This document shows positions 1 through 64,000 of a DNA stretch of 64,000 nt, in pieces. The stretch spans positions 3,370 to 67,369 of IMG/VR virus record IMGVR_UViG_3300032312_000528; one strand, written 5' to 3'. A program made the translations under genes and the position numbers. Each line of letters begins with the position of its first letter. The stretch's first letter is position 1. The notes under the pieces are model-generated. The model made no database searches, was not told the origin of the DNA, and saw only the letters and a program-made list of their open reading frames with translations. This stretch comes from a virus (Duplodnaviria > Caudoviricetes).

Positions 1-546
1 AAAACCAGTGCTTCCGGTTGGTCCTGTTGGACCTGTAAATCCTGTCGGTCCGATTGGTCCTCCACTTGGTCCTGTCCATCCAGTCGGTCCCGTAGGGCCT
101 GTGACTGTAGACGCAGCTCCAGTAGATCCAGCAGGTCCTGTTGGCCCAGTTGGCCCTTGAGCTCCAGGTGCTGACACTGTCATGAACTGACCTGCCGCAT
201 CGTACCTAGCCATACCATTATCGCTGTATATCAATGACTCCCCAATGTCTAGCAGGATTGCAGTTGATATGATTGACAGCGGTGTGGTTCCAGATACTTT
301 CACTAGTTGTACGTTGTTAGCCGCAGCACCCTCGTTAACTATTGTTATGTCGGTCACGTTTATGAACGCTGTAGGAGTGTCATTTATAACTATGTCCGTG
401 TCCCCTGCGGTCACAATGGTTCCTACAGTAGAGTTGTAGTAGGTCTCTCCTCTGAACACATAGTTGTACACCACGGTGTACTTAATATCCTCTGTGTTTG
501 ATGTTGTTATCCGTAGGGACTCAATTGGTGCGTTTAGTCTAATCAT
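1..546 (-). CDS. Collagen-like (GPT-repeat) tail fibre protein, runs off the window edge
   Basis: Manual translation from ATG at 546 ([15 protein letters not shown]...) is open to position 1 and ends in G-X-Y repeats [13 protein letters not shown]...[29 protein letters not shown]; absent from the ORF track because there is no stop in the window. Confidence 0.85.
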
Positions 547-556
547 TTTTAATGTT

Positions 557-3500
557 TTATCGAGTATCTCTTGTTACCATTGCCTTAGCTTTTTTAGTAG
601 CATACTCTTCTAGCTTTTTTACTACGTCTTGGAACTGTTCGTTGTCTAATTTCTTTAACCTATCTAACCTTTTTTCTAGTTGTTCTTTTAAAGTCCTACC
701 TCTTTCTGTTGCAAATTTATAGAACTCCTCTTGAGTCATTAATCTTTGATCTCTTGTTGAGAAGTCAAGTATCTTTGTCTTTGTCATGCTTGGAGGGGTT
801 GGTATGTATTTCTTCTCTACAAACAGTTCAACTAACTCATTTCTCTCAACCTTAGAGGTAAACTTGTCGGTATCTGGGAAAATTGCCTCTCCAAGTAGAT
901 TTACTTTGTTTTGATACATATCCCTAGCAACTGGAATGTCTTTTAACGCAGACCCAAGAACAGTTCTTCTAACCTCTTTGATAGGTATATCCCATGCCTT
1001 TTCTACATCTTTTGCTATCTGAGTATAGAGATTTGGTAAAACAAAACCTTTTGCAGTGCCTATTAGCGATTCCATAGCCTTTTCTTTAACATTGTCTACG
1101 TCACTGCTGCTGCTAAATAAAGCTTGACTAAATGTATTCAAGCCTTTCAAGAATGTTAAGTCTAAGAATACGTTCTTAGTTTGCAGCATTGCATATGCCC
1201 ATCTTTCTACCTTCTCCTCCTCTGGCATATCTTTATACTTTTCAGTATCTCTAAAGTTTCCTATAAGACCAAGAATAACAATCAGGGGGCTGTATTGATA
1301 CGAGTACCATTTTTTGCGTATTCTTACAGAGTATGGTTGCCAACCTGTCTTCTCTGATAGTATTGCATTCTTTTTCCAATCCCCCGTACCATTAGCTGTT
1401 ACTTCAAAATCATCGTCATCATCGCCCCCAGATAGTGCAAGAACTACAAACATGGCAGTAGTCCCTAGTAATGCTTTGAGCATAAGTTCGCTTCTAAGAT
1501 CTTCCTTTTGAAGAGGAGTTAATTTATCCCAATCCTTTCTACCTAGCCCTGTAACAGAGCCACCTTTAAATCCTCTAGCGAAACCCCACGGAGTATAATC
1601 TATGGCAATATTTGCTACGTTTGCTACAACATTTGTAAATGGAACTATCAATTTAAACTTAGGAAAATCTCTAGAAAAACTAGCTATCGCTCTAGATGCA
1701 GCGCCTAATAAACCTTCTGGCTCATAGTTAAATGTAGCTCTGGCAGCATAATCATTGGCAACCATTTCTACTTCTTCTGGAGCATTTTGATCTAATATCT
1801 CGTAAGCTCTTCTTATTCTATCTCGCCTTAATTGTCTTTCTTGTTTTTTTGTTTCACTTTCGGACAACTTTAATGCCTTTAGAGCAGCTAATTCTTGTTG
1901 ATACTCTGCTTCTGCTTTAGCTATGGCATCTTTGCCTGATGTGTCTGTTCTGTTCAACACAGCCGCAGCTCTTTTTTTAATAGACTCTGTAATGTCTGTC
2001 CCTTCATCCATTGCTATCTTAGCAGCCCACTCCCACATCCTTTGTTCTTTAGATGCGTTGTACAAAACTGTATCAACCGCAACCATAGCTCTCCTTACAT
2101 ATTTAAGGTAGCTAACAGGATTGTATTTGCTTAATAACTCAAGAATAGGTAGCTCTTCAACCTTCTCCCTTGAGGTAGTATAACCAGTCTTCATAACATC
2201 CCAACCCTCAAATAAACCTCTATAAAATCCATTTACCCAAGCTTTAGCCATTAGTGGGGCCATGCTTGGATTTTTGATATTCTTACCTATTCCAATAGTT
2301 AAGTTGAACGCAGCATTGGTTACGTTTGATATTAAGTTTACCAACTGCGTCATGTATCCACTTAGAACATTACCATACCATATAGCCATAGGTAATTCTT
2401 TCCAGTTTATGCCATTCATGTTTGCCAACATGGTCATCATTTGGGATATCAGCTTATTTTGCTTCATCCCTGGAGGAGCTGTTGATATCTGATTGGCTAG
2501 ACTTGTTATTTGTTGGATATTGGCTGCTGTCAACTTTGGCCATTCCATCTTTTCTGAAAACGCCTGCATGACATCATTGTCATTAATGGCTCCCATGTTT
2601 GACAGCTGAACCAATTGCTCAACTAGAGCTTGATCTTTTTTAGGAGTAGTACTAGGGCTTAGTATCTTTTCAATGGCTTTAGTTTTAGCCTCTGTAGCCA
2701 ATCTTTCAAACTCCCTAGTAACGGCAGCTGCAAGAAGCCTTGCATCTTCCCCTGTAAACCCTGCTTCATCTATAAACTTTTGAGCCAAGTTTTTCTTGGT
2801 CATGTCGTATACAGTGAAGTGGTCTATTATAATCTTTTTAAGGTCTATGCCCTGATCCTTGAGCGCTTTCTTTACGTTGGCGCCTATTATCTTATCAAAG
2901 TCAGCCTGCACTTCGTCTTGGGTGCTAAAGTCGTTGTAATCTTTTGCAAGTTGAGTCTTAGCCCTGTTGTATAACGCATATAGATATGGCTTTACTTTTG
3001 TTCCAAGGTCCTTGATCATATTCTTGGCAAAGTCACCAAACTTTCTACCAGATGCTTCAACGTGATACACGGCTAGCTCAATAAGGTCAGGATCTATATT
3101 GGAAAAGAACCTACCTTTAAGTTTATTTTTTAACTCAGTAGCTCTAGCTTTAGTTACAACTTTATTCTTTTCTCCATAACCCTTTGGCTGCTCTTCGTTC
3201 TTAATTTCTATAACGCTTTCTTCTTCTATTTTATCCGACAAGACCGCCACTGTATCTTCAGCTGCTTTTCTATTGGCTGTGTCGATTGCTTTCTTTATTT
3301 TAGTCCTTTTTGTTGCAGACTTTTTTTTCTTCTTATCAGCCTGTTCGTTAGCCATTTTATTGGCCTTCATTAGCCAACCTTCAGGGCCTAAATTTGAATA
3401 CATAGATAACGCTTGCAAGAATTGAGCTGCATTGGTAGCCGCTTTAGCCATTGTGTCCAATGCTTCTACAGCCCCTCTAACATTCCCATCTGCAACCATC

Positions 3501-4135
3501 TTCTTGATTATAAGCTGACCTAGCGCACTTCTAGCTCCAGGAGACATCCCATTGTCCATGTTTTTTAGTTCGTCCAAGGCTGAGTCTCCGAAGTAGTCTA
3601 GGATAGCCTTAGCTTGTTCTACAGACAAGTTGTTAGGCATCTTTGTGTAATACAACCCATCGTCAGTCATTAATGTCTGTAACTCTGGGAACTCTTCAAG
3701 TGCTTGCTTATTAAAACCTCTAATACCCATCCCTTTTGGAGGGTTCAACTCTGTAGGTGTAGATTCTTTTTGAAGCTCTTTTTCTAAGTGGTCTCTTACA
3801 TCTTGCTCACTAAACTTTTCTCCAGACTTAATTAGATACTCGACAAATTGATCTATAGCTTTCGCTACAGTAACACCTGCCTTAATGGATGCTTTTAAGG
3901 TATCTATACCTGCGTTCCATATTACTGGAGCTACACCAAACGCACCTAACGTGTTCTTGGTGTCAATCTTAAGCTTGTCTAAGGCTCCTATTATTTTATC
4001 TGCTGTAGATTGTGGCTTTATAGATACATCTCCGCTAGCGTTTAAATCAGCCAATAGGCCGTCGTGCAGCATAGCCGCAAACTCATCGTAGGAATAGTCC
4101 TTCCCACCAAATGATATGATACAACCGCCTGCCAT
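557..4135 (-). CDS. Large internal virion/ejection protein (1192 aa)
   Basis: Helical Ala/Lys-rich protein; [21 protein letters not shown] and [12 protein letters not shown] segments resemble C-terminal regions of podovirus internal virion proteins; located in the ejection-protein block. Confidence 0.65.
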
Positions 4136-4635
4136 TAAGCTTTAAATAGTGATTCCTCCAACAACAACATCTCAAACTTAGTACCTGTCACACCCTCTAA
4201 CATATTAATCTTGTCGCTGTATTCAGCAACCGACTGTTGTTGGATGGCGTTAAACGGTAGCAAGAAGTTAAAGGTACAGATATCGCCCTCCTTCATAACC
4301 TTTGCTGTGGTATCCTCGTAGTCTTCGTATAGAGTGTACTCGATTAGGTACGCCTTCTCGATAACGTCCATGAGACTTGCGAACTCAAGGATTGGTTGTT
4401 TAACTGTTGGTAGTTCTGGAATCACATTCCACTCCGTTAGGTAGTCTTCTATCTTCTTGGCGTGCAATAGTTCGTCAGCTGACTCGGCAGCGAAGAACTC
4501 AGCAGCTTTAAAGAAGCCTACGTTCTGACACCAGTTAGACGCAGAACGGTACATGTAGTACGCGTTGTGCTCGTCTTGGAGTCTTGGTAGTAATAAATCA
4601 ACTATTTCAGCAGGAAGTACTTTTGGCTTTAACAT
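4135..4635 (-). CDS. Ferritin-like protein (non-haem ferritin family)
   Basis: QDEHNAYYMY, ESADELLHAKKI, EKAYLIEY and IQQQSVAEY match ferritin helix and ferroxidase-ligand spacing; ATG 4635 preferred over TTG 4653. Confidence 0.85.
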   Translation of the reverse strand: MLKPKVLPAEIVDLLLPRLQDEHNAYYMYRSASNWCQNVGFFKAAEFFAAESADELLHAKKIEDYLTEWNVIPELPTVKQPILEFASLMDVIEKAYLIEYTLYEDYEDTTAKVMKEGDICTFNFLLPFNAIQQQSVAEYSDKINMLEGVTGTKFEMLLLEESLFKA

Positions 4636-4643
4636 ATGCAAAT

Positions 4644-7600
4644 TTAAGGACAATTTCCTTTCCTTGTTGCCTTATTGTTTTTTTCTAGCTGATCAAGGAT
4701 ATTCTTAATGTTATCGTCTATGTACTTCACTGATGGATTAGCGTCCATTAGGGCCTTTCTTTCGTCTGCAAGTCTCTTCTTTTTAGCTGCACCTTCTGTC
4801 TCTTTTATTTCATAGAACAAGTCTGTAGCTTGAGCAAAGGTTGATTTAGCATCACTGCCACCTTTAAATGCCTGAGCTGTTGATGGATCTCTGTACATTG
4901 GGACAGCTTCATCGCTATACTTGGCAGCGTAGTCTATCATCTCTTTGTCGGTCTTAAACTCTCCATTATAAGAAGATAGGTCAATCTTGAATCCTGCCTT
5001 TTGATAAAACTTAACCAGGTCTCTAATTTTTAATCCATTATCTCCGAAAGGTTTTGCATCTAATGTAACCTTCATTCCAAGCTCATCGGCAACGCTTGTT
5101 ATGTCGTTTAACGCAGATCTACCTTGGCCTTGACCTTTATTGATTGTGCTTATATCTTGTAAAGATATTTCTCTCCTGTTGCCCTTATCAAATCTATTGA
5201 ACTCTAATCTTGCTGCGTTGTTGTAGATAAACTCTCTTGGGTTGAATGGGTTTCTTTGTAGGTTGCCTTTTTCTGACAATCCATTTAGATATTCATTTAA
5301 TATAGGATCGGATGATATATCTTTAGCAGGAGCCTTAGCTACAGGTTTTGGTTCTGGTTTTGGCTTCTTTTCTAGGTGTCTTTCAACTAACGTATTTACA
5401 GCCTCTTCTTTGGTGTCACCAAGCATATCCCCATAAACCCATTCTACTGAATAAGGCTTTTGTTTAAAATGGTCAAAATCAGCATTTTTCCATGACTTAA
5501 GACTTCTATCATAGTACATTCTGCCGATATTATCGCCTTTGTAATATACATCATATTCTCCGTCCATATCAAAGTCTTTGCTCTTAATAACCTTTGCGCC
5601 TTTACTGTCCATAGATGCCTGGATTCTATTATCGGTAGTAGAGAACTCGCCAGTATTGTCGGTAGCTGATTTAATACTATTTTTATTGTCATCAAACACT
5701 AGATAAGCAGTGCCTTTATACTGAGGTACATCAGCCCCTTGAGCTTCCATGTCTACAATATTGTTAGCCACAATGCCATCTACCTTTTCAACTCCAAACC
5801 TACCATTTATTAGAAAATCCATCGCATCCCTATTAGTTGCCCATTTATACCCGGCATTAACCTCTAAGTTATTCCATGCCTCAAGGCCTTGTTCTCCTTT
5901 TGCATCAAACTCTTTTACCTTTCTAAGATTTAAAAATGCTTCGTAAATTTTACCCGTTGCATTTGTTGCACCTTCTTTTACTGGTGCTTTAGCGTAAAGT
6001 TCAGCAAGAGTTTTATTTGTTGTAAAATAATAACCTAATTCTCTTAAACCAGAGTCCGTTCTTTTCCTTAGACTTCTATCAAATGTTTCTATGTCCGCAG
6101 AAGGAGTTCCGTGATAAACAACTAATGGCTCCCCATTTTCATCAACTACTTTACTTGCGTTCTCTGGATCGTTTTCCCAGTCTCCAAACCACTTTTTAAA
6201 TTGTGGAGTTCTGACTTGCTTGTATTGAGCGTCATTTAGGTTAGAGGGTTTACCGTTAGGCGCTAGGTTTTTTCCCTTAGCTGCACCTTCAGCCTCCTGC
6301 ATAGACATATCATATGAATCAAACATTACAATTTGATCTTTAGGGTTAACATCTACCGTATCGGCGGCCAAAGATGCGCGTCTCTCTTCTGGTGTCATAT
6401 TCATTCTTGTTTGAACATTTCTAGACTCTACCTCGCCTGCTACTCTTTGATATAACCCAAATGCACTATTGTCTCTAATGAAATCCAAATAGGCATTAAC
6501 TACAGTCTCATAGTTGTCTCGCGTAGGCCACTCCCCAAGTAAGCCATACATTTCTTCAGCAATTCTTTTGACGGTAGCGGAACTTACATCATACTTATCG
6601 GCAAGGTTATTATAAAAATCTTTTAGTGTTCCTTCTTTTGGCGTTCCGTATTCTGGGAATGTATCTACTAATTCTTTGGCCAAATCACTGCTTCCGTATA
6701 AGCTGCGTATATCGCTCAAGTTGCCTTCTGCGTTATCTAGTGCCGCTTCATCAACTTGATCATAAAAATCGCTTTCGGTAGCACCTTTAGCAAACCTTTC
6801 TGAAGCCTGTATTAAGTGCTGCATTTCGTGTAGGAAAGTTGATCTTAACTTTTCTTTATCTGACAAAAGAAACGTGTTTAGGTATACCGTACCTGTTTCT
6901 TTGTTAAAGCCTCCCCTGGTTCTGACTCGGCTATCTCTGCTGTTTAATCCTGGGATATTTTTAAAATCGCCAACCACAACTTTCATGTTTTTTAAAGCTG
7001 GATATGCTTTCAAATATTCGCTATCTGCGCCAATGAATTGCTCCATAGGGTAGGTTACACTTCCGTTTGTTGTAACAATCCCCTCGGCATTTGCATCTCC
7101 AAGAAGTTCTTCTTTTGTCAATCTCTCTCTCACAAAACCTGTCTTAGGATCGATGAAATAACGACCATAGAACTCAGCAACATTTACATCATCTTTTATG
7201 TCAATAGCTATATTTCCTGGAACTATTTCATATCTCCATTTCTTGTCTACACCTAGCTCCCATCCTGTCATTAGCTTAATGTCTTTAGGAGTCCTGCCTT
7301 CCTCGGCCATTGCCTTGGCGTCTTTCAAGAAAGATATTCTAGTCTCAACGCCTTCAGCTGCATCAAGAGCCTTCATCCCTTTTGCTCCAAGGAACGAGAA
7401 CCTATTAGTTTCCTTACCTTTAGGAGTTTTCTTAGATTCTATTTTTGAAACATCTTTACTGGTTATATCGCTTACTTTCTTGCCCCCTAAAACTTCTTTA
7501 AGTGCCGCGTCTACAAACTGATTTAAAGTCATATTTCTCATCTCGACATCAGTGTAGCCTTCAAATCCTGTAAGCTTTCTAATAGCTGTAAACAATACGT

Positions 7601-10600
7601 CTAACCATTTAGAGAAGGCTACCTTTTGAGCTTGATTAACAAATAGTTCTCCCTTGTCACCAATAGCTGTAGCTAATGCTTCGTCTGCCACATATTCTCT
7701 TACGGCATCTGCATTTACAGAGCTATCATCAATAATGAACTTGCCTGTATTTTTGTCTTTTTTAATAGCACCTTTACCAAATGTATCTTGAATAATCTTT
7801 TTGTAAGCAGCACTTTCTAGTATTGCTTGTTGGTACTTACTTCCTTCAACTAGCTCAACACCTTTTCTGTAGATATCTGGTTTGTATTGTTTAGCAAACG
7901 TGTTCCAGACGTGACCAAACTCATGTATAGGAGTATTGTTGTTTAAATATGTAGGGTCTAAGTATATTACACCGTCCGCCCCAACATAACCAAATGGCTG
8001 AGTGTCTTTATTGCTCTTAGAGAATAATTTTTTACCTGTAAACTTAGCCCTATTAAACGCTGCTGACGAGGCACTCATTTCAACTACAACTCCAGGAAAC
8101 GCTTCTTGCAAATACTTTACTAACTTCTGTTGTGGAGATAGTTGTGTTTGAGAGAATATTTTAATTGTAGCCGCCTTAGCTTTTTGAACAAGGTCGTTAA
8201 ATACAGATCCACTAACGCTTTGCCTGTATGGTGATTTAAATCCGCCTGGACTCAATGTATAACCTAATTTTTTAAGTTTTTTAACAACATCTTCTTTGGT
8301 GTTACCCATAACTGGATTCCCTTTCTCGTCCAAAACTGGAACTTTGTCGCCCTCTACGCCTTCAAGTTTTTTAGATGTTTTAGTTCTTTTAGGTTCTGCT
8401 AATTTATTACCATTTTTATCTTCTGTAACTATTGTGTCTGTAATCTTATTGCCATACTCTTCCGCAGCAAACGCTCCGCTTTGAGTTTGCCCAAGAACAA
8501 CTGTAACCGTTTTTATCTCCCCTGTTTTAGGGTCTTTCTTAGATGCAAATGTATCTCTGTCTGATGTAGCTGATTTTAAGAACGTATCCATCATTTGAGG
8601 TGATGCATTGTGGAACATTGTGGTATCTTCAAATAAACCTACAGGCCATCCAGCAACACCGGCAGGGTAATTCTTGTGTCTATCTCTGTTTACATCTTCT
8701 ATTGATTCAATATCTGGATCAATAGCTAGCAGCAACATCATTTGCCCAGGAATTGTACTATTCATAGTAGGCTCTGATATTGCATCAGATACGCTTTCTA
8801 TTGAAATACCTTTACTCTTAAGCATATACCCTACAGGGTTAGAAGTTTCTTTTGACTCCGTCTTGTCGCTAGATAGTAAAACTTTTGATACAATTTCAGC
8901 TTTAGTCTTTAAGTTTAATTTAGATTTAGGCCCATGTATCATATCTTCAAGTTCCGCAAAGTTTTTTGCACTTCTAAGTTGATCTATGTATTCCTCTCTA
9001 CCCTCCCACTTTACAGCACCAAGTCTAACTTTTGCCTTTTCAAAGAAGTCTTTCTTTTCGCTATCGGTTAATAATGTTTCGATTTGACGGAACGCTTCCC
9101 TAGCAAATGCTTCGTTACTCTTAATTCCATCAGCCCCCATTTTATAAATAGCAACCAATCCAAATTGCTTGTCATCTGGGATCCCTTCTTCAAGTCTATC
9201 TTTTTGATCTTGTTGTTCTTTGGTTAAATTTTTACCATTCAATCCAAACGCTTTAAAATAGTGTGCCTTTAGGTCTTTGCCTGATATCTTGTCGGCTTTA
9301 TCTGCGGCATTTACCATACTGCTAGCAGCTTCTATGGTTACAGCAGCCCAACCAAATACTTTATTGATGTCTTTTATCTTGCCAGACATAAAGTCCATTA
9401 AAGACTTGAATGGATAGCCTATTCCACCTTCTTCCCTAATCTTAGTATTTTTGTTTATTTTGCCTGTGCTTGGATCATATGTAGGAACCGTCCTTTCGCC
9501 TGTTGTGAGTGTATCAGACATTCCTATGCCTATCGTCTTGCCTAGTATGCTACTAAAAGGTACGCGAAGTTTTCTCATGAAATCCGCCTCTGGTCTTGCG
9601 TCGTTTTTATCGACAACAATAGGCGTCATCTTTAGATCTTTAGGTAAATTTGCTTCTACATTTACAGGTGTTTCAAGGTTCGTGTTTACGTCATTTAACG
9701 CCTCACCTATCCTTTCTTCTACTTCACCTCTAACCTCTTCAGGCAACTCTCTGTCAAGCTCTAGGCTATATCTTTCAGCTGGGATCATTAGAGACCCACC
9801 GCTTTTTGACTTATTCCACGGGTATCTACTTTGTTTAATAACCCCTCCATAGGCCATTGGTTTTGCCATGTAAGAGCCTGCGTCAAACGCTCCTAAAGTT
9901 ATTTGGTCTCCTGTGATGTTAAACTGTTGCTTAATTGAATTAGCTTCATTTATTATATCATCAACCGATCCTGCAAAATCCCTTACAATGGTATTCCCAA
10001 ATTTATCCTTAAAGATAAACACAACAGAACCACCATCATACCTAGCGTATGCGTTTCTGCCTGTAGACCAAGTCATTGACTCATATACTGCCCCAGTTGA
10101 CTTCTGTCTAAAACCTAAAGCTCCACTTATCCCATGTATAGGTGGTCCTACACGATCAAGGTCTAAGTCACCCCATATTACCTGGTGTAGTTTGGCAGGA
10201 GCAAGTTCACCTGGTTTAATGTCTTTCTTTTGCTTGTATGTAACTTTTACTTTATCATTTCCAAATCTTTCTACAACTGCGGCGTATTGGTCATTTGTAA
10301 TTTCACGCAATCTTGAAGCTGTAGATATTTTCATTGCTTCATCGGTGGTTTCCCATGTCACGTCTGTTGCCGCGTCAGACATTAGCAAGAAGTGAGCTAC
10401 ACCTTGTACGCCTGCATATTGAGTTTTGCTTCCTTTGCTGTTCATGTGGCTTTTGCCTGCAACATACACAAAACCCTTTTCGTTTACCCATTGACTTCTG
10501 TATTTCCAGAAACCTTCGCCAGTCTCTCCTATTTTTTCAAATCTATCTAATCTGTCTTTGTACGCCGAGTCATTAACATCCGCTACCACTACAACGGAAT

Positions 10601-13600
10601 CTTTCTTAGCCGCAACAAGCGCATCTGCTTTTGGTTTTGGAAGAAGCTCTTTAGATACAAACTCTGGTGTATATTTAGCAGCTTGACCTTTATATATATT
10701 CCAAATGTCAGTCCACGCCATTCCAGCGTCTCTCATGTCCGCTATTTGAGGACCAAAATACAACGTAGATGCTATCGATGGGATAGTAAAACCTGCTATA
10801 ATAATTGACTTGATCATATTGTTTTTGATCTTGTCAAGAATCTTTTTTAGCACACCTACGCCTTTTTTAATGGTTCGATATATCTTTAATTTGGCGGTGT
10901 TAAAATTATTGGCTATCATCTGTTTTGTAGCGTCAGATATTAACTTCTTAGCTTCTTTTGGAGACTCTAGCTCTGCTGCTTCTTGGAGCTCTTCTACGTC
11001 CGCATCATCAACCTCTTCCTCGATTGCGTCTTCTGCTAGCTGCTCTTCAGAAACAGGCTTTATGCCTTCTTTCTCTTTCTGTTTTTGTTTCTCCTCTTTA
11101 GCCTTTGCTTTTTCGATTGCCCTAGCTTCGGCTTTAGCTTTCTTTTCAGCGTCTTTAACTTTTTCCCTAACTTTTCTCTTCTGCTCCTTCTCAAACTCTT
11201 TCTTGGCCTTCTTGTTGTAATCAGCCAATAGAGCATCTAGTGCCTCTGCTTTAGAGCCAAACTCATCCTCAAATATGTCTATCCCGTCAACGTCCTCAGC
11301 CCTCCAGTTAACATTGTTGTCCTCGTCTGTAACTTTTACTATGCGACCTACAGTTTCACCGGTATCGCTGTCTTGGACTTCTACCGTCATTGACGATACA
11401 TATGTGTACACTCTACCATTCTCTGCCTCTTTCTCATCCTCTTCGTAGTCTACAGCCTCGTCTTTTGTAAACTTGCCTACGTCTACATTCTTTTTAGTTA
11501 GAGGAATGTACTCTTCTAAAACCTCTTCCTCTACAGCAGGCTTTTCCTTAGCCACTTCTTCTTTAGTTACTTCTTTTTCAGCAGTAGCAGTGCCTTTGTA
11601 AGAAAGTTTGCGCCCTTCTGCCCTAAACGCATTCTCAGTATCAACGTATACTTGATCAAATGATACATCTGGGTTTGTATGCAAATAATTCCACACGAAC
11701 CTTTTGGTGTTTATGGAAGCAGGCATATCTTTCAGAGTCTTATAATCCTCATCGGTCATTTGCTTAGGCATAGAAGACTTAGAAGGCATGTTACCGTCGC
11801 TTTTCCAAAAATTCTCTTTGCTATCGTCTTGATATTTTTTATCTAAATTTCCCTTACCCTTTGTTAGGCTTTCATAGGTTATCTCCTTAATTGGCTTTTT
11901 AAGTTCACTATCTTTTGCAGGAGTTACTTTTTCAGATGTTTGAACATCTCCACTTGCTGGAGTCTCTTGCGTGCTGCTTCCTTCGATAGGTTCGGCTTTG
12001 ACAGGTTCTTGCCCGATTCCGACTTCACTTGATACCCCGATTCCGTTTTTGTTATCATATATTTTTTGTGCTTGTGCTTGAACTGCTGGAGGCGCTACTT
12101 TTGTTGTGTTACCTGTTTTTTGTTTCCACTCCCCGTTGTCATATATCATTTCAACAGGAACACCTTTTTTGGTCTTGAGCTCTGGTATTTGTACCGTGTC
12201 TCCTTGCGTTACAGCTCTGGGAGCTGGGGTTGTATCTTCGCTTTTAAATGAGTCTGGTGAACCTAATGCATTATCAACTGAATTTATAAGTTGTTTTTGT
12301 TGCTCAGTTCTTTGTTCTGCTGGAGTTTTTAGTGCGTTTTGATAATTATCTGATACAGCTTTTTCAATTGCCATAGGCTTATTGCCGTCAGCCAATGAAA
12401 CCCAAACTTTTACTGTTTTTTCTCCTGCTAATTTAGCTGCCCTTATTCTATGATGGCCATCATTTACTATTAGAGATCCATCCGCTTTTTGTATAGCAGA
12501 TGCAGGCGGAAATTCACTCCCTTCTTTATACCAATTCAAATACTTTTCTACAGTATTTAGATCTTGTGATTTTTCGTTTAAAGTTAAGTCGGTAATTGGA
12601 ACTTCTTGTAATTGGTACGCATCGCCCATATTGTTTGATGCTAACGAGCCAACTGGAGGTTGTTCTCTTTTAATAGGTTTATCTTCTTTACCCCTTTCTT
12701 CTAAGGACATCCTTTGTGGCTCATAGTCTATTACGCCAGCTTTTTTAACTATGTCAGGATTGTTACTTATTGCATCGTCTAGAGTTCTGGTAGCATCCTT
12801 TATCTCTACATCATTCATAACACGCGCAACAGGCTCTTCTGCTTGCTTCTGAACCTCTTGTGCAGCTGCTGTATCCTCTTCAACTTTTATCTGCTTAAGT
12901 AGCTCTAAATCGCCTTCTGCGCGCTTCCTTTCGTCTGGCAGTAATACAGCTTGTCCTGTAGATGCTAAAGACTCGTTGTCTTGTTGCAAAGATGCTTGGA
13001 CAGCTTCTATTTTATCTGCTGTGGTTGCGCCTGGAATTGTATCTTCTGGTTTTGTTTGTGGCTCTTTTTGAATAGGGCCTGATTTTTCGCCTTTCTTTTT
13101 ATTGCCAGCTTGAACATCGGCGTCTACTATCGCCTCATCCATTGCTTTTTTAACCTTATCAAAGGTAGCTTTTTCTTTACCTGTTAGCTTATTGTATCTT
13201 TCTCTTGCTAGTTTAAACGCACTGGCCCCAAGCTGCGACCCACTTCCCATACCAATACCCATTGAATAGGCTCCTATGATAAACTGTAAGTTTTTATCAA
13301 ATGTTCCAAAGTTTTGCTCTAGTTCAGCCATAAACTTTTTCTTGTCGCCTGTTTGTAGCCATGTTGTTATTAAGCCACCAAAGGTGTTACCATATTCTTC
13401 AACAGATTCACCTATAGCGCTAGCTTGCAATTTGACTAGCTTTTCTATTATAACTTTAGCTTTTCCAGCGTTTTCATTGAACATTTTTCCAATGAGTTTT
13501 TCTATTCCTTTTTCGCTAGCAAACTTTCCAAACAACTTACTAAACGATCCTCCTAAATATCCAGATAAGAAAGTTGCTTCACCTTTGCTTTTTTCAGATA

Positions 13601-15320
13601 AAAATGGCTTTGATGCTACATACGCAAGACCTTCTTCCATAGGAACCAATAACCCAGACATTAGTTTTTGCATTTTTGTACCTCGTCTTAGAGCTCTGGT
13701 AAATCTTTCAAATTTAACCATAGTTGAGATTCCACTAGCAATACCTCCGCCTATCATCATAGAAGGTATCATAGCAAGACTACTTCCTGCTATATCACCA
13801 AACCAAGCTCCGCTATAAGCTTCAGGCCCTTGTTGACCTGCTTTGATGCTGTCTTTAGCACTTTGAGTTAAGTCATCATCACTTAACAACAATAATTCAT
13901 TCTGCTTTGATACATGATCCGCGACTTGCTGTTGGCTGTTTAAAGATGTACCTAAGTTGTCATTAAACCCAAACATACTAAATTCATCAGCTATACTTCG
14001 TTTCATGGCTGAGAAAAACCCGTCCTCAATTTCTGGGTATCTATTTATTAAAGCTACAGGAGCTATCGATTGAATCTTGTTCTCCAAATCACTAATAGCC
14101 TTTGTAGCCCTTTCTATTTCTTTAGCTTTTTTTGAGTCTGGAAATATTCTGTCTTCTTTTACAATTTCTGCGGTTATATCCTCTACCTTTTTTTCAAGCT
14201 TTGTTTTTTCATAGTTTAACGCAACAAAATAATTCCTTACTTTTTGCATTGCTGTACTACCTGGAATGCCAGCTTGCTTTATCTCTTCCTCGTTTTCACT
14301 ATACACAACCAAAGCTTTACCTTCTGGATCTAATAGGTAGTTTTGGAATATTCCACTTAACTTATTCTCGGCAACCTTAATGTTTTTGTCAAAATCAGAT
14401 TTTTTAGCTTGCTCTTCCCCGAACATCTTTACATACTCAGCCCTTCCTGACTTAAGAGTTTCTAGCTCTTTTTTTATTGCGTCTATAGGCTCTGCATACA
14501 TTTTTTTAAGCTCACCTTCATTTGCTCTCACAAACATTTTCTGCATATCTATTTGAGACAACAGAGCAGGATCTTTACTGGCTTCATATTGAGCAGTTAA
14601 ATCTTTTATTGATTCTCTGCCTTTTTGTATTGCTCCTAGGTATTTGTATTCTGATTTTTGAAAGTCACTCAAGTAAGCTTCAGAGGCGGCGTCGGCTGAT
14701 GAGAAATAGAATTGGTATGGATCTACTTTTTTAGCAGTTACGTCTGTAGAAAACTTATTCCACAAAACATTTGCTGAAGCTTTTTCGTTTTCGGCAACTT
14801 GTTTATATATTTCGGCTTGCTTTGCCTTCAACGCCTCTCTGCTTATTGGTATGTCTCCTTGAGTTGTACTCTCGGAAACTGCAACATTCTTCTTAGGAGC
14901 ACCTATCTTTTCAAGGTACTGTTCTGTTGCAGACGGGGCTTTAAATTTATCTAAAAAGCTTGGGGCCGCAGGAGGTATTTGTTGTACCGCAGGAGCCGAG
15001 CCATTGCTTGCAAACTCTTCCGCAGATATAGCTTGAGATGTTTTAGTTTTATCAACAGGCGCGAACCACTCATCGCTGAATAGTGGCTGTGATTGTAATT
15101 GTGTATCCAAACGCTCGGAAAGAGACGGTTCTTTTTTTTTTAAAGATTGGTTTATGTAGGTACTAATTTCCTCTACGTTCCCAAAAGCCCCAGATGATGA
15201 TGTGACATCATATATGTCCTTGTGGTTTTTAACGTCCGATGCAAACTGTCTAAATTCTGCTTCGTCTTGAAAACTGCCTTGCGGCATTAATTTGTATAGT
15301 TCTGATATTGAGTCTGTCAT
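4644..15320 (-). CDS. Giant polyvalent virion protein (~3558 aa): ParB-like, two HExxH metallopeptidase, LPD23-like, ADP-ribosyltransferase-like and GNAT-like domains
   Basis: Motifs VNDGHHRIRAA (ParB/Srx), IHEFGH and LHEMQH..AGEVESRNVQ (zincin), TGWELGVDKKWRYEI (LPD23-like), FKKWFGDW..SKVVDENGEPLVVYHGT (polyvalent ART), KGQGQGRSAL..LVKFYQKAGF (GNAT); start set at ATG 15320, coupled to the upstream stop (TAATG). Confidence 0.85.
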   Translation of the reverse strand: MTDSISELYKLMPQGSFQDEAEFRQFASDVKNHKDIYDVTSSSGAFGNVEEISTYINQSLKKKEPSLSERLDTQLQSQPLFSDEWFAPVDKTKTSQAISAEEFASNGSAPAVQQIPPAAPSFLDKFKAPSATEQYLEKIGAPKKNVAVSESTTQGDIPISREALKAKQAEIYKQVAENEKASANVLWNKFSTDVTAKKVDPYQFYFSSADAASEAYLSDFQKSEYKYLGAIQKGRESIKDLTAQYEASKDPALLSQIDMQKMFVRANEGELKKMYAEPIDAIKKELETLKSGRAEYVKMFGEEQAKKSDFDKNIKVAENKLSGIFQNYLLDPEGKALVVYSENEEEIKQAGIPGSTAMQKVRNYFVALNYEKTKLEKKVEDITAEIVKEDRIFPDSKKAKEIERATKAISDLENKIQSIAPVALINRYPEIEDGFFSAMKRSIADEFSMFGFNDNLGTSLNSQQQVADHVSKQNELLLLSDDDLTQSAKDSIKAGQQGPEAYSGAWFGDIAGSSLAMIPSMMIGGGIASGISTMVKFERFTRALRRGTKMQKLMSGLLVPMEEGLAYVASKPFLSEKSKGEATFLSGYLGGSFSKLFGKFASEKGIEKLIGKMFNENAGKAKVIIEKLVKLQASAIGESVEEYGNTFGGLITTWLQTGDKKKFMAELEQNFGTFDKNLQFIIGAYSMGIGMGSGSQLGASAFKLARERYNKLTGKEKATFDKVKKAMDEAIVDADVQAGNKKKGEKSGPIQKEPQTKPEDTIPGATTADKIEAVQASLQQDNESLASTGQAVLLPDERKRAEGDLELLKQIKVEEDTAAAQEVQKQAEEPVARVMNDVEIKDATRTLDDAISNNPDIVKKAGVIDYEPQRMSLEERGKEDKPIKREQPPVGSLASNNMGDAYQLQEVPITDLTLNEKSQDLNTVEKYLNWYKEGSEFPPASAIQKADGSLIVNDGHHRIRAAKLAGEKTVKVWVSLADGNKPMAIEKAVSDNYQNALKTPAEQRTEQQKQLINSVDNALGSPDSFKSEDTTPAPRAVTQGDTVQIPELKTKKGVPVEMIYDNGEWKQKTGNTTKVAPPAVQAQAQKIYDNKNGIGVSSEVGIGQEPVKAEPIEGSSTQETPASGDVQTSEKVTPAKDSELKKPIKEITYESLTKGKGNLDKKYQDDSKENFWKSDGNMPSKSSMPKQMTDEDYKTLKDMPASINTKRFVWNYLHTNPDVSFDQVYVDTENAFRAEGRKLSYKGTATAEKEVTKEEVAKEKPAVEEEVLEEYIPLTKKNVDVGKFTKDEAVDYEEDEKEAENGRVYTYVSSMTVEVQDSDTGETVGRIVKVTDEDNNVNWRAEDVDGIDIFEDEFGSKAEALDALLADYNKKAKKEFEKEQKRKVREKVKDAEKKAKAEARAIEKAKAKEEKQKQKEKEGIKPVSEEQLAEDAIEEEVDDADVEELQEAAELESPKEAKKLISDATKQMIANNFNTAKLKIYRTIKKGVGVLKKILDKIKNNMIKSIIIAGFTIPSIASTLYFGPQIADMRDAGMAWTDIWNIYKGQAAKYTPEFVSKELLPKPKADALVAAKKDSVVVVADVNDSAYKDRLDRFEKIGETGEGFWKYRSQWVNEKGFVYVAGKSHMNSKGSKTQYAGVQGVAHFLLMSDAATDVTWETTDEAMKISTASRLREITNDQYAAVVERFGNDKVKVTYKQKKDIKPGELAPAKLHQVIWGDLDLDRVGPPIHGISGALGFRQKSTGAVYESMTWSTGRNAYARYDGGSVVFIFKDKFGNTIVRDFAGSVDDIINEANSIKQQFNITGDQITLGAFDAGSYMAKPMAYGGVIKQSRYPWNKSKSGGSLMIPAERYSLELDRELPEEVRGEVEERIGEALNDVNTNLETPVNVEANLPKDLKMTPIVVDKNDARPEADFMRKLRVPFSSILGKTIGIGMSDTLTTGERTVPTYDPSTGKINKNTKIREEGGIGYPFKSLMDFMSGKIKDINKVFGWAAVTIEAASSMVNAADKADKISGKDLKAHYFKAFGLNGKNLTKEQQDQKDRLEEGIPDDKQFGLVAIYKMGADGIKSNEAFAREAFRQIETLLTDSEKKDFFEKAKVRLGAVKWEGREEYIDQLRSAKNFAELEDMIHGPKSKLNLKTKAEIVSKVLLSSDKTESKETSNPVGYMLKSKGISIESVSDAISEPTMNSTIPGQMMLLLAIDPDIESIEDVNRDRHKNYPAGVAGWPVGLFEDTTMFHNASPQMMDTFLKSATSDRDTFASKKDPKTGEIKTVTVVLGQTQSGAFAAEEYGNKITDTIVTEDKNGNKLAEPKRTKTSKKLEGVEGDKVPVLDEKGNPVMGNTKEDVVKKLKKLGYTLSPGGFKSPYRQSVSGSVFNDLVQKAKAATIKIFSQTQLSPQQKLVKYLQEAFPGVVVEMSASSAAFNRAKFTGKKLFSKSNKDTQPFGYVGADGVIYLDPTYLNNNTPIHEFGHVWNTFAKQYKPDIYRKGVELVEGSKYQQAILESAAYKKIIQDTFGKGAIKKDKNTGKFIIDDSSVNADAVREYVADEALATAIGDKGELFVNQAQKVAFSKWLDVLFTAIRKLTGFEGYTDVEMRNMTLNQFVDAALKEVLGGKKVSDITSKDVSKIESKKTPKGKETNRFSFLGAKGMKALDAAEGVETRISFLKDAKAMAEEGRTPKDIKLMTGWELGVDKKWRYEIVPGNIAIDIKDDVNVAEFYGRYFIDPKTGFVRERLTKEELLGDANAEGIVTTNGSVTYPMEQFIGADSEYLKAYPALKNMKVVVGDFKNIPGLNSRDSRVRTRGGFNKETGTVYLNTFLLSDKEKLRSTFLHEMQHLIQASERFAKGATESDFYDQVDEAALDNAEGNLSDIRSLYGSSDLAKELVDTFPEYGTPKEGTLKDFYNNLADKYDVSSATVKRIAEEMYGLLGEWPTRDNYETVVNAYLDFIRDNSAFGLYQRVAGEVESRNVQTRMNMTPEERRASLAADTVDVNPKDQIVMFDSYDMSMQEAEGAAKGKNLAPNGKPSNLNDAQYKQVRTPQFKKWFGDWENDPENASKVVDENGEPLVVYHGTPSADIETFDRSLRKRTDSGLRELGYYFTTNKTLAELYAKAPVKEGATNATGKIYEAFLNLRKVKEFDAKGEQGLEAWNNLEVNAGYKWATNRDAMDFLINGRFGVEKVDGIVANNIVDMEAQGADVPQYKGTAYLVFDDNKNSIKSATDNTGEFSTTDNRIQASMDSKGAKVIKSKDFDMDGEYDVYYKGDNIGRMYYDRSLKSWKNADFDHFKQKPYSVEWVYGDMLGDTKEEAVNTLVERHLEKKPKPEPKPVAKAPAKDISSDPILNEYLNGLSEKGNLQRNPFNPREFIYNNAARLEFNRFDKGNRREISLQDISTINKGQGQGRSALNDITSVADELGMKVTLDAKPFGDNGLKIRDLVKFYQKAGFKIDLSSYNGEFKTDKEMIDYAAKYSDEAVPMYRDPSTAQAFKGGSDAKSTFAQATDLFYEIKETEGAAKKKRLADERKALMDANPSVKYIDDNIKNILDQLEKNNKATRKGNCP

Positions 15321-16900
15321 TATTGTCCTGCTTGTGCTTTTGCTGCGGTCCACTCTGATAAAGTTTTAGTATCGTTGCCAGGTATTTTCTTCCATTCAGC
15401 AAACGTAGGGAATGCTTGCCTATTACCTCCCCCTTGTTGACCTCCTTGCTGTCCGCCTTGTTGTCTTTGTTGTTGTTGACCTCCGCCCTGTTGACCACCT
15501 TGTTGATTTTGCTGTTGTTGCTGTTGTTGACCTTGTTGGCCCATTTGCTTGTATTTCTTATTCAGCTCTTTAGAATTAATTACCTGTTGATTGTAATATC
15601 TCTTTACTGTCGCCAACTCAGTTCCTGTTCCCTCTACAACGGGCTTAGCAGGAACCCATAAAAACGAATCCAATCCTGCTATATCTTTGTATTGTCCATA
15701 CAACATTGGCTTAAATTCACCTTTGCCTTTTGCGGCTAAATCAGATGTTATTTCGTCATAAGTTTTATTTGTGTACACTTTTCCACCTACCTCAACTGTG
15801 TACTTTTTAGTAGGATCGTTTTGATCAAAAGGTATTGGAGCTACTTGGCCATCTTTCAACACAAATGGGGTAGACATCACACCGCTAGTTACGTTTGCTG
15901 AATCGTCAATCTTCTTTCCGCTCTTTGCATCTATTCCATTTGCGCTAGTTACAACTACGTTAATATTGCCAACCTGAATGCCATTTGGAGCATATGAGCT
16001 AACATCGGCATCTAAATGTGTATCATGTACAGTTATAAATTGATCTGAAAATTCTATAGGAGGCAATTGGTTCTGATTACCACCGCCGCCGCCGCCGCCA
16101 GAAACCTGTCTAGGCTCCCACTGTGGCTTAAGGTAGTTATACAATGCATCAGCGTATTCCTTTTTATTTGTCCAAACCCTTTGGTCTACACCTTTTTTGA
16201 AATGATTCTCATTCATGGCATTTGCTGCCACTAGATCTACTTGTTCTCTTAGTTTTGCTAAAGATGAGTAGTTGTTTGGAACAATGTCTTTTATTGGTAC
16301 ATATGGATTGAAAGGTTCATCCAACTCAACTTTTAATGTATTTGGGTCTATACCAACACGATTAATTGGCTCTTGAGCTAAATATGCATTGATGTTAGCT
16401 TCTGTTTTTTTAACATCAAACTTATCTACATTGCCATAAACCTCGTTTGTTATCCTTTGTAATAATGCACCTTGTTCTTTAGACGCATTGGCCGCATCTA
16501 ATGTTTTTTGACCTCTGGTGTTCCATTCGGCTACTTCAGGAACAGACCAGTCAGACAAATCATAACCTGCATTTTTAAGTTTAGCTCCTTCCGTCTTGTG
16601 ATCTATGGTTGCTTGCGTAAAATACTTTTTATTGTCAGCAGCCATCCCTTCAAAGCTTACCTTTGCAAGAACGCCCTTATTTAGTCTTTCTCTATCAGCT
16701 TCTTTCTTAAGCGCTGCCTTTTGCTCTGTTTGCTGAAGCTTAGTATTAGCTAAATCTATTTTTTGTAAATAGCTTCTTTCGGCTCCAATTTGTCTTGCAA
16801 CTTGATCTAACGGATTGTTTCCAATTGTAAATGCAGGGTTGGTATATGCCGCTCCACCTGAATTACCTCTCTTTTCGTATACTACGCTTAATGGATCCAT
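15320..16900 (-). CDS. Putative ejection/internal virion protein with Gln/Gly-rich tail (526 aa)
   Basis: Position in the ejection block; low-complexity QQGGQQ C-terminus. Confidence 0.5.
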   Translation of the reverse strand: MDPLSVVYEKRGNSGGAAYTNPAFTIGNNPLDQVARQIGAERSYLQKIDLANTKLQQTEQKAALKKEADRERLNKGVLAKVSFEGMAADNKKYFTQATIDHKTEGAKLKNAGYDLSDWSVPEVAEWNTRGQKTLDAANASKEQGALLQRITNEVYGNVDKFDVKKTEANINAYLAQEPINRVGIDPNTLKVELDEPFNPYVPIKDIVPNNYSSLAKLREQVDLVAANAMNENHFKKGVDQRVWTNKKEYADALYNYLKPQWEPRQVSGGGGGGGNQNQLPPIEFSDQFITVHDTHLDADVSSYAPNGIQVGNINVVVTSANGIDAKSGKKIDDSANVTSGVMSTPFVLKDGQVAPIPFDQNDPTKKYTVEVGGKVYTNKTYDEITSDLAAKGKGEFKPMLYGQYKDIAGLDSFLWVPAKPVVEGTGTELATVKRYYNQQVINSKELNKKYKQMGQQGQQQQQQQNQQGGQQGGGQQQQRQQGGQQGGQQGGGNRQAFPTFAEWKKIPGNDTKTLSEWTAAKAQAGQ

Positions 16901-16908
16901 ATATTATT

Positions 16909-17931
16909 CTAGTTAAAAAGTCCCCCAAGAAACGATCCTCTGCTCTTTTTAGGCATTGGCGTGTAAACTGGTTTTATAGGCTGCAACTCATTTATACGAT
17001 AGTTAACAGGCATCTTAGGGATATTTAATCTACTTGGGTGCCCAAGATTGTTTGTTGTTTGAGTTGGCACTTGCTGCACGCCTGGGATATTGTTAATATT
17101 AATAGGGGTGTAGCCAGACATCTTTAGATTTGACTCTGTACCAACGTCTACGGTAGAGTTATCAAACTCAGGAGCATCAACAACACTAGGTGTTACCTTA
17201 TCGTCTTTTTGCGCAAACTTATTCATGTATGCGTTCATCATGTTTTGTTGATTTTGCATATTTAGCGCACCTGATATTCCACTAGCTATATTTGTCCCTC
17301 CTGCCATAGCGTTTCTAAATGCGCCTTCTCTTAGAGCAGATGCAGCAGCCATCGCGTTTTGGTATGGTTGGTTTTGGTTGTAGTCCCATTGTTGTTGTTG
17401 ATATTGACCAAGCCTATTTAAAGCTTGATTTAATTGACCTTGTTGACCCAACCAGTTTTGACCAGCCTGTATGCCAATGTTATTCATGGCATCATTTTGA
17501 GCACCATACATCCTTGCCACGTTTGATGCTAGGTCAGCTGGGTTAGCTGCTACATTCTTCATTTCCGCGATACCCTTTGCTGTGTTTTGACCAAGTCTGC
17601 CTTCCATAAGGTTTTGACCTGGCAATTCTCTCATGCTTGCTAGATATTTAGACTGATTAACAGCATCTAGTACACCTTGAGGTATTTCATATTGCGGACG
17701 TTGAGTTTTTGCAAATTCGTTTGCTTTTTTCTTTTGAGATATTGCTTGAGCTAAGTTGATTGCAGTTGGAATTGCCTGTGCGGCTAACATTCCCCAGCCT
17801 AGAGGCCCCATAGCTGCTTTGCTAGCTACGCCTGCTGCGGTTCCTAATCCTGAAGCTGCGGTTCCAGTTGAGCCGCCTCCTCCTCCAAGCCCTAACATTT
17901 GGGCGTACATTAACATTTGCTGTGGATCCAT
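16909..17931 (-). CDS. Putative DNA pilot/ejection protein (340 aa)
   Basis: Gly/Ala-rich hydrophobic N-terminus followed by Gln/Asn/Ala coiled coil; first gene after the tail genes. Confidence 0.55.
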   Translation of the reverse strand: MDPQQMLMYAQMLGLGGGGGSTGTAASGLGTAAGVASKAAMGPLGWGMLAAQAIPTAINLAQAISQKKKANEFAKTQRPQYEIPQGVLDAVNQSKYLASMRELPGQNLMEGRLGQNTAKGIAEMKNVAANPADLASNVARMYGAQNDAMNNIGIQAGQNWLGQQGQLNQALNRLGQYQQQQWDYNQNQPYQNAMAAASALREGAFRNAMAGGTNIASGISGALNMQNQQNMMNAYMNKFAQKDDKVTPSVVDAPEFDNSTVDVGTESNLKMSGYTPININNIPGVQQVPTQTTNNLGHPSRLNIPKMPVNYRINELQPIKPVYTPMPKKSRGSFLGGLFN

Positions 17932-17951
17932 CGTAATAATGTTTATTTCTA

Positions 17952-17959
17952 CAAAACTA
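17952..17959 (-). promoter_or_regulatory. Bacteroidota-type -7 promoter element (TAGTTTTG) for the ejection-protein operon
   Basis: Matches TAnnTTTG in the intergenic gap, 20 nt before the ATG. Confidence 0.6.
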
Positions 17960-17985
17960 ATGAAAATCTCATAGTCTTGTTAATT

Positions 17986-20900
17986 TTATTTACTCAATGG
18001 ACTTGCAACAGAGTTGATCAACACAGAGTACAGTACGGTTTCATCAGTGTCGCTGTTTTCTATCTCTTGAATCAATACTTGTCCCCTCAGCTTTCTGCCG
18101 CCCATTAAGGCCGCTTCCTGTGTGGGAAAGTTTGGCGTATTAGCATCCCTCAAATAGTCGGCATATGCTACACTTTCTTTCCATCTAAACTTAGCAGGTA
18201 GCAATCTTGACTCCATTCCTATAGGGTAGCCTGTGCTTGCAGGTACGGATATGTCACCTATATTCGGAGATGACCACAACTTGTTGCTATAAATTGCTAC
18301 AGCTGCATAATTTTTGATTGTCAAATAGTCCTGGTTTGCTACAAACTTAACCTTTGTTGAGTACTGAACCCCGTAGAAGTTATTCCTAGGGACTGTTTGA
18401 TCGTTGTGCTCCCACAGTGCACCATCTTTAAAGCTGATAAATGTTAGCGCATTGCTTCCATAATACTCAGGTGCGTAGCTTAGTTTTGTCTTCCATTTGT
18501 TGTCTGGGGTGTGATACGCAATTGTTTGATTAGGAATAATGCTTCCAGTTGTGTCTATGAAGGTTACGTTTAAATACGCGTTAAACACATCCATAGATGC
18601 ATACACATAAACATTACTAGAATCCTTTATTTTCTGCGCAATATCTCTGAAGTAAGTCTTTGCCTTGTAGTCGCTGATTGGCATCATGCCGTTAGCCGAG
18701 TCTTGAATAAATGTGCCTGTGTTTACATCAAAGAAGTACATCTGGCGATCATCTACACACACGCTTTCTGGGTGATCGCACCCGTAGTCTAGTTCACTTG
18801 GGTTCTTGTTGCCTAATACCTTGTCCGTTAAAGTTAATTGAGACTCTCCGTTTGCGTTAAAGATCATATTCCTATCAATGTAGATAGACGTATTCTTCTT
18901 GGTCTGCAAAACCTTTAGAGTGTATCCCACGCTGGCGATCTTGTTGATTGGCCCGTATCTGGTATTCACGGTGTCATAGTCTGATCCATTGAACTGGCAA
19001 AGATCATTTGTGTTGGTGTTTGGGAAGTATCTTCCACCGTACCTTAATCCTTGTTCGTATCTTTTAGTTTTGCCTTCAGGTATTACTGCGTATATCGCTG
19101 ATATGTCTATGTTTTTAGAATCATAAAAATCTGAAAAATTTTCTGACTCAACAATGGCTTTAAATATACTTGGGTAAAATGCATTAAAATACCTTGGATA
19201 TATATAGCAATCACCCCGGGCCAATGATACCAATGCAGGAAGAGAAGATGTTTGGTTTTGCGCATTTCCTTCATGTGCCCTTTGTGGTGTCCCTGGGTTT
19301 AATATTTTATAAGTTTCTCCTATTGCAAAGTAAGGCCTGTCTACAGCTGCTGTTTTTTTCTTGAACGAATACAACTCACATAGCATATTGTTTTGTGTTG
19401 GAATCGCCATTCCTGCCGTTACTTGAGAAGGTGCATAATTAGTTACTGTTAACACATTTGTAGTTGTATCAAATGCCAAAACCTTTACCTCTATGTATTG
19501 TTGAGTATATTTATCGGCGTTTGATATAAACCTAACATAGTCACCCTCTTCAAACTGAAAGTCTACAGATGTTACAATTCTCTCTTTGGTTATGTAGTCA
19601 ATAATATAAGAACAATCTATGTTATAGTTTCCGCGTGCATCAACTTTTGTTAAGTTTTTTGCAGAATCTGGATTTTGTTTTATTACAAATTGTGTGTATT
19701 TCTGAAGATTATTCAACCCGTATACAATTTCATATTCATTAGCCCATATAGGCGGCTTATGGTTTATAGATAAGTCAATTGATGTGACATATGCTTTATT
19801 GGGATCAACACTTTGTAATGCGTTTGTCTCTGGCAAGAAAGGAACATAAACACTGCAACTTTCATTTGTTGCCACCCCACCGTCTCTGCCTTCTATATCT
19901 TTGTAAACTATTCCAAATGGATGCCAAGCTCCTTTTTTATATGATATTTTTTTAGAAGAAACAGGAATAACCTTAACGCCAAGAAGTTGAATGTATTCTC
20001 CAGTTGGCAAAGGACCTCCTATTTCTAAATACCATCCGTCAATAGGAATCGGACTTGAAGGGTATGTAGCAACTGCAATTCCGCCAACAGGTTGGGCTGT
20101 GGATATAATTGCACTTTTTAAATTCTGAATCGTGAGCGTAGGCCACGCTGATATGTCAGCTTCTGTTATAGTATAGTTTATCTGATATTTGTTGCTATAC
20201 TGTGCAGGGGCGGTTACAATAAAAGTAGGGTTATCACTTCTGTTAACTATAAAAGATATTACAACCCCAACTGTAATGTAAGATGGTTTATTTACAGGCA
20301 AGAAGTATTGACTCCTAGGTCCTATTGAGCCACCTGCATTATAATTGTCGTATGCTATTTGATAGTTTGTCCAACCACCAAGAGGAGTTTCAGTTGTGAC
20401 AATATCTGCTGGAGATATATCTGTCAATGTATTTGTATAAGATAAATCTACATTTAAGTCTGGGTTTTGATAGCCTTCTACATTGTTTGCAAAAACTTGT
20501 CTATTGCCATCTATAATTTCTTGAGTTTTAGATATCTGCGGAACAGAATCATAATTGTTAAAATCTTCTGCTATTTCAATAAGCAAACCTTCATTATAAA
20601 AATCATACACATAGTCAGTGTAATCATTTATTAATCTAGTGTTATCTTGGTCATACTTTAATATAGGAGTATCTGTTTTTGCCCACACTCCTGTATTGCC
20701 AAATCTAAACGCTACATCAATTGCTTTTACCGTCGGGTGCCCTGTGTTTAATGTCACGGCGATATAGTTAAAGCTTGATGAATCAGAAAACAAACCTACT
20801 ACATTTTCATTTGGGCTGGGAGTTGCAACATAAGAACCGTCACTCCACCTAGAGTATTCATTATCATCATAGATATAACGATACTTTACCTGAATCATTT

Positions 20901-21531
20901 TCTCTCTAATATAGTTTGTCTTTTTGCTTGGATTATATTTTGGTTCAACACTAGGTTCTTCAAATGGTTTGTACTTGATAAACTCTATAAACTGAAGCTT
21001 TTGGGCATCGGTTCCTGTAGCAATTAAGTTATTGTAAGGAATGTTTGTTGCACTAGGGGGCAACTGTCTCATGAAATCATACGCCCTTTTCTTGTTAATC
21101 TTTCTTGGGCTAACATTGTTGTCTGTCCAAGTTAAGATGTCGTCAATAATATTTGCTGAGTGAATTTTGTTTTCTTTAGTAAACCCCAAAAAGTTTGTAG
21201 TAAAGTTAACCCCAAACAAATTAAATGGAACAAGGATGGGTTCTATAACTTTAAACGCGCAAGAATACTCAAGAATACTATGGTTGCCCAAGCTGTTGTA
21301 AACAAAATATATAATAGTATTCTGTTTAATGTTTCTTAATGTGCCTATGCAAGTATTCTCACCCGTAGGCAATGTGTAATCCTGTAATTTATTGCCATAC
21401 ATATTGTGGATGCTACCCCTTTGAGAAGTACCACTTGATATGTTTAGTGCATCTATATAGTCTACCTCTCCGACGTTTCTGATGTCTGAATCGAAGTCTA
21501 GCCCACCTGTGAATGTTATTAGATCCTTCAT
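17986..21531 (-). CDS. Tail stabilisation/muzzle protein (crAss-like, 1181 aa)
   Basis: N-terminal FTGGLDFDSD..DYIDALNI pattern typical of crAss-like muzzle proteins; FKYRYIY-like repeats; synteny after ring proteins. Confidence 0.75.
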   Translation of the reverse strand: MKDLITFTGGLDFDSDIRNVGEVDYIDALNISSGTSQRGSIHNMYGNKLQDYTLPTGENTCIGTLRNIKQNTIIYFVYNSLGNHSILEYSCAFKVIEPILVPFNLFGVNFTTNFLGFTKENKIHSANIIDDILTWTDNNVSPRKINKKRAYDFMRQLPPSATNIPYNNLIATGTDAQKLQFIEFIKYKPFEEPSVEPKYNPSKKTNYIREKMIQVKYRYIYDDNEYSRWSDGSYVATPSPNENVVGLFSDSSSFNYIAVTLNTGHPTVKAIDVAFRFGNTGVWAKTDTPILKYDQDNTRLINDYTDYVYDFYNEGLLIEIAEDFNNYDSVPQISKTQEIIDGNRQVFANNVEGYQNPDLNVDLSYTNTLTDISPADIVTTETPLGGWTNYQIAYDNYNAGGSIGPRSQYFLPVNKPSYITVGVVISFIVNRSDNPTFIVTAPAQYSNKYQINYTITEADISAWPTLTIQNLKSAIISTAQPVGGIAVATYPSSPIPIDGWYLEIGGPLPTGEYIQLLGVKVIPVSSKKISYKKGAWHPFGIVYKDIEGRDGGVATNESCSVYVPFLPETNALQSVDPNKAYVTSIDLSINHKPPIWANEYEIVYGLNNLQKYTQFVIKQNPDSAKNLTKVDARGNYNIDCSYIIDYITKERIVTSVDFQFEEGDYVRFISNADKYTQQYIEVKVLAFDTTTNVLTVTNYAPSQVTAGMAIPTQNNMLCELYSFKKKTAAVDRPYFAIGETYKILNPGTPQRAHEGNAQNQTSSLPALVSLARGDCYIYPRYFNAFYPSIFKAIVESENFSDFYDSKNIDISAIYAVIPEGKTKRYEQGLRYGGRYFPNTNTNDLCQFNGSDYDTVNTRYGPINKIASVGYTLKVLQTKKNTSIYIDRNMIFNANGESQLTLTDKVLGNKNPSELDYGCDHPESVCVDDRQMYFFDVNTGTFIQDSANGMMPISDYKAKTYFRDIAQKIKDSSNVYVYASMDVFNAYLNVTFIDTTGSIIPNQTIAYHTPDNKWKTKLSYAPEYYGSNALTFISFKDGALWEHNDQTVPRNNFYGVQYSTKVKFVANQDYLTIKNYAAVAIYSNKLWSSPNIGDISVPASTGYPIGMESRLLPAKFRWKESVAYADYLRDANTPNFPTQEAALMGGRKLRGQVLIQEIENSDTDETVLYSVLINSVASPLSK

Positions 21532-22289
21532 TATCTTTTTGGAGCTTGAGACATTGTTGAGTAAAGGTTGTCAAGGTATTCGCTCACGTTGAATGAACAC
21601 TCGATAGTCTTTAATTTATATAATTCTTTGTCGTACAAGTTTTCTTTTCTTTGTTTTTCGTTCATTGGAACACGGAAGTCATACTCAGCAGTCTTCCAAT
21701 GTAAGTAAGCTTTTAGAGCAGGCACTGCCTGGCGAGGTACGATGGCTCCTCCTGCCTTAACTCCACTTGACTTGTACTCTAATATTACCTCGTCGTTAGG
21801 GACGTTACCGTGGAAGTATATAACCCTCCTGTTCATGTCTATCCTGTAGTATGCAATATTGAAGCCGCCACCCACGCCGTATAGAGTGTTGGTGTATCTA
21901 CCGTATCTATAGTGAGGTGCGAAGAAGTAACCGCCATCAACAACGACTGATTCGGTGACGGCTTCAATAGCTACAGGACATATCGTTTCTGGTCTTGGTA
22001 AAATAAGGTCATTGTTTACTGTTAGTGTCCACATTCTTCCTGCGATTTCCACACCAATCTTTGTCATTGTAACAAAGTCTACAGGAAGCTCAGCTGTGTT
22101 TGTGTCTGGGTTAACGGCAAGATAAGCTACATCAATTGTGTTTACTTCAAACAATTGCATATCGCTATAGCCTTCGATGGCCATTTGAACGTACTTCTCT
22201 ATGTTGGTTAGCGACTTCTCGCCACGCTCAGACATAAATGATTTTACTACTTGGAGTAAACTTAGGTATGATGTTATTCTTTCTGCCAT
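21531..22289 (-). CDS. Tail ring/tubular protein (252 aa)
   Basis: Size and synteny in the ring-ring-ring-muzzle order of crAss-like tails. Confidence 0.6.
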   Translation of the reverse strand: MAERITSYLSLLQVVKSFMSERGEKSLTNIEKYVQMAIEGYSDMQLFEVNTIDVAYLAVNPDTNTAELPVDFVTMTKIGVEIAGRMWTLTVNNDLILPRPETICPVAIEAVTESVVVDGGYFFAPHYRYGRYTNTLYGVGGGFNIAYYRIDMNRRVIYFHGNVPNDEVILEYKSSGVKAGGAIVPRQAVPALKAYLHWKTAEYDFRVPMNEKQRKENLYDKELYKLKTIECSFNVSEYLDNLYSTMSQAPKR

Positions 22290-22292
22290 TTA

Positions 22293-22937
22293 TTATTTTG
22301 TTGTTTGCATAGCTGTGGCATCGTCTGTGATATCCATAGCTTGTTTTCCTTGCATTAAACCTAAAGTTATCTGCATAATCTCAGCCTCTTTGCCTTCTGG
22401 TACTCCTATCTCGTCATCGCTCTCAAATTCATTAAACCTAAGAACTAATTTAGCCAATACTTGTTTCCAATGGCAGTCTATGTCACCAGAGTAGTAAATG
22501 TTTTGACCTTCTACTGTGTAGTAAATAAATCCGACCATTTGCCCTACGTCCAATCCGTCCATCAAGAACGTGTCTGTCTGCCACCTTGGGAAGAATGCTG
22601 ATGACTCCTCCTTTGCAGGGGACACCATTCTTATTCCGTTGTTGTTGGTTATAGACAATATTGATACAGGTAGCACAGAATAAAATCTATCTCTATTTGT
22701 GTCCTTTAAAATATCTAGGAAGTATGGCTTTGTTAGGGCATCGTACCTCCAAGAGTCTTTCCCCATCTCAGCTAGCATCTCCTGTGTTTGGGTTTGCTTT
22801 CTGTTTAATACAGTATCAAACGCTATAGACAGATACAACTCTATTTCTCTCTCGTGGTTTCTGCCACGGAGTTCTGCTGGAGCATCTCCGCCATCTACGT
22901 TTCTTTTTATTAGTTCAATCCACTGTGCTTTGGTCAT
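22293..22937 (-). CDS. Tail ring/tubular protein (214 aa)
   Basis: Synteny and size. Confidence 0.55.
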   Translation of the reverse strand: MTKAQWIELIKRNVDGGDAPAELRGRNHEREIELYLSIAFDTVLNRKQTQTQEMLAEMGKDSWRYDALTKPYFLDILKDTNRDRFYSVLPVSILSITNNNGIRMVSPAKEESSAFFPRWQTDTFLMDGLDVGQMVGFIYYTVEGQNIYYSGDIDCHWKQVLAKLVLRFNEFESDDEIGVPEGKEAEIMQITLGLMQGKQAMDITDDATAMQTTK

Positions 22938-22939
22938 AA

Positions 22940-23623
22940 TTATTGTCCTTTATCTTGTCTACTTGTAGCCAATTGTGTTATAGGAAAGTCTCTTAGGTTT
23001 TCACTAGCGTACTTGATTATTAAATTTGCAATATCAACGTGTGTGTCTTCCGGCCACTCTAACTGAATAGATCTGGCAGGATCGTACACATACTCGTCGT
23101 CTATTATAGTAGCTGCCCAGAATGGGGTTATTGGCAGGCGTAGGTATGTGAAGTCAACAGCTCCTAAGTCTATTGGGTAGAACTGTATGTAGTTGTTGTA
23201 AAACACTGCGACAGGATACTTCTTGTCTGGGAACACTATTGAGCTTTGCAATCTGTCCCCAATTACATCGTCGCTTAAAAACTCAACAGCTCTGCCCTGA
23301 TATCGGATAGAGCTAACGTGAATGTAATCCGATGGAATATCAGCATACCCGTTTACATCTATGGTCATCAATGGAGCATTCTTACCCCCCATAACAACCA
23401 AGAACTTTCTTAGATCGTCGATTATCTTTTGGGACACAGGGTAAGCCTGCCTTGGCAATGGCATCCCTGGGCGATACTCTTCTGGTAGGCCGTACTTTGT
23501 TTTGAAGTACTCTCTGTTAGCCCACGCCAAACACAGGTTGTACTCCTCTTGATTTAGAGTATTACCTGTCTGGTGTTTATTGAGCTCAAAGTTGGCCCAC
23601 TGTCTTATTTCTTCTACGTTCAT
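22940..23623 (-). CDS. Tail ring/adaptor protein (227 aa)
   Basis: MNVEEI..LNKHQTGNTLNQEEYNL..AN...YLRLPITP pattern typical of crAss-like ring proteins. Confidence 0.65.
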   Translation of the reverse strand: MNVEEIRQWANFELNKHQTGNTLNQEEYNLCLAWANREYFKTKYGLPEEYRPGMPLPRQAYPVSQKIIDDLRKFLVVMGGKNAPLMTIDVNGYADIPSDYIHVSSIRYQGRAVEFLSDDVIGDRLQSSIVFPDKKYPVAVFYNNYIQFYPIDLGAVDFTYLRLPITPFWAATIIDDEYVYDPARSIQLEWPEDTHVDIANLIIKYASENLRDFPITQLATSRQDKGQ

Positions 23624-25788
23624 TATACTAATACTACAGATATTGAATCAAATAAATATGTTCCAATTGGGGCACCAAGCGCAGTTGCTCCTGTGGCGTC
23701 AATATGAGACCGAATGTTTATTGTTTGTCCTATAGACTCAATAGAAGCTATTCCATGCAAATAAACTCCCCCTGGGGTTAGTATAGCTATTGGGAATAGC
23801 TTTCTGGTTGATACTACAACTCCAGTCAACACCGCAATAGGAGTCCCTGCAAGCACAGGCGCAGCAGAAGATATTGCACCACCAAGCTCTAATTTAGATG
23901 TAATAGGGTCGAATGACGAGAAAAAACTACTAAAGGTTGGTACGGAGTAAGTGAAACCTCCAAGAGCCGTGTAGCCTCCTGTGAAAGTTGGCATTGCCTG
24001 ATTTACCCATTCAGATCCGTTATATCTAAATCTATCTCCGATTGCAACACTTGTGATTGAGACATTTGTCAAACCATCTAAAGTTTCAATGGGGGCGTAA
24101 TCAATCCAGTTTGTTCCGTCCCACTTAATTGAATTTCCAACAGCTTTGCCCGTAGTGTCTACGTTAAATAAATTATCTAGCGTATTTGCTACGTTAATCC
24201 ACTTGCTTGTGCCGCTGTTCCATCTCAATATATCTTCGTTAGCAAGGCCTGTAAGAACAACATCGGTGCAGTTTGCTATAGATACAGTAGTGACTAGGTT
24301 TGCCTTAAACTTAAAACTTGTGGTAGCTAAATCATAATACAGAATAAACCCATCTGCAAGACTTGTGGTATTTACATCTCCTAATTGAGATAAATTTAAT
24401 TTGCTCCTAGTCCATTGTTGTGTAGTATTGTTCCAGTATAAAACTTGGTTAGCAGCTGGCGCGCCTGTCGTGTCTACATCGCTTAGTGCATTTATGCTTT
24501 TGGTTGCAAACAGTGTATTAAACTGAGAACTAAACCAAACTGTGCTAACGCCTATAGTAAAGGTTGTTTCGGTTGCGCCTGTTGGAGATGAGCTTATGGT
24601 CATTGACCCAGATCCATCTGACAGTAACACAATTGTGTTATAAGATGTCCCAGCAGTTCCGCAGCAACCAACAACTTGTTGAGGTGTATCGTTTGTACAA
24701 TCAGTGCAATCGCATCCGCACCCACAAGAGTTTGCTATGTCTGTAATTATTGTTAAGTTTTGTTCGTAGTCTGCCTCTCCGCACTGCTTCCCAATCATGT
24801 AGGCCATGTAAGCTGCTGATGCTTGAGATATATACTTTTGCATTTCTAAAGCCCTTTGAGGAGCACTAGTTAAATAAGCTGCATATCTATTGGCCATGTT
24901 TGTGATACATGAATATATTTGACATAATCCTTCATCGGAAGACACTAAGTGCTCTTTTACGCCTCTAATTGCGTCAGACACTGTCGACATTCCAAATGTA
25001 GTTATAAAGCTAGAGGTAAATACATCTGTCCATGTTCCTGTCCATATTGATGATATAACAAACGGATTAGCTGAACTTGTTAAATCCGCTTTAGCTGGAA
25101 CTATGCCTTTAGGATAGCTTAATACATGAGACCGTGTTGGGATGGTTGAGTTTTCTGGGTATACAGTAACGTCTTTTATGGTCATACTAGAGCAACACAA
25201 GTCTGTTATCCAGTTAAGACAAACGCTTGGCTGAACGTATGATATGTCTTGGGTGATAGTTCTTGTGAATGACTGGTCAACCGTAAAATTAAATAACTGA
25301 TTTACAATTGAAGGCAATACCGTTGTAACGGCAACTACTGTTAATCCAGTGGTAGGGTTATAAGTAGCAGGGGACGTCGGCAGTGTTATTGATGTTGAAC
25401 CATATTTAAAGGCTGTTGCAGTAATATTGTTTATTTGAGCTGCGTAGTCACCTTGGATTGATAGTGAGCTAGCTGTGTTGCTTACAATTGTGTAAGACTG
25501 TAACATTGCCACAAGTTTGGCCGTGTAGGTAAATGAGTATGTGCCAGTTAAAAATATTTTAGACGCAGTCCATGGGGCGCTAGCTTGTGCAGCAGACGTC
25601 CCGTTTGTTGTAGATATTATTTGTGTGCTAGGGAAAAAGTTTACCCCAGTGTTAATGGTGACGCCAACTGTCCCTTCGATACTACCAAAAGTTACACCAC
25701 TATAACTGGTGGTGTCTGTTATTGTAAATGTTTTTGCTGCATTATTAAATGCCGCTGTTATGTTTAGTTGTGAAGCTGAAAATGCCAT
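23623..25788 (-). CDS. Tail fibre/hub protein (721 aa) with Cys cluster and ~40-aa LSDV..L.YN..W repeats
   Basis: Thr/Ser-rich; SCGCGCDCTDC cluster; about five repeats such as LSDVDTT..NQVLYWNNTTQQW. Confidence 0.6.
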   Translation of the reverse strand: MAFSASQLNITAAFNNAAKTFTITDTTSYSGVTFGSIEGTVGVTINTGVNFFPSTQIISTTNGTSAAQASAPWTASKIFLTGTYSFTYTAKLVAMLQSYTIVSNTASSLSIQGDYAAQINNITATAFKYGSTSITLPTSPATYNPTTGLTVVAVTTVLPSIVNQLFNFTVDQSFTRTITQDISYVQPSVCLNWITDLCCSSMTIKDVTVYPENSTIPTRSHVLSYPKGIVPAKADLTSSANPFVISSIWTGTWTDVFTSSFITTFGMSTVSDAIRGVKEHLVSSDEGLCQIYSCITNMANRYAAYLTSAPQRALEMQKYISQASAAYMAYMIGKQCGEADYEQNLTIITDIANSCGCGCDCTDCTNDTPQQVVGCCGTAGTSYNTIVLLSDGSGSMTISSSPTGATETTFTIGVSTVWFSSQFNTLFATKSINALSDVDTTGAPAANQVLYWNNTTQQWTRSKLNLSQLGDVNTTSLADGFILYYDLATTSFKFKANLVTTVSIANCTDVVLTGLANEDILRWNSGTSKWINVANTLDNLFNVDTTGKAVGNSIKWDGTNWIDYAPIETLDGLTNVSITSVAIGDRFRYNGSEWVNQAMPTFTGGYTALGGFTYSVPTFSSFFSSFDPITSKLELGGAISSAAPVLAGTPIAVLTGVVVSTRKLFPIAILTPGGVYLHGIASIESIGQTINIRSHIDATGATALGAPIGTYLFDSISVVLV

Positions 25789-25807
25789 GTCGTTTGTTAC
25801 TTGGGAA

Positions 25808-25815
25808 CAAAGTTA
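25808..25815 (-). promoter_or_regulatory. -7 promoter element (TAACTTTG) for the tail genes
   Basis: Consensus match 19 nt upstream of ATG 25788. Confidence 0.6.
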
Positions 25816-25843
25816 GCATTTTTAGGAATACGTTGTTATTTGT

Positions 25844-26281
25844 TTATCGCCGTTTGGTTAAGGACATAAGTAAATATCCTACTGACAGAGTGAATATTAT
25901 CCCCACCCAAAATCCGTACTTGCTAGTATCCCACCATTTCCTATTGTCACTAGGAGGCATTACCTTTACCTGTGGAACATCGTGGACAACTATTGTGTCG
26001 GACTTTTTAATAGTTTGTCTGATTGTTTTTTCTTTCCACTTTACAATTGTTCTAACCGTATCCTTGCCGGTCACAACATTAAACGTGTCGATCAAGGTTA
26101 TGCTGTCAGACTTAAACACAGTGTCGATCTCGTAACCCTTGATAGTGTCTCTGATTACTAATGTGTCATTCTTTAGAAACCCGTGCTCGTAGCACCACTT
26201 TAACTTTCTGTTACCCTGTCTTTGAATTGAGCAGCTGGCCAATAAAATTAAACACAGCGCTATGTATATTGTTTTTTTCAT
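25844..26281 (-). CDS. Unimolecular spanin-like lipoprotein (145 aa)
   Basis: N-terminal lipobox (LILLASC) plus C-terminal transmembrane helix and basic tail (TKRR); end of the lysis cassette. Confidence 0.65.
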   Translation of the reverse strand: MKKTIYIALCLILLASCSIQRQGNRKLKWCYEHGFLKNDTLVIRDTIKGYEIDTVFKSDSITLIDTFNVVTGKDTVRTIVKWKEKTIRQTIKKSDTIVVHDVPQVKVMPPSDNRKWWDTSKYGFWVGIIFTLSVGYLLMSLTKRR

Positions 26282-26282
26282 G

Positions 26283-26528
26283 TTATTTTTCTCTTTCTTT
26301 AATTATTCTTTCCATCATTGCCTTGAACTCAGTGTATGGCATCATTGATATGTGCTCAATGCCTCCTGAATAAAAAGACGTGTACTCCAAGCCATCGTAA
26401 TCCGTGTATATGCCAAAGTTGTCAATAGTCAGGAATGTCCTTGTGGACACATCGCATCCAGACATAAGGTACATATCCTCGCTATCTAGTTGAGCATCGG
26501 TCAATATTAATACATCTAATTCTAGCAT
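26283..26528 (-). CDS. Hypothetical protein (81 aa)
   Basis: ORF coupled to both neighbours. Confidence 0.6.
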   Translation of the reverse strand: MLELDVLILTDAQLDSEDMYLMSGCDVSTRTFLTIDNFGIYTDYDGLEYTSFYSGGIEHISMMPYTEFKAMMERIIKEREK

Positions 26529-27529
26529 CAGTAAACCTCCTTTGTAATGTAATCAATTCTTTTATTGTGAACTTTGTAGTTTTTGTTTTCCTTTATCTCA
26601 ACGTGGGCAAACCCTAGATTATGCTTACAATTAAATGGATCATATCCAGGCGCTAACGTACACAGGCATCCTGTTGAGTAGCAAGTTACCAGTTGGTGGT
26701 CTAACGTGCTCTCAGAGTGCTCGCTGGTTGTGTGACAGTGTCCTATCATCATGGACGACTTTAGCTTATTGTAAACTCCCTTAGCAGGGTTGACTGGGGA
26801 GAAGAATCCCTTAACAATCATATGTCCGTGAGAGATTGGTAGCTTGCCTGCCACTAGTATCTCGTCCTCGTTCATCCAGGTAATGTGCTTCTCTCTAAGT
26901 TTTAATCTTGATGACATTGTGTAGTATGCATCGTGGTACAACAATGGGGCAGCCTTCATTAGATACCTTTTGTACCAAGCGTCGTGGTTACCCTCTAGCC
27001 AGTACACAGGAACTTTAAATACCCTCATGAGCATATCTAGAAACTCTTCAACCATCTCAAACCACTCCCTCACTTCTGACAATATTGGCGGTGGCGCAAG
27101 GTGTGACGTGAACGGCTCGTTGTCCAAGATATCCCCATTCAGTACAATACAGTCTACTTTACTGTCCAGTCCGTACTGGAGGGCTGCCTCTAGAGCCTCT
27201 GGGTCGTGGTTAGGGAAGTGGATATCGCTTAGCACAAGAACACTTCTTATACCGTCTGGCAGGTGCACAAACTTTCTAATAGAGCCCCTTGTTCTAGGTA
27301 TGCCAAACGGGTTTTCCCTGGTGGCGTCACTTTCGTGTTCTATCTTTCCCTTAATATTCACAGAGTCTGTCGTGTAGTGCACGATGAGTTTTCTTGCGTT
27401 CTCTACAGATGTAAATAGAGCAGGATAGTTCTCGTGCAGGTACGCGCCTATAGATCTTTTGCTTGCTGTTGGAAACTTTTCTAAAGCTTCAATTACAAGT
27501 AATCCTTTTTTTGATGTTTTTGCACTCAT
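26528..27529 (-). CDS. Calcineurin-like metallophosphoesterase (333 aa)
   Basis: SDIHFP, GDILD, GNHD, HGH and GHCH motifs. Confidence 0.9.
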   Translation of the reverse strand: MSAKTSKKGLLVIEALEKFPTASKRSIGAYLHENYPALFTSVENARKLIVHYTTDSVNIKGKIEHESDATRENPFGIPRTRGSIRKFVHLPDGIRSVLVLSDIHFPNHDPEALEAALQYGLDSKVDCIVLNGDILDNEPFTSHLAPPPILSEVREWFEMVEEFLDMLMRVFKVPVYWLEGNHDAWYKRYLMKAAPLLYHDAYYTMSSRLKLREKHITWMNEDEILVAGKLPISHGHMIVKGFFSPVNPAKGVYNKLKSSMMIGHCHTTSEHSESTLDHQLVTCYSTGCLCTLAPGYDPFNCKHNLGFAHVEIKENKNYKVHNKRIDYITKEVY

Positions 27530-28116
27530 ATTGCTAAATTTGTTTTTTTAATGCCGAAGTTTTTGTAGTTGTTTGCCCTTCTGCTTTCCCTAAATTTGAA
27601 AACCTTTTCGTCATTAATTACATATCCCTTACAATATCTTTGCGTTCCTGCTATTGTTCTCTTTATATCACACGGCGATACGCTTAAAAACTTTGCGCAC
27701 TCACTAATGCTGTTAAAGCTTCTAAAATAAGAACTATCTAAATTAAATAGATAAACCTTTTTGCCTTTTCTTAGTGTTTTCATTTTTTCAATAGTTTGAT
27801 CAGAATGTTCATACATTGAGTTACCTCCTGTGGTTTTGTTGTATCCAAAAGAAGAGTTATTAGACGAGTATTCGCAAATGTAATGTCGCTCCATTTCGTT
27901 TAATTGCTCAATAGGGTATTTCCCTAAATCATAAAACAAGAAATTGTCAATGCCATATTCTATATAATCGGTCAGCAATGATTTATTTATGTGACGGCCT
28001 TTTTTAAGCTCTGTCTTGTGCTTACTTAATCTTTCTGAAGTATTTTTTGATTGTCCTATGTATTTCTTCCCATTGACAATAGACTCAATGCAATATATTC
28101 CTGATTTAATTTTCAT
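27526..28116 (-). mobile_element. GIY-YIG homing endonuclease gene with NUMOD-like C-terminus
   Basis: SGIYCI...KKYIGQS motif; KKVYLFNLD..RSFNSISECAKFL (NUMOD1-like); 4-nt overlaps with both neighbours. Confidence 0.9.
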
Positions 28117-28604
28117 ATAGCAACATATCCATTAGGTTTAGGTTTGGATTGCAACTGTTTTACAGAGTACCCAAAAGTCTTTTGAAAATGTGGCATATCA
28201 ACAAATTTCCAATCACCAGCCCATTCCCATCCGTGAAGTTTAAATATCTTAACGACCTCCATCCAGTCAGACTGACCGTCACCATCAAAGTCTACATTAG
28301 TCTGCCAAGACGCAGTCTCAAATGTTCCGTCTCCGTTCTTGTCTACCAATAGCACAATATCTATTGCTAATCCGAAATTGTGCAGGCTTTCGCCTCCGCG
28401 AGCGTTTGTAACTATCTTGCCTGGCTTTGATCTACCTATGGCGTATAGTGCATTTTGTTCTGCATCAGTTCTTAGGGTATACGCAAATCGACAAATAGCT
28501 CTACCTTTTAGGTTGTTATTTATCTCGAAGTATATCGCCTTAGCCTCGTCTCTTAGCTTTGGATGCAATTTGGCGATTCTGTCTAGGGTTACTTGATCTA
28601 TCAT
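28113..28604 (-). CDS. Endolysin, M15 L-Ala-D-Glu peptidase family
   Basis: LRTDAEQNALYAIGR, TNARGGESLHNFGLAIDI, DMPHFQ. Confidence 0.9.
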   Translation of the reverse strand: MIDQVTLDRIAKLHPKLRDEAKAIYFEINNNLKGRAICRFAYTLRTDAEQNALYAIGRSKPGKIVTNARGGESLHNFGLAIDIVLLVDKNGDGTFETASWQTNVDFDGDGQSDWMEVVKIFKLHGWEWAGDWKFVDMPHFQKTFGYSVKQLQSKPKPNGYVAI

Positions 28605-28870
28605 AGTTTAATTTTGTCTGTTATTTCTGGCTTTATTGGTTCTGGCTCAGACTTTCTGCCTGTTGCCAACTGTTTCATTAAGTATGCAGCTGTTGCAATT
28701 CCTGCAACCTTTAACATTTGAACGTAGTCAATTTCATAGTGTAAGTTTGACATCCAGTAGTTGTACACCTGCATAGCAACGTCACTGGCGGCAGATAAGA
28801 AAAACATTACAGCTCCCTTAAAAATGTCGTACCAGTTTAAGGTTAAGAATTTTGAGATTTCCTTTTTCAT
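28601..28870 (-). CDS. Holin-like membrane protein (89 aa)
   Basis: Two hydrophobic helices and charged C-tail, directly upstream of the endolysin; start at ATG 28870, 4 nt after TATCTTTG. Confidence 0.6.
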   Translation of the reverse strand: MKKEISKFLTLNWYDIFKGAVMFFLSAASDVAMQVYNYWMSNLHYEIDYVQMLKVAGIATAAYLMKQLATGRKSEPEPIKPEITDKIKL

Positions 28871-28913
28871 TAGGCAAAGATAATTATTAACATCTTTGGT
28901 TGTTAGAAATGAA

Positions 28914-28939
28914 GAAGCCCCTGCTTTCACAGAGGCCTC
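28914..28939 (-). terminator. Intrinsic terminator with GAAA tetraloop
   Basis: GAGGCCUCUGU-GAAA-GCAGGGGCUUC followed by a U-rich run. Confidence 0.65.
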
Positions 28940-28968
28940 CACCCAATTATGAACCAACTCTTAAAATA

Positions 28969-29907
28969 TTACGCAATTTCTAGTCTAGTCTTGAGGTCTT
29001 CTAAGAACTCAGGATTCGATCCTTCTAGGTATACATATAGTGCACCCTTTGGATCCTTTTCGCCTTGCTTGTAGGTAAAGATTGGCTTGTCTTCTGGATT
29101 GCCGTCTGGGCCTATCATGAAGAAACCTTTCTTCATTGAGTCTTGGCATATAATGTTGCTTTCGATTGCATCTGCAATGACACCTCTTCTTTCGGAGATA
29201 ACTTCTTTGGGAGCACTGTTCTTGTCAGTAAGCCTTAAGAAGATGTCCATGTTAGCAGGATTCATTTGAATCATCTTATCAATAATTAATTTGATTTCAT
29301 CAATGTCCATTGAGTCAACATTAGGAACCATAAAGTTTTTAGCAACTAATCTAATGGTAGCTTCAGCAACTCCACCGTCGGCTAAGCTATTCCAAAGTCT
29401 AGCATTTGCTGTAGATGCAATAGCTTTTCTAATAACCGCCTCTCTTCTTTCGCCTTCTAAGTTTTCTATTTCAAAGAACGCCGATGCGCTATCTTTGTAT
29501 TCTGGCTTTGTGTGAATTTGATCCGAAAATCTCCACAAGTAATAGGCAAGATCAACATCATTGACAGCTAAACTTCCGCCAACAACTTGAGTCCCATTAT
29601 CTAAAAACTTCATGCCTCCACCGTTTTGTTGTGGTATCCCAGCAGACTTAGAGTATCTTACTTCTGCCATCTGGCCATCGTAGTAAGTGTTAGTGATAAA
29701 ACTAAGCTTCAAACTTCTAGGCATCATTAATTTTCCTGGATTGTCTGTGTCTTTTTGAATGTAGCGAGGAGCGTATTTAAGAATTATTGGCTTAATAATC
29801 CTACCCGTCTCATCTAAATGTTTTGCAAATAAGCTTTGAAATTTCTTTAAGCTTTCTTTGTCTTCTGTTTTTGTTCTTTTGAATAACTCGTTGTTTATAT
29901 ATATCAT
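28969..29907 (-). CDS. Conserved protein downstream of the major capsid gene (crAss gene-75-like, 312 aa)
   Basis: Synteny portal-scaffold-MCP-this gene, as in crAss-like phages. Confidence 0.55.
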   Translation of the reverse strand: MIYINNELFKRTKTEDKESLKKFQSLFAKHLDETGRIIKPIILKYAPRYIQKDTDNPGKLMMPRSLKLSFITNTYYDGQMAEVRYSKSAGIPQQNGGGMKFLDNGTQVVGGSLAVNDVDLAYYLWRFSDQIHTKPEYKDSASAFFEIENLEGERREAVIRKAIASTANARLWNSLADGGVAEATIRLVAKNFMVPNVDSMDIDEIKLIIDKMIQMNPANMDIFLRLTDKNSAPKEVISERRGVIADAIESNIICQDSMKKGFFMIGPDGNPEDKPIFTYKQGEKDPKGALYVYLEGSNPEFLEDLKTRLEIA

Positions 29908-29931
29908 AACTATTTTGTTTGAAAAATAAAA

Positions 29932-29962
29932 TGATGCGAGACCTTTTAATAATCTCGCATCA
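29932..29962 (-). terminator. Terminator after the major capsid gene
   Basis: Perfect 10-bp stem TGATGCGAGA/TCTCGCATCA plus U-run on the minus strand. Confidence 0.85.
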
Positions 29963-29975
29963 CTTAATATGTTAA

Positions 29976-31379
29976 TTATACAGTTTTAACCAAGATCATT
30001 TGGTTAGCACCCATAATGTGAGCACCCATGTCAGTTCTGATGAACGATTTGTTTACGTCTACAGAACTTACCTTCATACCAGGACCAGCACCATTAACTG
30101 ACCATACCTCCATTTTACGAGAGTATCCGTTCAAGTTTTTGTAGCGAGCTCCGATGTTGTCAAGCATTTTACCAGATTTAGCATCTTTAACTTTGTTCAT
30201 TGGTAAGAATACACCATAACCGTCAGTTACAGAGTTAGCGATACCAAATGTTTGTCTGTTAGAGAACTCCATCATACGCTTGAACATGAATGTTCTTTGT
30301 GATTTCTTCAAGTAGTTGAAGTCAATAGAGATTGATTTACCGTCTACACCGAATCTGCTACCTAATTGTTGTTCAATTTCGTAGATGATGTTAGTGTTAG
30401 CCAAGTAAGCAACCATTGTGTTTTCGATTTCATCGCTGAAAGACTTAGAGGTTAAACCTAATACATAGTCACCAGCATATTCTCTGTCCAAGATACGACC
30501 ATAAGCATCGAAATCAGTTACTGAGAATGCACCAGGAGTATAAGTTTCAGTGTTACCTAAACTTCTGATAGTAGGGATTAAACCTTGAGTAGTATTGATT
30601 GGAAGACTTGTAGCAGTGTCGGTAATGTTATTGCTTGTTTCACCAAACAATAATGCACCAGATACTTGCTTGCCAATTCTCCATTCCATGTCCATCCAGT
30701 TCAAGTTGTACCAAGAGTTACCGCTAGCGATTTGCTCAGTACCATTAACACTACCTGGAACCTCTACCCAACCATCAAACCAAGTTTGGTTTGTTAGTTC
30801 AGTACCAGTTACAGCTAAAGTTTCTTTCATGATTTGAGTGTAGTTTGTACGCTTAGTAGCACCAGGAACAACACCTTTAGGTTGATCAGAACCTTCAGAG
30901 TGAGCGTTAGAGATGATAGAGATTTCTTCACCAGCTGCAACAGCAGGTATTACATCTGTTGTTTTTAATGGTTTAATTGACAATACAGTAGTGTAAGAAG
31001 GACCTCCACCTACAGTAACTGACATAATCATACCCAATTGACCGCCTTTAAAATAAACTATTTCAAACTGACGTGGGTAAGATTGACCACTGCCATTTAC
31101 ATCGGCAGCTGACAACGTAATGTTGACAGCTGCACCAGCAGCTCCAGCAGCAGTGCTAGCATCAGCATTGAAGGTCGGGTTTTTCAATTCGTTCTCATAG
31201 TGAGAGTACTGAGTAGCAGCCACTGGTTTAACGAATCCTAATTTTTCTAGGGTTAAGAACCATGATGATCCTTGATCGCCGTAGCGATTAAACATTTTTG
31301 ATAGAACGTCCGGTTTGTGAACGTCATAGGCAGATACAAAGTTACTTTGATATTGTGCCGCGATTTGAGCTAATGCCAT
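29976..31379 (-). CDS. Major capsid protein (crAss-like, 467 aa)
   Basis: KPDVLSKMFNRYGDQG..FL, NYTQIMKE and TQGLIP motifs; strongly biased codon usage; synteny. Confidence 0.9.
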   Translation of the reverse strand: MALAQIAAQYQSNFVSAYDVHKPDVLSKMFNRYGDQGSSWFLTLEKLGFVKPVAATQYSHYENELKNPTFNADASTAAGAAGAAVNITLSAADVNGSGQSYPRQFEIVYFKGGQLGMIMSVTVGGGPSYTTVLSIKPLKTTDVIPAVAAGEEISIISNAHSEGSDQPKGVVPGATKRTNYTQIMKETLAVTGTELTNQTWFDGWVEVPGSVNGTEQIASGNSWYNLNWMDMEWRIGKQVSGALLFGETSNNITDTATSLPINTTQGLIPTIRSLGNTETYTPGAFSVTDFDAYGRILDREYAGDYVLGLTSKSFSDEIENTMVAYLANTNIIYEIEQQLGSRFGVDGKSISIDFNYLKKSQRTFMFKRMMEFSNRQTFGIANSVTDGYGVFLPMNKVKDAKSGKMLDNIGARYKNLNGYSRKMEVWSVNGAGPGMKVSSVDVNKSFIRTDMGAHIMGANQMILVKTV

Positions 31380-31410
31380 TTTGAATTTTTAATTTAAGTT
31401 TTTTGAGATC

Positions 31411-32574
31411 TTAATTCCCGTTCATGTATCTTTCCCACTTCTCGGCAATTAAGTCGGAAGCAGTCTTATCTACTTTAGGGGCCGCAGGTGTCTCTACCCT
31501 TAGCTGTGAAGGATTAGTTATTTCCTTCTCCACCTGAAGCCTTACATTGCCTTCGGTTCTTGCAGCAATCTTGCTTAGCACCGTTGATAGGTTTTTCGCT
31601 AAGACTAAATTGTACTGTTCTGATACCGCTTCAACTAGGTTCTCCTGTGTCAACTCCAACCCGGAGCTTACAACTTTGTTTACTACTAGCTTGGCTTGTG
31701 CTTGTGCCTCTTCTGGTGTCAACTCTATATAGTCCACTGTCTCCATAATAGTTTGGCCATTCTTGTCTTTTCCCTTCGGTACTTGTACAGGTATTTTTCC
31801 AAATATTTTATCGACGTTTTGGTCAACGACATTTTCCCATTGCGCTTTGAGTTCTTGTCGTTGCTTAATAGATTCACTTACTGTTAGGACTGGGCCAGCT
31901 GTTTTAACTTTGCCCATAATGTCCTCGATTTCTTTTGTTGCTTGGGCAGCCTTACGGTCTAGTCTGAACTGTTCCATCTCTGCCTTCTCTTGAGCCTCTT
32001 CCAATTCTTCTCCGTAAAGATCATCGTCAACTTGAGTTTTATACTCACGTTTCATAGACTTTATTAAGATATCTTTTTTGTCAAGTAGTGACGGATCTTT
32101 TAAAATCTCTGCCAATACTAATGCCTCGATAGGATCTTTTACTTCAGCTGAGTCAAACTGTTTTACTTGTTTAATAAAGCTGGCGTCCTCAATTCCTGTC
32201 TGAGCTGCAAACGTGTTCATCTCCTCTAAAGTCTTAGAGTGGAACTTTGCAATTGATTGTCCCTTTAATTCCTCGAATTGAGTCTTGGCTTCTTGTAAGC
32301 TTGGCAACTCACTTAGGACTCCTTTAAAAGACTCTATCTCATCTAGTGAGGTAAAGTTCATCCCAAAGGTTTCGTTGATTGTCTGAAGCCTTGTGTCGTC
32401 CCCTGTAGGCGTAACAACTGGTTCTGTTGCAGCAGGTGGATCGTTACTGATTCTACCTGTTGGTTCTACTGGCTCAGTCGGTGTGACTGGCGCAATTGGC
32501 TCGCTAGGTGCGTCTGGACTGGCTGGTTCCAACGCGCTTAGGAAGTCTGCTTTTGCTTGATCAAATTCTCCCAT
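31411..32574 (-). CDS. Scaffold-like protein (387 aa)
   Basis: Acidic, Pro-rich N-terminus and coiled coil; between portal and MCP. Confidence 0.6.
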   Translation of the reverse strand: MGEFDQAKADFLSALEPASPDAPSEPIAPVTPTEPVEPTGRISNDPPAATEPVVTPTGDDTRLQTINETFGMNFTSLDEIESFKGVLSELPSLQEAKTQFEELKGQSIAKFHSKTLEEMNTFAAQTGIEDASFIKQVKQFDSAEVKDPIEALVLAEILKDPSLLDKKDILIKSMKREYKTQVDDDLYGEELEEAQEKAEMEQFRLDRKAAQATKEIEDIMGKVKTAGPVLTVSESIKQRQELKAQWENVVDQNVDKIFGKIPVQVPKGKDKNGQTIMETVDYIELTPEEAQAQAKLVVNKVVSSGLELTQENLVEAVSEQYNLVLAKNLSTVLSKIAARTEGNVRLQVEKEITNPSQLRVETPAAPKVDKTASDLIAEKWERYMNGN

Positions 32575-32639
32575 ACAATTGTAATATTCTGCAAAGTAAG
32601 AGAATTTATGTGTTACTTGTTACAATTTTGTGAAATAAG

Positions 32640-32830
32640 TCGAGTATATGCATAGGTGTCCCATTATCCGTGAAGGAGTAGAACGGGAAACTGTTCAGCT
32701 ATTTATGCACTTCCGACCGTGTCCAATTCTTATGTATTCTCTAGTTTAACCTAGAATGGATGTTGCGTTTACTGATTTAGAACCTTTCGGCTTCACGGGC
32801 CTGTTGTCAGGTAGGACAGAGCAGGACTTG
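32640..32830 (-). ncRNA. Candidate structured non-coding RNA with pseudoknot
   Basis: No ORF; helices CCTG-ACAA-CAGG, AGCC-GAAA-GGTT, TTCTAG/CTAGAGAA, TCCCGTT/AATGGGA, TGCATA/TATGCA and 8-bp long-range CCGTGAAG/CTTCACGG. Confidence 0.45.
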
Positions 32831-32925
32831 TTAAATCAATATCATAAATAACAGTTTTTTTAAAGGCTACGGTTCACAAGTTTTTGGTAAGGTACTAGAT
32901 ATCAACCCACTTTTGACAATAAAAA

Positions 32926-33018
32926 AACCCCAAGTAGCGGAATTACTTAGGGCTTTCTAAATGGTTGTAACGGATTACTCCCATCAAAAGAACTTTATAT
33001 TGTAATTCCGCTACAATA
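32926..33018 (-). promoter_or_regulatory. Attenuator-like leader: hairpin plus terminator with complementary 7-nt loops
   Basis: TATTGTA-GCGGAAT-TACAATA and AAGCCCTAAGTA-ATTCCGC-TACTTGGGGTT-U7; 13-codon uORF at 32984-32943. Confidence 0.65.
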
Positions 33019-33086
33019 ATCTGATACAAAATAACACAATAGTTTTCATATATGCAAGAAAAATATTCCGTATCGCAATATAAAAT

Positions 33087-33165
33087 AAAAAAAACCCAAG
33101 CAGTGACATTGCTTGGGAATTTTTAACTAAATACAAATGTTTAATTTTGTAAGACTGCAAATATA
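33087..33165 (-). ncRNA. Short promoter-terminator unit (~70-nt sRNA candidate)
   Basis: TATATTTG at 33165-33158, then an 8-bp stem terminator CCCAAGCA/TGCTTGGG plus U8; no ORF. Confidence 0.5.
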
Positions 33166-33196
33166 AACCTAAAAGTTTATATTAACAAAATAAATA

Positions 33197-35668
33197 TTAT
33201 TGTATAGGTTGTTGACCTTGCTGTTCTTTCTGCATCATTTGTTGCTCAAGAGCAGCTTGTTGTTGAGCCTGTTCCATTTGTTGTTCCTTTTGCTTCTGCA
33301 TCATGTCGTGCTCGTGCTGCATATCAATTGCTCTTAATGTAGACTGTGTGTCAACCTGCATTCCTTGAGTTAATCTAATCTCAGCCATCTTGTACTCGTG
33401 CTGCTCGCCTAAAGTTATACGCTTCTCCTCATTCTCAAGTTTGATTTTCTCCATCTCCAGTGCAAACAACGCTTGATCCTGCTCGCCTTTTTGTTGTTGT
33501 AGCATTTGATTCTGTTGACCCTGTTGCTCTATAGCCATCATTTTCTCCTGGTCTTGTTTAGCCATCATCTGTTGTTCCTTGTTGGCAATGTAAGCCCTGG
33601 CCATCTTGGTCATACCTTTAGATATGAAGTCCTGTACCATCAAGTAGTCTGAGTAACCTAACAGTGGAACACCTTGTCTGCCTACGCGCATACTTTCAAG
33701 TGCTGCGTTTAAGATAGCCTGTTTTTCTTCTGCATTTGGTCTGGCCTCTATACGAATACCAAACATCGAGTTGTTTATCTCGGATCCAATCTTTAATGTT
33801 TGAGTAATAGACGATCCAAGAGCTTTGTAGTAACTCAACTCGTAAAAGTCATTGTATTTAACTAACAATTGTATCCTTAGTGCCACGTTTCTGTACGCTC
33901 TCTCCTTAATTGTTACATAGGCAGAGTACATTGGCTTTAGTGTGTTGGAAGTTGCCTGTAAAGACATTTCTGAAACACCTACCAACTGTCCACTTGTAGG
34001 AGAACTAGCATCTGCAACACTGTTAATGCCTATTATCTGGCGTATCATGTTAATGTCGCTGTCTATTAACATCAAAAACTCCTGCCCCTGGTTACCAAGT
34101 CCGCCTTGCAACTCCTGAATAGGTTTGTAGTTTGTCTGTGATGGCATATAAGTTCTGTGTGTTGTAGCCTGGTACAATATATCACCCGTTTGGTTTCTTA
34201 TTTTAAGGACCTCTAGAGGGGTTAACTTGTTGTTGCCTATACTCACGTTCAACAACGATCCGTACTCAATTGCTAGACCGTTAGGTGCAGCCTTAGCCTT
34301 GGCGTTCTGTAACTTTAACCATGACAACTGAATGCTATCTAATAAAGGTATCATTCTTTTAATCATGCTGCCAGATTTCATCTTGTATGCGTGGAAACTT
34401 AGGTTAGCCTCAGATGGGGTTGGTCTAGGAATGTCAAACTGGTGACCGTAGTCCCACGCGTATTCTGTTCCAACTATCCATTTACATTTATAAACCATTA
34501 AGGTCTTGCTGATAGTAGTTTTTCTCTTGTCTCCCGTTCTTACCTTGCCAAACTCGTCCCTGTGTACAACAGTTTCGCCTTTAGAGTTAACTCTCTCTGT
34601 GGTGTACTTAAAATCGTCTGACTTGTACTCACAATCTAGAACGCAAACTCTAAATGTGTCGTACTCGTATCTACCAAACTGGTCAATGTACCAGTTGTTA
34701 ATAATCGCAGGGTTGTTGTAGTGGTTGATTGACTTCTGCGCTATCTCTACCAACTCCTCCTCTGTGAATTGAGGCGTTCCGTCTGGTTTGTTTAGTGCTC
34801 TAATTTCTGCAATGGTGTAAAATATGTACTCACCTGCAAACGGCATATTCTTAAACTCTGACTGGTGAACGTATGGTATAACGCACAGCGCAGGGTCACA
34901 GTATCTTACCTTTACCTTTTGGGTCATTGGGTCTAAGAAGTCTTTGGTAACAGCAACTCCTAATTCGTACAGGTCTTCAAATATTTTTCTTTTTACTTCC
35001 TTCCACTCTGATATAAATGACGTGTAACGTAGAGCCTCCTCGATTGATATTTCGCTCTTAAGCTTGAACCCACCCATAGCCGAGAACATTTGCAGCTCTT
35101 GGATTGTTTCTGGAACATAACCCTCTTTACGAAGCTTGATGTCTACAGCTTTCTCCATCTCTATCATGTAGTCCTCCATCTCACGCTCCATCCACAACAT
35201 CCACTTTGCCTGTTCCCTCTCAGCGCTAGACTTCTCGTCTACACCGTCAGCATAAATGTCGTGGTCTATCTCCTCAAATGTTCCAAGGATTACGTTCTTA
35301 AAGTTTGGCGCAACAGACAGTATCTCCCAGTTAATGTTCATGTAACCTTGTCTAACAAAGTCAGACGGTTGTTGAACTGGACTGCTGGTTGACACGGCCC
35401 CTGTTGGAACTGTTGGTGTTGGACGTTTGGTTATCCCTAGCCAGTCCATGTACTGGAGTTTGTCCTGGTTACCTGCGCCGTACGAACGGTATCTTGCAAA
35501 CAAGTCAACGTCGGAATAGTTTATACCCGTCAAGTTGTTCCTGTACAACGAATGTATTGCCTGGCAGTACTGCACGTTCCAGTCTTTCTTTAGTTTTATA
35601 GCAGGATCTACGCTATGTGACGGGAAGTTATATGCCCCGGTTGTACTATTGTTGTTAAAATTCTCCAT
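33197..35668 (-). CDS. Portal protein (crAss-like, 823 aa)
   Basis: INWEIL, CDPALCV and SMIKRMIPLLDSIQLSWLKLQ motifs; directly after the terminase. Confidence 0.88.
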   Translation of the reverse strand: MENFNNNSTTGAYNFPSHSVDPAIKLKKDWNVQYCQAIHSLYRNNLTGINYSDVDLFARYRSYGAGNQDKLQYMDWLGITKRPTPTVPTGAVSTSSPVQQPSDFVRQGYMNINWEILSVAPNFKNVILGTFEEIDHDIYADGVDEKSSAEREQAKWMLWMEREMEDYMIEMEKAVDIKLRKEGYVPETIQELQMFSAMGGFKLKSEISIEEALRYTSFISEWKEVKRKIFEDLYELGVAVTKDFLDPMTQKVKVRYCDPALCVIPYVHQSEFKNMPFAGEYIFYTIAEIRALNKPDGTPQFTEEELVEIAQKSINHYNNPAIINNWYIDQFGRYEYDTFRVCVLDCEYKSDDFKYTTERVNSKGETVVHRDEFGKVRTGDKRKTTISKTLMVYKCKWIVGTEYAWDYGHQFDIPRPTPSEANLSFHAYKMKSGSMIKRMIPLLDSIQLSWLKLQNAKAKAAPNGLAIEYGSLLNVSIGNNKLTPLEVLKIRNQTGDILYQATTHRTYMPSQTNYKPIQELQGGLGNQGQEFLMLIDSDINMIRQIIGINSVADASSPTSGQLVGVSEMSLQATSNTLKPMYSAYVTIKERAYRNVALRIQLLVKYNDFYELSYYKALGSSITQTLKIGSEINNSMFGIRIEARPNAEEKQAILNAALESMRVGRQGVPLLGYSDYLMVQDFISKGMTKMARAYIANKEQQMMAKQDQEKMMAIEQQGQQNQMLQQQKGEQDQALFALEMEKIKLENEEKRITLGEQHEYKMAEIRLTQGMQVDTQSTLRAIDMQHEHDMMQKQKEQQMEQAQQQAALEQQMMQKEQQGQQPIQ

Positions 35669-37848
35669 TAGTAATTAAATGTCTCTACAAAGGTATAGTT
35701 AATTTCAATATCTTGTTTTTGTTGCTTTTGTATATCGGGAAGGTAGTGGCTTATGCCTAGCATTGCGTATCCCCCTGCGGTGAACATATCAAAGTTCGTC
35801 ATATCGTCCACTCCCTTAATGTCTCTTACCTCCATTAGTAGCTGTGCGTGCTTTTCTTTCATGACGTGCCTCTCTATGTAGGTCTGGTACAGCTGGAATA
35901 TTTTTTGTTTAACTTTTTCTGTGGTATCACCACCTGCAATCATGTCGTGCTTACCTTTCTCTTGTCTGTGAATTAGCATAGCCCCGTAGCCGTTCTCTTC
36001 GAAGTGCTCCCTAACGAATGGCACGTTTGTTTCCGGGAACATTGGACACCCCCAGTACACGCACATTTTTATCATGTCGTCCCCGTACTCTGGTTTGGTG
36101 TCTGGTCTGTACGAATATGTACAAACAAACCTGTTGCTCTGCCACTCCTCGAATGGTTTCTCAAATGGGTCCAACATGATGTCGTGACCCCAAAACACAG
36201 CCCCTGCACCATTGGATCTTTTCTTACCCTTGGTTGTGTTGGCTTTGAATGGATCCGCGCCTGCACAGAATTGTACATTGTCAGCTACAAATGACTCTAT
36301 GTTAGAGTCCCATGTAACCCTGTTGGCCTTATCAGCTGCAAGTTGGTAGGACATCTCAAACCTTCCGTTCTCGTGTGGCTCAAACTTAACGCCACTCTGG
36401 TACGGTGTGCCTATCCACTCGAAGTTACCCTTAACCGTCCCTGTTGGGTCGCTTGATATCTCGTCTAGCCTGTCCTCTATCTTGGAAATGTTAAAGAATG
36501 GATCCTTTGAATTTGACCTGAAGCAACCCCTGTATGTAGTCGGGTGTTCACGCTGGAACTGTAGTAGTTTATCCTTTTTTGGTAAAGTTTTTAGGTAGTC
36601 TATTGTGTTTAGGATGTGCTCCTTGGCCCCAACTGTTCCCCTTATGTCTATAGCCTGCTGTTCTGTTGGCGTGTCTATTACACTGTTGCCGTACCTGTCG
36701 ATGTATCCCTCCAATCCGTCCCATGTTGGGGTAAATAGAACGTATAGCCCTGTAGCAGTCTGTCCGTTTGCGCTTCGTTTCCCAAATTGGGAATTTTCGC
36801 ACAGCTCTCTAAACTGCTCACCACCACCTAGCTCCATTTCACCCACCGTGGAGGTGTGAATACTGAACCCGTGTATCTTTGTGCCGGCACCAGTTGATAG
36901 ACACAGCTGTGCAACCTCCCACCTCTTGTTAATGTCTACGTTCACAGCCTTACCTACCTCCTCGTGGTGGTAGAAATACAGTTTTGTTCCGTCATAGGCT
37001 GTCTCTATAGAGGATCTGAAACTTATCTCGCTTCCTAGTGACTTATTTGACTTGTACTTGATGCCTGCCTTGCCCCTGGACGATGATGCTCTAAATGCTA
37101 AGAGTGCTTTTGGGTCATCGCCACCGTTGTGGTTAGGTTTGAAGAAGAATGGCATACTACGCCACGGGTCTATGATGTGTTTTTGAAATACGTCCTTACC
37201 TGAGTCGTCTGTCATGGACTGGATACCACCACGGGCCTTGATTAGTAGGGTTATTATACAGTAGTGGATGCAACTTGTCTTATAAGTCGCCCCCTCACGC
37301 CTGTGTTTAGGGTAAACAAACCCGTAACACTTCGGATCATTGTGGCAGTACCTTGCGAAGTGGAAGAAACGCCTATCCCTGTCACGATATTCTGGCAATC
37401 CGTGGTCTAACTCGAAGTAGTTTAGGTAAACATAGTGCCAACCGTCAATATATGTAGGGACTCCGTTGTTAAAAAACCAGTACCCCTCCAGTCTGCGCTT
37501 CCATTCCCTCTTTATAAACTTGATTTCCTCCTTATAATACTCTGGTTGCTCCTCCATTCTGCCCCATATCTCGTCTTGGGTTAGGTAGTAACCGTCCTCG
37601 TCTTGAGTTTGCTGTAATTCTAGTATTTTTGATGGAACAATTGTCCTGCGAAACCTTTGATCCTGCGCTAATTCGCCAAAACCATCAATTTTAGGTAGAT
37701 TTGGCGGACTTGGTAGGGTAACCCTTATCGTGTCAAGGTCCTTATCCTCCTCGTTGAAGTCAATATACTCCTGCGCAGGCCTGTAAGACTCAAGTACTTT
37801 AGCCTTGACTCCCCACTTCTTTGCGTTTTTTACTATATCAATATCCAT
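35668..37848 (-). CDS. terL: Terminase large subunit
   Basis: Walker A-like PKHRREGATYKT, HEEVGK, STVGEM, C-terminal nuclease GADPF...ETN..D. Confidence 0.92.
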   Translation of the reverse strand: MDIDIVKNAKKWGVKAKVLESYRPAQEYIDFNEEDKDLDTIRVTLPSPPNLPKIDGFGELAQDQRFRRTIVPSKILELQQTQDEDGYYLTQDEIWGRMEEQPEYYKEEIKFIKREWKRRLEGYWFFNNGVPTYIDGWHYVYLNYFELDHGLPEYRDRDRRFFHFARYCHNDPKCYGFVYPKHRREGATYKTSCIHYCIITLLIKARGGIQSMTDDSGKDVFQKHIIDPWRSMPFFFKPNHNGGDDPKALLAFRASSSRGKAGIKYKSNKSLGSEISFRSSIETAYDGTKLYFYHHEEVGKAVNVDINKRWEVAQLCLSTGAGTKIHGFSIHTSTVGEMELGGGEQFRELCENSQFGKRSANGQTATGLYVLFTPTWDGLEGYIDRYGNSVIDTPTEQQAIDIRGTVGAKEHILNTIDYLKTLPKKDKLLQFQREHPTTYRGCFRSNSKDPFFNISKIEDRLDEISSDPTGTVKGNFEWIGTPYQSGVKFEPHENGRFEMSYQLAADKANRVTWDSNIESFVADNVQFCAGADPFKANTTKGKKRSNGAGAVFWGHDIMLDPFEKPFEEWQSNRFVCTYSYRPDTKPEYGDDMIKMCVYWGCPMFPETNVPFVREHFEENGYGAMLIHRQEKGKHDMIAGGDTTEKVKQKIFQLYQTYIERHVMKEKHAQLLMEVRDIKGVDDMTNFDMFTAGGYAMLGISHYLPDIQKQQKQDIEINYTFVETFNY

Positions 37849-38476
37849 CCTCGTCGTCTGTTATAGATTCTGCGATCCCTTTCTCTCTTATGTCCTGTGC
37901 AATGTCCTCTGGAGACAAACGAAGCTTGTCGCTGTTGATAGATTTGTACAGGGACTTTAGTAAACCCTTGTCCTGGTCGTGCTCTAGGATGTCGTTGATG
38001 GCTACCTCGTACGCAACCTTAGTCTTCTCAAGGTCTGTAATTTTAGCTGACTGTCCAAGCAGAACGTCCTTCAGAATTTGGTAGTACATTGTTTCCAGTA
38101 GCACAACGTGAGAGTAACCTACGTTACAGTGCAGTTTTACGAACGCTACAATCATGTCAGCCACGTTAGGGCTTCTGCCCTGTAGCACGTCCTCTACCTC
38201 TGGGGCAAATGTCTTGCCCTCCAGGCCGTACCCTGCGTCAATAATTGCACGTACTTTTCTTTGCGTGATGTCCTTGTACTTAACCCTGTAGGGCGAGTTC
38301 TTGTCATACACATATGCTATGTATTTGATAATCTTATTGTTATCTAAATTCTTTAGCTTTTTTTCAAACTCTGAGTAGAGCCTAAGTTCTGGGAATTGTG
38401 TTAAAAAACTTACGCTTTCGTCAGCTGCGTAAACATTAAACATCATTCGTTTGAAGTCGTCGGGAGTAAATTCCAT
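37838..38476 (-). CDS. Conserved protein upstream of terL (possible small terminase/packaging factor)
   Basis: Synteny; IKYIAYVYDKNSPY motif. Confidence 0.5.
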   Translation of the reverse strand: MEFTPDDFKRMMFNVYAADESVSFLTQFPELRLYSEFEKKLKNLDNNKIIKYIAYVYDKNSPYRVKYKDITQRKVRAIIDAGYGLEGKTFAPEVEDVLQGRSPNVADMIVAFVKLHCNVGYSHVVLLETMYYQILKDVLLGQSAKITDLEKTKVAYEVAINDILEHDQDKGLLKSLYKSINSDKLRLSPEDIAQDIREKGIAESITDDEDGY

Positions 38477-38486
38477 TATTGCAAAG

Positions 38487-39047
38487 TTACGATTTATTTT
38501 TTATCTTGGTTCTGGTTGAGGTCATTGACATAGGTCTTGAGTTTTCCTGGATCCTTTTAACTACAAACTCCGGTATGGTCAGCTCGGTCTCGTTGTTCAT
38601 TACAACCTTGCCGTTTGGGTACTCGTAGTTTAGGGTGAATACTATCTTGGTGTCCTGGAACTCGTACTTTGTTATGCAGTAAGCCTCTGTCGATTTTATT
38701 AGTATGTGGTCGAAGTCTATCTCGATACGATTAGATACGCAAATATCCGTAAGCAGATACGCTGATAGTTTCCTAATAGAAAACAATTTGAAGTCTGTGC
38801 GTATGTTTATCCTGGCCTTGTTGTGTCTGAGCACCTCCTTCATTGTAGCCCGGCTAACTATTGGGGCCCTTATCTTGGCTAGCTCTCTTAAAACTAATAC
38901 TCTCTTCCTGCACTGGTAGTATGGTGTGCCGCAGTGGTTGTACTGCCAGCCCTTGTCGTAACCTACACTTGCAGCAAAGTCATGCAGCTCCTTGAACCCA
39001 TCGGCAGGGTTATCGCTGGCAAAGATATATAGGTCTGTGTAGATCAT
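38487..39047 (-). CDS. Hypothetical protein with DUF4031-like N-terminus
   Basis: ELHDFAASVG...W...PYY pattern. Confidence 0.45.
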   Translation of the reverse strand: MIYTDLYIFASDNPADGFKELHDFAASVGYDKGWQYNHCGTPYYQCRKRVLVLRELAKIRAPIVSRATMKEVLRHNKARINIRTDFKLFSIRKLSAYLLTDICVSNRIEIDFDHILIKSTEAYCITKYEFQDTKIVFTLNYEYPNGKVVMNNETELTIPEFVVKRIQENSRPMSMTSTRTKIKNKS

Positions 39048-39083
39048 AAAAAAGAGGGTTTGACGTTCACACCCACAACGATA

Positions 39084-39509
39084 TCATCCCCTCATGTACT
39101 CGTTTATTATCTTGACCGCCATGTCCAGGCTCCAGCAGAACTCGGCCTTATAACCTAATCCTCTTAAGTTTCTTAGTGCTCTGTCTTGTTCCTCAAGGTG
39201 GTCGTATACTTCGGTAACTACACCGTTTGTCTTTACCTTTACTATCTGCTTCTTTAGTGTGCCGTCCTGTTTGTATGGAGAGACTTGTTTAAGCTCTAGG
39301 AACAGTCCACTGTAACCATTGTTTGGCTTAAATATTATCAAATCAGGACAAGAAAAATTTTTTTTCTGGATTGATTTATTTCTAACTCTTTGAGGAATAG
39401 TTAAATTAATATTTGATATTGCGTCCGACAAGAATGGCACGTCCGTGTACTGCATTTCCAGGAACTTGCATATGGCAGCCTGTAGTTTAAACTCTGTGTG
39501 TGTTGCCAT
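39084..39509 (-). CDS. VRR-NUC family nuclease
   Basis: EFKLQ...PDL...GLFLELK...EQ..LRGLGY. Confidence 0.85.
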   Translation of the reverse strand: MATHTEFKLQAAICKFLEMQYTDVPFLSDAISNINLTIPQRVRNKSIQKKNFSCPDLIIFKPNNGYSGLFLELKQVSPYKQDGTLKKQIVKVKTNGVVTEVYDHLEEQDRALRNLRGLGYKAEFCWSLDMAVKIINEYMRG

Positions 39510-39673
39510 TAGTATACTTTGTATTTATATTTTCTTAGCTGTAGCTTGCACCCAAACAGCAGCCACTTGAATCCTATGTAGTAAATCTTTAAGCTCTTGT
39601 TTCCATATAAGTAAACACTTGGAGTGAGGTAGAACTCCCCTATCATAAAATCTTTAGTGATCTGGATGTGCAT
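39509..39673 (-). CDS. Small hypothetical protein (54 aa, MHIQITKDF...)
   Basis: Manually found ORF filling the gap; stop overlaps the next ATG (TAATG). Confidence 0.55.
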   Translation of the reverse strand: MHIQITKDFMIGEFYLTPSVYLYGNKSLKIYYIGFKWLLFGCKLQLRKYKYKVY

Positions 39674-39727
39674 TATGTATGATATACTTTACGTTGTGTG
39701 TTATTTTATGCCCTTATGTGTGGTTTA

Positions 39728-40543
39728 TCAGACATCTAGTATGGCGTGGATTAGGCAACTTTGCAGTCTCCAGTAAGCCTCGTTGCCGTTAAATGTCTTG
39801 TGATCGTCTGCCTCTAGTGGCACGTCAATACTCTTGTCTACCAGTGCCATGTCTCCTGGATCAACAAACTGGTCGTAGTATACACCGTTAAGGTACTCCT
39901 TGTTTGGCTTACCTGCGTAGCATATCCTGACCTTCTTCTTGTTGGCCTTGGTCATGCTCGCAGGCAGCTCAATGTATTGTGACTTTAACTCTTTCTCAAT
40001 AGGCTGTACTAAGATATAACCGTTTAGCATAACCACGTTGTATATCTCCTTGTCGTTCATAACGATGCCGTGCTGCTGTTTCCAGTCTTCTGTGATGTAC
40101 TTTGTTTTGCTTGACTTGTAGCTCTTCCAGAACACGTCCTCCTCTGTAGGGGTCCAACGTCTTTTGGCTAGGTATATGTACTGGTACGGGCAAAAGAAGT
40201 ATTCATCACCGTCAAGTGTGAACGCCCTCTTGTCGTCGCCGAATGCATTGACATAGGCTAGGTAGTGAATGATAACCTCGTCCCCTACGCGCAGATCCAT
40301 GTCTGTCTTCCAGTCCATAGACTCCTGCTTCTGAATGTACTTGCCGGTTCTAGGGTTAATATCCGTGGTGAATCCATATACCAATCTGTCTGGAACGGCA
40401 ACAACCTCGCACACTACGTCCGAGTGTTTCTCTTTGGCAAATGATGTGTCTAGGTAGAGGATCTGTCCACCCTCCAGTTTTATCTTTGAGTTGTCTACCT
40501 TGGCTTTTAGTAGGACGAAATTATTTAACGGTTTAACTTGCAT
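39728..40543 (-). CDS. Tandem GroES-like co-chaperonin (271 aa)
   Basis: Two units: VKPLNNFVLLK..VVAVP..LRVGDEVI..DGDEY and MLNGYILVQP..YAGKP..VDPGD..NGNEAY. Confidence 0.7.
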   Translation of the reverse strand: MQVKPLNNFVLLKAKVDNSKIKLEGGQILYLDTSFAKEKHSDVVCEVVAVPDRLVYGFTTDINPRTGKYIQKQESMDWKTDMDLRVGDEVIIHYLAYVNAFGDDKRAFTLDGDEYFFCPYQYIYLAKRRWTPTEEDVFWKSYKSSKTKYITEDWKQQHGIVMNDKEIYNVVMLNGYILVQPIEKELKSQYIELPASMTKANKKKVRICYAGKPNKEYLNGVYYDQFVDPGDMALVDKSIDVPLEADDHKTFNGNEAYWRLQSCLIHAILDV

Positions 40544-40844
40544 TTTCAATTGGTTTGTATTCTTCGTAGAAGTATGTGTCCGGGAGCTTGATAAACTTCC
40601 ACTTGTTAATCCTGTTTAGTTTGGCAACCTCATCCTTGTACTGGGTGTTCCTCTCTGTGAACGCTTCGTGGTAGTCCCTGTCTCTAACAAATAGGTCGGT
40701 CAGAAACTCTGCGTCTATCGGGAACAGTTCGCGTATAACCTTGTCTGTCTCAAAGGTAAACTTGCGCTTCTCCTCCCTGTTCATAGGTCTAACTATAATA
40801 GTATAGTAAGGATCTATTGGGTGTAGTGTTGGTTTAAGATCCAT
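40533..40844 (-). CDS. Hypothetical protein (103 aa)
   Basis: ORF in a tightly packed operon. Confidence 0.6.
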   Translation of the reverse strand: MDLKPTLHPIDPYYTIIVRPMNREEKRKFTFETDKVIRELFPIDAEFLTDLFVRDRDYHEAFTERNTQYKDEVAKLNRINKWKFIKLPDTYFYEEYKPIENAS

Positions 40845-41088
40845 ATGTTTCGTTATAATATTGGTCTGCGTCTTCGTGCATTGAGATTTGATAATCTAAA
40901 AAACCATTATCCCAACCATTTTTTATTTGCTCTTTCTCCATTGCTTTGGCTTCAATACACCATTTTTTAATAGTTTCTATTGAACAAAATTCAGTTGGTT
41001 TAACATTGTTTATTTTTTGAATAATAGATTCGACTGCGGTGACCATTTTGTTGGCTTCAACGATATGGTCTGTTTGTTTGTCGTTCAT
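40834..41088 (-). CDS. Hypothetical protein (84 aa)
   Basis: TAVE...AKAMEKEQI...ADQYYNETY, a common small protein type of Bacteroidota phages. Confidence 0.65.
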   Translation of the reverse strand: MNDKQTDHIVEANKMVTAVESIIQKINNVKPTEFCSIETIKKWCIEAKAMEKEQIKNGWDNGFLDYQISMHEDADQYYNETYGS

Positions 41089-41180
41089 ATGTCTTTATCA
41101 AAAGTTCCTTGCTTGTAAAGGTAAATTGCTATAAGTATTATAGCTGCTGTGCTAAGTGTTAAAAATATTGTTACTTCCAT
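41085..41180 (-). CDS. Small membrane peptide (31 aa)
   Basis: MEVTIFLTLSTAAIILIAIYLYKQ...; coupled on both sides. Confidence 0.5.
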   Translation of the reverse strand: MEVTIFLTLSTAAIILIAIYLYKQGTFDKDI

Positions 41181-41392
41181 TAGTCCATGTTGTGCTCTGA
41201 TGGTTCTTCGGTTATTGGGTTAATAAATCTTGCGTGAGTAACAATATAGGTTGTTGGAACTTCTGCCACAGGATCCTTTTCAAGATAGTAGAACATAACC
41301 CCATTTACTAAAGTTTGTGTGTCCCATATAAATTGAATGGGAACTCTGTTTGGTTGCAGAGTGTGTACGGTTGCTGAATATTTTTGTTTCAT
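41180..41392 (-). CDS. Hypothetical protein (70 aa)
   Basis: Coupled ORF. Confidence 0.55.
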   Translation of the reverse strand: MKQKYSATVHTLQPNRVPIQFIWDTQTLVNGVMFYYLEKDPVAEVPTTYIVTHARFINPITEEPSEHNMD

Positions 41393-42027
41393 TTTATTTC
41401 GTTTATATCGTAGTAGAAGGAGTTGTTGTTAGCACTTACCCACCTGTCGCTTTTGGACTCAACACACTCCAGCACGGTGTCAACCTTAAACTCTTTTGGG
41501 TTTACAGGGAAGTCGTTAGTAATAAAGTTTGAGTCCTTCCAGAATATTCTATTGTTAGGCTGGCACATAAGGTAACCATCGTCTGCCAGTAGGATGTGTC
41601 CGCACTTGTAGTCGGTAGGCTCGTCTGAGTAAGGGTTACTAAACCAGTCCACTGTGAACAGGTATGTTGCCCAGGCGAATGACTTGTCCTTAAGTATAAC
41701 CTTGCACCTCTTCTCTGCAAGGTACAGGTACTCTATAGCGCTGACATTCTCACTGAAGCAGTCCCACAATTGTTTGTGGTCGGAAGGTATGTCGTTCTTT
41801 GGCTCCTTCTCGAACAGCTCAGAGATGGGCACTCTGCTCCTTAGCATACCGTAGTCAGTCATAATGTGGAAGGTCAGTATCTTCCCGGCTATGCTCTGTA
41901 TTGCGAATGCATAACAGTTATCAAATGTAAGTCTGTCCGCCTCGTTCTTGGTCAACCAGCTCCTTCTAACCTTTAGCTTTAGGTTGGGTATGTTAGTGTT
42001 TAGTACGTTTGATTCGTTTGTTGTCAT
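41389..42027 (-). CDS. Conserved aquatic-phage protein (212 aa)
   Basis: GMLRSRVPI..QLWDCFS..HKCGH-like..QPNNRI pattern seen in aquatic phages. Confidence 0.65.
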   Translation of the reverse strand: MTTNESNVLNTNIPNLKLKVRRSWLTKNEADRLTFDNCYAFAIQSIAGKILTFHIMTDYGMLRSRVPISELFEKEPKNDIPSDHKQLWDCFSENVSAIEYLYLAEKRCKVILKDKSFAWATYLFTVDWFSNPYSDEPTDYKCGHILLADDGYLMCQPNNRIFWKDSNFITNDFPVNPKEFKVDTVLECVESKSDRWVSANNNSFYYDINEIK

Positions 42028-42081
42028 CTCTCTGTTTATTTGTATTTATGCGTCACGATTATTTTAAAAATTGTGACACTT

Positions 42082-42324
42082 CTAGTCCAGATCCTCACAA
42101 AATATAGGCGTCTTCTCACCTACCCACGCCCCAGATATATTGTAGTAGTAGTGCTCAAGTGCGTCCTCATCAGTCATTCCCTCGGCTATAAGTATCTCAA
42201 TGATTTTCTTCATGGAGTATATAAGTCTGTATTCTCTGGTACAGATACCTATTACAGCCTCATCAAATCCGTCTGCCTTTAACAGATTCTCGTCTTCGTA
42301 TAGTTCAACTAATCTCTCTAACAT
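42082..42324 (-). CDS. Conserved small phage protein (80 aa)
   Basis: LKADGFDEAVIG..EDALEHYYYNI.GAWVGEKTPIF. Confidence 0.7.
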   Translation of the reverse strand: MLERLVELYEDENLLKADGFDEAVIGICTREYRLIYSMKKIIEILIAEGMTDEDALEHYYYNISGAWVGEKTPIFCEDLD

Positions 42325-42325
42325 A

Positions 42326-42628
42326 CTACGCGTCTCCTTTAGGTCCCATTAGTAAAAAATTGCTGCCTTCCTTCTTGAATGCACCTTTCATCATTTCAGT
42401 TGCAACGGTCATTACAATCTTGGTGAGCTCATCTGAGCTTTTGCACGCGGTGTACAGTGCACAAGCCAAAGACATTTCTGTACCTACAACTGCTGCGGTG
42501 GATGTGTCCCCTTGGTTAGCTATGAGGATAAACCCTTGAGCTAGGTCCTGGTCTTTGTGCATTGCGTCACTAACGTTTTCAGCGACTCTAATTAGTTTTT
42601 CTAATTCTTTATTTTTTTTTTGGTTCAT
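42326..42628 (-). CDS. Hypothetical protein (100 aa)
   Basis: ORF with its own promoter (TATGTTTG at 42643-42636). Confidence 0.6.
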   Translation of the reverse strand: MNQKKNKELEKLIRVAENVSDAMHKDQDLAQGFILIANQGDTSTAAVVGTEMSLACALYTACKSSDELTKIVMTVATEMMKGAFKKEGSNFLLMGPKGDA

Positions 42629-42673
42629 AATGATGCAAACATACTAAATAATATATTACTATGCAAACTTTAT

Positions 42674-42898
42674 TTACTGGTTCTCCTTAGGGATCCTCTT
42701 TATATTTATAGATTTTTTTCCTTCTTCAATGGTGGCGCGGCTTTCCACCTCCCTGATAATCTGATCAACTGCTGTAAGTATTCTGTCTCTGGCAGATGTA
42801 GCATAGAACGCTTTAGGGGACGCGTAACCAAATATAGCCGCAATATCAATAAGCTTGTAGTACCTCTTGTATGGCCTGACCTTCTTTCTCCTTTTCAT
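42674..42898 (-). CDS. Basic, HTH-like protein (74 aa)
   Basis: KLIDIAAIFGYASPKAF; ATG 42898 lies 4 nt after TATATTTG. Confidence 0.55.
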   Translation of the reverse strand: MKRRKKVRPYKRYYKLIDIAAIFGYASPKAFYATSARDRILTAVDQIIREVESRATIEEGKKSINIKRIPKENQ

Positions 42899-42995
42899 TG
42901 TGCAAATATAGTACAAAATTCTAGCATATGCTAAGTTTTACACGCGGTGGAGACAAATATTCTGGAATAAGTGTACACCAAGGGTATATACCTAA

Positions 42996-43028
42996 TTTTG
43001 CTTTTTTTGCTTTTTTTGCTTTTTTTGC
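42996..43028. repeat. Tandem 9-mer (TTTTTTTGC) x3 plus a partial copy
   Basis: Read directly. Confidence 0.95.
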
Positions 43029-43360
43029 TTTATGAGAATCAATTAGTTACGTCTAACTAGGTACACCCCTATACTAATAACGTGGTACGGCATCATTTAC
43101 TTAACCCAGGGTACACTTGTACTAACGTACGGGGGCCTATCTACTTAACCCACCCCCAGGTCTAACTGTATTGGTGAGGTGATCGATGTCGATCCCATAC
43201 CACGCGCGCCCGAATCGAACGACATTTTACGGAAGCCACCCATAGCGTTGAGCCTTGCTATCACTCACTCTTGGTCATGTTTCGCATGATGCCCTCTCTG
43301 ACCTGAGATTGAAAGCAAAGTAAACTGATTAAGAGCATTTCTTTCCATTGGTCTGAGATA

Positions 43361-43388
43361 GGGGAGGGGAGGGGAGGGGAGGGGTGGG
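43361..43388 (+). repeat. (GGGGA)4-GGGGT-GGG tract, G-quadruplex-forming
   Basis: Six G-runs of at least 3 with 1-nt loops. Confidence 0.9.
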
Positions 43389-43612
43389 CATCAGGGAAGG
43401 GACGGCAAAACTAGTTAACATAATTATAATTATAAGACAAGGCGATACAGCCATCCTAAGCGACTCTGAGGTGAATGTAGTAGGTAAGGACTATGCGAGG
43501 GGTGAAAGTGCGTGAGAAAGGAAGCGTTTATCCTTAAAAGGCATGTTTCCTTCCCTTCCTTCCATCTCGCTACATTTTCGCCAAAACTGATAGACCTCTC
43601 AGCGTTCTTCCC

Positions 43613-43620
43613 TATCTTTG
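43613..43620 (+). promoter_or_regulatory. -7 promoter element (TATCTTTG), first rightward promoter
   Basis: Consensus match 22 nt before ATG 43643. Confidence 0.65.
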
Positions 43621-43642
43621 CTACCTGATAAACAATACACTT

Positions 43643-44287
43643 ATGAGCAAAGAGTCAATATATGTTGAGCATCCATTGGGTAACTATAGTTCGCCTGAGG
43701 AATCAGGCTTGCTGTCCTCTCCTGATGTCCTTGCTTCCATCCCACTGAAGGACATTCTAGCTGATGAGCGAGTGAAGTGCGCCATGTATAAGAGGGACAA
43801 ACATCGTGATGCTGTTGCTAAGAATATTCGCTCAGGTAAGGAGTCCTTGGCATTTGGCTATCTTGTTGGGATGGTGATGCCCTCGGTTATATCTAAAGTT
43901 CAGACCTCCTCCCTGAGTCCGTTTCGCTCCCTGACAAATTACCATATTCACATGATCTTAGGAATGTGGGTGGTTCAGCAGTTGAACGATGGTGTGGCAA
44001 GGCTTTCGCAGATATTACCATATACTAAGAAAGACTCCCTGACGAATAGAAGGAAGGTGCTAGCTGACCTGATTAGTCTAGGCTTGGTCGAAGAATTAAA
44101 TCACTTGGATGTCCATGCTCGCTCAGGCAAGGTGCTCAAGCCTATAATATCCAGTACTAATAAGACCAAACACTATGCATTGACAAGGCTTGGCGAGAAA
44201 TTGACCGACGAATTTAACAGCATGTTCAGTAAGATGCACGCCAAATTGATTGGTGACTTTTGGACATCCTCGCTAGACAAGTTGTAG
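43643..44287 (+). CDS. Winged-helix (MarR-like) DNA-binding protein (214 aa)
   Basis: RKVLADLISLGLVEE...HYALTRLGEKL wing motif. Confidence 0.6.
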   Translation: MSKESIYVEHPLGNYSSPEESGLLSSPDVLASIPLKDILADERVKCAMYKRDKHRDAVAKNIRSGKESLAFGYLVGMVMPSVISKVQTSSLSPFRSLTNYHIHMILGMWVVQQLNDGVARLSQILPYTKKDSLTNRRKVLADLISLGLVEELNHLDVHARSGKVLKPIISSTNKTKHYALTRLGEKLTDEFNSMFSKMHAKLIGDFWTSSLDKL

Positions 44288-44382
44288 CAAGGGATACAAA
44301 ACTTTTTTGTATTTTTTTTTATAAAATGTTTGGATATATGAAATGAATTTTGCAATCTTTGTAAACTTTAATAACATATATT

Positions 44383-44616
44383 ATGAATCAATTCATCACC
44401 GCAGTTCAACTGCAAAGCAACAAAGACCTAGCTATCAACACTAGTCACATTATCGCTATTCACCAAACTCATATCTACACTCATGAACGCAATCTACATG
44501 GCGTGGAGATAGAGTGTATTGGTGACATCACCATCCTGATTCAGGGAAGTGTAGAGAGCGTTATGGAATCTATTTACGGACTAAACAATTCAGTACTTTT
44601 TAACTATACCAAATAA
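44383..44616 (+). CDS. Hypothetical early protein (77 aa)
   Basis: ORF with an A-rich initiation region. Confidence 0.6.
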   Translation: MNQFITAVQLQSNKDLAINTSHIIAIHQTHIYTHERNLHGVEIECIGDITILIQGSVESVMESIYGLNNSVLFNYTK

Positions 44617-44774
44617 TGAAATTAGCAATTTTTATCCTATGCTTTGTGACCTCATTGGTCATGGTGCTAGCGTCCCTAGTGTACGAAAACACATTTATGT
44701 TCCTAGGTGCATGCCTTATGGTCTTCACCTCTTGTGCTCTTGTCTCTACTGAACTTAACCAATCTAACAATTAA
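44616..44774 (+). CDS. Small two-helix membrane protein (52 aa)
   Basis: Manually found: MKLAIFILCFVTSLVMVLASLV...; TAATG coupling. Confidence 0.55.
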   Translation: MKLAIFILCFVTSLVMVLASLVYENTFMFLGACLMVFTSCALVSTELNQSNN

Positions 44775-44777
44775 GCC

Positions 44778-45101
44778 ATGAACATCAAATCAATTGAAAA
44801 GAAGGTGAGTGCTCTTAACTTATTAATCGAGCGTGCTAACAATTTAGACCTAGAGGTCGTTGACGAGTCTTGCACATGGCAAGCACCTTACAAGTATGAG
44901 CCCATCAAATATAGCAGAGGCACAATGTACATTAAATGGGTTAAACTAGACCTATATAAGCACCTTAAGAAAGGCATTAATGTATGGGAGAAAGGCTCTG
45001 AGACAATCAAAAAATCAGACATCCAATATGCGTGCCCTATAAATGACCTTGCTCGCATGTATCGTAAAGCCTTGAAAAGATATGAGACCTATGGCTATTA
45101 A
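44778..45101 (+). CDS. Hypothetical early protein (107 aa)
   Basis: ORF. Confidence 0.6.
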   Translation: MNIKSIEKKVSALNLLIERANNLDLEVVDESCTWQAPYKYEPIKYSRGTMYIKWVKLDLYKHLKKGINVWEKGSETIKKSDIQYACPINDLARMYRKALKRYETYGY

Positions 45102-45123
45102 TCAACATAAACAATACAACAAC

Positions 45124-45342
45124 ATGACAAGCCAATTAAAAGCACGCGTAAAGAGATGCAAGTATGCTCACCTGATTACTGAGGAGTTATTGAAAGAAGG
45201 TGAAAGCCAAGAGTGGGTCAGCAGATATGGTGGTAGAGGTTTAGGGTGCGAATTGCTTCCTGACGAGAGACGCATCACCTCCCAAGCCTTTGGAGACCTC
45301 ATCATTGACATCCTAAGGCATAGACAAACCAAACTAGTATAA
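45124..45342 (+). CDS. Hypothetical early protein (72 aa)
   Basis: Start moved to ATG 45124 after the A-rich leader. Confidence 0.55.
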   Translation: MTSQLKARVKRCKYAHLITEELLKEGESQEWVSRYGGRGLGCELLPDERRITSQAFGDLIIDILRHRQTKLV

Positions 45343-45377
45343 GGTGACCAGAGGGAGTTCGAATCTCCCTCTACTAG
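45334..45377 (+). ncRNA. Mini-tRNA-like element 1
   Basis: CTAGTA-TAAGGTGACCA-GAGGGAG-TTCGAAT-CTCCCTC-TACTAG. Confidence 0.75.
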
Positions 45378-45395
45378 CAAATTTTATTAAATATC

Positions 45396-46121
45396 ATGTA
45401 CACTAAACCATCATCATTATTTGGCACACAAAACGCCAAGACCATTAAAGGAGAGGCTCTAGGCTTCACGACCTACATTATCTACCTATCACCTCACAAA
45501 GCCAATTCACTTGGTAAGAATCTTTGTGCCGGTGCATCCAAAGGGTGCATAGCATCTTGTCTCTATACTGCCGGTCTTGGTGGTATTTATGAGAGCATCC
45601 CTAAAGCGAGACGCAACAAAACTGAATACTTCCTACACAATAAGGAGGGCTTTATGGCTCAAGCCTACAAAGAGATAGCCAAGGGCTATGCAAAGCACGG
45701 AGACGGCATGGCTGTAAGAATGAACGGCACTTCTGACATCCCTTGGGAGAATATGATGCATGAGGGCAAGAATCTGATGGAGCACTTCCCACACATTCAG
45801 TTCTATGACTACACAAAAGTGTTCAGCAGACTGCTAAAGGAATTGCCTGATAACTATCACCTGACCTTCAGCGTAAGCGAAGATGCCCTCAATCAGATTA
45901 ATTCTATCACTGCTCTGGAAATGGGATTCAATGTGGCGATGGTCTTTGACACCAAGCGAAAGAAAGCCCTCCCTGAGACATACAAAGGCTATAGCGTGGT
46001 GGATGGCGACGAGCATGACCTGACCTTCCTCAGGGAGAAAGGCACGATAATAGGCTTGCGTGCTAAAGGGAAAGCGATAGGTGATGAGTCAGGCTTTGTG
46101 TTTAAGGCAGAGCAAAAGTAA
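45396..46121 (+). CDS. Gp88-like protein with radical-SAM-type Cys cluster (241 aa)
   Basis: LCAGASKGCIASCLYTAG, VRMNGTSDIPW, QFYDYTK, VDGDEHDLTF. Confidence 0.75.
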   Translation: MYTKPSSLFGTQNAKTIKGEALGFTTYIIYLSPHKANSLGKNLCAGASKGCIASCLYTAGLGGIYESIPKARRNKTEYFLHNKEGFMAQAYKEIAKGYAKHGDGMAVRMNGTSDIPWENMMHEGKNLMEHFPHIQFYDYTKVFSRLLKELPDNYHLTFSVSEDALNQINSITALEMGFNVAMVFDTKRKKALPETYKGYSVVDGDEHDLTFLREKGTIIGLRAKGKAIGDESGFVFKAEQK

Positions 46122-46123
46122 TC

Positions 46124-46167
46124 AGGGTGGATGGTCTTAGCGAGGGGCTCGACTCCTCTCGCACCCT
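46124..46167 (+). ncRNA. Mini-tRNA-like element 2
   Basis: AGGGTG-GATGGTCTTAG-CGAGGGG-CTCGACT-CCTCTCG-CACCCT. Confidence 0.75.
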
Positions 46168-46189
46168 CAAAATTTAATTTAAATATATC

Positions 46190-47182
46190 ATGAAAAAGTA
46201 TCAAGTAAAACTGACTCGCGTATGGGAAACATATGCAGAAATCGAAGCACTAACAATGGCTGACGCTCAGGCGATGTATGACTCTATGGTCGAAAGCGGT
46301 CTGATGGCTCAGAAAGAACTAGAGCAAATGGGCATCTCTGATGAGAGCCACAAAATTACTGAGCTAAACCAAAGCGATGACAAGACCTATGTGCTATTTG
46401 GTAGCGACATGGTAAGGGTTGCTGACAATACCTCGCTAAACGCCAAAGCAATTGCAGAGACGATTCACAAAGGAGTGAATAGCATGACCAATCTGCAAGT
46501 TTATGAACCCAACACACCAATAGGATGCATCATTGAGTCGGTTATTGGATGGGGTGACTACATGGTCATTGGGAAAGCGAAATACGATGAGATAATAGCA
46601 GAGGTCTCCAAGTTAGAATCGCCAGTCTCAGAGCCTACACAAAGCGTTTTAAAGGCATGGCGTGACAATGACCAAGTAGAGGGTCAATACTACGCTAGAA
46701 AGTGCGACATCACGGGCGAAGGCATGTACGAGGGGTGGGTTGTAAGTGGTGGTGAGACCTACATTAAGTACGAAAGCGACGCGATTGAATACTGCCGAAA
46801 GCATTGGAATCAGACCTTGCAAGAGGCTTATGACGAAAGCGAAAAGAACGGAGGTGACTCATTCTATTGGACGTCATGGGAGGATGACGAAAGCGATTAC
46901 CAATATCGCTTTGTAAATGGCGTGCTAATTGATGAGGATAGCGAGCACTTTGCATATCAAATCGAAGAGCCTATAGAAAGCGAGCCAAAGCATGACTACT
47001 TCTCACCTACCGAGGAGACTATGCATCGCATGGACATGGTCTTGGATGACCTCGCTAAGATACGAGAGTGGGCAGTTCAGCACAAAGCACCTGAAGAGAT
47101 ATTGGTCATGTTCAGCAATATCGAAATAGCGTGCGACCTCGACGATAAGGAGTCTCTCGGTTGGTCAAAGTACAAAGATTAA
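46190..47182 (+). CDS. Acidic multi-domain early protein (330 aa)
   Basis: Long ORF; no family recognised. Confidence 0.7.
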   Translation: MKKYQVKLTRVWETYAEIEALTMADAQAMYDSMVESGLMAQKELEQMGISDESHKITELNQSDDKTYVLFGSDMVRVADNTSLNAKAIAETIHKGVNSMTNLQVYEPNTPIGCIIESVIGWGDYMVIGKAKYDEIIAEVSKLESPVSEPTQSVLKAWRDNDQVEGQYYARKCDITGEGMYEGWVVSGGETYIKYESDAIEYCRKHWNQTLQEAYDESEKNGGDSFYWTSWEDDESDYQYRFVNGVLIDEDSEHFAYQIEEPIESEPKHDYFSPTEETMHRMDMVLDDLAKIREWAVQHKAPEEILVMFSNIEIACDLDDKESLGWSKYKD

Positions 47183-47230
47183 CTGACGAGCCTTCAGGAG
47201 GCGAAACGAGGCGAAAGCCTTGTCTTAATC
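47177..47230 (+). ncRNA. Type I hammerhead ribozyme; predicted cleavage after C47224
   Basis: GATTAA-CTGACGA-GCCT(TCAGG)AGGC-GAA-ACGAGGC(GAAA)GCCTTGT-C-TTAATC: all core nucleotides and three stems present, GUC cleavage triplet. Confidence 0.93.
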
Positions 47231-47244
47231 ATAAAATATATATC

Positions 47245-48135
47245 ATGAACCAAACAATTTTCAATCAGACCCTAGACCTTTTAGAATCTACAAACCTAAA
47301 TTGGTCAGTAACAAAAGAGCCTTTATTCACTGCTGACGGCAAAGCATCCGAGACCTTTGGAATGTATCGCTCAGACACCAATTCATGGCTTGGAAGCGTG
47401 GGTAACAAGTACGCACCCATGCAGAACCACACGCTAGCTGAGACCATCGTAATGGCATCGCAAGGCATCCAATGTCAAAAGCATAGAGGTGGCTCTCTGG
47501 ATGGTGGAAGCAAGGTGTTCATCCAATGCGAACTGCCTGACGAGTACATTGGCAATAGTGGTGTAAAGCGTTGGATTACTGCCCTGAACTCGCATGACGG
47601 CAGTTCATCAATCGGCTTTGGCTCGACCTCTCAGGTGGTCTTTTGTCAGAACATGTTCCACAAAGCGTTAAAGGAACTAGCAAAGTTCAGGCACACATCA
47701 TCTGCCGAGGAGCGTGTGCGTGTGGCGTCAGAGGACTTGAACAAAGCGTTATTGTCAGACAACATCCTGATGACCGACTTTAAGCGTATGGCAGACCTTA
47801 AGATAGGTGAGGAGGTCATTGAGCGTGTAATCCGTCGCATATTCACCTTGGACGCAAAGCAGACTCAGACAAGCGAGGTGTCAAGCCTTAAGAAAAACCA
47901 AGTGACTGCATTCGCTGATAGCCTACAAACTGAAATCAACACCCATGGGCAGACATTGTGGGCGTTGTTCAACGGAGTGACAAGGTACACCAACCACCAC
48001 GCCTCTCCAAAGGACGCTGAGGCAAAGCAAACCTACCTGATGGTTGGTGGTGGCTACAAAAACAATCTGCTAGGCTTTGAGGAGTGCATGAAGTGGCTAG
48101 GAGAGAACACAAAGCAAGTGTATTCATTGGCATAA
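47245..48135 (+). CDS. DUF932 family protein (296 aa)
   Basis: LNWSVTKEPL, LGSVGNKYAPMQN, GGSLDGGSKVFI, LNSHDGSSS, VFCQNM; start at ATG 47245. Confidence 0.85.
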   Translation: MNQTIFNQTLDLLESTNLNWSVTKEPLFTADGKASETFGMYRSDTNSWLGSVGNKYAPMQNHTLAETIVMASQGIQCQKHRGGSLDGGSKVFIQCELPDEYIGNSGVKRWITALNSHDGSSSIGFGSTSQVVFCQNMFHKALKELAKFRHTSSAEERVRVASEDLNKALLSDNILMTDFKRMADLKIGEEVIERVIRRIFTLDAKQTQTSEVSSLKKNQVTAFADSLQTEINTHGQTLWALFNGVTRYTNHHASPKDAEAKQTYLMVGGGYKNNLLGFEECMKWLGENTKQVYSLA

Positions 48136-48140
48136 AGCCT

Positions 48141-48184
48141 AGGGTGGATGGTGAGCAGTGGGGGTTCGAATCCTCCACCACCCT
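48141..48184 (+). ncRNA. Mini-tRNA-like element 3
   Basis: AGGGTG-GATGGTGAGCA-GTGGGGG-TTCGAAT-CCTCCAC-CACCCT. Confidence 0.75.
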
Positions 48185-48205
48185 CAAATTTATTTTAAAT
48201 ATATC

Positions 48206-48991
48206 ATGAAAAAACAAACCTACCTGATGACTCAAAGCCCAATGAACGCTCTAGTCGTTACCAATGCAATCGGACAGCTGAAAGCAATCGATGTCGATGG
48301 CGAGACCATGCAATTTATTATTGAAAGCCTTGGCATGAATGACCAAATGCTAAGGCAATTGATCATGGACAATCCCGAAAGCGACACCAAAGATTTATTG
48401 GCAGAAAAAATCTCTTTAAGCGACCAAGCGAGGTCTCAGATAAACGCTCCAAAGCCAAAGCCTTTATCCGACCAAGAGCGAGCACACCTAGACCAATTGA
48501 ATAACTTCATAGAGTATTGGTCAAGTGACGATGCCATGCGAGAGCGTATGTATGGGGTCGCACATGACTACATTGTTGAGGTTGTGCGAGACCTAGAAGG
48601 GGACGCAAAGCAACCTACATGGTTTGAAGTGTTCAAGACAAATTGGGATGGCTCAACCATGACAATAGCGTCCTTCGACATAAAGCAAGACGCTCTGGCG
48701 TTCGTTCTTAGTAGACCAAAGGGTCTAGGCATAGACGAGTGGACAATGGGTTCTGACGGCATCCCACATCAAGTGAGTGAACGCAAGTGCACATTGCAAC
48801 CAAACGAATATGTTCTATATGATAGGGGTAACAATAGTCTATTCAGCGACCCATACGGACGCATCATAGTCTATGGAGACAGAAAAGAGGCTGAGGCTGA
48901 CTGCCACGGAAACGAGTTGGTGATATCTTGCACTCAGCTACCAAGCGACCTTAGAAACGAACTACTAAAGCAAATCAACAATGAACAATAA
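48206..48991 (+). CDS. Multi-domain hypothetical early protein (261 aa)
   Basis: Start at ATG 48206 after the conserved leader. Confidence 0.65.
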   Translation: MKKQTYLMTQSPMNALVVTNAIGQLKAIDVDGETMQFIIESLGMNDQMLRQLIMDNPESDTKDLLAEKISLSDQARSQINAPKPKPLSDQERAHLDQLNNFIEYWSSDDAMRERMYGVAHDYIVEVVRDLEGDAKQPTWFEVFKTNWDGSTMTIASFDIKQDALAFVLSRPKGLGIDEWTMGSDGIPHQVSERKCTLQPNEYVLYDRGNNSLFSDPYGRIIVYGDRKEAEADCHGNELVISCTQLPSDLRNELLKQINNEQ

Positions 48992-49175
48992 CATCAAACT
49001 TATGTGGATAGCGGTCATAATGATTGCATCCTTTTTTGTCGGCAAAGCGTCAGCTGACTCAACTGCCGAGATGGAAGCCTACCTGAAGTATCACCCTCTA
49101 GGGGGTGACGCCTCTTATGAGGAGTTCGAGCATATTTTCCGCGACAAAGCAATTCATTATCTTAATAACAAATAA
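48981..49175 (+). CDS. Small protein with N-terminal hydrophobic/signal segment (64 aa)
   Basis: IKLMWIAVIMIASFFVGKASA. Confidence 0.6.
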   Translation: MNNNIKLMWIAVIMIASFFVGKASADSTAEMEAYLKYHPLGGDASYEEFEHIFRDKAIHYLNNK

Positions 49176-49177
49176 CC

Positions 49178-49714
49178 ATGACCAATTTAACATCAAAACA
49201 AAAGCAAATCATCAGTGACATCACTGAGCAATTCAAATCAATTAACGAAAGCGTTAAACCCAGTGCATCCTTCAATTTTATTGACCTATCAGAGTTCAAC
49301 GAGGCAAAGCGACAAGGTGACATCAGAATAGCCGAGATAAAGGCTCAGAACGATGCGTTACGCTCGGCAGTCCGAGACGAGATGACCACCATAGCAGAGG
49401 CTCTCAATAGCGACTTCAAGGGCACAAAACTGAGGGCAGAGGTGAAGGAGTATGGTCAGTCAAGCGAATTGCTTATATTGGCAGGACTTCAAAGATACAA
49501 TCAGCACGACCCAAGCGAGATTATAATTAAAGCTAGGTGGACTAAGCAAGATGAACGCATCAATGACACATGGTGGGATGCACTTGTTTCCAATAAGTAC
49601 GAGATTTCGTATTGGGACAACGAAGTACACACAACGATAGCAGACCTTGTTAAAAGCGAACCATTCAAGAAGCTATTAAACCGAATCTACCTTAAGACCA
49701 CCAAAAGCGTATGA
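49178..49714 (+). CDS. Hypothetical early protein (178 aa)
   Basis: ORF. Confidence 0.65.
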   Translation: MTNLTSKQKQIISDITEQFKSINESVKPSASFNFIDLSEFNEAKRQGDIRIAEIKAQNDALRSAVRDEMTTIAEALNSDFKGTKLRAEVKEYGQSSELLILAGLQRYNQHDPSEIIIKARWTKQDERINDTWWDALVSNKYEISYWDNEVHTTIADLVKSEPFKKLLNRIYLKTTKSV

Positions 49715-49971
49715 ACCTACCACAATCAATCGAAGTAAGGCTACCTTGGGAGGAGACTCCCTTGGTAGTTAAAGTAACTGATGACTTGGCAACTACCTTT
49801 ATTTGGTATGTATGCGAAAGCGACAATGTCATAGAGATATCTGAGGGCATTTACACCACGCAAGTGTGCCAATACCATGACCGATGCACCCTAACTGAAC
49901 TACTAAAGGATTTCATAGAAGAATACATCCCAAAAGACGAACTAACCATTTTAAGCAATGCAAATTTATAG
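49711..49971 (+). CDS. Hypothetical protein (86 aa)
   Basis: Coupled ORF. Confidence 0.6.
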   Translation: MNLPQSIEVRLPWEETPLVVKVTDDLATTFIWYVCESDNVIEISEGIYTTQVCQYHDRCTLTELLKDFIEEYIPKDELTILSNANL

Positions 49972-50185
49972 AATCAACACCACAGCGTGGGAGGAGGAAG
50001 ACTTAGTACTCTTGACCACATTAAGCGAAAGCGACATCACCAAAGCTATCACGCCTATTGTACTCGAAGAGCGTGACGGAGGTGCAACCTATGACAACGA
50101 TGATCTTGTCAAAGCGTTAAAGAAAGCGTTCCCAACGGCTCATGTAGAGCAATACCCTAACGAATTACCAATCATAACAATATGA
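49958..50185 (+). CDS. Hypothetical protein (75 aa)
   Basis: Coupled ORF. Confidence 0.6.
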   Translation: MQIYRINTTAWEEEDLVLLTTLSESDITKAITPIVLEERDGGATYDNDDLVKALKKAFPTAHVEQYPNELPIITI

Positions 50186-50457
50186 ACACTGAACTAAACA
50201 ACCAATTAATCAGAGCAATGGTGAACCACCTAGAGGCTCTTGTCGAAAGCGACGAATTAAGCGTAAACGATGTCTCATGCATCAACGATGACCTAGACTA
50301 CATAGAGATAGCGTACTTTGGGCACACGCCTGATGGTGACCAACAACAAAGTTACGCAGACCAAATAGAGCGTGGCGAGTTAGAAACCATAGGCTTCGTC
50401 AAAGCGTTATCCTTTATTCACGATATGATTAGCTATTATTCAAACAAACTATCATGA
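50182..50457 (+). CDS. Hypothetical acidic protein (91 aa)
   Basis: Coupled ORF. Confidence 0.6.
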   Translation: MNTELNNQLIRAMVNHLEALVESDELSVNDVSCINDDLDYIEIAYFGHTPDGDQQQSYADQIERGELETIGFVKALSFIHDMISYYSNKLS

Positions 50458-50648
50458 GAGCAATCACAAGCAAAACATCGCAAGACTTCATCAGAGAAAA
50501 CCTGCACGAGATAGATTTCGATTTCGGATATGCAAGCGTGCTGAAGGCGAGATGCATGGAGAAAGCAGAAGCCATAGGATCAACATGGGAGGAGGTAATA
50601 GTCGAGGACTACGAAAGCGACCTAATAGCTATGCTGGATATATCCTAG
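50454..50648 (+). CDS. Hypothetical acidic protein (64 aa)
   Basis: Coupled ORF. Confidence 0.55.
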   Translation: MRAITSKTSQDFIRENLHEIDFDFGYASVLKARCMEKAEAIGSTWEEVIVEDYESDLIAMLDIS

Positions 50649-50702
50649 TTCAAAAAATATCTTGCATAACAAAAAATAATTATATATAATTGCACCCACC
50701 CA

Positions 50703-50918
50703 ATGTCAAAACCAAATTCATACACGGGACGCATGATGTCCCTCTTGACCATCTTAAAGCAAGGTGAGTCATTCCATACCGAGATTAAAGCCTCCATCGT
50801 CCTCCAATATGCGAAAGCAGAGGGCGTGGAGGTTACCACGGAGTCAATCATTCAAATCGATGAGTACAAATCTGCTCATCCTAGGCTAAGTAAACTAACA
50901 AAAGTAACAATCATATGA
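50703..50918 (+). CDS. Small probable DNA-binding protein (71 aa)
   Basis: LKQGESF pattern; own promoter upstream. Confidence 0.5.
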   Translation: MSKPNSYTGRMMSLLTILKQGESFHTEIKASIVLQYAKAEGVEVTTESIIQIDEYKSAHPRLSKLTKVTII

Positions 50919-51019
50919 TAGCAATATTCATTCTAGCGTTTATCATTTTTAGTATGATAATGGCAGTCTTCTCACAAGCAGTTCAAACATGGAAGTCAAA
51001 GGATGGGGATGACTTCTAA
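50915..51019 (+). CDS. Small membrane peptide (34 aa)
   Basis: MIAIFILAFIIFSMIMAVFSQ...; ATGA overlap. Confidence 0.5.
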   Translation: MIAIFILAFIIFSMIMAVFSQAVQTWKSKDGDDF

Positions 51020-51062
51020 AAAATAATTTGCATAGTAATTTATTTTAATGTAATATTGTAGA

Positions 51063-51239
51063 ATGCAAATAGGAGACAAAGTAAAATGGCGTTCCTTCAA
51101 GGTCATCGATAGGTGGGGAGAAGGCATCGTTATCCTTGTAGTTCGAAAAAAGCACCTCTATGAATATCACATCCAAACAAATATGTCGGGCATACACGCA
51201 GTCATCATTAGATACACTGGCGATGTACACCCTATATAG
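51063..51239 (+). CDS. Small SH3/KOW-like protein (58 aa)
   Basis: Manually found: MQIGDKVKW...GEGIVI; 4 nt after a promoter-like TAATATTG. Confidence 0.55.
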   Translation: MQIGDKVKWRSFKVIDRWGEGIVILVVRKKHLYEYHIQTNMSGIHAVIIRYTGDVHPI

Positions 51240-51287
51240 CCCGACACCTATGCACACTCACATTAACGAAAGTAAATTCAATAAAAA

Positions 51288-52016
51288 ATGTCAAGGTCAA
51301 ACCCAACATCAACAACAAGCAATCCCTCAACCAGATGGTTCGAGTGGGATTCAGACAACTCTTGCGTAAAGTATTACGACAAGGCAGAAAAGAAAAGCGT
51401 AATGGTTAAACTACCATTCACATTCCTAGTTCTAGATCAAACTGCCTCCATCACGGGGTGGAATGACCCATCCAAAAGTGGCGTCTACTCTAACGAGGTT
51501 AGGAGCACAAAAGCTAGCCCACTTCTAGTGCGTTCCTTTAAGGGGGGCACAATCGCTCAAGGTATCTACCAAGACATCAAAGAAAAAGTGAAGAGCGAAG
51601 GTGGTAAGTTCACAACCAACGTGTACATTGCCTACAAGGACGGAAGCGAGTACAAGATTGGTTGCATTATGTTCAAGGGAGCGTCTCTGCAATCATGGTC
51701 TGACTTTAGCAAAGCAAATCGCTCAAAGCTAGACACGGATGCCATCCAGATTGCATCATACGTTGAAGGCAAGAAGGGTAAGGTTAACTACACCACGCCC
51801 GTATTCAAAGTAATCGACGCGTCTAAGGAAGCTGGAGTTAAAGCAATCGAATTGGACAAGGTTCTACAAGCGTACTTCACCGAGTACATGGGTAAAGCCA
51901 TAGCCGAGGAAACAACGTCCACCACAAGCGCTCCTAGTGAGTCTGAGGCAAAGGATATGCTGGCTCAACACGGATGGACTCCAATTGAAGAACCAGAGGA
52001 TGATTTGCCTTTCTAA
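51288..52016 (+). CDS. Single-stranded DNA-binding/annealing protein (242 aa)
   Basis: Acidic C-terminal EEPEDDLPF tail; precedes the recombination ATPase. Confidence 0.65.
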   Translation: MSRSNPTSTTSNPSTRWFEWDSDNSCVKYYDKAEKKSVMVKLPFTFLVLDQTASITGWNDPSKSGVYSNEVRSTKASPLLVRSFKGGTIAQGIYQDIKEKVKSEGGKFTTNVYIAYKDGSEYKIGCIMFKGASLQSWSDFSKANRSKLDTDAIQIASYVEGKKGKVNYTTPVFKVIDASKEAGVKAIELDKVLQAYFTEYMGKAIAEETTSTTSAPSESEAKDMLAQHGWTPIEEPEDDLPF

Positions 52017-52123
52017 AATGTCAAAAGCAAAAGAATTGTTCATGCAGATAAAAGAGAGGGAGTCTATTAAGGCTCTCGCTCTTGAGTCTGATATACCCAA
52101 ACACTTACACCCAATTAAGAATC

Positions 52124-53356
52124 ATGAAAGTAAAAAAAGTATCAATCAAGGACTTCAAAGTCCTAAAGAACATTGAGAAAGAAATCAATGGCAACAACAT
52201 TATTCTCCTAGGAGACAACGGGAAGGGCAAGAGCTCCTTCATTCAATTCATAGAGATAGCACTCGGAAAGCAGACAACCATACCAGACATCCAACACGGA
52301 GAGGGTACAATATGGGTTGACAAGGCTGGTCAAGAGTGGACGTTCCACGTTGAGTGGAAAAAGGGGAAGCCTTTGGTGACCGTGACTAGCCCAGACGGGT
52401 TCAAGGACAATCGTAAAAGCGTCCTAGCCAATGTGGTGGGAGCGATGGACTTCGACATAGATGCATTCGTAGAGATGTCTGAGACCACAGCAGGTCGCAA
52501 GGAGCAGGTCAAGGTGTACAAGTCTTTCCTCCCACAAGAGGTTCAAGAGTTTGTATCCGATCAAGAGTACAGAGTAAAGCGTTCGTACGATGAGCGTACC
52601 GAGAAGAATAGAGAGGTTAAAACCCTACAAGGGGCAATAGCAGAGCACCCGTTTACGAAGGTGTTGGATATGCCAGAGAAACGCATCGACATCCAATCTA
52701 TCACGGCTCAAATTGAATCGGCTTTAGAGCACAACAAGAAGGTGCAAGGAGCGAAGGAAAGGTTTGAATCTAGAAAGCGTGACATCGATGCTATAGCAGA
52801 GCAGATAAAAGACCTAGTAGGAAAGCGTCACTCCTTAATAGAGATGAACGCAGAGGCTGAGACATGGATAAGGCAGAACGATGAGCAAGACGTTAGTGGC
52901 ATGATGGCTTTGAAAGACAAAGCATTCGAGATTAACGCCAACTTTGAAAAGAAGGCAGACTACGAAAAGCAGGTAGCTATGATGCAAGCATTGAGCGAGG
53001 AAAGTGGTGAGCTGACTGCATTTATAGAGTCAAGCAACCAAGCAATTGCCGATGCGATTAGAGACTGCGACTCACCCGTGGATGGGTTGACATTTGATGC
53101 AGATAGTCTAATATATAATGGAGTTCCAGTGTCAAATGCGTCCCTATCATCGTCTGAGATTATGCATCTGGGGATCAAGCTAAAGATGGCTGAGAATCCA
53201 GAGCTGGGAATACTATTCATCCAGAGGGGAGAGAGTCTTGGTGCTCAGAGGCTGAAAGATATCCAATCCTTAGCTAAGAAGTATGACTGGCAGATAATCA
53301 TGGAGCAAGTGGAACGTGGCAACGAGAAGTTGACAATAGAAATAATGGAGGGATAA
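52124..53356 (+). CDS. SMC/Rad50-like ABC ATPase with coiled coil (410 aa)
   Basis: Walker A GDNGKGKSS, central coiled coil, signature LSSSE, degenerate Walker B FIQRGE. Confidence 0.8.
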   Translation: MKVKKVSIKDFKVLKNIEKEINGNNIILLGDNGKGKSSFIQFIEIALGKQTTIPDIQHGEGTIWVDKAGQEWTFHVEWKKGKPLVTVTSPDGFKDNRKSVLANVVGAMDFDIDAFVEMSETTAGRKEQVKVYKSFLPQEVQEFVSDQEYRVKRSYDERTEKNREVKTLQGAIAEHPFTKVLDMPEKRIDIQSITAQIESALEHNKKVQGAKERFESRKRDIDAIAEQIKDLVGKRHSLIEMNAEAETWIRQNDEQDVSGMMALKDKAFEINANFEKKADYEKQVAMMQALSEESGELTAFIESSNQAIADAIRDCDSPVDGLTFDADSLIYNGVPVSNASLSSSEIMHLGIKLKMAENPELGILFIQRGESLGAQRLKDIQSLAKKYDWQIIMEQVERGNEKLTIEIMEG

Positions 53357-53358
53357 TC

Positions 53359-53499
53359 ATGTCAGGACTACAACTATCCGTGCAGACCATAGAGTACTGC
53401 GCCTTCAGAGGCATTGACCCTATACTTTACTCCAGATGGAGAAGGTTCATAGAGGTTCAGACATTAAGAATACATCACAAAAAACAGTTAGAAAAATAA
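53359..53499 (+). CDS. Small hypothetical protein (46 aa)
   Basis: Manually found gap-filling ORF. Confidence 0.45.
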   Translation: MSGLQLSVQTIEYCAFRGIDPILYSRWRRFIEVQTLRIHHKKQLEK

Positions 53500-53504
53500 A
53501 AATC

Positions 53505-53924
53505 ATGGTACAATCAAAAACAGAGAGAGACTTAACTATCCTATTGAGATACATTAAGTCAACATTCGGAAAGGGTTCATTTATGCGCAGAGACGTTCTG
53601 GACTTCATGGAGGACAACAACATTCCTAATCCTATCTTTAACCACCTAATGAACTTCGGTCCATTCGACAAGGTAGCACCTAGAACGTATGCCATATCTC
53701 AATTCTTTAAGAAGTCTGACACGCTACAAATCGTTGAGTTTGTAGCCACCAACATTGCCTCTGAGGCAAGGAACAGACACGCTTTAAAAAGAGCTGGAGA
53801 CGATGGGTTTGGTGAGCCTAGTGCTTACGACAAGTCTTTGGAAGAGGTCACTAGTCAGAAGGAAATCGCTGAAGCAATCATGTTGCTAAAGGATAACGGA
53901 TTTACAATCTCCATTGAACTTTAA
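53505..53924 (+). CDS. Hypothetical protein (139 aa)
   Basis: Start moved to ATG 53505. Confidence 0.6.
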   Translation: MVQSKTERDLTILLRYIKSTFGKGSFMRRDVLDFMEDNNIPNPIFNHLMNFGPFDKVAPRTYAISQFFKKSDTLQIVEFVATNIASEARNRHALKRAGDDGFGEPSAYDKSLEEVTSQKEIAEAIMLLKDNGFTISIEL

Positions 53925-53929
53925 TTAAA

Positions 53930-53979
53930 GCCACGCACGAGGTGGCAAACTTATTTTGGATGGGAGCTCGTGCCTCCCA
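53930..53979 (+). promoter_or_regulatory. Two hairpins with complementary 7-nt loops in the initiator leader
   Basis: GCCAC-GCACGAG-GTGGC and TGGGAG-CTCGTGC-CTCCCA. Confidence 0.65.
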
Positions 53980-53990
53980 CCTTTTATACC

Positions 53991-54512
53991 ATGAGCAAAT
54001 TCGCAATCAACACAGAGACATACCAACTTATAAAAAATATGCCAGACGAGGATGTAGGCAAGTTGTTTAAAGCTATCTACGAGTATCAAATTGACGGGAT
54101 AGAAAAGCCTTCCCCAGAGGTAGAAATGACATTTAAAATATTCTTATTATTTTTTGCCAAAGACAAAGAGCTTTCTATGGCTAGAGCAAAGGCTGGAACT
54201 AAAGGCGGAAGACCTAAGGATACCGAGACTGAGGTAAAACCAAAACGATTAGTTTCAACTAGCAATCAAACCGCCCCAATTGAAAACAGGAAGGATAGAT
54301 TTAAAAGTTCTCTTTCGCCACACATAGAAAAGTACGGAAGGGATATGCTAAATGCGTTCTTTAAGTACTGGACAGAGCCAAACGCATCCAACACAAAGAT
54401 GAGATTTGAGCTAGAGAAGACTTGGTCGGTTGATTTAAGATTAAGCAACTGGGCAAGGAACAATAAAGAAATTATACCAACAAGCACAGAAATAAAAATA
54501 AACAAGATATGA
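53991..54512 (+). CDS. Replication initiator-like protein (173 aa; DUF6291-like N-terminus)
   Basis: LIKNMPDEDVGKLFKAIYEY, KGGRPK linker, FFKYWTE..KMRFELEKTW..RLSNW; upstream of DnaB. Confidence 0.7.
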   Translation: MSKFAINTETYQLIKNMPDEDVGKLFKAIYEYQIDGIEKPSPEVEMTFKIFLLFFAKDKELSMARAKAGTKGGRPKDTETEVKPKRLVSTSNQTAPIENRKDRFKSSLSPHIEKYGRDMLNAFFKYWTEPNASNTKMRFELEKTWSVDLRLSNWARNNKEIIPTSTEIKINKI

Positions 54513-54838
54513 CACCAACAATAGGACAACTATGCGAGGCTCTGGACAACTACAAAAGTGTGTTTAAGGAGTGCTCAAGTATAACGGGTAACGATCAGAA
54601 GTTTGCATTCATAATGGATAGCCACATGGAGTATGGACTATGCTACTACTTTGAGGTAGTAGAGGATATAGAATGCGACTACACAAGCGTATTCCTAACC
54701 ACTAATGGGTTTAGCCCTAATCGGGCTGGGTATATAGGAAGCACGCCAACTGTACTACATAGATTTGGGAAGAACCCTGCCATTGGGCTTAGGTCAAGGA
54801 TTAGAACACTAGAAGAATTAATAAAAAATAACGAATAA
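54509..54838 (+). CDS. Hypothetical protein (109 aa)
   Basis: Coupled ORF. Confidence 0.6.
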   Translation: MTPTIGQLCEALDNYKSVFKECSSITGNDQKFAFIMDSHMEYGLCYYFEVVEDIECDYTSVFLTTNGFSPNRAGYIGSTPTVLHRFGKNPAIGLRSRIRTLEELIKNNE

Positions 54839-54839
54839 C

Positions 54840-55091
54840 ATGACAGGATTTAACAAATTTACAACCGTTATTAAGACGGAGGAAAACAAGCACCTCATCT
54901 TCCCATTCCTTAAGAGTCTGGGTGGAAGGGACAGACACAACATGGAGTCTCTTATGGACTTATCATCAGTAGCGCACGTTAACAAGTACTACATTGGGGG
55001 CGTACACGGAGACACGATAATTCCAATGTACCATGACCTTGGTGATCACATGGAGAACATAGTAGAAATACCTAAAGACTTTAAGCCATGA
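54840..55091 (+). CDS. Hypothetical protein (83 aa)
   Basis: Coupled ORF. Confidence 0.55.
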   Translation: MTGFNKFTTVIKTEENKHLIFPFLKSLGGRDRHNMESLMDLSSVAHVNKYYIGGVHGDTIIPMYHDLGDHMENIVEIPKDFKP

Positions 55092-55288
55092 AAATAGAGA
55101 AATTTGTAGCAACAGAGAACGGTCAAGCCGCAGTCCTAGAGGGTGCAAAGAGCTGTGACCTAACCAGAATTAAGAAAGGGTACACATACTACGCCTTTGT
55201 TACAGAGGAGAAGTCATGGATAAAGCATTCCAACTCGCTGACTAACGAGGAGAGGCAGTGGGTAATTAAACACGAATCAACCTCATGA
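55088..55288 (+). CDS. Hypothetical protein (66 aa)
   Basis: Coupled ORF. Confidence 0.55.
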   Translation: MKIEKFVATENGQAAVLEGAKSCDLTRIKKGYTYYAFVTEEKSWIKHSNSLTNEERQWVIKHESTS

Positions 55289-56577
55289 TAGGACAAAAAT
55301 TACCACCACAAGCAGTAGAGTTTGAGAAAGCAATCTTAGGAGCTCTTATGGTCGAGAAGAACGCAATGGATAAAGTGACAAGGCTTAACGCTAACCACTT
55401 CTACATCGAGGAGCACTCGCTTATATTCCAAGCAATGGCAGACCTGCATCACGACTCTAAACCTATCGACATCTTAACCGTCCAAGAGCAACTCACAAAG
55501 AGTGGAGACTTGGAGAAGGCAGGTGGAATGTACGCCCTAGCGACCCTCACATCAAGGGTTAGTTCAGCGGCCAACATAGAGTACCACTCGACGATTGTTA
55601 TACAGAAGTACAACTTAAGGGAAATTATCAGAGTGTCTGGCATGGCAATGGAGCAGGCGTTTAGCGATGCAGGTGATCCTGCCGAGATACAAGGGATTGT
55701 ATTCAGTGAGCTGGAGAAGACGCAACTGAGCGCCTCTGGTGAGCCCGTAGCCCTATCGAAGGTGGCATCCGACACTCTCAAGGAGTTGCAAGCTATCCAA
55801 GATTCTGACAAGATGATTACCGGCATAGACACGGGATACCAAAAGGTAAACATTATCACAAACGGATGGCACGCGCCAAACCTAATCATCTTAGCAGGAA
55901 GACCTGGAACTGGCAAGACAGCCTCAGCCCTTAACTTTATCTACAACATTGTGGCGCAAGGCATACCTGCGGCTTTCTTCTCATTAGAGATGTCATCAAG
56001 GGAGCTGATGGGCAGGATACTGTCCATCTCAGCAGGAGTTCACTCCGACAGACTAAGGAACGCAGACCTGTCGCACCAGAATTGGGAGAACATACACAAG
56101 CAGAACTTTAACCTACCACTATACATAGACGACACATCAAGCCTATCGATCCTTGAGTTTAAGGCAAAGTCTAGAAAGCTAGTAAGAAAGTTTGGTGTCA
56201 AGTTTATTGTGGTAGACTATGTTCAGCTGATGACTGCCAACGTAAAGGGTAACAGAGAGCAAGAGATTGCAACCATCGCCCGTAACCTAAAGGGTACTGC
56301 AAAGGAGTTAAACGTACCAATACTAGCACTTGCTCAGTTGAGCAGAGACGTAGAGAAAAGAGGTCCAGAGTCCAAGCCTAGGCTGTCTGACCTTAGAGAG
56401 TCTGGTAGCCTTGAGCAGGATGCCGATGCAGTTATATTTTTATACGATCCAAACTCTACAGACAAGAGCGTATACGAGACACCAATAGAGTTTATATGGG
56501 CGAAGCACAGGAACGGGGCTTGCCTATCAACCGACTTAATGTTCCACAAACCAACACAGAAATTCACCACAATATAG
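55285..56577 (+). CDS. dnaB: Replicative DNA helicase DnaB
   Basis: LPPQAVEFEKAILG, LAGRPGTGKT, FSLEMS, VDYVQLM, LAQLSR, LSDLRESGSLEQDAD, AKHRNG. Confidence 0.97.
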   Translation: MIGQKLPPQAVEFEKAILGALMVEKNAMDKVTRLNANHFYIEEHSLIFQAMADLHHDSKPIDILTVQEQLTKSGDLEKAGGMYALATLTSRVSSAANIEYHSTIVIQKYNLREIIRVSGMAMEQAFSDAGDPAEIQGIVFSELEKTQLSASGEPVALSKVASDTLKELQAIQDSDKMITGIDTGYQKVNIITNGWHAPNLIILAGRPGTGKTASALNFIYNIVAQGIPAAFFSLEMSSRELMGRILSISAGVHSDRLRNADLSHQNWENIHKQNFNLPLYIDDTSSLSILEFKAKSRKLVRKFGVKFIVVDYVQLMTANVKGNREQEIATIARNLKGTAKELNVPILALAQLSRDVEKRGPESKPRLSDLRESGSLEQDADAVIFLYDPNSTDKSVYETPIEFIWAKHRNGACLSTDLMFHKPTQKFTTI

Positions 56578-56579
56578 CC

Positions 56580-56939
56580 ATGAAAAGTTTAGAACAAATT
56601 CAAGAAAAAATCGAAAAGCTCCTACAAGACGCACAAGTAGAAGTCATGAGCGAGAAGGACAAGAAGGCCATCTCAACCAAGCTAGAGTTCAACAGAGCAA
56701 TAGCCCACTATTTAGAAACCGAACCATCAGAAGCCTTTGTTAGGGCACAAATGGAAAGACTGGAAAACCTTATCGACTTAGCCGAGGAGGCTTGGAAGGA
56801 TGAGTACATGAAGCACGCCTACACCTACGATAGGATGGTGGTCAGCACAGTAAACAAACGCAAGAGGGAGTTCCTTAAGGACTTAAACCTAGCAGACGTC
56901 AAGAAGCAACTTAAAAACTTAGCATACATCCTATCATGA
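56580..56939 (+). CDS. Hypothetical coiled-coil protein (119 aa)
   Basis: Start moved to ATG 56580. Confidence 0.6.
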   Translation: MKSLEQIQEKIEKLLQDAQVEVMSEKDKKAISTKLEFNRAIAHYLETEPSEAFVRAQMERLENLIDLAEEAWKDEYMKHAYTYDRMVVSTVNKRKREFLKDLNLADVKKQLKNLAYILS

Positions 56940-57160
56940 ACGAAGACATATACGCAATGGTGTGCAGGCTTTACTTTAGGTCAGACGCATCGATAGATGA
57001 CATTGTCCAGATCATTGGAGGCACACTGCTGAAATACAGGCACAGGGACGAGGATGGCAAGATAACCAAGTTCAATGTCATGTCCAGAGCTGTCGAGGTT
57101 ATTATAGATAACGAGTTTCAGGCACACAAGCAGGCCAAACAATTTGTCACAAGAAGATAA
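56936..57160 (+). CDS. Hypothetical protein (74 aa)
   Basis: Coupled ORF. Confidence 0.55.
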   Translation: MNEDIYAMVCRLYFRSDASIDDIVQIIGGTLLKYRHRDEDGKITKFNVMSRAVEVIIDNEFQAHKQAKQFVTRR

Positions 57161-57198
57161 TTGCATAGTAATTAATTTTTATTTATATTTGTACTCGC

Positions 57199-57417
57199 AT
57201 GAATAAGCCTACAAAATCACCAATAGACACCCACATTGACTCAATAGTCAATAAATTAAAGGTTAAACACAAGCACGCGTCTAGAAATAGATACGCTGAT
57301 GTAGTAGACTTTTTCTACGGACCACACTTAGAAGGGGTGGTTGAAATACACATAACAGACTTAGAAGAATCATTGGAAACAGGAACACTACCTAAAAAAA
57401 TCAAGAATTTAATATGA
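57199..57417 (+). CDS. Hypothetical protein (72 aa)
   Basis: Own promoter TATATTTG at 57184-57191. Confidence 0.6.
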   Translation: MNKPTKSPIDTHIDSIVNKLKVKHKHASRNRYADVVDFFYGPHLEGVVEIHITDLEESLETGTLPKKIKNLI

Positions 57418-57653
57418 ATCAGAGACCACCGTCAGACGACTTACAACCAGGAGAGCATGACCACGAAACACACAACTCAATTAAACTACCAACACACTTC
57501 AACTTTACCGTGTGGTATGTGGACGAGTACGGTAACGATCAGTCAGCTCCCTGTGTGGCAGAGAACCAGTACCAAGCCAGATGGAGTATTATCAACTCAG
57601 ACATCAAAATGAAGTACGTTATAAGGGTTGAAAAAGGAAGCGCAATTAGGTAA
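57414..57653 (+). CDS. Hypothetical protein (79 aa)
   Basis: Coupled ORF. Confidence 0.55.
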   Translation: MNQRPPSDDLQPGEHDHETHNSIKLPTHFNFTVWYVDEYGNDQSAPCVAENQYQARWSIINSDIKMKYVIRVEKGSAIR

Positions 57654-57886
57654 TGGAGTACCAGAAGGTTGTCTCATATAGACCGGCAGACTATGATGAA
57701 GTCGGAGAGATGTTAGTCCCAGAGAGCTGGGATGACCTTTGGTTGGTGCAGTGGGGTGTATACCCAGTGTCTAAACAAGACTCGGATGGAGTATGGAGAT
57801 ATCACGAACAGACAGTGGCCATATGCAAGGATGAAACAGGAAAGATTCATATTGTCGATCCAGAGTTCTTAAGTTTAGTAAATTAA
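57653..57886 (+). CDS. Hypothetical protein (77 aa)
   Basis: Coupled ORF. Confidence 0.6.
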   Translation: MEYQKVVSYRPADYDEVGEMLVPESWDDLWLVQWGVYPVSKQDSDGVWRYHEQTVAICKDETGKIHIVDPEFLSLVN

Positions 57887-57892
57887 GTGGCA

Positions 57893-57960
57893 TCGCGGTT
57901 AGCTCAGTGGTAGAGTCCTTTTAGAAGGGGCGCATGGGTTCGATCCCCATACCGTGATCA
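57893..57960 (+). ncRNA. tRNA-like RNA with truncated anticodon arm
   Basis: Acceptor TCGCGGT/ACCGTGA, TA, D-arm GCTC-AGTGGTA-GAGT, short CCTT-TTAG-AAGG arm, T-arm ATGGG-TTCGATC-CCCAT; no 7-nt anticodon loop, no encoded CCA. Confidence 0.75.
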
Positions 57961-57997
57961 ATAAAGATCTTTCGTGTCATGGTATATTAATAAGTAA

Positions 57998-58027
57998 AAA
58001 AGCCCCAATCGCAAGAAAGGGGCTTTT
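57998..58027. terminator. Bidirectional terminator between convergent units
   Basis: AAAAGCCCC...GGGGCTTTT with A/T runs on both sides. Confidence 0.85.
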
Positions 58028-58048
58028 ATTTTTTAAGTGGTTTTGAGA

Positions 58049-58729
58049 TTAGTAAACTCTTCTCAACTTAGCCGCAGTTGGGCCAGTGAAGATTAGTTCG
58101 AACTCAGCTACGTTTTGAGCTGGAGTAACAACCAATGAATCACCACCTGTCAATGCAGTTGTACCTACAGTGATACCAGTAGCAACAGCTAAGGTTAAGT
58201 TGTTAGTTGCTCCTGCATTTTCAAGTACAAATCTGTAGATACCTTTACCTGTAACGCCTAATTCAGTTGATAACTGAGTAGCAGTTCTAAGGGTAATGGT
58301 AACAGCAGCTGCTGTAGTTGAAGTGAAGTAAGCTTTGGTCATGTCACCGTCAGCAATAGTTGCTGATGTGTTGATAGCTACAGGAGCGCTTGGCTCATAA
58401 GCTACACCTGAACCGAAGGTAGCTAAACCACTAGCAGAGAATGTTCCAACAACAGCCAATGAAGGAGCTGTGTCAACATTTGCTAATGCAACGATTTGGT
58501 CTAGAGTTTGAGAAACATAGTACTTAATTGTACCTGCACCAGCAGGACCACCATTGTAGCATTCTACTGTGGTGTTTGCGCCTGTCATGATGTTTACGCC
58601 ATCACCACTACCAGCTACATAAGGGTAGCATTTAGCAATAAATGTGGTGTTGAACAATTGATTTTGAGGAGCCGCGTAAGCGGTTACGTTGTAACCGATA
58701 ACGGTTAACTTGATTTGTGATGCTGCCAT
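58049..58729 (-). CDS. Highly expressed Ala/Thr-rich structural (capsid decoration-like) protein (226 aa)
   Basis: Codon usage like the MCP; TTAAAVTITLRTA motif; own promoter TAAATTTG (58766-58759) and terminator. Confidence 0.6.
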   Translation of the reverse strand: MAASQIKLTVIGYNVTAYAAPQNQLFNTTFIAKCYPYVAGSGDGVNIMTGANTTVECYNGGPAGAGTIKYYVSQTLDQIVALANVDTAPSLAVVGTFSASGLATFGSGVAYEPSAPVAINTSATIADGDMTKAYFTSTTAAAVTITLRTATQLSTELGVTGKGIYRFVLENAGATNNLTLAVATGITVGTTALTGGDSLVVTPAQNVAEFELIFTGPTAAKLRRVY

Positions 58730-58843
58730 GATTAAATTGAATTAAATTAAATTGAATACAAATTTAACCTTCATAGTGATAGGTTGTTAAAATTTGGCGA
58801 TAATATATTTTACTGTGCAAGATATTCTTTATATATTTGCACT

Positions 58844-59182
58844 ATGTCAGTACAGTTGAACCTTAGCAATTACATCGAAATCAATATAAACAATCCTGCA
58901 ACAGAGGAGGATATAAAAAATATTTCTAGAATGAGAGATATCCCAGAGCATGAGGTGGGAGTCCTTCTGTCTTACAATGTTATAACATTCCCACAATTAG
59001 CCCTCCTTACAGGGGTGTCTGAGAGTCAGCTAAGGAACGCTAGTGTTCCATCCGTTAAACGTAATGGTGTGGCGTCTTGTTGGTTGACCTTGTGTAACCC
59101 ATTCCCAGACGAGAGGAAGGGCAAGCTGTTCATCCTTGTCAACGACAAGTGTATGCAGTACATTAGAAAGACTCTTAGATAA
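58844..59182 (+). CDS. HTH-like DNA-binding protein (112 aa)
   Basis: ITFPQLALLTGVSESQLRN; ATG 58844 lies 4 nt after TATATTTG. Confidence 0.55.
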   Translation: MSVQLNLSNYIEININNPATEEDIKNISRMRDIPEHEVGVLLSYNVITFPQLALLTGVSESQLRNASVPSVKRNGVASCWLTLCNPFPDERKGKLFILVNDKCMQYIRKTLR

Positions 59183-59548
59183 TCATCTGGTCATACTCCA
59201 CCCTTTTTCTTTAGACTCCTCTGGGTTACTCTCTATGTAGACGTGGCACTGGTGGCACACGGCAAGGAAGTACGTTGGATCGGTTAGGAGGTCTCCAATG
59301 CGACCACGCTTGTGGTGGATCTGTTGAGCGTCACCTGTGCACCCGTCTATCTTGGCCTCACACATAGGATGCTTTCCTAGGTACTTTAGTCTCTCAGCCT
59401 TGTAAACTTTTAACGCCTCCAGCATCTTCTCGCTGTAGGGACTGATACTTTTTATCTTCTTGTCGGTTCTTAAATACTGATGCTTCTTGCAGTACCCCTT
59501 AGCCCACACAGGGTAGGTGCACTCTTCGTGTTTACACTCCTTAGCCAT
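59183..59548 (-). CDS. HNH endonuclease (121 aa)
   Basis: CEAKIDGC...IHHKRGR...LAVCHQCH; N-terminal Zn-finger CKHEEC..GYCKKH. Confidence 0.85.
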   Translation of the reverse strand: MAKECKHEECTYPVWAKGYCKKHQYLRTDKKIKSISPYSEKMLEALKVYKAERLKYLGKHPMCEAKIDGCTGDAQQIHHKRGRIGDLLTDPTYFLAVCHQCHVYIESNPEESKEKGWSMTR

Positions 59549-59560
59549 GCTTCAAATATA

Positions 59561-59634
59561 AAAGAAAACCCCCATATTTCTATGAGGGATTCCTAGCCAT
59601 GATACAATTGAAAAAACAGGAGACTTCAAAGGTA
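59561..59634 (-). ncRNA. Short promoter-terminator unit (~60-nt sRNA candidate)
   Basis: TACCTTTG at 59634-59627, then CCCTCATA-GAAA-TATGGGGG plus U-run. Confidence 0.45.
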
Positions 59635-59640
59635 ACTTTT

Positions 59641-59880
59641 TTAGTCCTTCGTTGTTTTGTTATCTTTACCTTTTTTGTGTCTTGCTCTCCACTCCTTCAA
59701 GAGTGTGACTAGGAATGCTGATAGTAGGGACGCTGATATACTGAATGCAAACCCAGCGATCTTGTCCGCCCAGTTTATGTGGATGCTCATTAATGTGAAG
59801 CAGCTGCCAAACGCAGTTAACTGCTCGAAGTGTGCGTACGCGTTGTGTGTAATGTGTGCGATTGTAAATGCTGTCTTCAT
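59641..59880 (-). CDS. Small membrane protein, holin-like (79 aa)
   Basis: Two hydrophobic helices and a basic C-tail. Confidence 0.5.
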   Translation of the reverse strand: MKTAFTIAHITHNAYAHFEQLTAFGSCFTLMSIHINWADKIAGFAFSISASLLSAFLVTLLKEWRARHKKGKDNKTTKD

Positions 59881-59946
59881 ATGGTAAAGTACGTTATCAC
59901 AAACGCAATAATTTCTTCTAGTTTATCTAATAATTTCTTCATTGTT

Positions 59947-60168
59947 TTATATAGTTATTGTTGATGGAGGTAATTCAACGGGGGTTGCGGCGGTATACTT
60001 TGATGTAATCTGATCCGATATAACATAATAGTTTCCTGTGTTTTCTATTGGCTTGCAATAAAATTGAGTTACAGAGTTTTGGCTAACAGGTATCTTTTCG
60101 CCTGTATTTACTGTTGTGCAAAAATTATTAGCTGCTACGAGTGTTGTGTATTTGTAGTATAAGCTCAT
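59947..60168 (-). CDS. Small tail-associated protein (73 aa)
   Basis: In the fibre cluster. Confidence 0.5.
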   Translation of the reverse strand: MSLYYKYTTLVAANNFCTTVNTGEKIPVSQNSVTQFYCKPIENTGNYYVISDQITSKYTAATPVELPPSTITI

Positions 60169-60170
60169 GA

Positions 60171-61052
60171 TTATATTCCGTAATATGCTTTTTGATTTGC
60201 CTCTATGTTAGCTCTTGTAGATGTCTTGTCTTGAGGATAGTGAATAACCTCTTCTACAAATCCATTTATAGCCCAGTTTATAGGGTTTGAAGCCCTCCAT
60301 ATTATACCAATATCGGTAGTGGAAAGAGGGAAATAATTTCCAGTCAGAGAAGTTGATGTTGCTGTAGCCCCGTTTAGTCCGACTAGGCCATTTGTTCCGC
60401 TAGTGTTAATGCCTGTAACTTGCATATTTGTGTTTGCTGTTTGAACCCCTATGTCTATCCAAGCTCCAGTTCCACTTGTGCTACCAAAAGAGGCTCCAGA
60501 AGAGAAATTTCTATTTATAACAGATGCCCACCATCTAAAATTGTCGGCGTTAAAACTGCCAGAAACAACAGCAAAGCCTTGCCCTGCTGGCGATTGTGCT
60601 ACAGAGAATGTAGAAAATGGATACCCAGAATTTAAACTTGTCCTACCTAAGCGCGTGAGAGAACCATCGTAACTTCCTGCTACAAATCCATTTTTAAGAA
60701 TTACCGTTCCAGCCGCAACTACTTGTGGTTGTTGGGAAGCTGTGGCGTTAGTCATGTTGTTGCCATTCCCACTTTGATCGTACCAAGTTGTGATAAACGC
60801 ATTTCTTCCTCCAGTCGTAAATGAAGTCATTGCGGTTTTATCTACATATATTCCGCTAAAGCTTATATCAACCTCAGCATTGTCTACAGATCTTCTTATT
60901 CTGCAACAAGGGCCCGTATAAAGATTGTTTAGCAATCTAAAAGAATAGGCGCCGTTTGCCCCAGGGTACAAGTTAAGTATCCCCTCAAACGGAAGAGCTC
61001 CCCCACCCATTCCTGGCCCTAAACCTAAACCTATGCCTCTGCTATCTCTCAT
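60171..61052 (-). CDS. Arabinofuranosidase-B/ConA-like lectin domain virion protein (293 aa)
   Basis: AYSFRLL..YTGPCCRIRRS.DN.E.DI, FITTWYDQSGNGN. Confidence 0.75.
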   Translation of the reverse strand: MRDSRGIGLGLGPGMGGGALPFEGILNLYPGANGAYSFRLLNNLYTGPCCRIRRSVDNAEVDISFSGIYVDKTAMTSFTTGGRNAFITTWYDQSGNGNNMTNATASQQPQVVAAGTVILKNGFVAGSYDGSLTRLGRTSLNSGYPFSTFSVAQSPAGQGFAVVSGSFNADNFRWWASVINRNFSSGASFGSTSGTGAWIDIGVQTANTNMQVTGINTSGTNGLVGLNGATATSTSLTGNYFPLSTTDIGIIWRASNPINWAINGFVEEVIHYPQDKTSTRANIEANQKAYYGI

Positions 61053-61057
61053 TGTGT

Positions 61058-61204
61058 TTATGATTGAATGTCTGTTTTAATCCACTGTACATTGTCCTCG
61101 TCCCATATGTACATATAGCCATCGTCTGGATGGTTGTATGGAGGATTCCACCTATTGTATGTCTCGTCGTATACCCATGAAGGGAATGGTGCTGTATTTT
61201 CCAT
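61058..61204 (-). CDS. Small Trp/Pro-rich tail-associated protein (48 aa)
   Basis: Manually found: PFPSWVYDE..RWNPP..YIWDE..QW. Confidence 0.65.
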   Translation of the reverse strand: MENTAPFPSWVYDETYNRWNPPYNHPDDGYMYIWDEDNVQWIKTDIQS

Positions 61205-61207
61205 AGC

Positions 61208-62377
61208 TTAAAAATGATTAACTTGTCTTGATAGTGGCCAGTCGCTGTCTATACTGTATGTGCCAGAGAATGTTATCTTGGTGAAGACCTGTGTTGTGTT
61301 GTTGGCTGGAAGGTATACGTTACCATTTAAAGCCATAACTCCACCTCCATTATACCAAATACCTGTTGCAGGCTTTCCGGCAGGGGCGTACATAGTTATT
61401 TGATTAGTAATAGTATCGAATGCCATGACTTGATTGTTAAACCACCCTTGCATATATATAACTCCATTTGGGCCCATTGCCCCACCATACATATATCCTC
61501 CGATATCTAAGGTAGATACAAATGATGCTGCCTTTGTTATAGGATTAAATATCATCACTTGGAAAGACTCGTTAGGTGGTGAGTATATTAATCCGTTTGG
61601 ACCAAGAACTGCTCCTAAATTCTGATTCCTCAATGCTGTATCCCAAACCACATACGTTGCCGTTGCGTCGGTTGCAGGATCTATCTCTAGTACTGCATTG
61701 CAAGAGTTTGGCATCATGTAGATTTTACCATCAGCCGCAACATTAGCCCCACACCATCTGTTGGCACTAACATTTACAGAAGGGATTGGTATAGTAGATA
61801 TAGTATCAGTTGAAGTGTCAAGCTTGAGCATAACCGATAGGAACGACTGAGGCACTCCGTATATGTTTCCTTGTGGGGAAACTATAGCTCCGTTAAATGC
61901 GCCATTGCCAAATGATGCTGTAATATCAGTTACTGTGTCCGTGGTTGGGTTTAGTTTAAGTATGTTTCCTACTCTACCTGGAAGGAAGTAAATGCTGCCA
62001 TTAGGGGCAAGAACTCCACATACATATTTATTGTTTGCTGTAGTAAGAACAGGTCCCACCAGGGTTACTGTATCGTCCGCAGGGTTTAGCTTTGCTATTC
62101 GAGTTGCAGACGCAGGAGCAAAATAGATATAACCGTTAGGGGCTAAAGTTCCCCCAGCCCAACCAGATGTGCCGACGCTTGATGTTATAGTTGACACCGT
62201 AGCGGTAGATCCTTTTAACCTGTTTGTTCTTAACGCTTCAACCAACGCAGCACTGTCAGAGGTTAGGTATGGAGCTTTATTCCATACAGGGAACGCAGAC
62301 GGGACTTCATCGGTCAAATTTGCCGAGTAAGTCATACCTACACCCAACCCTAATCCTAATCCTCTGTCTTGTAACAT
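61208..62377 (-). CDS. Beta-propeller (Vgb-like repeat) virion protein (389 aa)
   Basis: About seven repeats of G..LAPNG.IY..P. Confidence 0.75.
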   Translation of the reverse strand: MLQDRGLGLGLGVGMTYSANLTDEVPSAFPVWNKAPYLTSDSAALVEALRTNRLKGSTATVSTITSSVGTSGWAGGTLAPNGYIYFAPASATRIAKLNPADDTVTLVGPVLTTANNKYVCGVLAPNGSIYFLPGRVGNILKLNPTTDTVTDITASFGNGAFNGAIVSPQGNIYGVPQSFLSVMLKLDTSTDTISTIPIPSVNVSANRWCGANVAADGKIYMMPNSCNAVLEIDPATDATATYVVWDTALRNQNLGAVLGPNGLIYSPPNESFQVMIFNPITKAASFVSTLDIGGYMYGGAMGPNGVIYMQGWFNNQVMAFDTITNQITMYAPAGKPATGIWYNGGGVMALNGNVYLPANNTTQVFTKITFSGTYSIDSDWPLSRQVNHF

Positions 62378-62901
62378 TAAACAGCGCTATATAGGATTGC
62401 AGTTCCGCTTGTTACCTTGATCGTGCTCCAGCTTCCGTAAACTGTGTCCCCTTTAGGGATTGCAGCTGAGTATGCTGAGATATTGTTGGCTGTAACGCCT
62501 GATCCTAGCTGAATGCTTACAGCTGTGTCTAACTGAACGTCTGACAAGGCATGAATCCCTGTAAACTTGCCCGTGTAAGTAGTCCCTGCTATTGCGTTGA
62601 CTGGCGTTCCAGAAAACTTATCGGGAGTTAGAACAAGTCTTTCAACAAGACCAGCCTTAACATCATTAGGGTAAGTTGTACCGTTAGACACATCAAGTCC
62701 GTTAATTGACAGTAGTGGCCCTGCCGAGCTCTTGCCCCAGTTGCTTGTAAACTTGAACCCCTTGTTTCCTATGCTAAGCAAGATCCAATCGCTCCCGTAA
62801 GAGACTGTTGCACCTGCCCAGTTTGCTATTATAGTGGGTTGAGTAGAGTTATTTGGTTGGATAATCAACTCGTTTGTGTACCCTTTAGTTATGCTTGCCA
62901 T
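62377..62901 (-). CDS. Tail-associated protein (174 aa)
   Basis: C-terminal IPKGDTVYG.WSTIKVTSGTAILY module; promoter TAAATTTG at 62929-62922. Confidence 0.55.
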   Translation of the reverse strand: MASITKGYTNELIIQPNNSTQPTIIANWAGATVSYGSDWILLSIGNKGFKFTSNWGKSSAGPLLSINGLDVSNGTTYPNDVKAGLVERLVLTPDKFSGTPVNAIAGTTYTGKFTGIHALSDVQLDTAVSIQLGSGVTANNISAYSAAIPKGDTVYGSWSTIKVTSGTAILYSAV

Positions 62902-62953
62902 TGCCTTTAATTTAATTAAGGCAAATTTAGAGATTTATTTTTTATGTTGTTAG

Positions 62954-64000
62954 TTATTGTGTTAACTTCTGCAACTCTTCTGTGAGGAGCGCCCTGTCTT
63001 GGTCTAACTTACTCCACCCCTTTTCGTACACCTCGTCCATTGCGTACCCCTTAGAGAAATGCTTGTGAACTATGGTGGCTGTTGGGTGGAAGTATGCAGA
63101 GTTCAGGTCATTAGCCTTCCTCCACAATAAATTATCGACACCCACATGGTGGAATCTTGTGTCGAATATTTCCCCTCCAATTCTTTCTATAAAGTCCCTC
63201 TTGATCATGAAGTGCGTGCACTTATTGCCTCCATCTGGCAGAATGTTGCCCTCGTTGAACGCCACGAGTGCGTACCTTGCCTGTACAGCCTTGATGAACG
63301 CGTCCTGGCTGAACTCAACATCATCAGCGGCGTACACAATGTAGTACCCGTTTGTGTCAGCTACACCCTTGGCTACCTTAACTGGAACCGTGTCGCTACC
63401 CTCAACTATCTTAATATCTATCAGCTCCTGTGGATAATTTTGCGTCCCAATAGACTTGATACACCTGTCCAACCCTTCAGCTCTTGTGCCCTCAACGTGA
63501 GGTATAATTACAGATATTGTCGGTAGCTGTGTGTAGTATCTTAGATGGTTTAGGTATGTTGTGCTGTCCGGCTTGAAGTACAGCGCCATTTGGATGGCGT
63601 TATAAGCCTCTTGCACTCTTCCTAGGTAACCATAAGACAAGTACAGTATTCTATAGGGCTCATCCTCGTAGTGAGCTGTGTGGTTTGCGTAGTAGTCGTT
63701 TAGCTTAATCTCTTGTGCTGCCTTTGCAAAACAAATAGCTGCCTGGTAGTTAAATTTACTTAAGTAAAACTGGGCAAGCTTGATTAAAGACTCTCTTCTT
63801 CCAGAGTCAACAGTAAACGCCTCTAAGTAATAGTATGAAACTATCTCTTCCTTACCCAAATACTGGGCGCAGTCTGCTAAATATATGTATGATTGAGCTT
63901 TTTCTGCCGGCCATCTATCCATTCCAACGTGCCTATGGAACTCCATGTACGCAGAACTGTATCTGCCTGTCCACATCAGCTCTCTTGCTAGGTAGTGTGA
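62954..64000 (-). CDS. TPR plus GT2-type glycosyltransferase, 5'-truncated by the window edge
   Basis: TPR-like helices, then ISVIIP..YIVYAADD..HVGVDN; frame open to 64000. Confidence 0.8.
   Translation of the reverse strand, partial: SHYLARELMWTGRYSSAYMEFHRHVGMDRWPAEKAQSYIYLADCAQYLGKEEIVSYYYLEAFTVDSGRRESLIKLAQFYLSKFNYQAAICFAKAAQEIKLNDYYANHTAHYEDEPYRILYLSYGYLGRVQEAYNAIQMALYFKPDSTTYLNHLRYYTQLPTISVIIPHVEGTRAEGLDRCIKSIGTQNYPQELIDIKIVEGSDTVPVKVAKGVADTNGYYIVYAADDVEFSQDAFIKAVQARYALVAFNEGNILPDGGNKCTHFMIKRDFIERIGGEIFDTRFHHVGVDNLLWRKANDLNSAYFHPTATIVHKHFSKGYAMDEVYEKGWSKLDQDRALLTEELQKLTQ

Follow-up and report, generated by a model that had tools for sequence, protein, structure and literature searches.

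Hammerhead ribozymes that flank genes in phage DNA cleave in E. coli as well as in vitro, and they have been proposed to process long phage transcripts (Perreault 2011, PMC3088659). The same study described a haloarchaeal virus hammerhead located 13 nt 5' of a start codon and close to a 5' end that had been mapped. The element described here belongs to this kind of phage hammerhead, known since 2011: like its members it has the consensus core and lies between genes of phage DNA, on the coding strand, and here the two genes are co-oriented. It stands directly 5' of a gene for a DUF932 protein, and in the literature we found neither a link between DUF932 and hammerheads nor any function for DUF932.

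The window, by which we mean the whole 64,000-nucleotide stretch of DNA that was analyzed, makes up most of an IMG/VR record of 67,369 bases with an estimated completeness of 95%. Structural genes (terminase, portal, capsid) occupy the minus strand of this genome. The plus strand carries, from ~43.6 kb on, an early/replication block with the genes for GP88, DUF932 and a DnaB helicase, and all genes between 43.6 and 52 kb are co-oriented. The terminase matched only phages of Flavobacterium, Cellulophaga, Tenacibaculum and Maribacter, at 27–31% identity, and the distant relatives in culture have Flavobacterium, Cellulophaga and Tenacibaculum as hosts. The sequence is that of an uncultured phage that probably infects a member of the Flavobacteriia. 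These terminase relatives are consistent with the AT-rich leaders lacking a Shine-Dalgarno sequence that are described below. Cultured phage records contained no nucleotide match to 46190-48135.

The hammerhead motif and its flanking genes

The features at the center of this study are listed here by their positions in the window.

46190-47182, plus strand: upstream ORF, 330 aa, with its TAA stop (47180-47182) inside stem I
47177-47230, plus strand: complete type I hammerhead ribozyme (core and three stems, MFE fold, covariation, shuffle test)
47177-47182, plus strand: stem I, 5' strand GATTAA, which holds the TAA stop; its partner is 47225-47230 (TTAATC), and 5/6 pairs covary
47183-47189, plus strand: core C3-A9 (CUGACGA), invariant but for N7
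47190-47202, plus strand: stem II GCCT/AGGC with loop UCAGG (sequence, alignment)
47203-47205, plus strand: core G12 A13 A14 (sequence)
47206-47223, plus strand: stem III ACGAGGC/GCCTTGT, 7 bp including one G-U pair, with a GAAA tetraloop
47224-47225, plus strand: predicted scissile bond between C17 (47224) and U1.1 (47225), placed by the hammerhead consensus
47225-47244, plus strand: 20-nt AT-rich leader of the 3' product; it runs into the ATG with ATATATC and lacks a Shine-Dalgarno sequence
47245-48135, plus strand: DUF932 gene, 296 aa (PF06067, phrog_1221), with its ATG at 47245

The original prediction, of a complete type I hammerhead that overlaps a stop codon 5' of DUF932, was borne out by the sequence itself, by the orthologous position of the element in related phages and by covariation. 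The plus strand at 47177-47230 reads GATTAA-CUGACGA-GCCU(UCAGG)AGGC-GAA-ACGAGGC(GAAA)GCCUUGU-C-UUAAUC, and when it is compared with the core criteria of Perreault 2011 (PMC3088659) every invariant position is present (C3 U4 G5 A6 N7 G8 A9, G12 A13 A14, A15.1-U16.1, H17=C). The pairs adjacent to the core are all Watson-Crick (1.1-2.1 U-A, 10.1-11.1 G-C, 15.1-16.1 A-U), stems I, II and III have 6, 4 and 7 bp, and the topology is that of type I, with stem I open and loops capping stems II and III. The MFE structure of the 54-mer is the hammerhead fold (-16.4 kcal/mol, z -2.15). In 300 dinucleotide shuffles of the window, no type I hammerhead arose whose stems had 4/6/5 bp or more, and loose hammerhead matches averaged 0.06 per shuffled window; the 67,369-base record itself holds one hammerhead, at 47177-47230. 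By its sequence and conservation, the element is a genuine, conserved hammerhead, whose activity is predicted.

Neither the upstream ORF (46190-47182) nor the ORF at 48206-48991 was assigned to a family in Pfam or PHROG; these two ORFs, one on either side of DUF932, are paralogues of each other. A member of this paralogue family adjoins DUF932 in 6/7 loci compared (the window, L001, L003, L004, L005 and L007, where the L labels denote related loci), and in L009 a member lies one gene further downstream of DUF932.

Conservation with DUF932 and detection by RNA models

Loci of relatives were obtained through homology of the DUF932 protein, and a type I hammerhead was found directly 5' of DUF932 in all relatives with 60-98% amino acid identity (L001, L003-L008). 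In L009 (59% identity) and in more distant DUF932 loci there was no hammerhead at the 5' junction of DUF932; L009 has no element of any kind at this junction, and the element is therefore dispensable. Throughout the relatives that carry it, the hammerhead and DUF932 remain together while the upstream gene varies. A query of metagenome contigs with the DUF932 protein returned no relative. Among other phage DUF932 loci, one carries a DUF805b RNA motif (RF02914, 37.9 bits) directly 5' of the gene, in the position of the hammerhead (L014:1446-1478), and another has a phage-encoded tmRNA (Rfam, 82.6 bits) just 3' of it (L032:2430-2788).

In an alignment of 11 sequences, 98.9% of cells were paired and 12/16 pairs had changed on both sides, a result that 0/500 shuffles matched, and slid controls paired at 32-37%. 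The aligned sequences had been pre-picked by a scanner demanding at least 3 bp per stem; the orthologous position of the element is independent of this scanner. L001 has kept the ribozyme next to a diverged upstream coding flank; its ribozyme differs only in loop II and by two changes that preserve pairing, A-U to G-U in stem I and G-U to A-U in stem III.

An Rfam hammerhead scan, which had been put forward as a check of the original prediction, did not support it: no hammerhead model reached its gathering score for the element (scan of 46900-47500), and at an E-value threshold, applied to the window only, the best scores were 16–17 bits, for RAGATH-1 and for a permuted type III alignment. The Rfam 15 hammerhead models likewise reached gathering score in none of the loci L003, L004, L005, L007, L047 and L064. 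We attribute this failure to model coverage, and the threshold is not a biological criterion. A covariance model that we built from phage homologues scored the window element at 66 bits (E 4e-17) and all of its 17 matches at 39-77 bits, and since the Rfam models stay below threshold where this model is positive, routine annotation misses this phage subgroup. RAGATH-1 (RF03152), the best Rfam alignment, has the type I topology, the same core and a long stem III like the window element, but it differs in adding a hairpin on the 5' side and in having a minimal stem II, and the window scores 17.2 bits against its gathering score of 56.3. We rejected membership in RAGATH-1 because the corresponding upstream hairpin is part of a coding sequence and is not conserved in L001.

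The wider class was explored with a pattern scan of IMG/VR, which gave, among the matches listed, at least 153 type I hammerheads (at least 141 of them unique) from at least 120 loci. All of the following counts likewise apply among the matches listed. Stem I is exactly 6 bp long in 136/153 and is flanked by an A on each side (132/134 and 119/134), and the class consensus of loop II is U-N-A-W-U. The stop codon of the upstream ORF starts between -10 and +1 of C3 in 93/129, being the UGA of the core itself in 26, and the distance from cut to ATG has a median of 26 nt. Downstream genes are mostly small and of unknown function, the named ones being GP88 (4), ArdC-N (2) and ArdA (1). A further scan of metagenomes for the exact stem II of the window found 41 type I hammerheads in other contexts, none of which adjoins DUF932 or the flanking paralogues.

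Measured against this class, the window element keeps the consensus U and A of loop II as well as the flanking A's of stem I, and carries a rare G at the last position of loop II, where a U stands in 108/134 of the matches listed and in 38/41 of the metagenome hammerheads; with this terminal G, loop II could be closed by a U-G pair and a tertiary contact made weaker. Hammerheads depend on a tertiary contact of loop II with distal stem I to cleave fast at low Mg2+. No consistent pseudoknot emerged when we looked for pairing of loop II with nucleotides 3' of stem I: 5 bp are possible in L004 and L005, but the window, L001 and L003 cannot form them, and the pseudoknot was not adopted. The locus at 47177-47230 is thus a clean, comparatively validated example of a phage hammerhead subgroup that the current RNA catalogue does not detect, characterized by a 6-bp stem I, a U-N-A-W-U loop II, an abutting stop codon and a leader of ~20-40 nt.

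On one viral contig, a 3.8-kb stretch (L064:461-2410 and L064:2639-3764) contains five hammerheads of type I along with three Pistol ribozymes (Rfam 40-54 bits), with one ribozyme ahead of nearly every small gene, and a repeated TAACCCTAAAT motif is found 3' of 4/5 of its hammerheads.

Elements at neighboring junctions and the role of the ribozyme

Other gene junctions of the same block are occupied by a different kind of folded RNA.

45334-45377, plus strand: tRNA top-half mimic (T-arm, UUCGAAU loop, acceptor-like stem) before GP88, overlapping the stop codon at 45340-45342
46125-46166, plus strand: tRNA top-half mimic before the ORF at 46190
48142-48183, plus strand: tRNA top-half mimic in the slot after DUF932

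Each of these mini-tRNAs consists of a T-arm with a UUCGAAU-type loop, a stacked acceptor-like stem (12-13 bp in total) and an 11-nt connector containing ATGG. They directly follow stop codons and are succeeded by the same AT-rich leader, AAATATATC-ATG, which ends ATATC-ATG. Both stems covary across 16 mimics (three from the window and 13 from relatives), with 94% of cells paired and 10/11 pairs changed on both sides. ARAGORN and Rfam called no tRNA at the three neighboring junctions, and we therefore treat these elements as tRNA mimics, not as tRNA genes; they are presumed RNase P/Z sites. Elsewhere in the window, at 57885-57965, a tRNA-like sequence with acceptor, D-like and T arms (T-loop TTCGATC) was also not called by ARAGORN.

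The two types of element exchange with each other. At the junction 3' of DUF932, a mini-tRNA is present in the window, L001, L003, L004, L007 and L009, and a hammerhead in L005, L006 and L008, and several unrelated hammerhead-bearing contigs carry mini-tRNAs too, on the same strand as the hammerheads. Given this exchange and the shared layout of stop codon, folded RNA, short leader and ATG, both element types appear to fill one functional slot. One operon and its relatives thus show a self-cleaving ribozyme and tRNA mimics occupying the same gene-junction slot, which supports the idea that phage hammerheads punctuate polycistronic mRNAs. In the loci with two hammerheads, the stem I strands flanking DUF932 are GTTTAA/TTAAAC and GTTTAG/TTAAAC (L005:1407-1462 and L005:2390-2449; also L006 and L008); in such a pair, the downstream ribozyme could take up the 5' end of the ~1-kb RNA again by base pairing after excision, a geometry that would permit circularization.

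This analysis observed a conserved, covarying motif in a stereotyped layout, and two element types that replace each other at one slot. The reading that in our judgment probably accounts for these observations, on comparative evidence, is that a functional self-cleaving hammerhead punctuates a polycistronic early transcript upstream of DUF932. Because the ribozyme travels with DUF932 as the upstream gene changes, and because the length of the leader is stereotyped, our best inference is that the hammerhead sets the 5' end of the DUF932 mRNA. The ribozyme would be transcribed within a polycistronic RNA of the plus-strand early/replication operon, fold immediately 3' of the upstream gene's stop codon, and cut between C47224 and U47225. 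The 5' product would keep its stop codon and have the compact body of the ribozyme, bearing a 2',3'-cyclic phosphate, as its 3' end; the 3' product would be the DUF932 mRNA, with a 5'-OH and the standard unstructured 20-nt AT-rich leader; the weak, A/U-rich stem I of 6 bp would let the two products separate. As a transcript punctuation or insulator, the element would do the same job as the neighboring tRNA top-half mimics, and endonucleolytic punctuation, by self-cleavage at the hammerhead and by RNase P/Z at the mimics, is the simplest reading of the two together. An operon-wide transcript is consistent with the same-strand genes from 43.6 to 52 kb and with a scan for sigma-70 promoters and terminators around the site, which found no excess over chance. 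Cleavage may in turn affect mRNA stability or translation, and in a host group without Shine-Dalgarno-driven initiation a short, defined leader may matter for translation.

A more elaborate role, close to the gating of folding by terminating ribosomes that the original prediction had raised, would have the ribozyme licensed by translation, and the feature that suggests it is the following.

47137-47201, plus strand: predicted alternative ('anti-ribozyme') helix, in which 47137-47166 pairs with 47177-47201 (folding prediction)

This helix would pair the last ~40 nt (~15 codons) of the upstream ORF with the 5' strand of stem I, the core and stem II, and would be opened only by ribosomes that translate and terminate there, thereby freeing the DUF932 mRNA. 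If so, the DUF932 mRNA would be released in step with expression of the gene before it and, more broadly, ribozymes and RNase P/Z-type tRNA mimics would be interchangeable, tunable punctuation modules of phages. The predicted helix is strong, with 21 interrupted base pairs and an MFE of -30.8 vs -23.2 kcal/mol with stem I enforced (z -2.9), and when 40-45 nt of the upstream sequence are included in the fold, the 5' half of the ribozyme is tied up in the predicted MFE structure (ddG 7.6-7.8 kcal/mol). That ddG is the largest of 149 hammerheads sampled and was reached by 2/200 shuffled upstream sequences, and the upstream stop codon does lie inside stem I; however, one extreme among 149 is expected by chance, and the helix is not kept in the closest relative, L001 (ddG 2.5, z -0.9). 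Class-wide, moreover, with the window as the exception, the fold suffers less interference from real upstream sequences than from shuffled ones (median ddG 0.40 vs 1.35 kcal/mol, p 5e-6), which argues for constitutive folding, and the abutting stop codon is common to hammerheads and mini-tRNAs, so that compaction or a shared need explains it as well as a gating specific to hammerheads. On these folding models, translational licensing seems unlikely.

The observation that the ribozyme and DUF932 stay constant while upstream genes differ among relatives would also fit a boundary or mobility module, in which the hammerhead mainly delimits a cassette of ribozyme, leader and DUF932, marking recombination joints or enabling RNA excision and circularization, with no tuning of expression. 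Elements have been gained and lost between close relatives, and the two hammerheads that flank DUF932 in L005, L006 and L008 have near-identical stem I strands. The genome of the window, however, has a single hammerhead, which makes excision between two ribozymes impossible here, and Perreault 2011 (PMC3088659) sought spliced or circular products and found none; the stereotyped spacing from leader to ATG also points to a role in expression, and we consider a mainly modular function quite improbable. Least of all do we expect the motif to be an inactive look-alike, arisen by chance or decayed: the lack of an Rfam match, the loop II variant and the competing helix would fit such an origin, but the 0/300 shuffles, the orthologous position, the covarying stems and the intact core make it very hard to credit.

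Comparison with known systems

Punctuation of the early transcript by a hammerhead, as preferred here, places the locus beside several described systems. With the hammerheads of Perreault 2011 (PMC3088659), the likeness extends to the downstream genes: ardA lies downstream in examples of that study, and ArdA and ArdC genes are also found downstream in the class to which the window element belongs. The window element differs from them in that it is of type I and present once, that its stem I is strictly 6 bp long, and that its phage is of the Flavobacteriia type, with leaders that lack a Shine-Dalgarno sequence; in addition, its slot is shared with tRNA top-half mimics, and its subgroup is missed by the Rfam 15 models. 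For the neighboring mini-tRNAs, the direct analogue is the plant mitochondrial t-element and mitochondrial tRNA punctuation in general (Forner et al. 2007, PMC1920247), where structured RNA between coding regions sets mRNA ends via endonucleolytic cuts. The t-elements are a functional analogue of the hammerhead as well, but there RNase P or RNase Z does the cutting in place of the RNA, and the setting is the organelle, not a phage (PMC1920247).

Hammerheads in RNA virus genomes resemble the window element in being of type I with a long helix III, in filling a short intergenic region and in cutting a few nt 5' of the start of the next ORF, which in those viruses yields a subgenomic RNA. They differ in that they face a eukaryotic translation machinery and have no conserved loop-loop features, whereas the window element is DNA-encoded and belongs to a bacterial virus. 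Synthetic insulators of the RiboJ type, which are engineered where the window element is natural, strip the upstream RNA context by self-cleavage and leave a fixed 5' leader, and in engineered multigene transcripts tRNAs and hammerheads are used interchangeably for processing.
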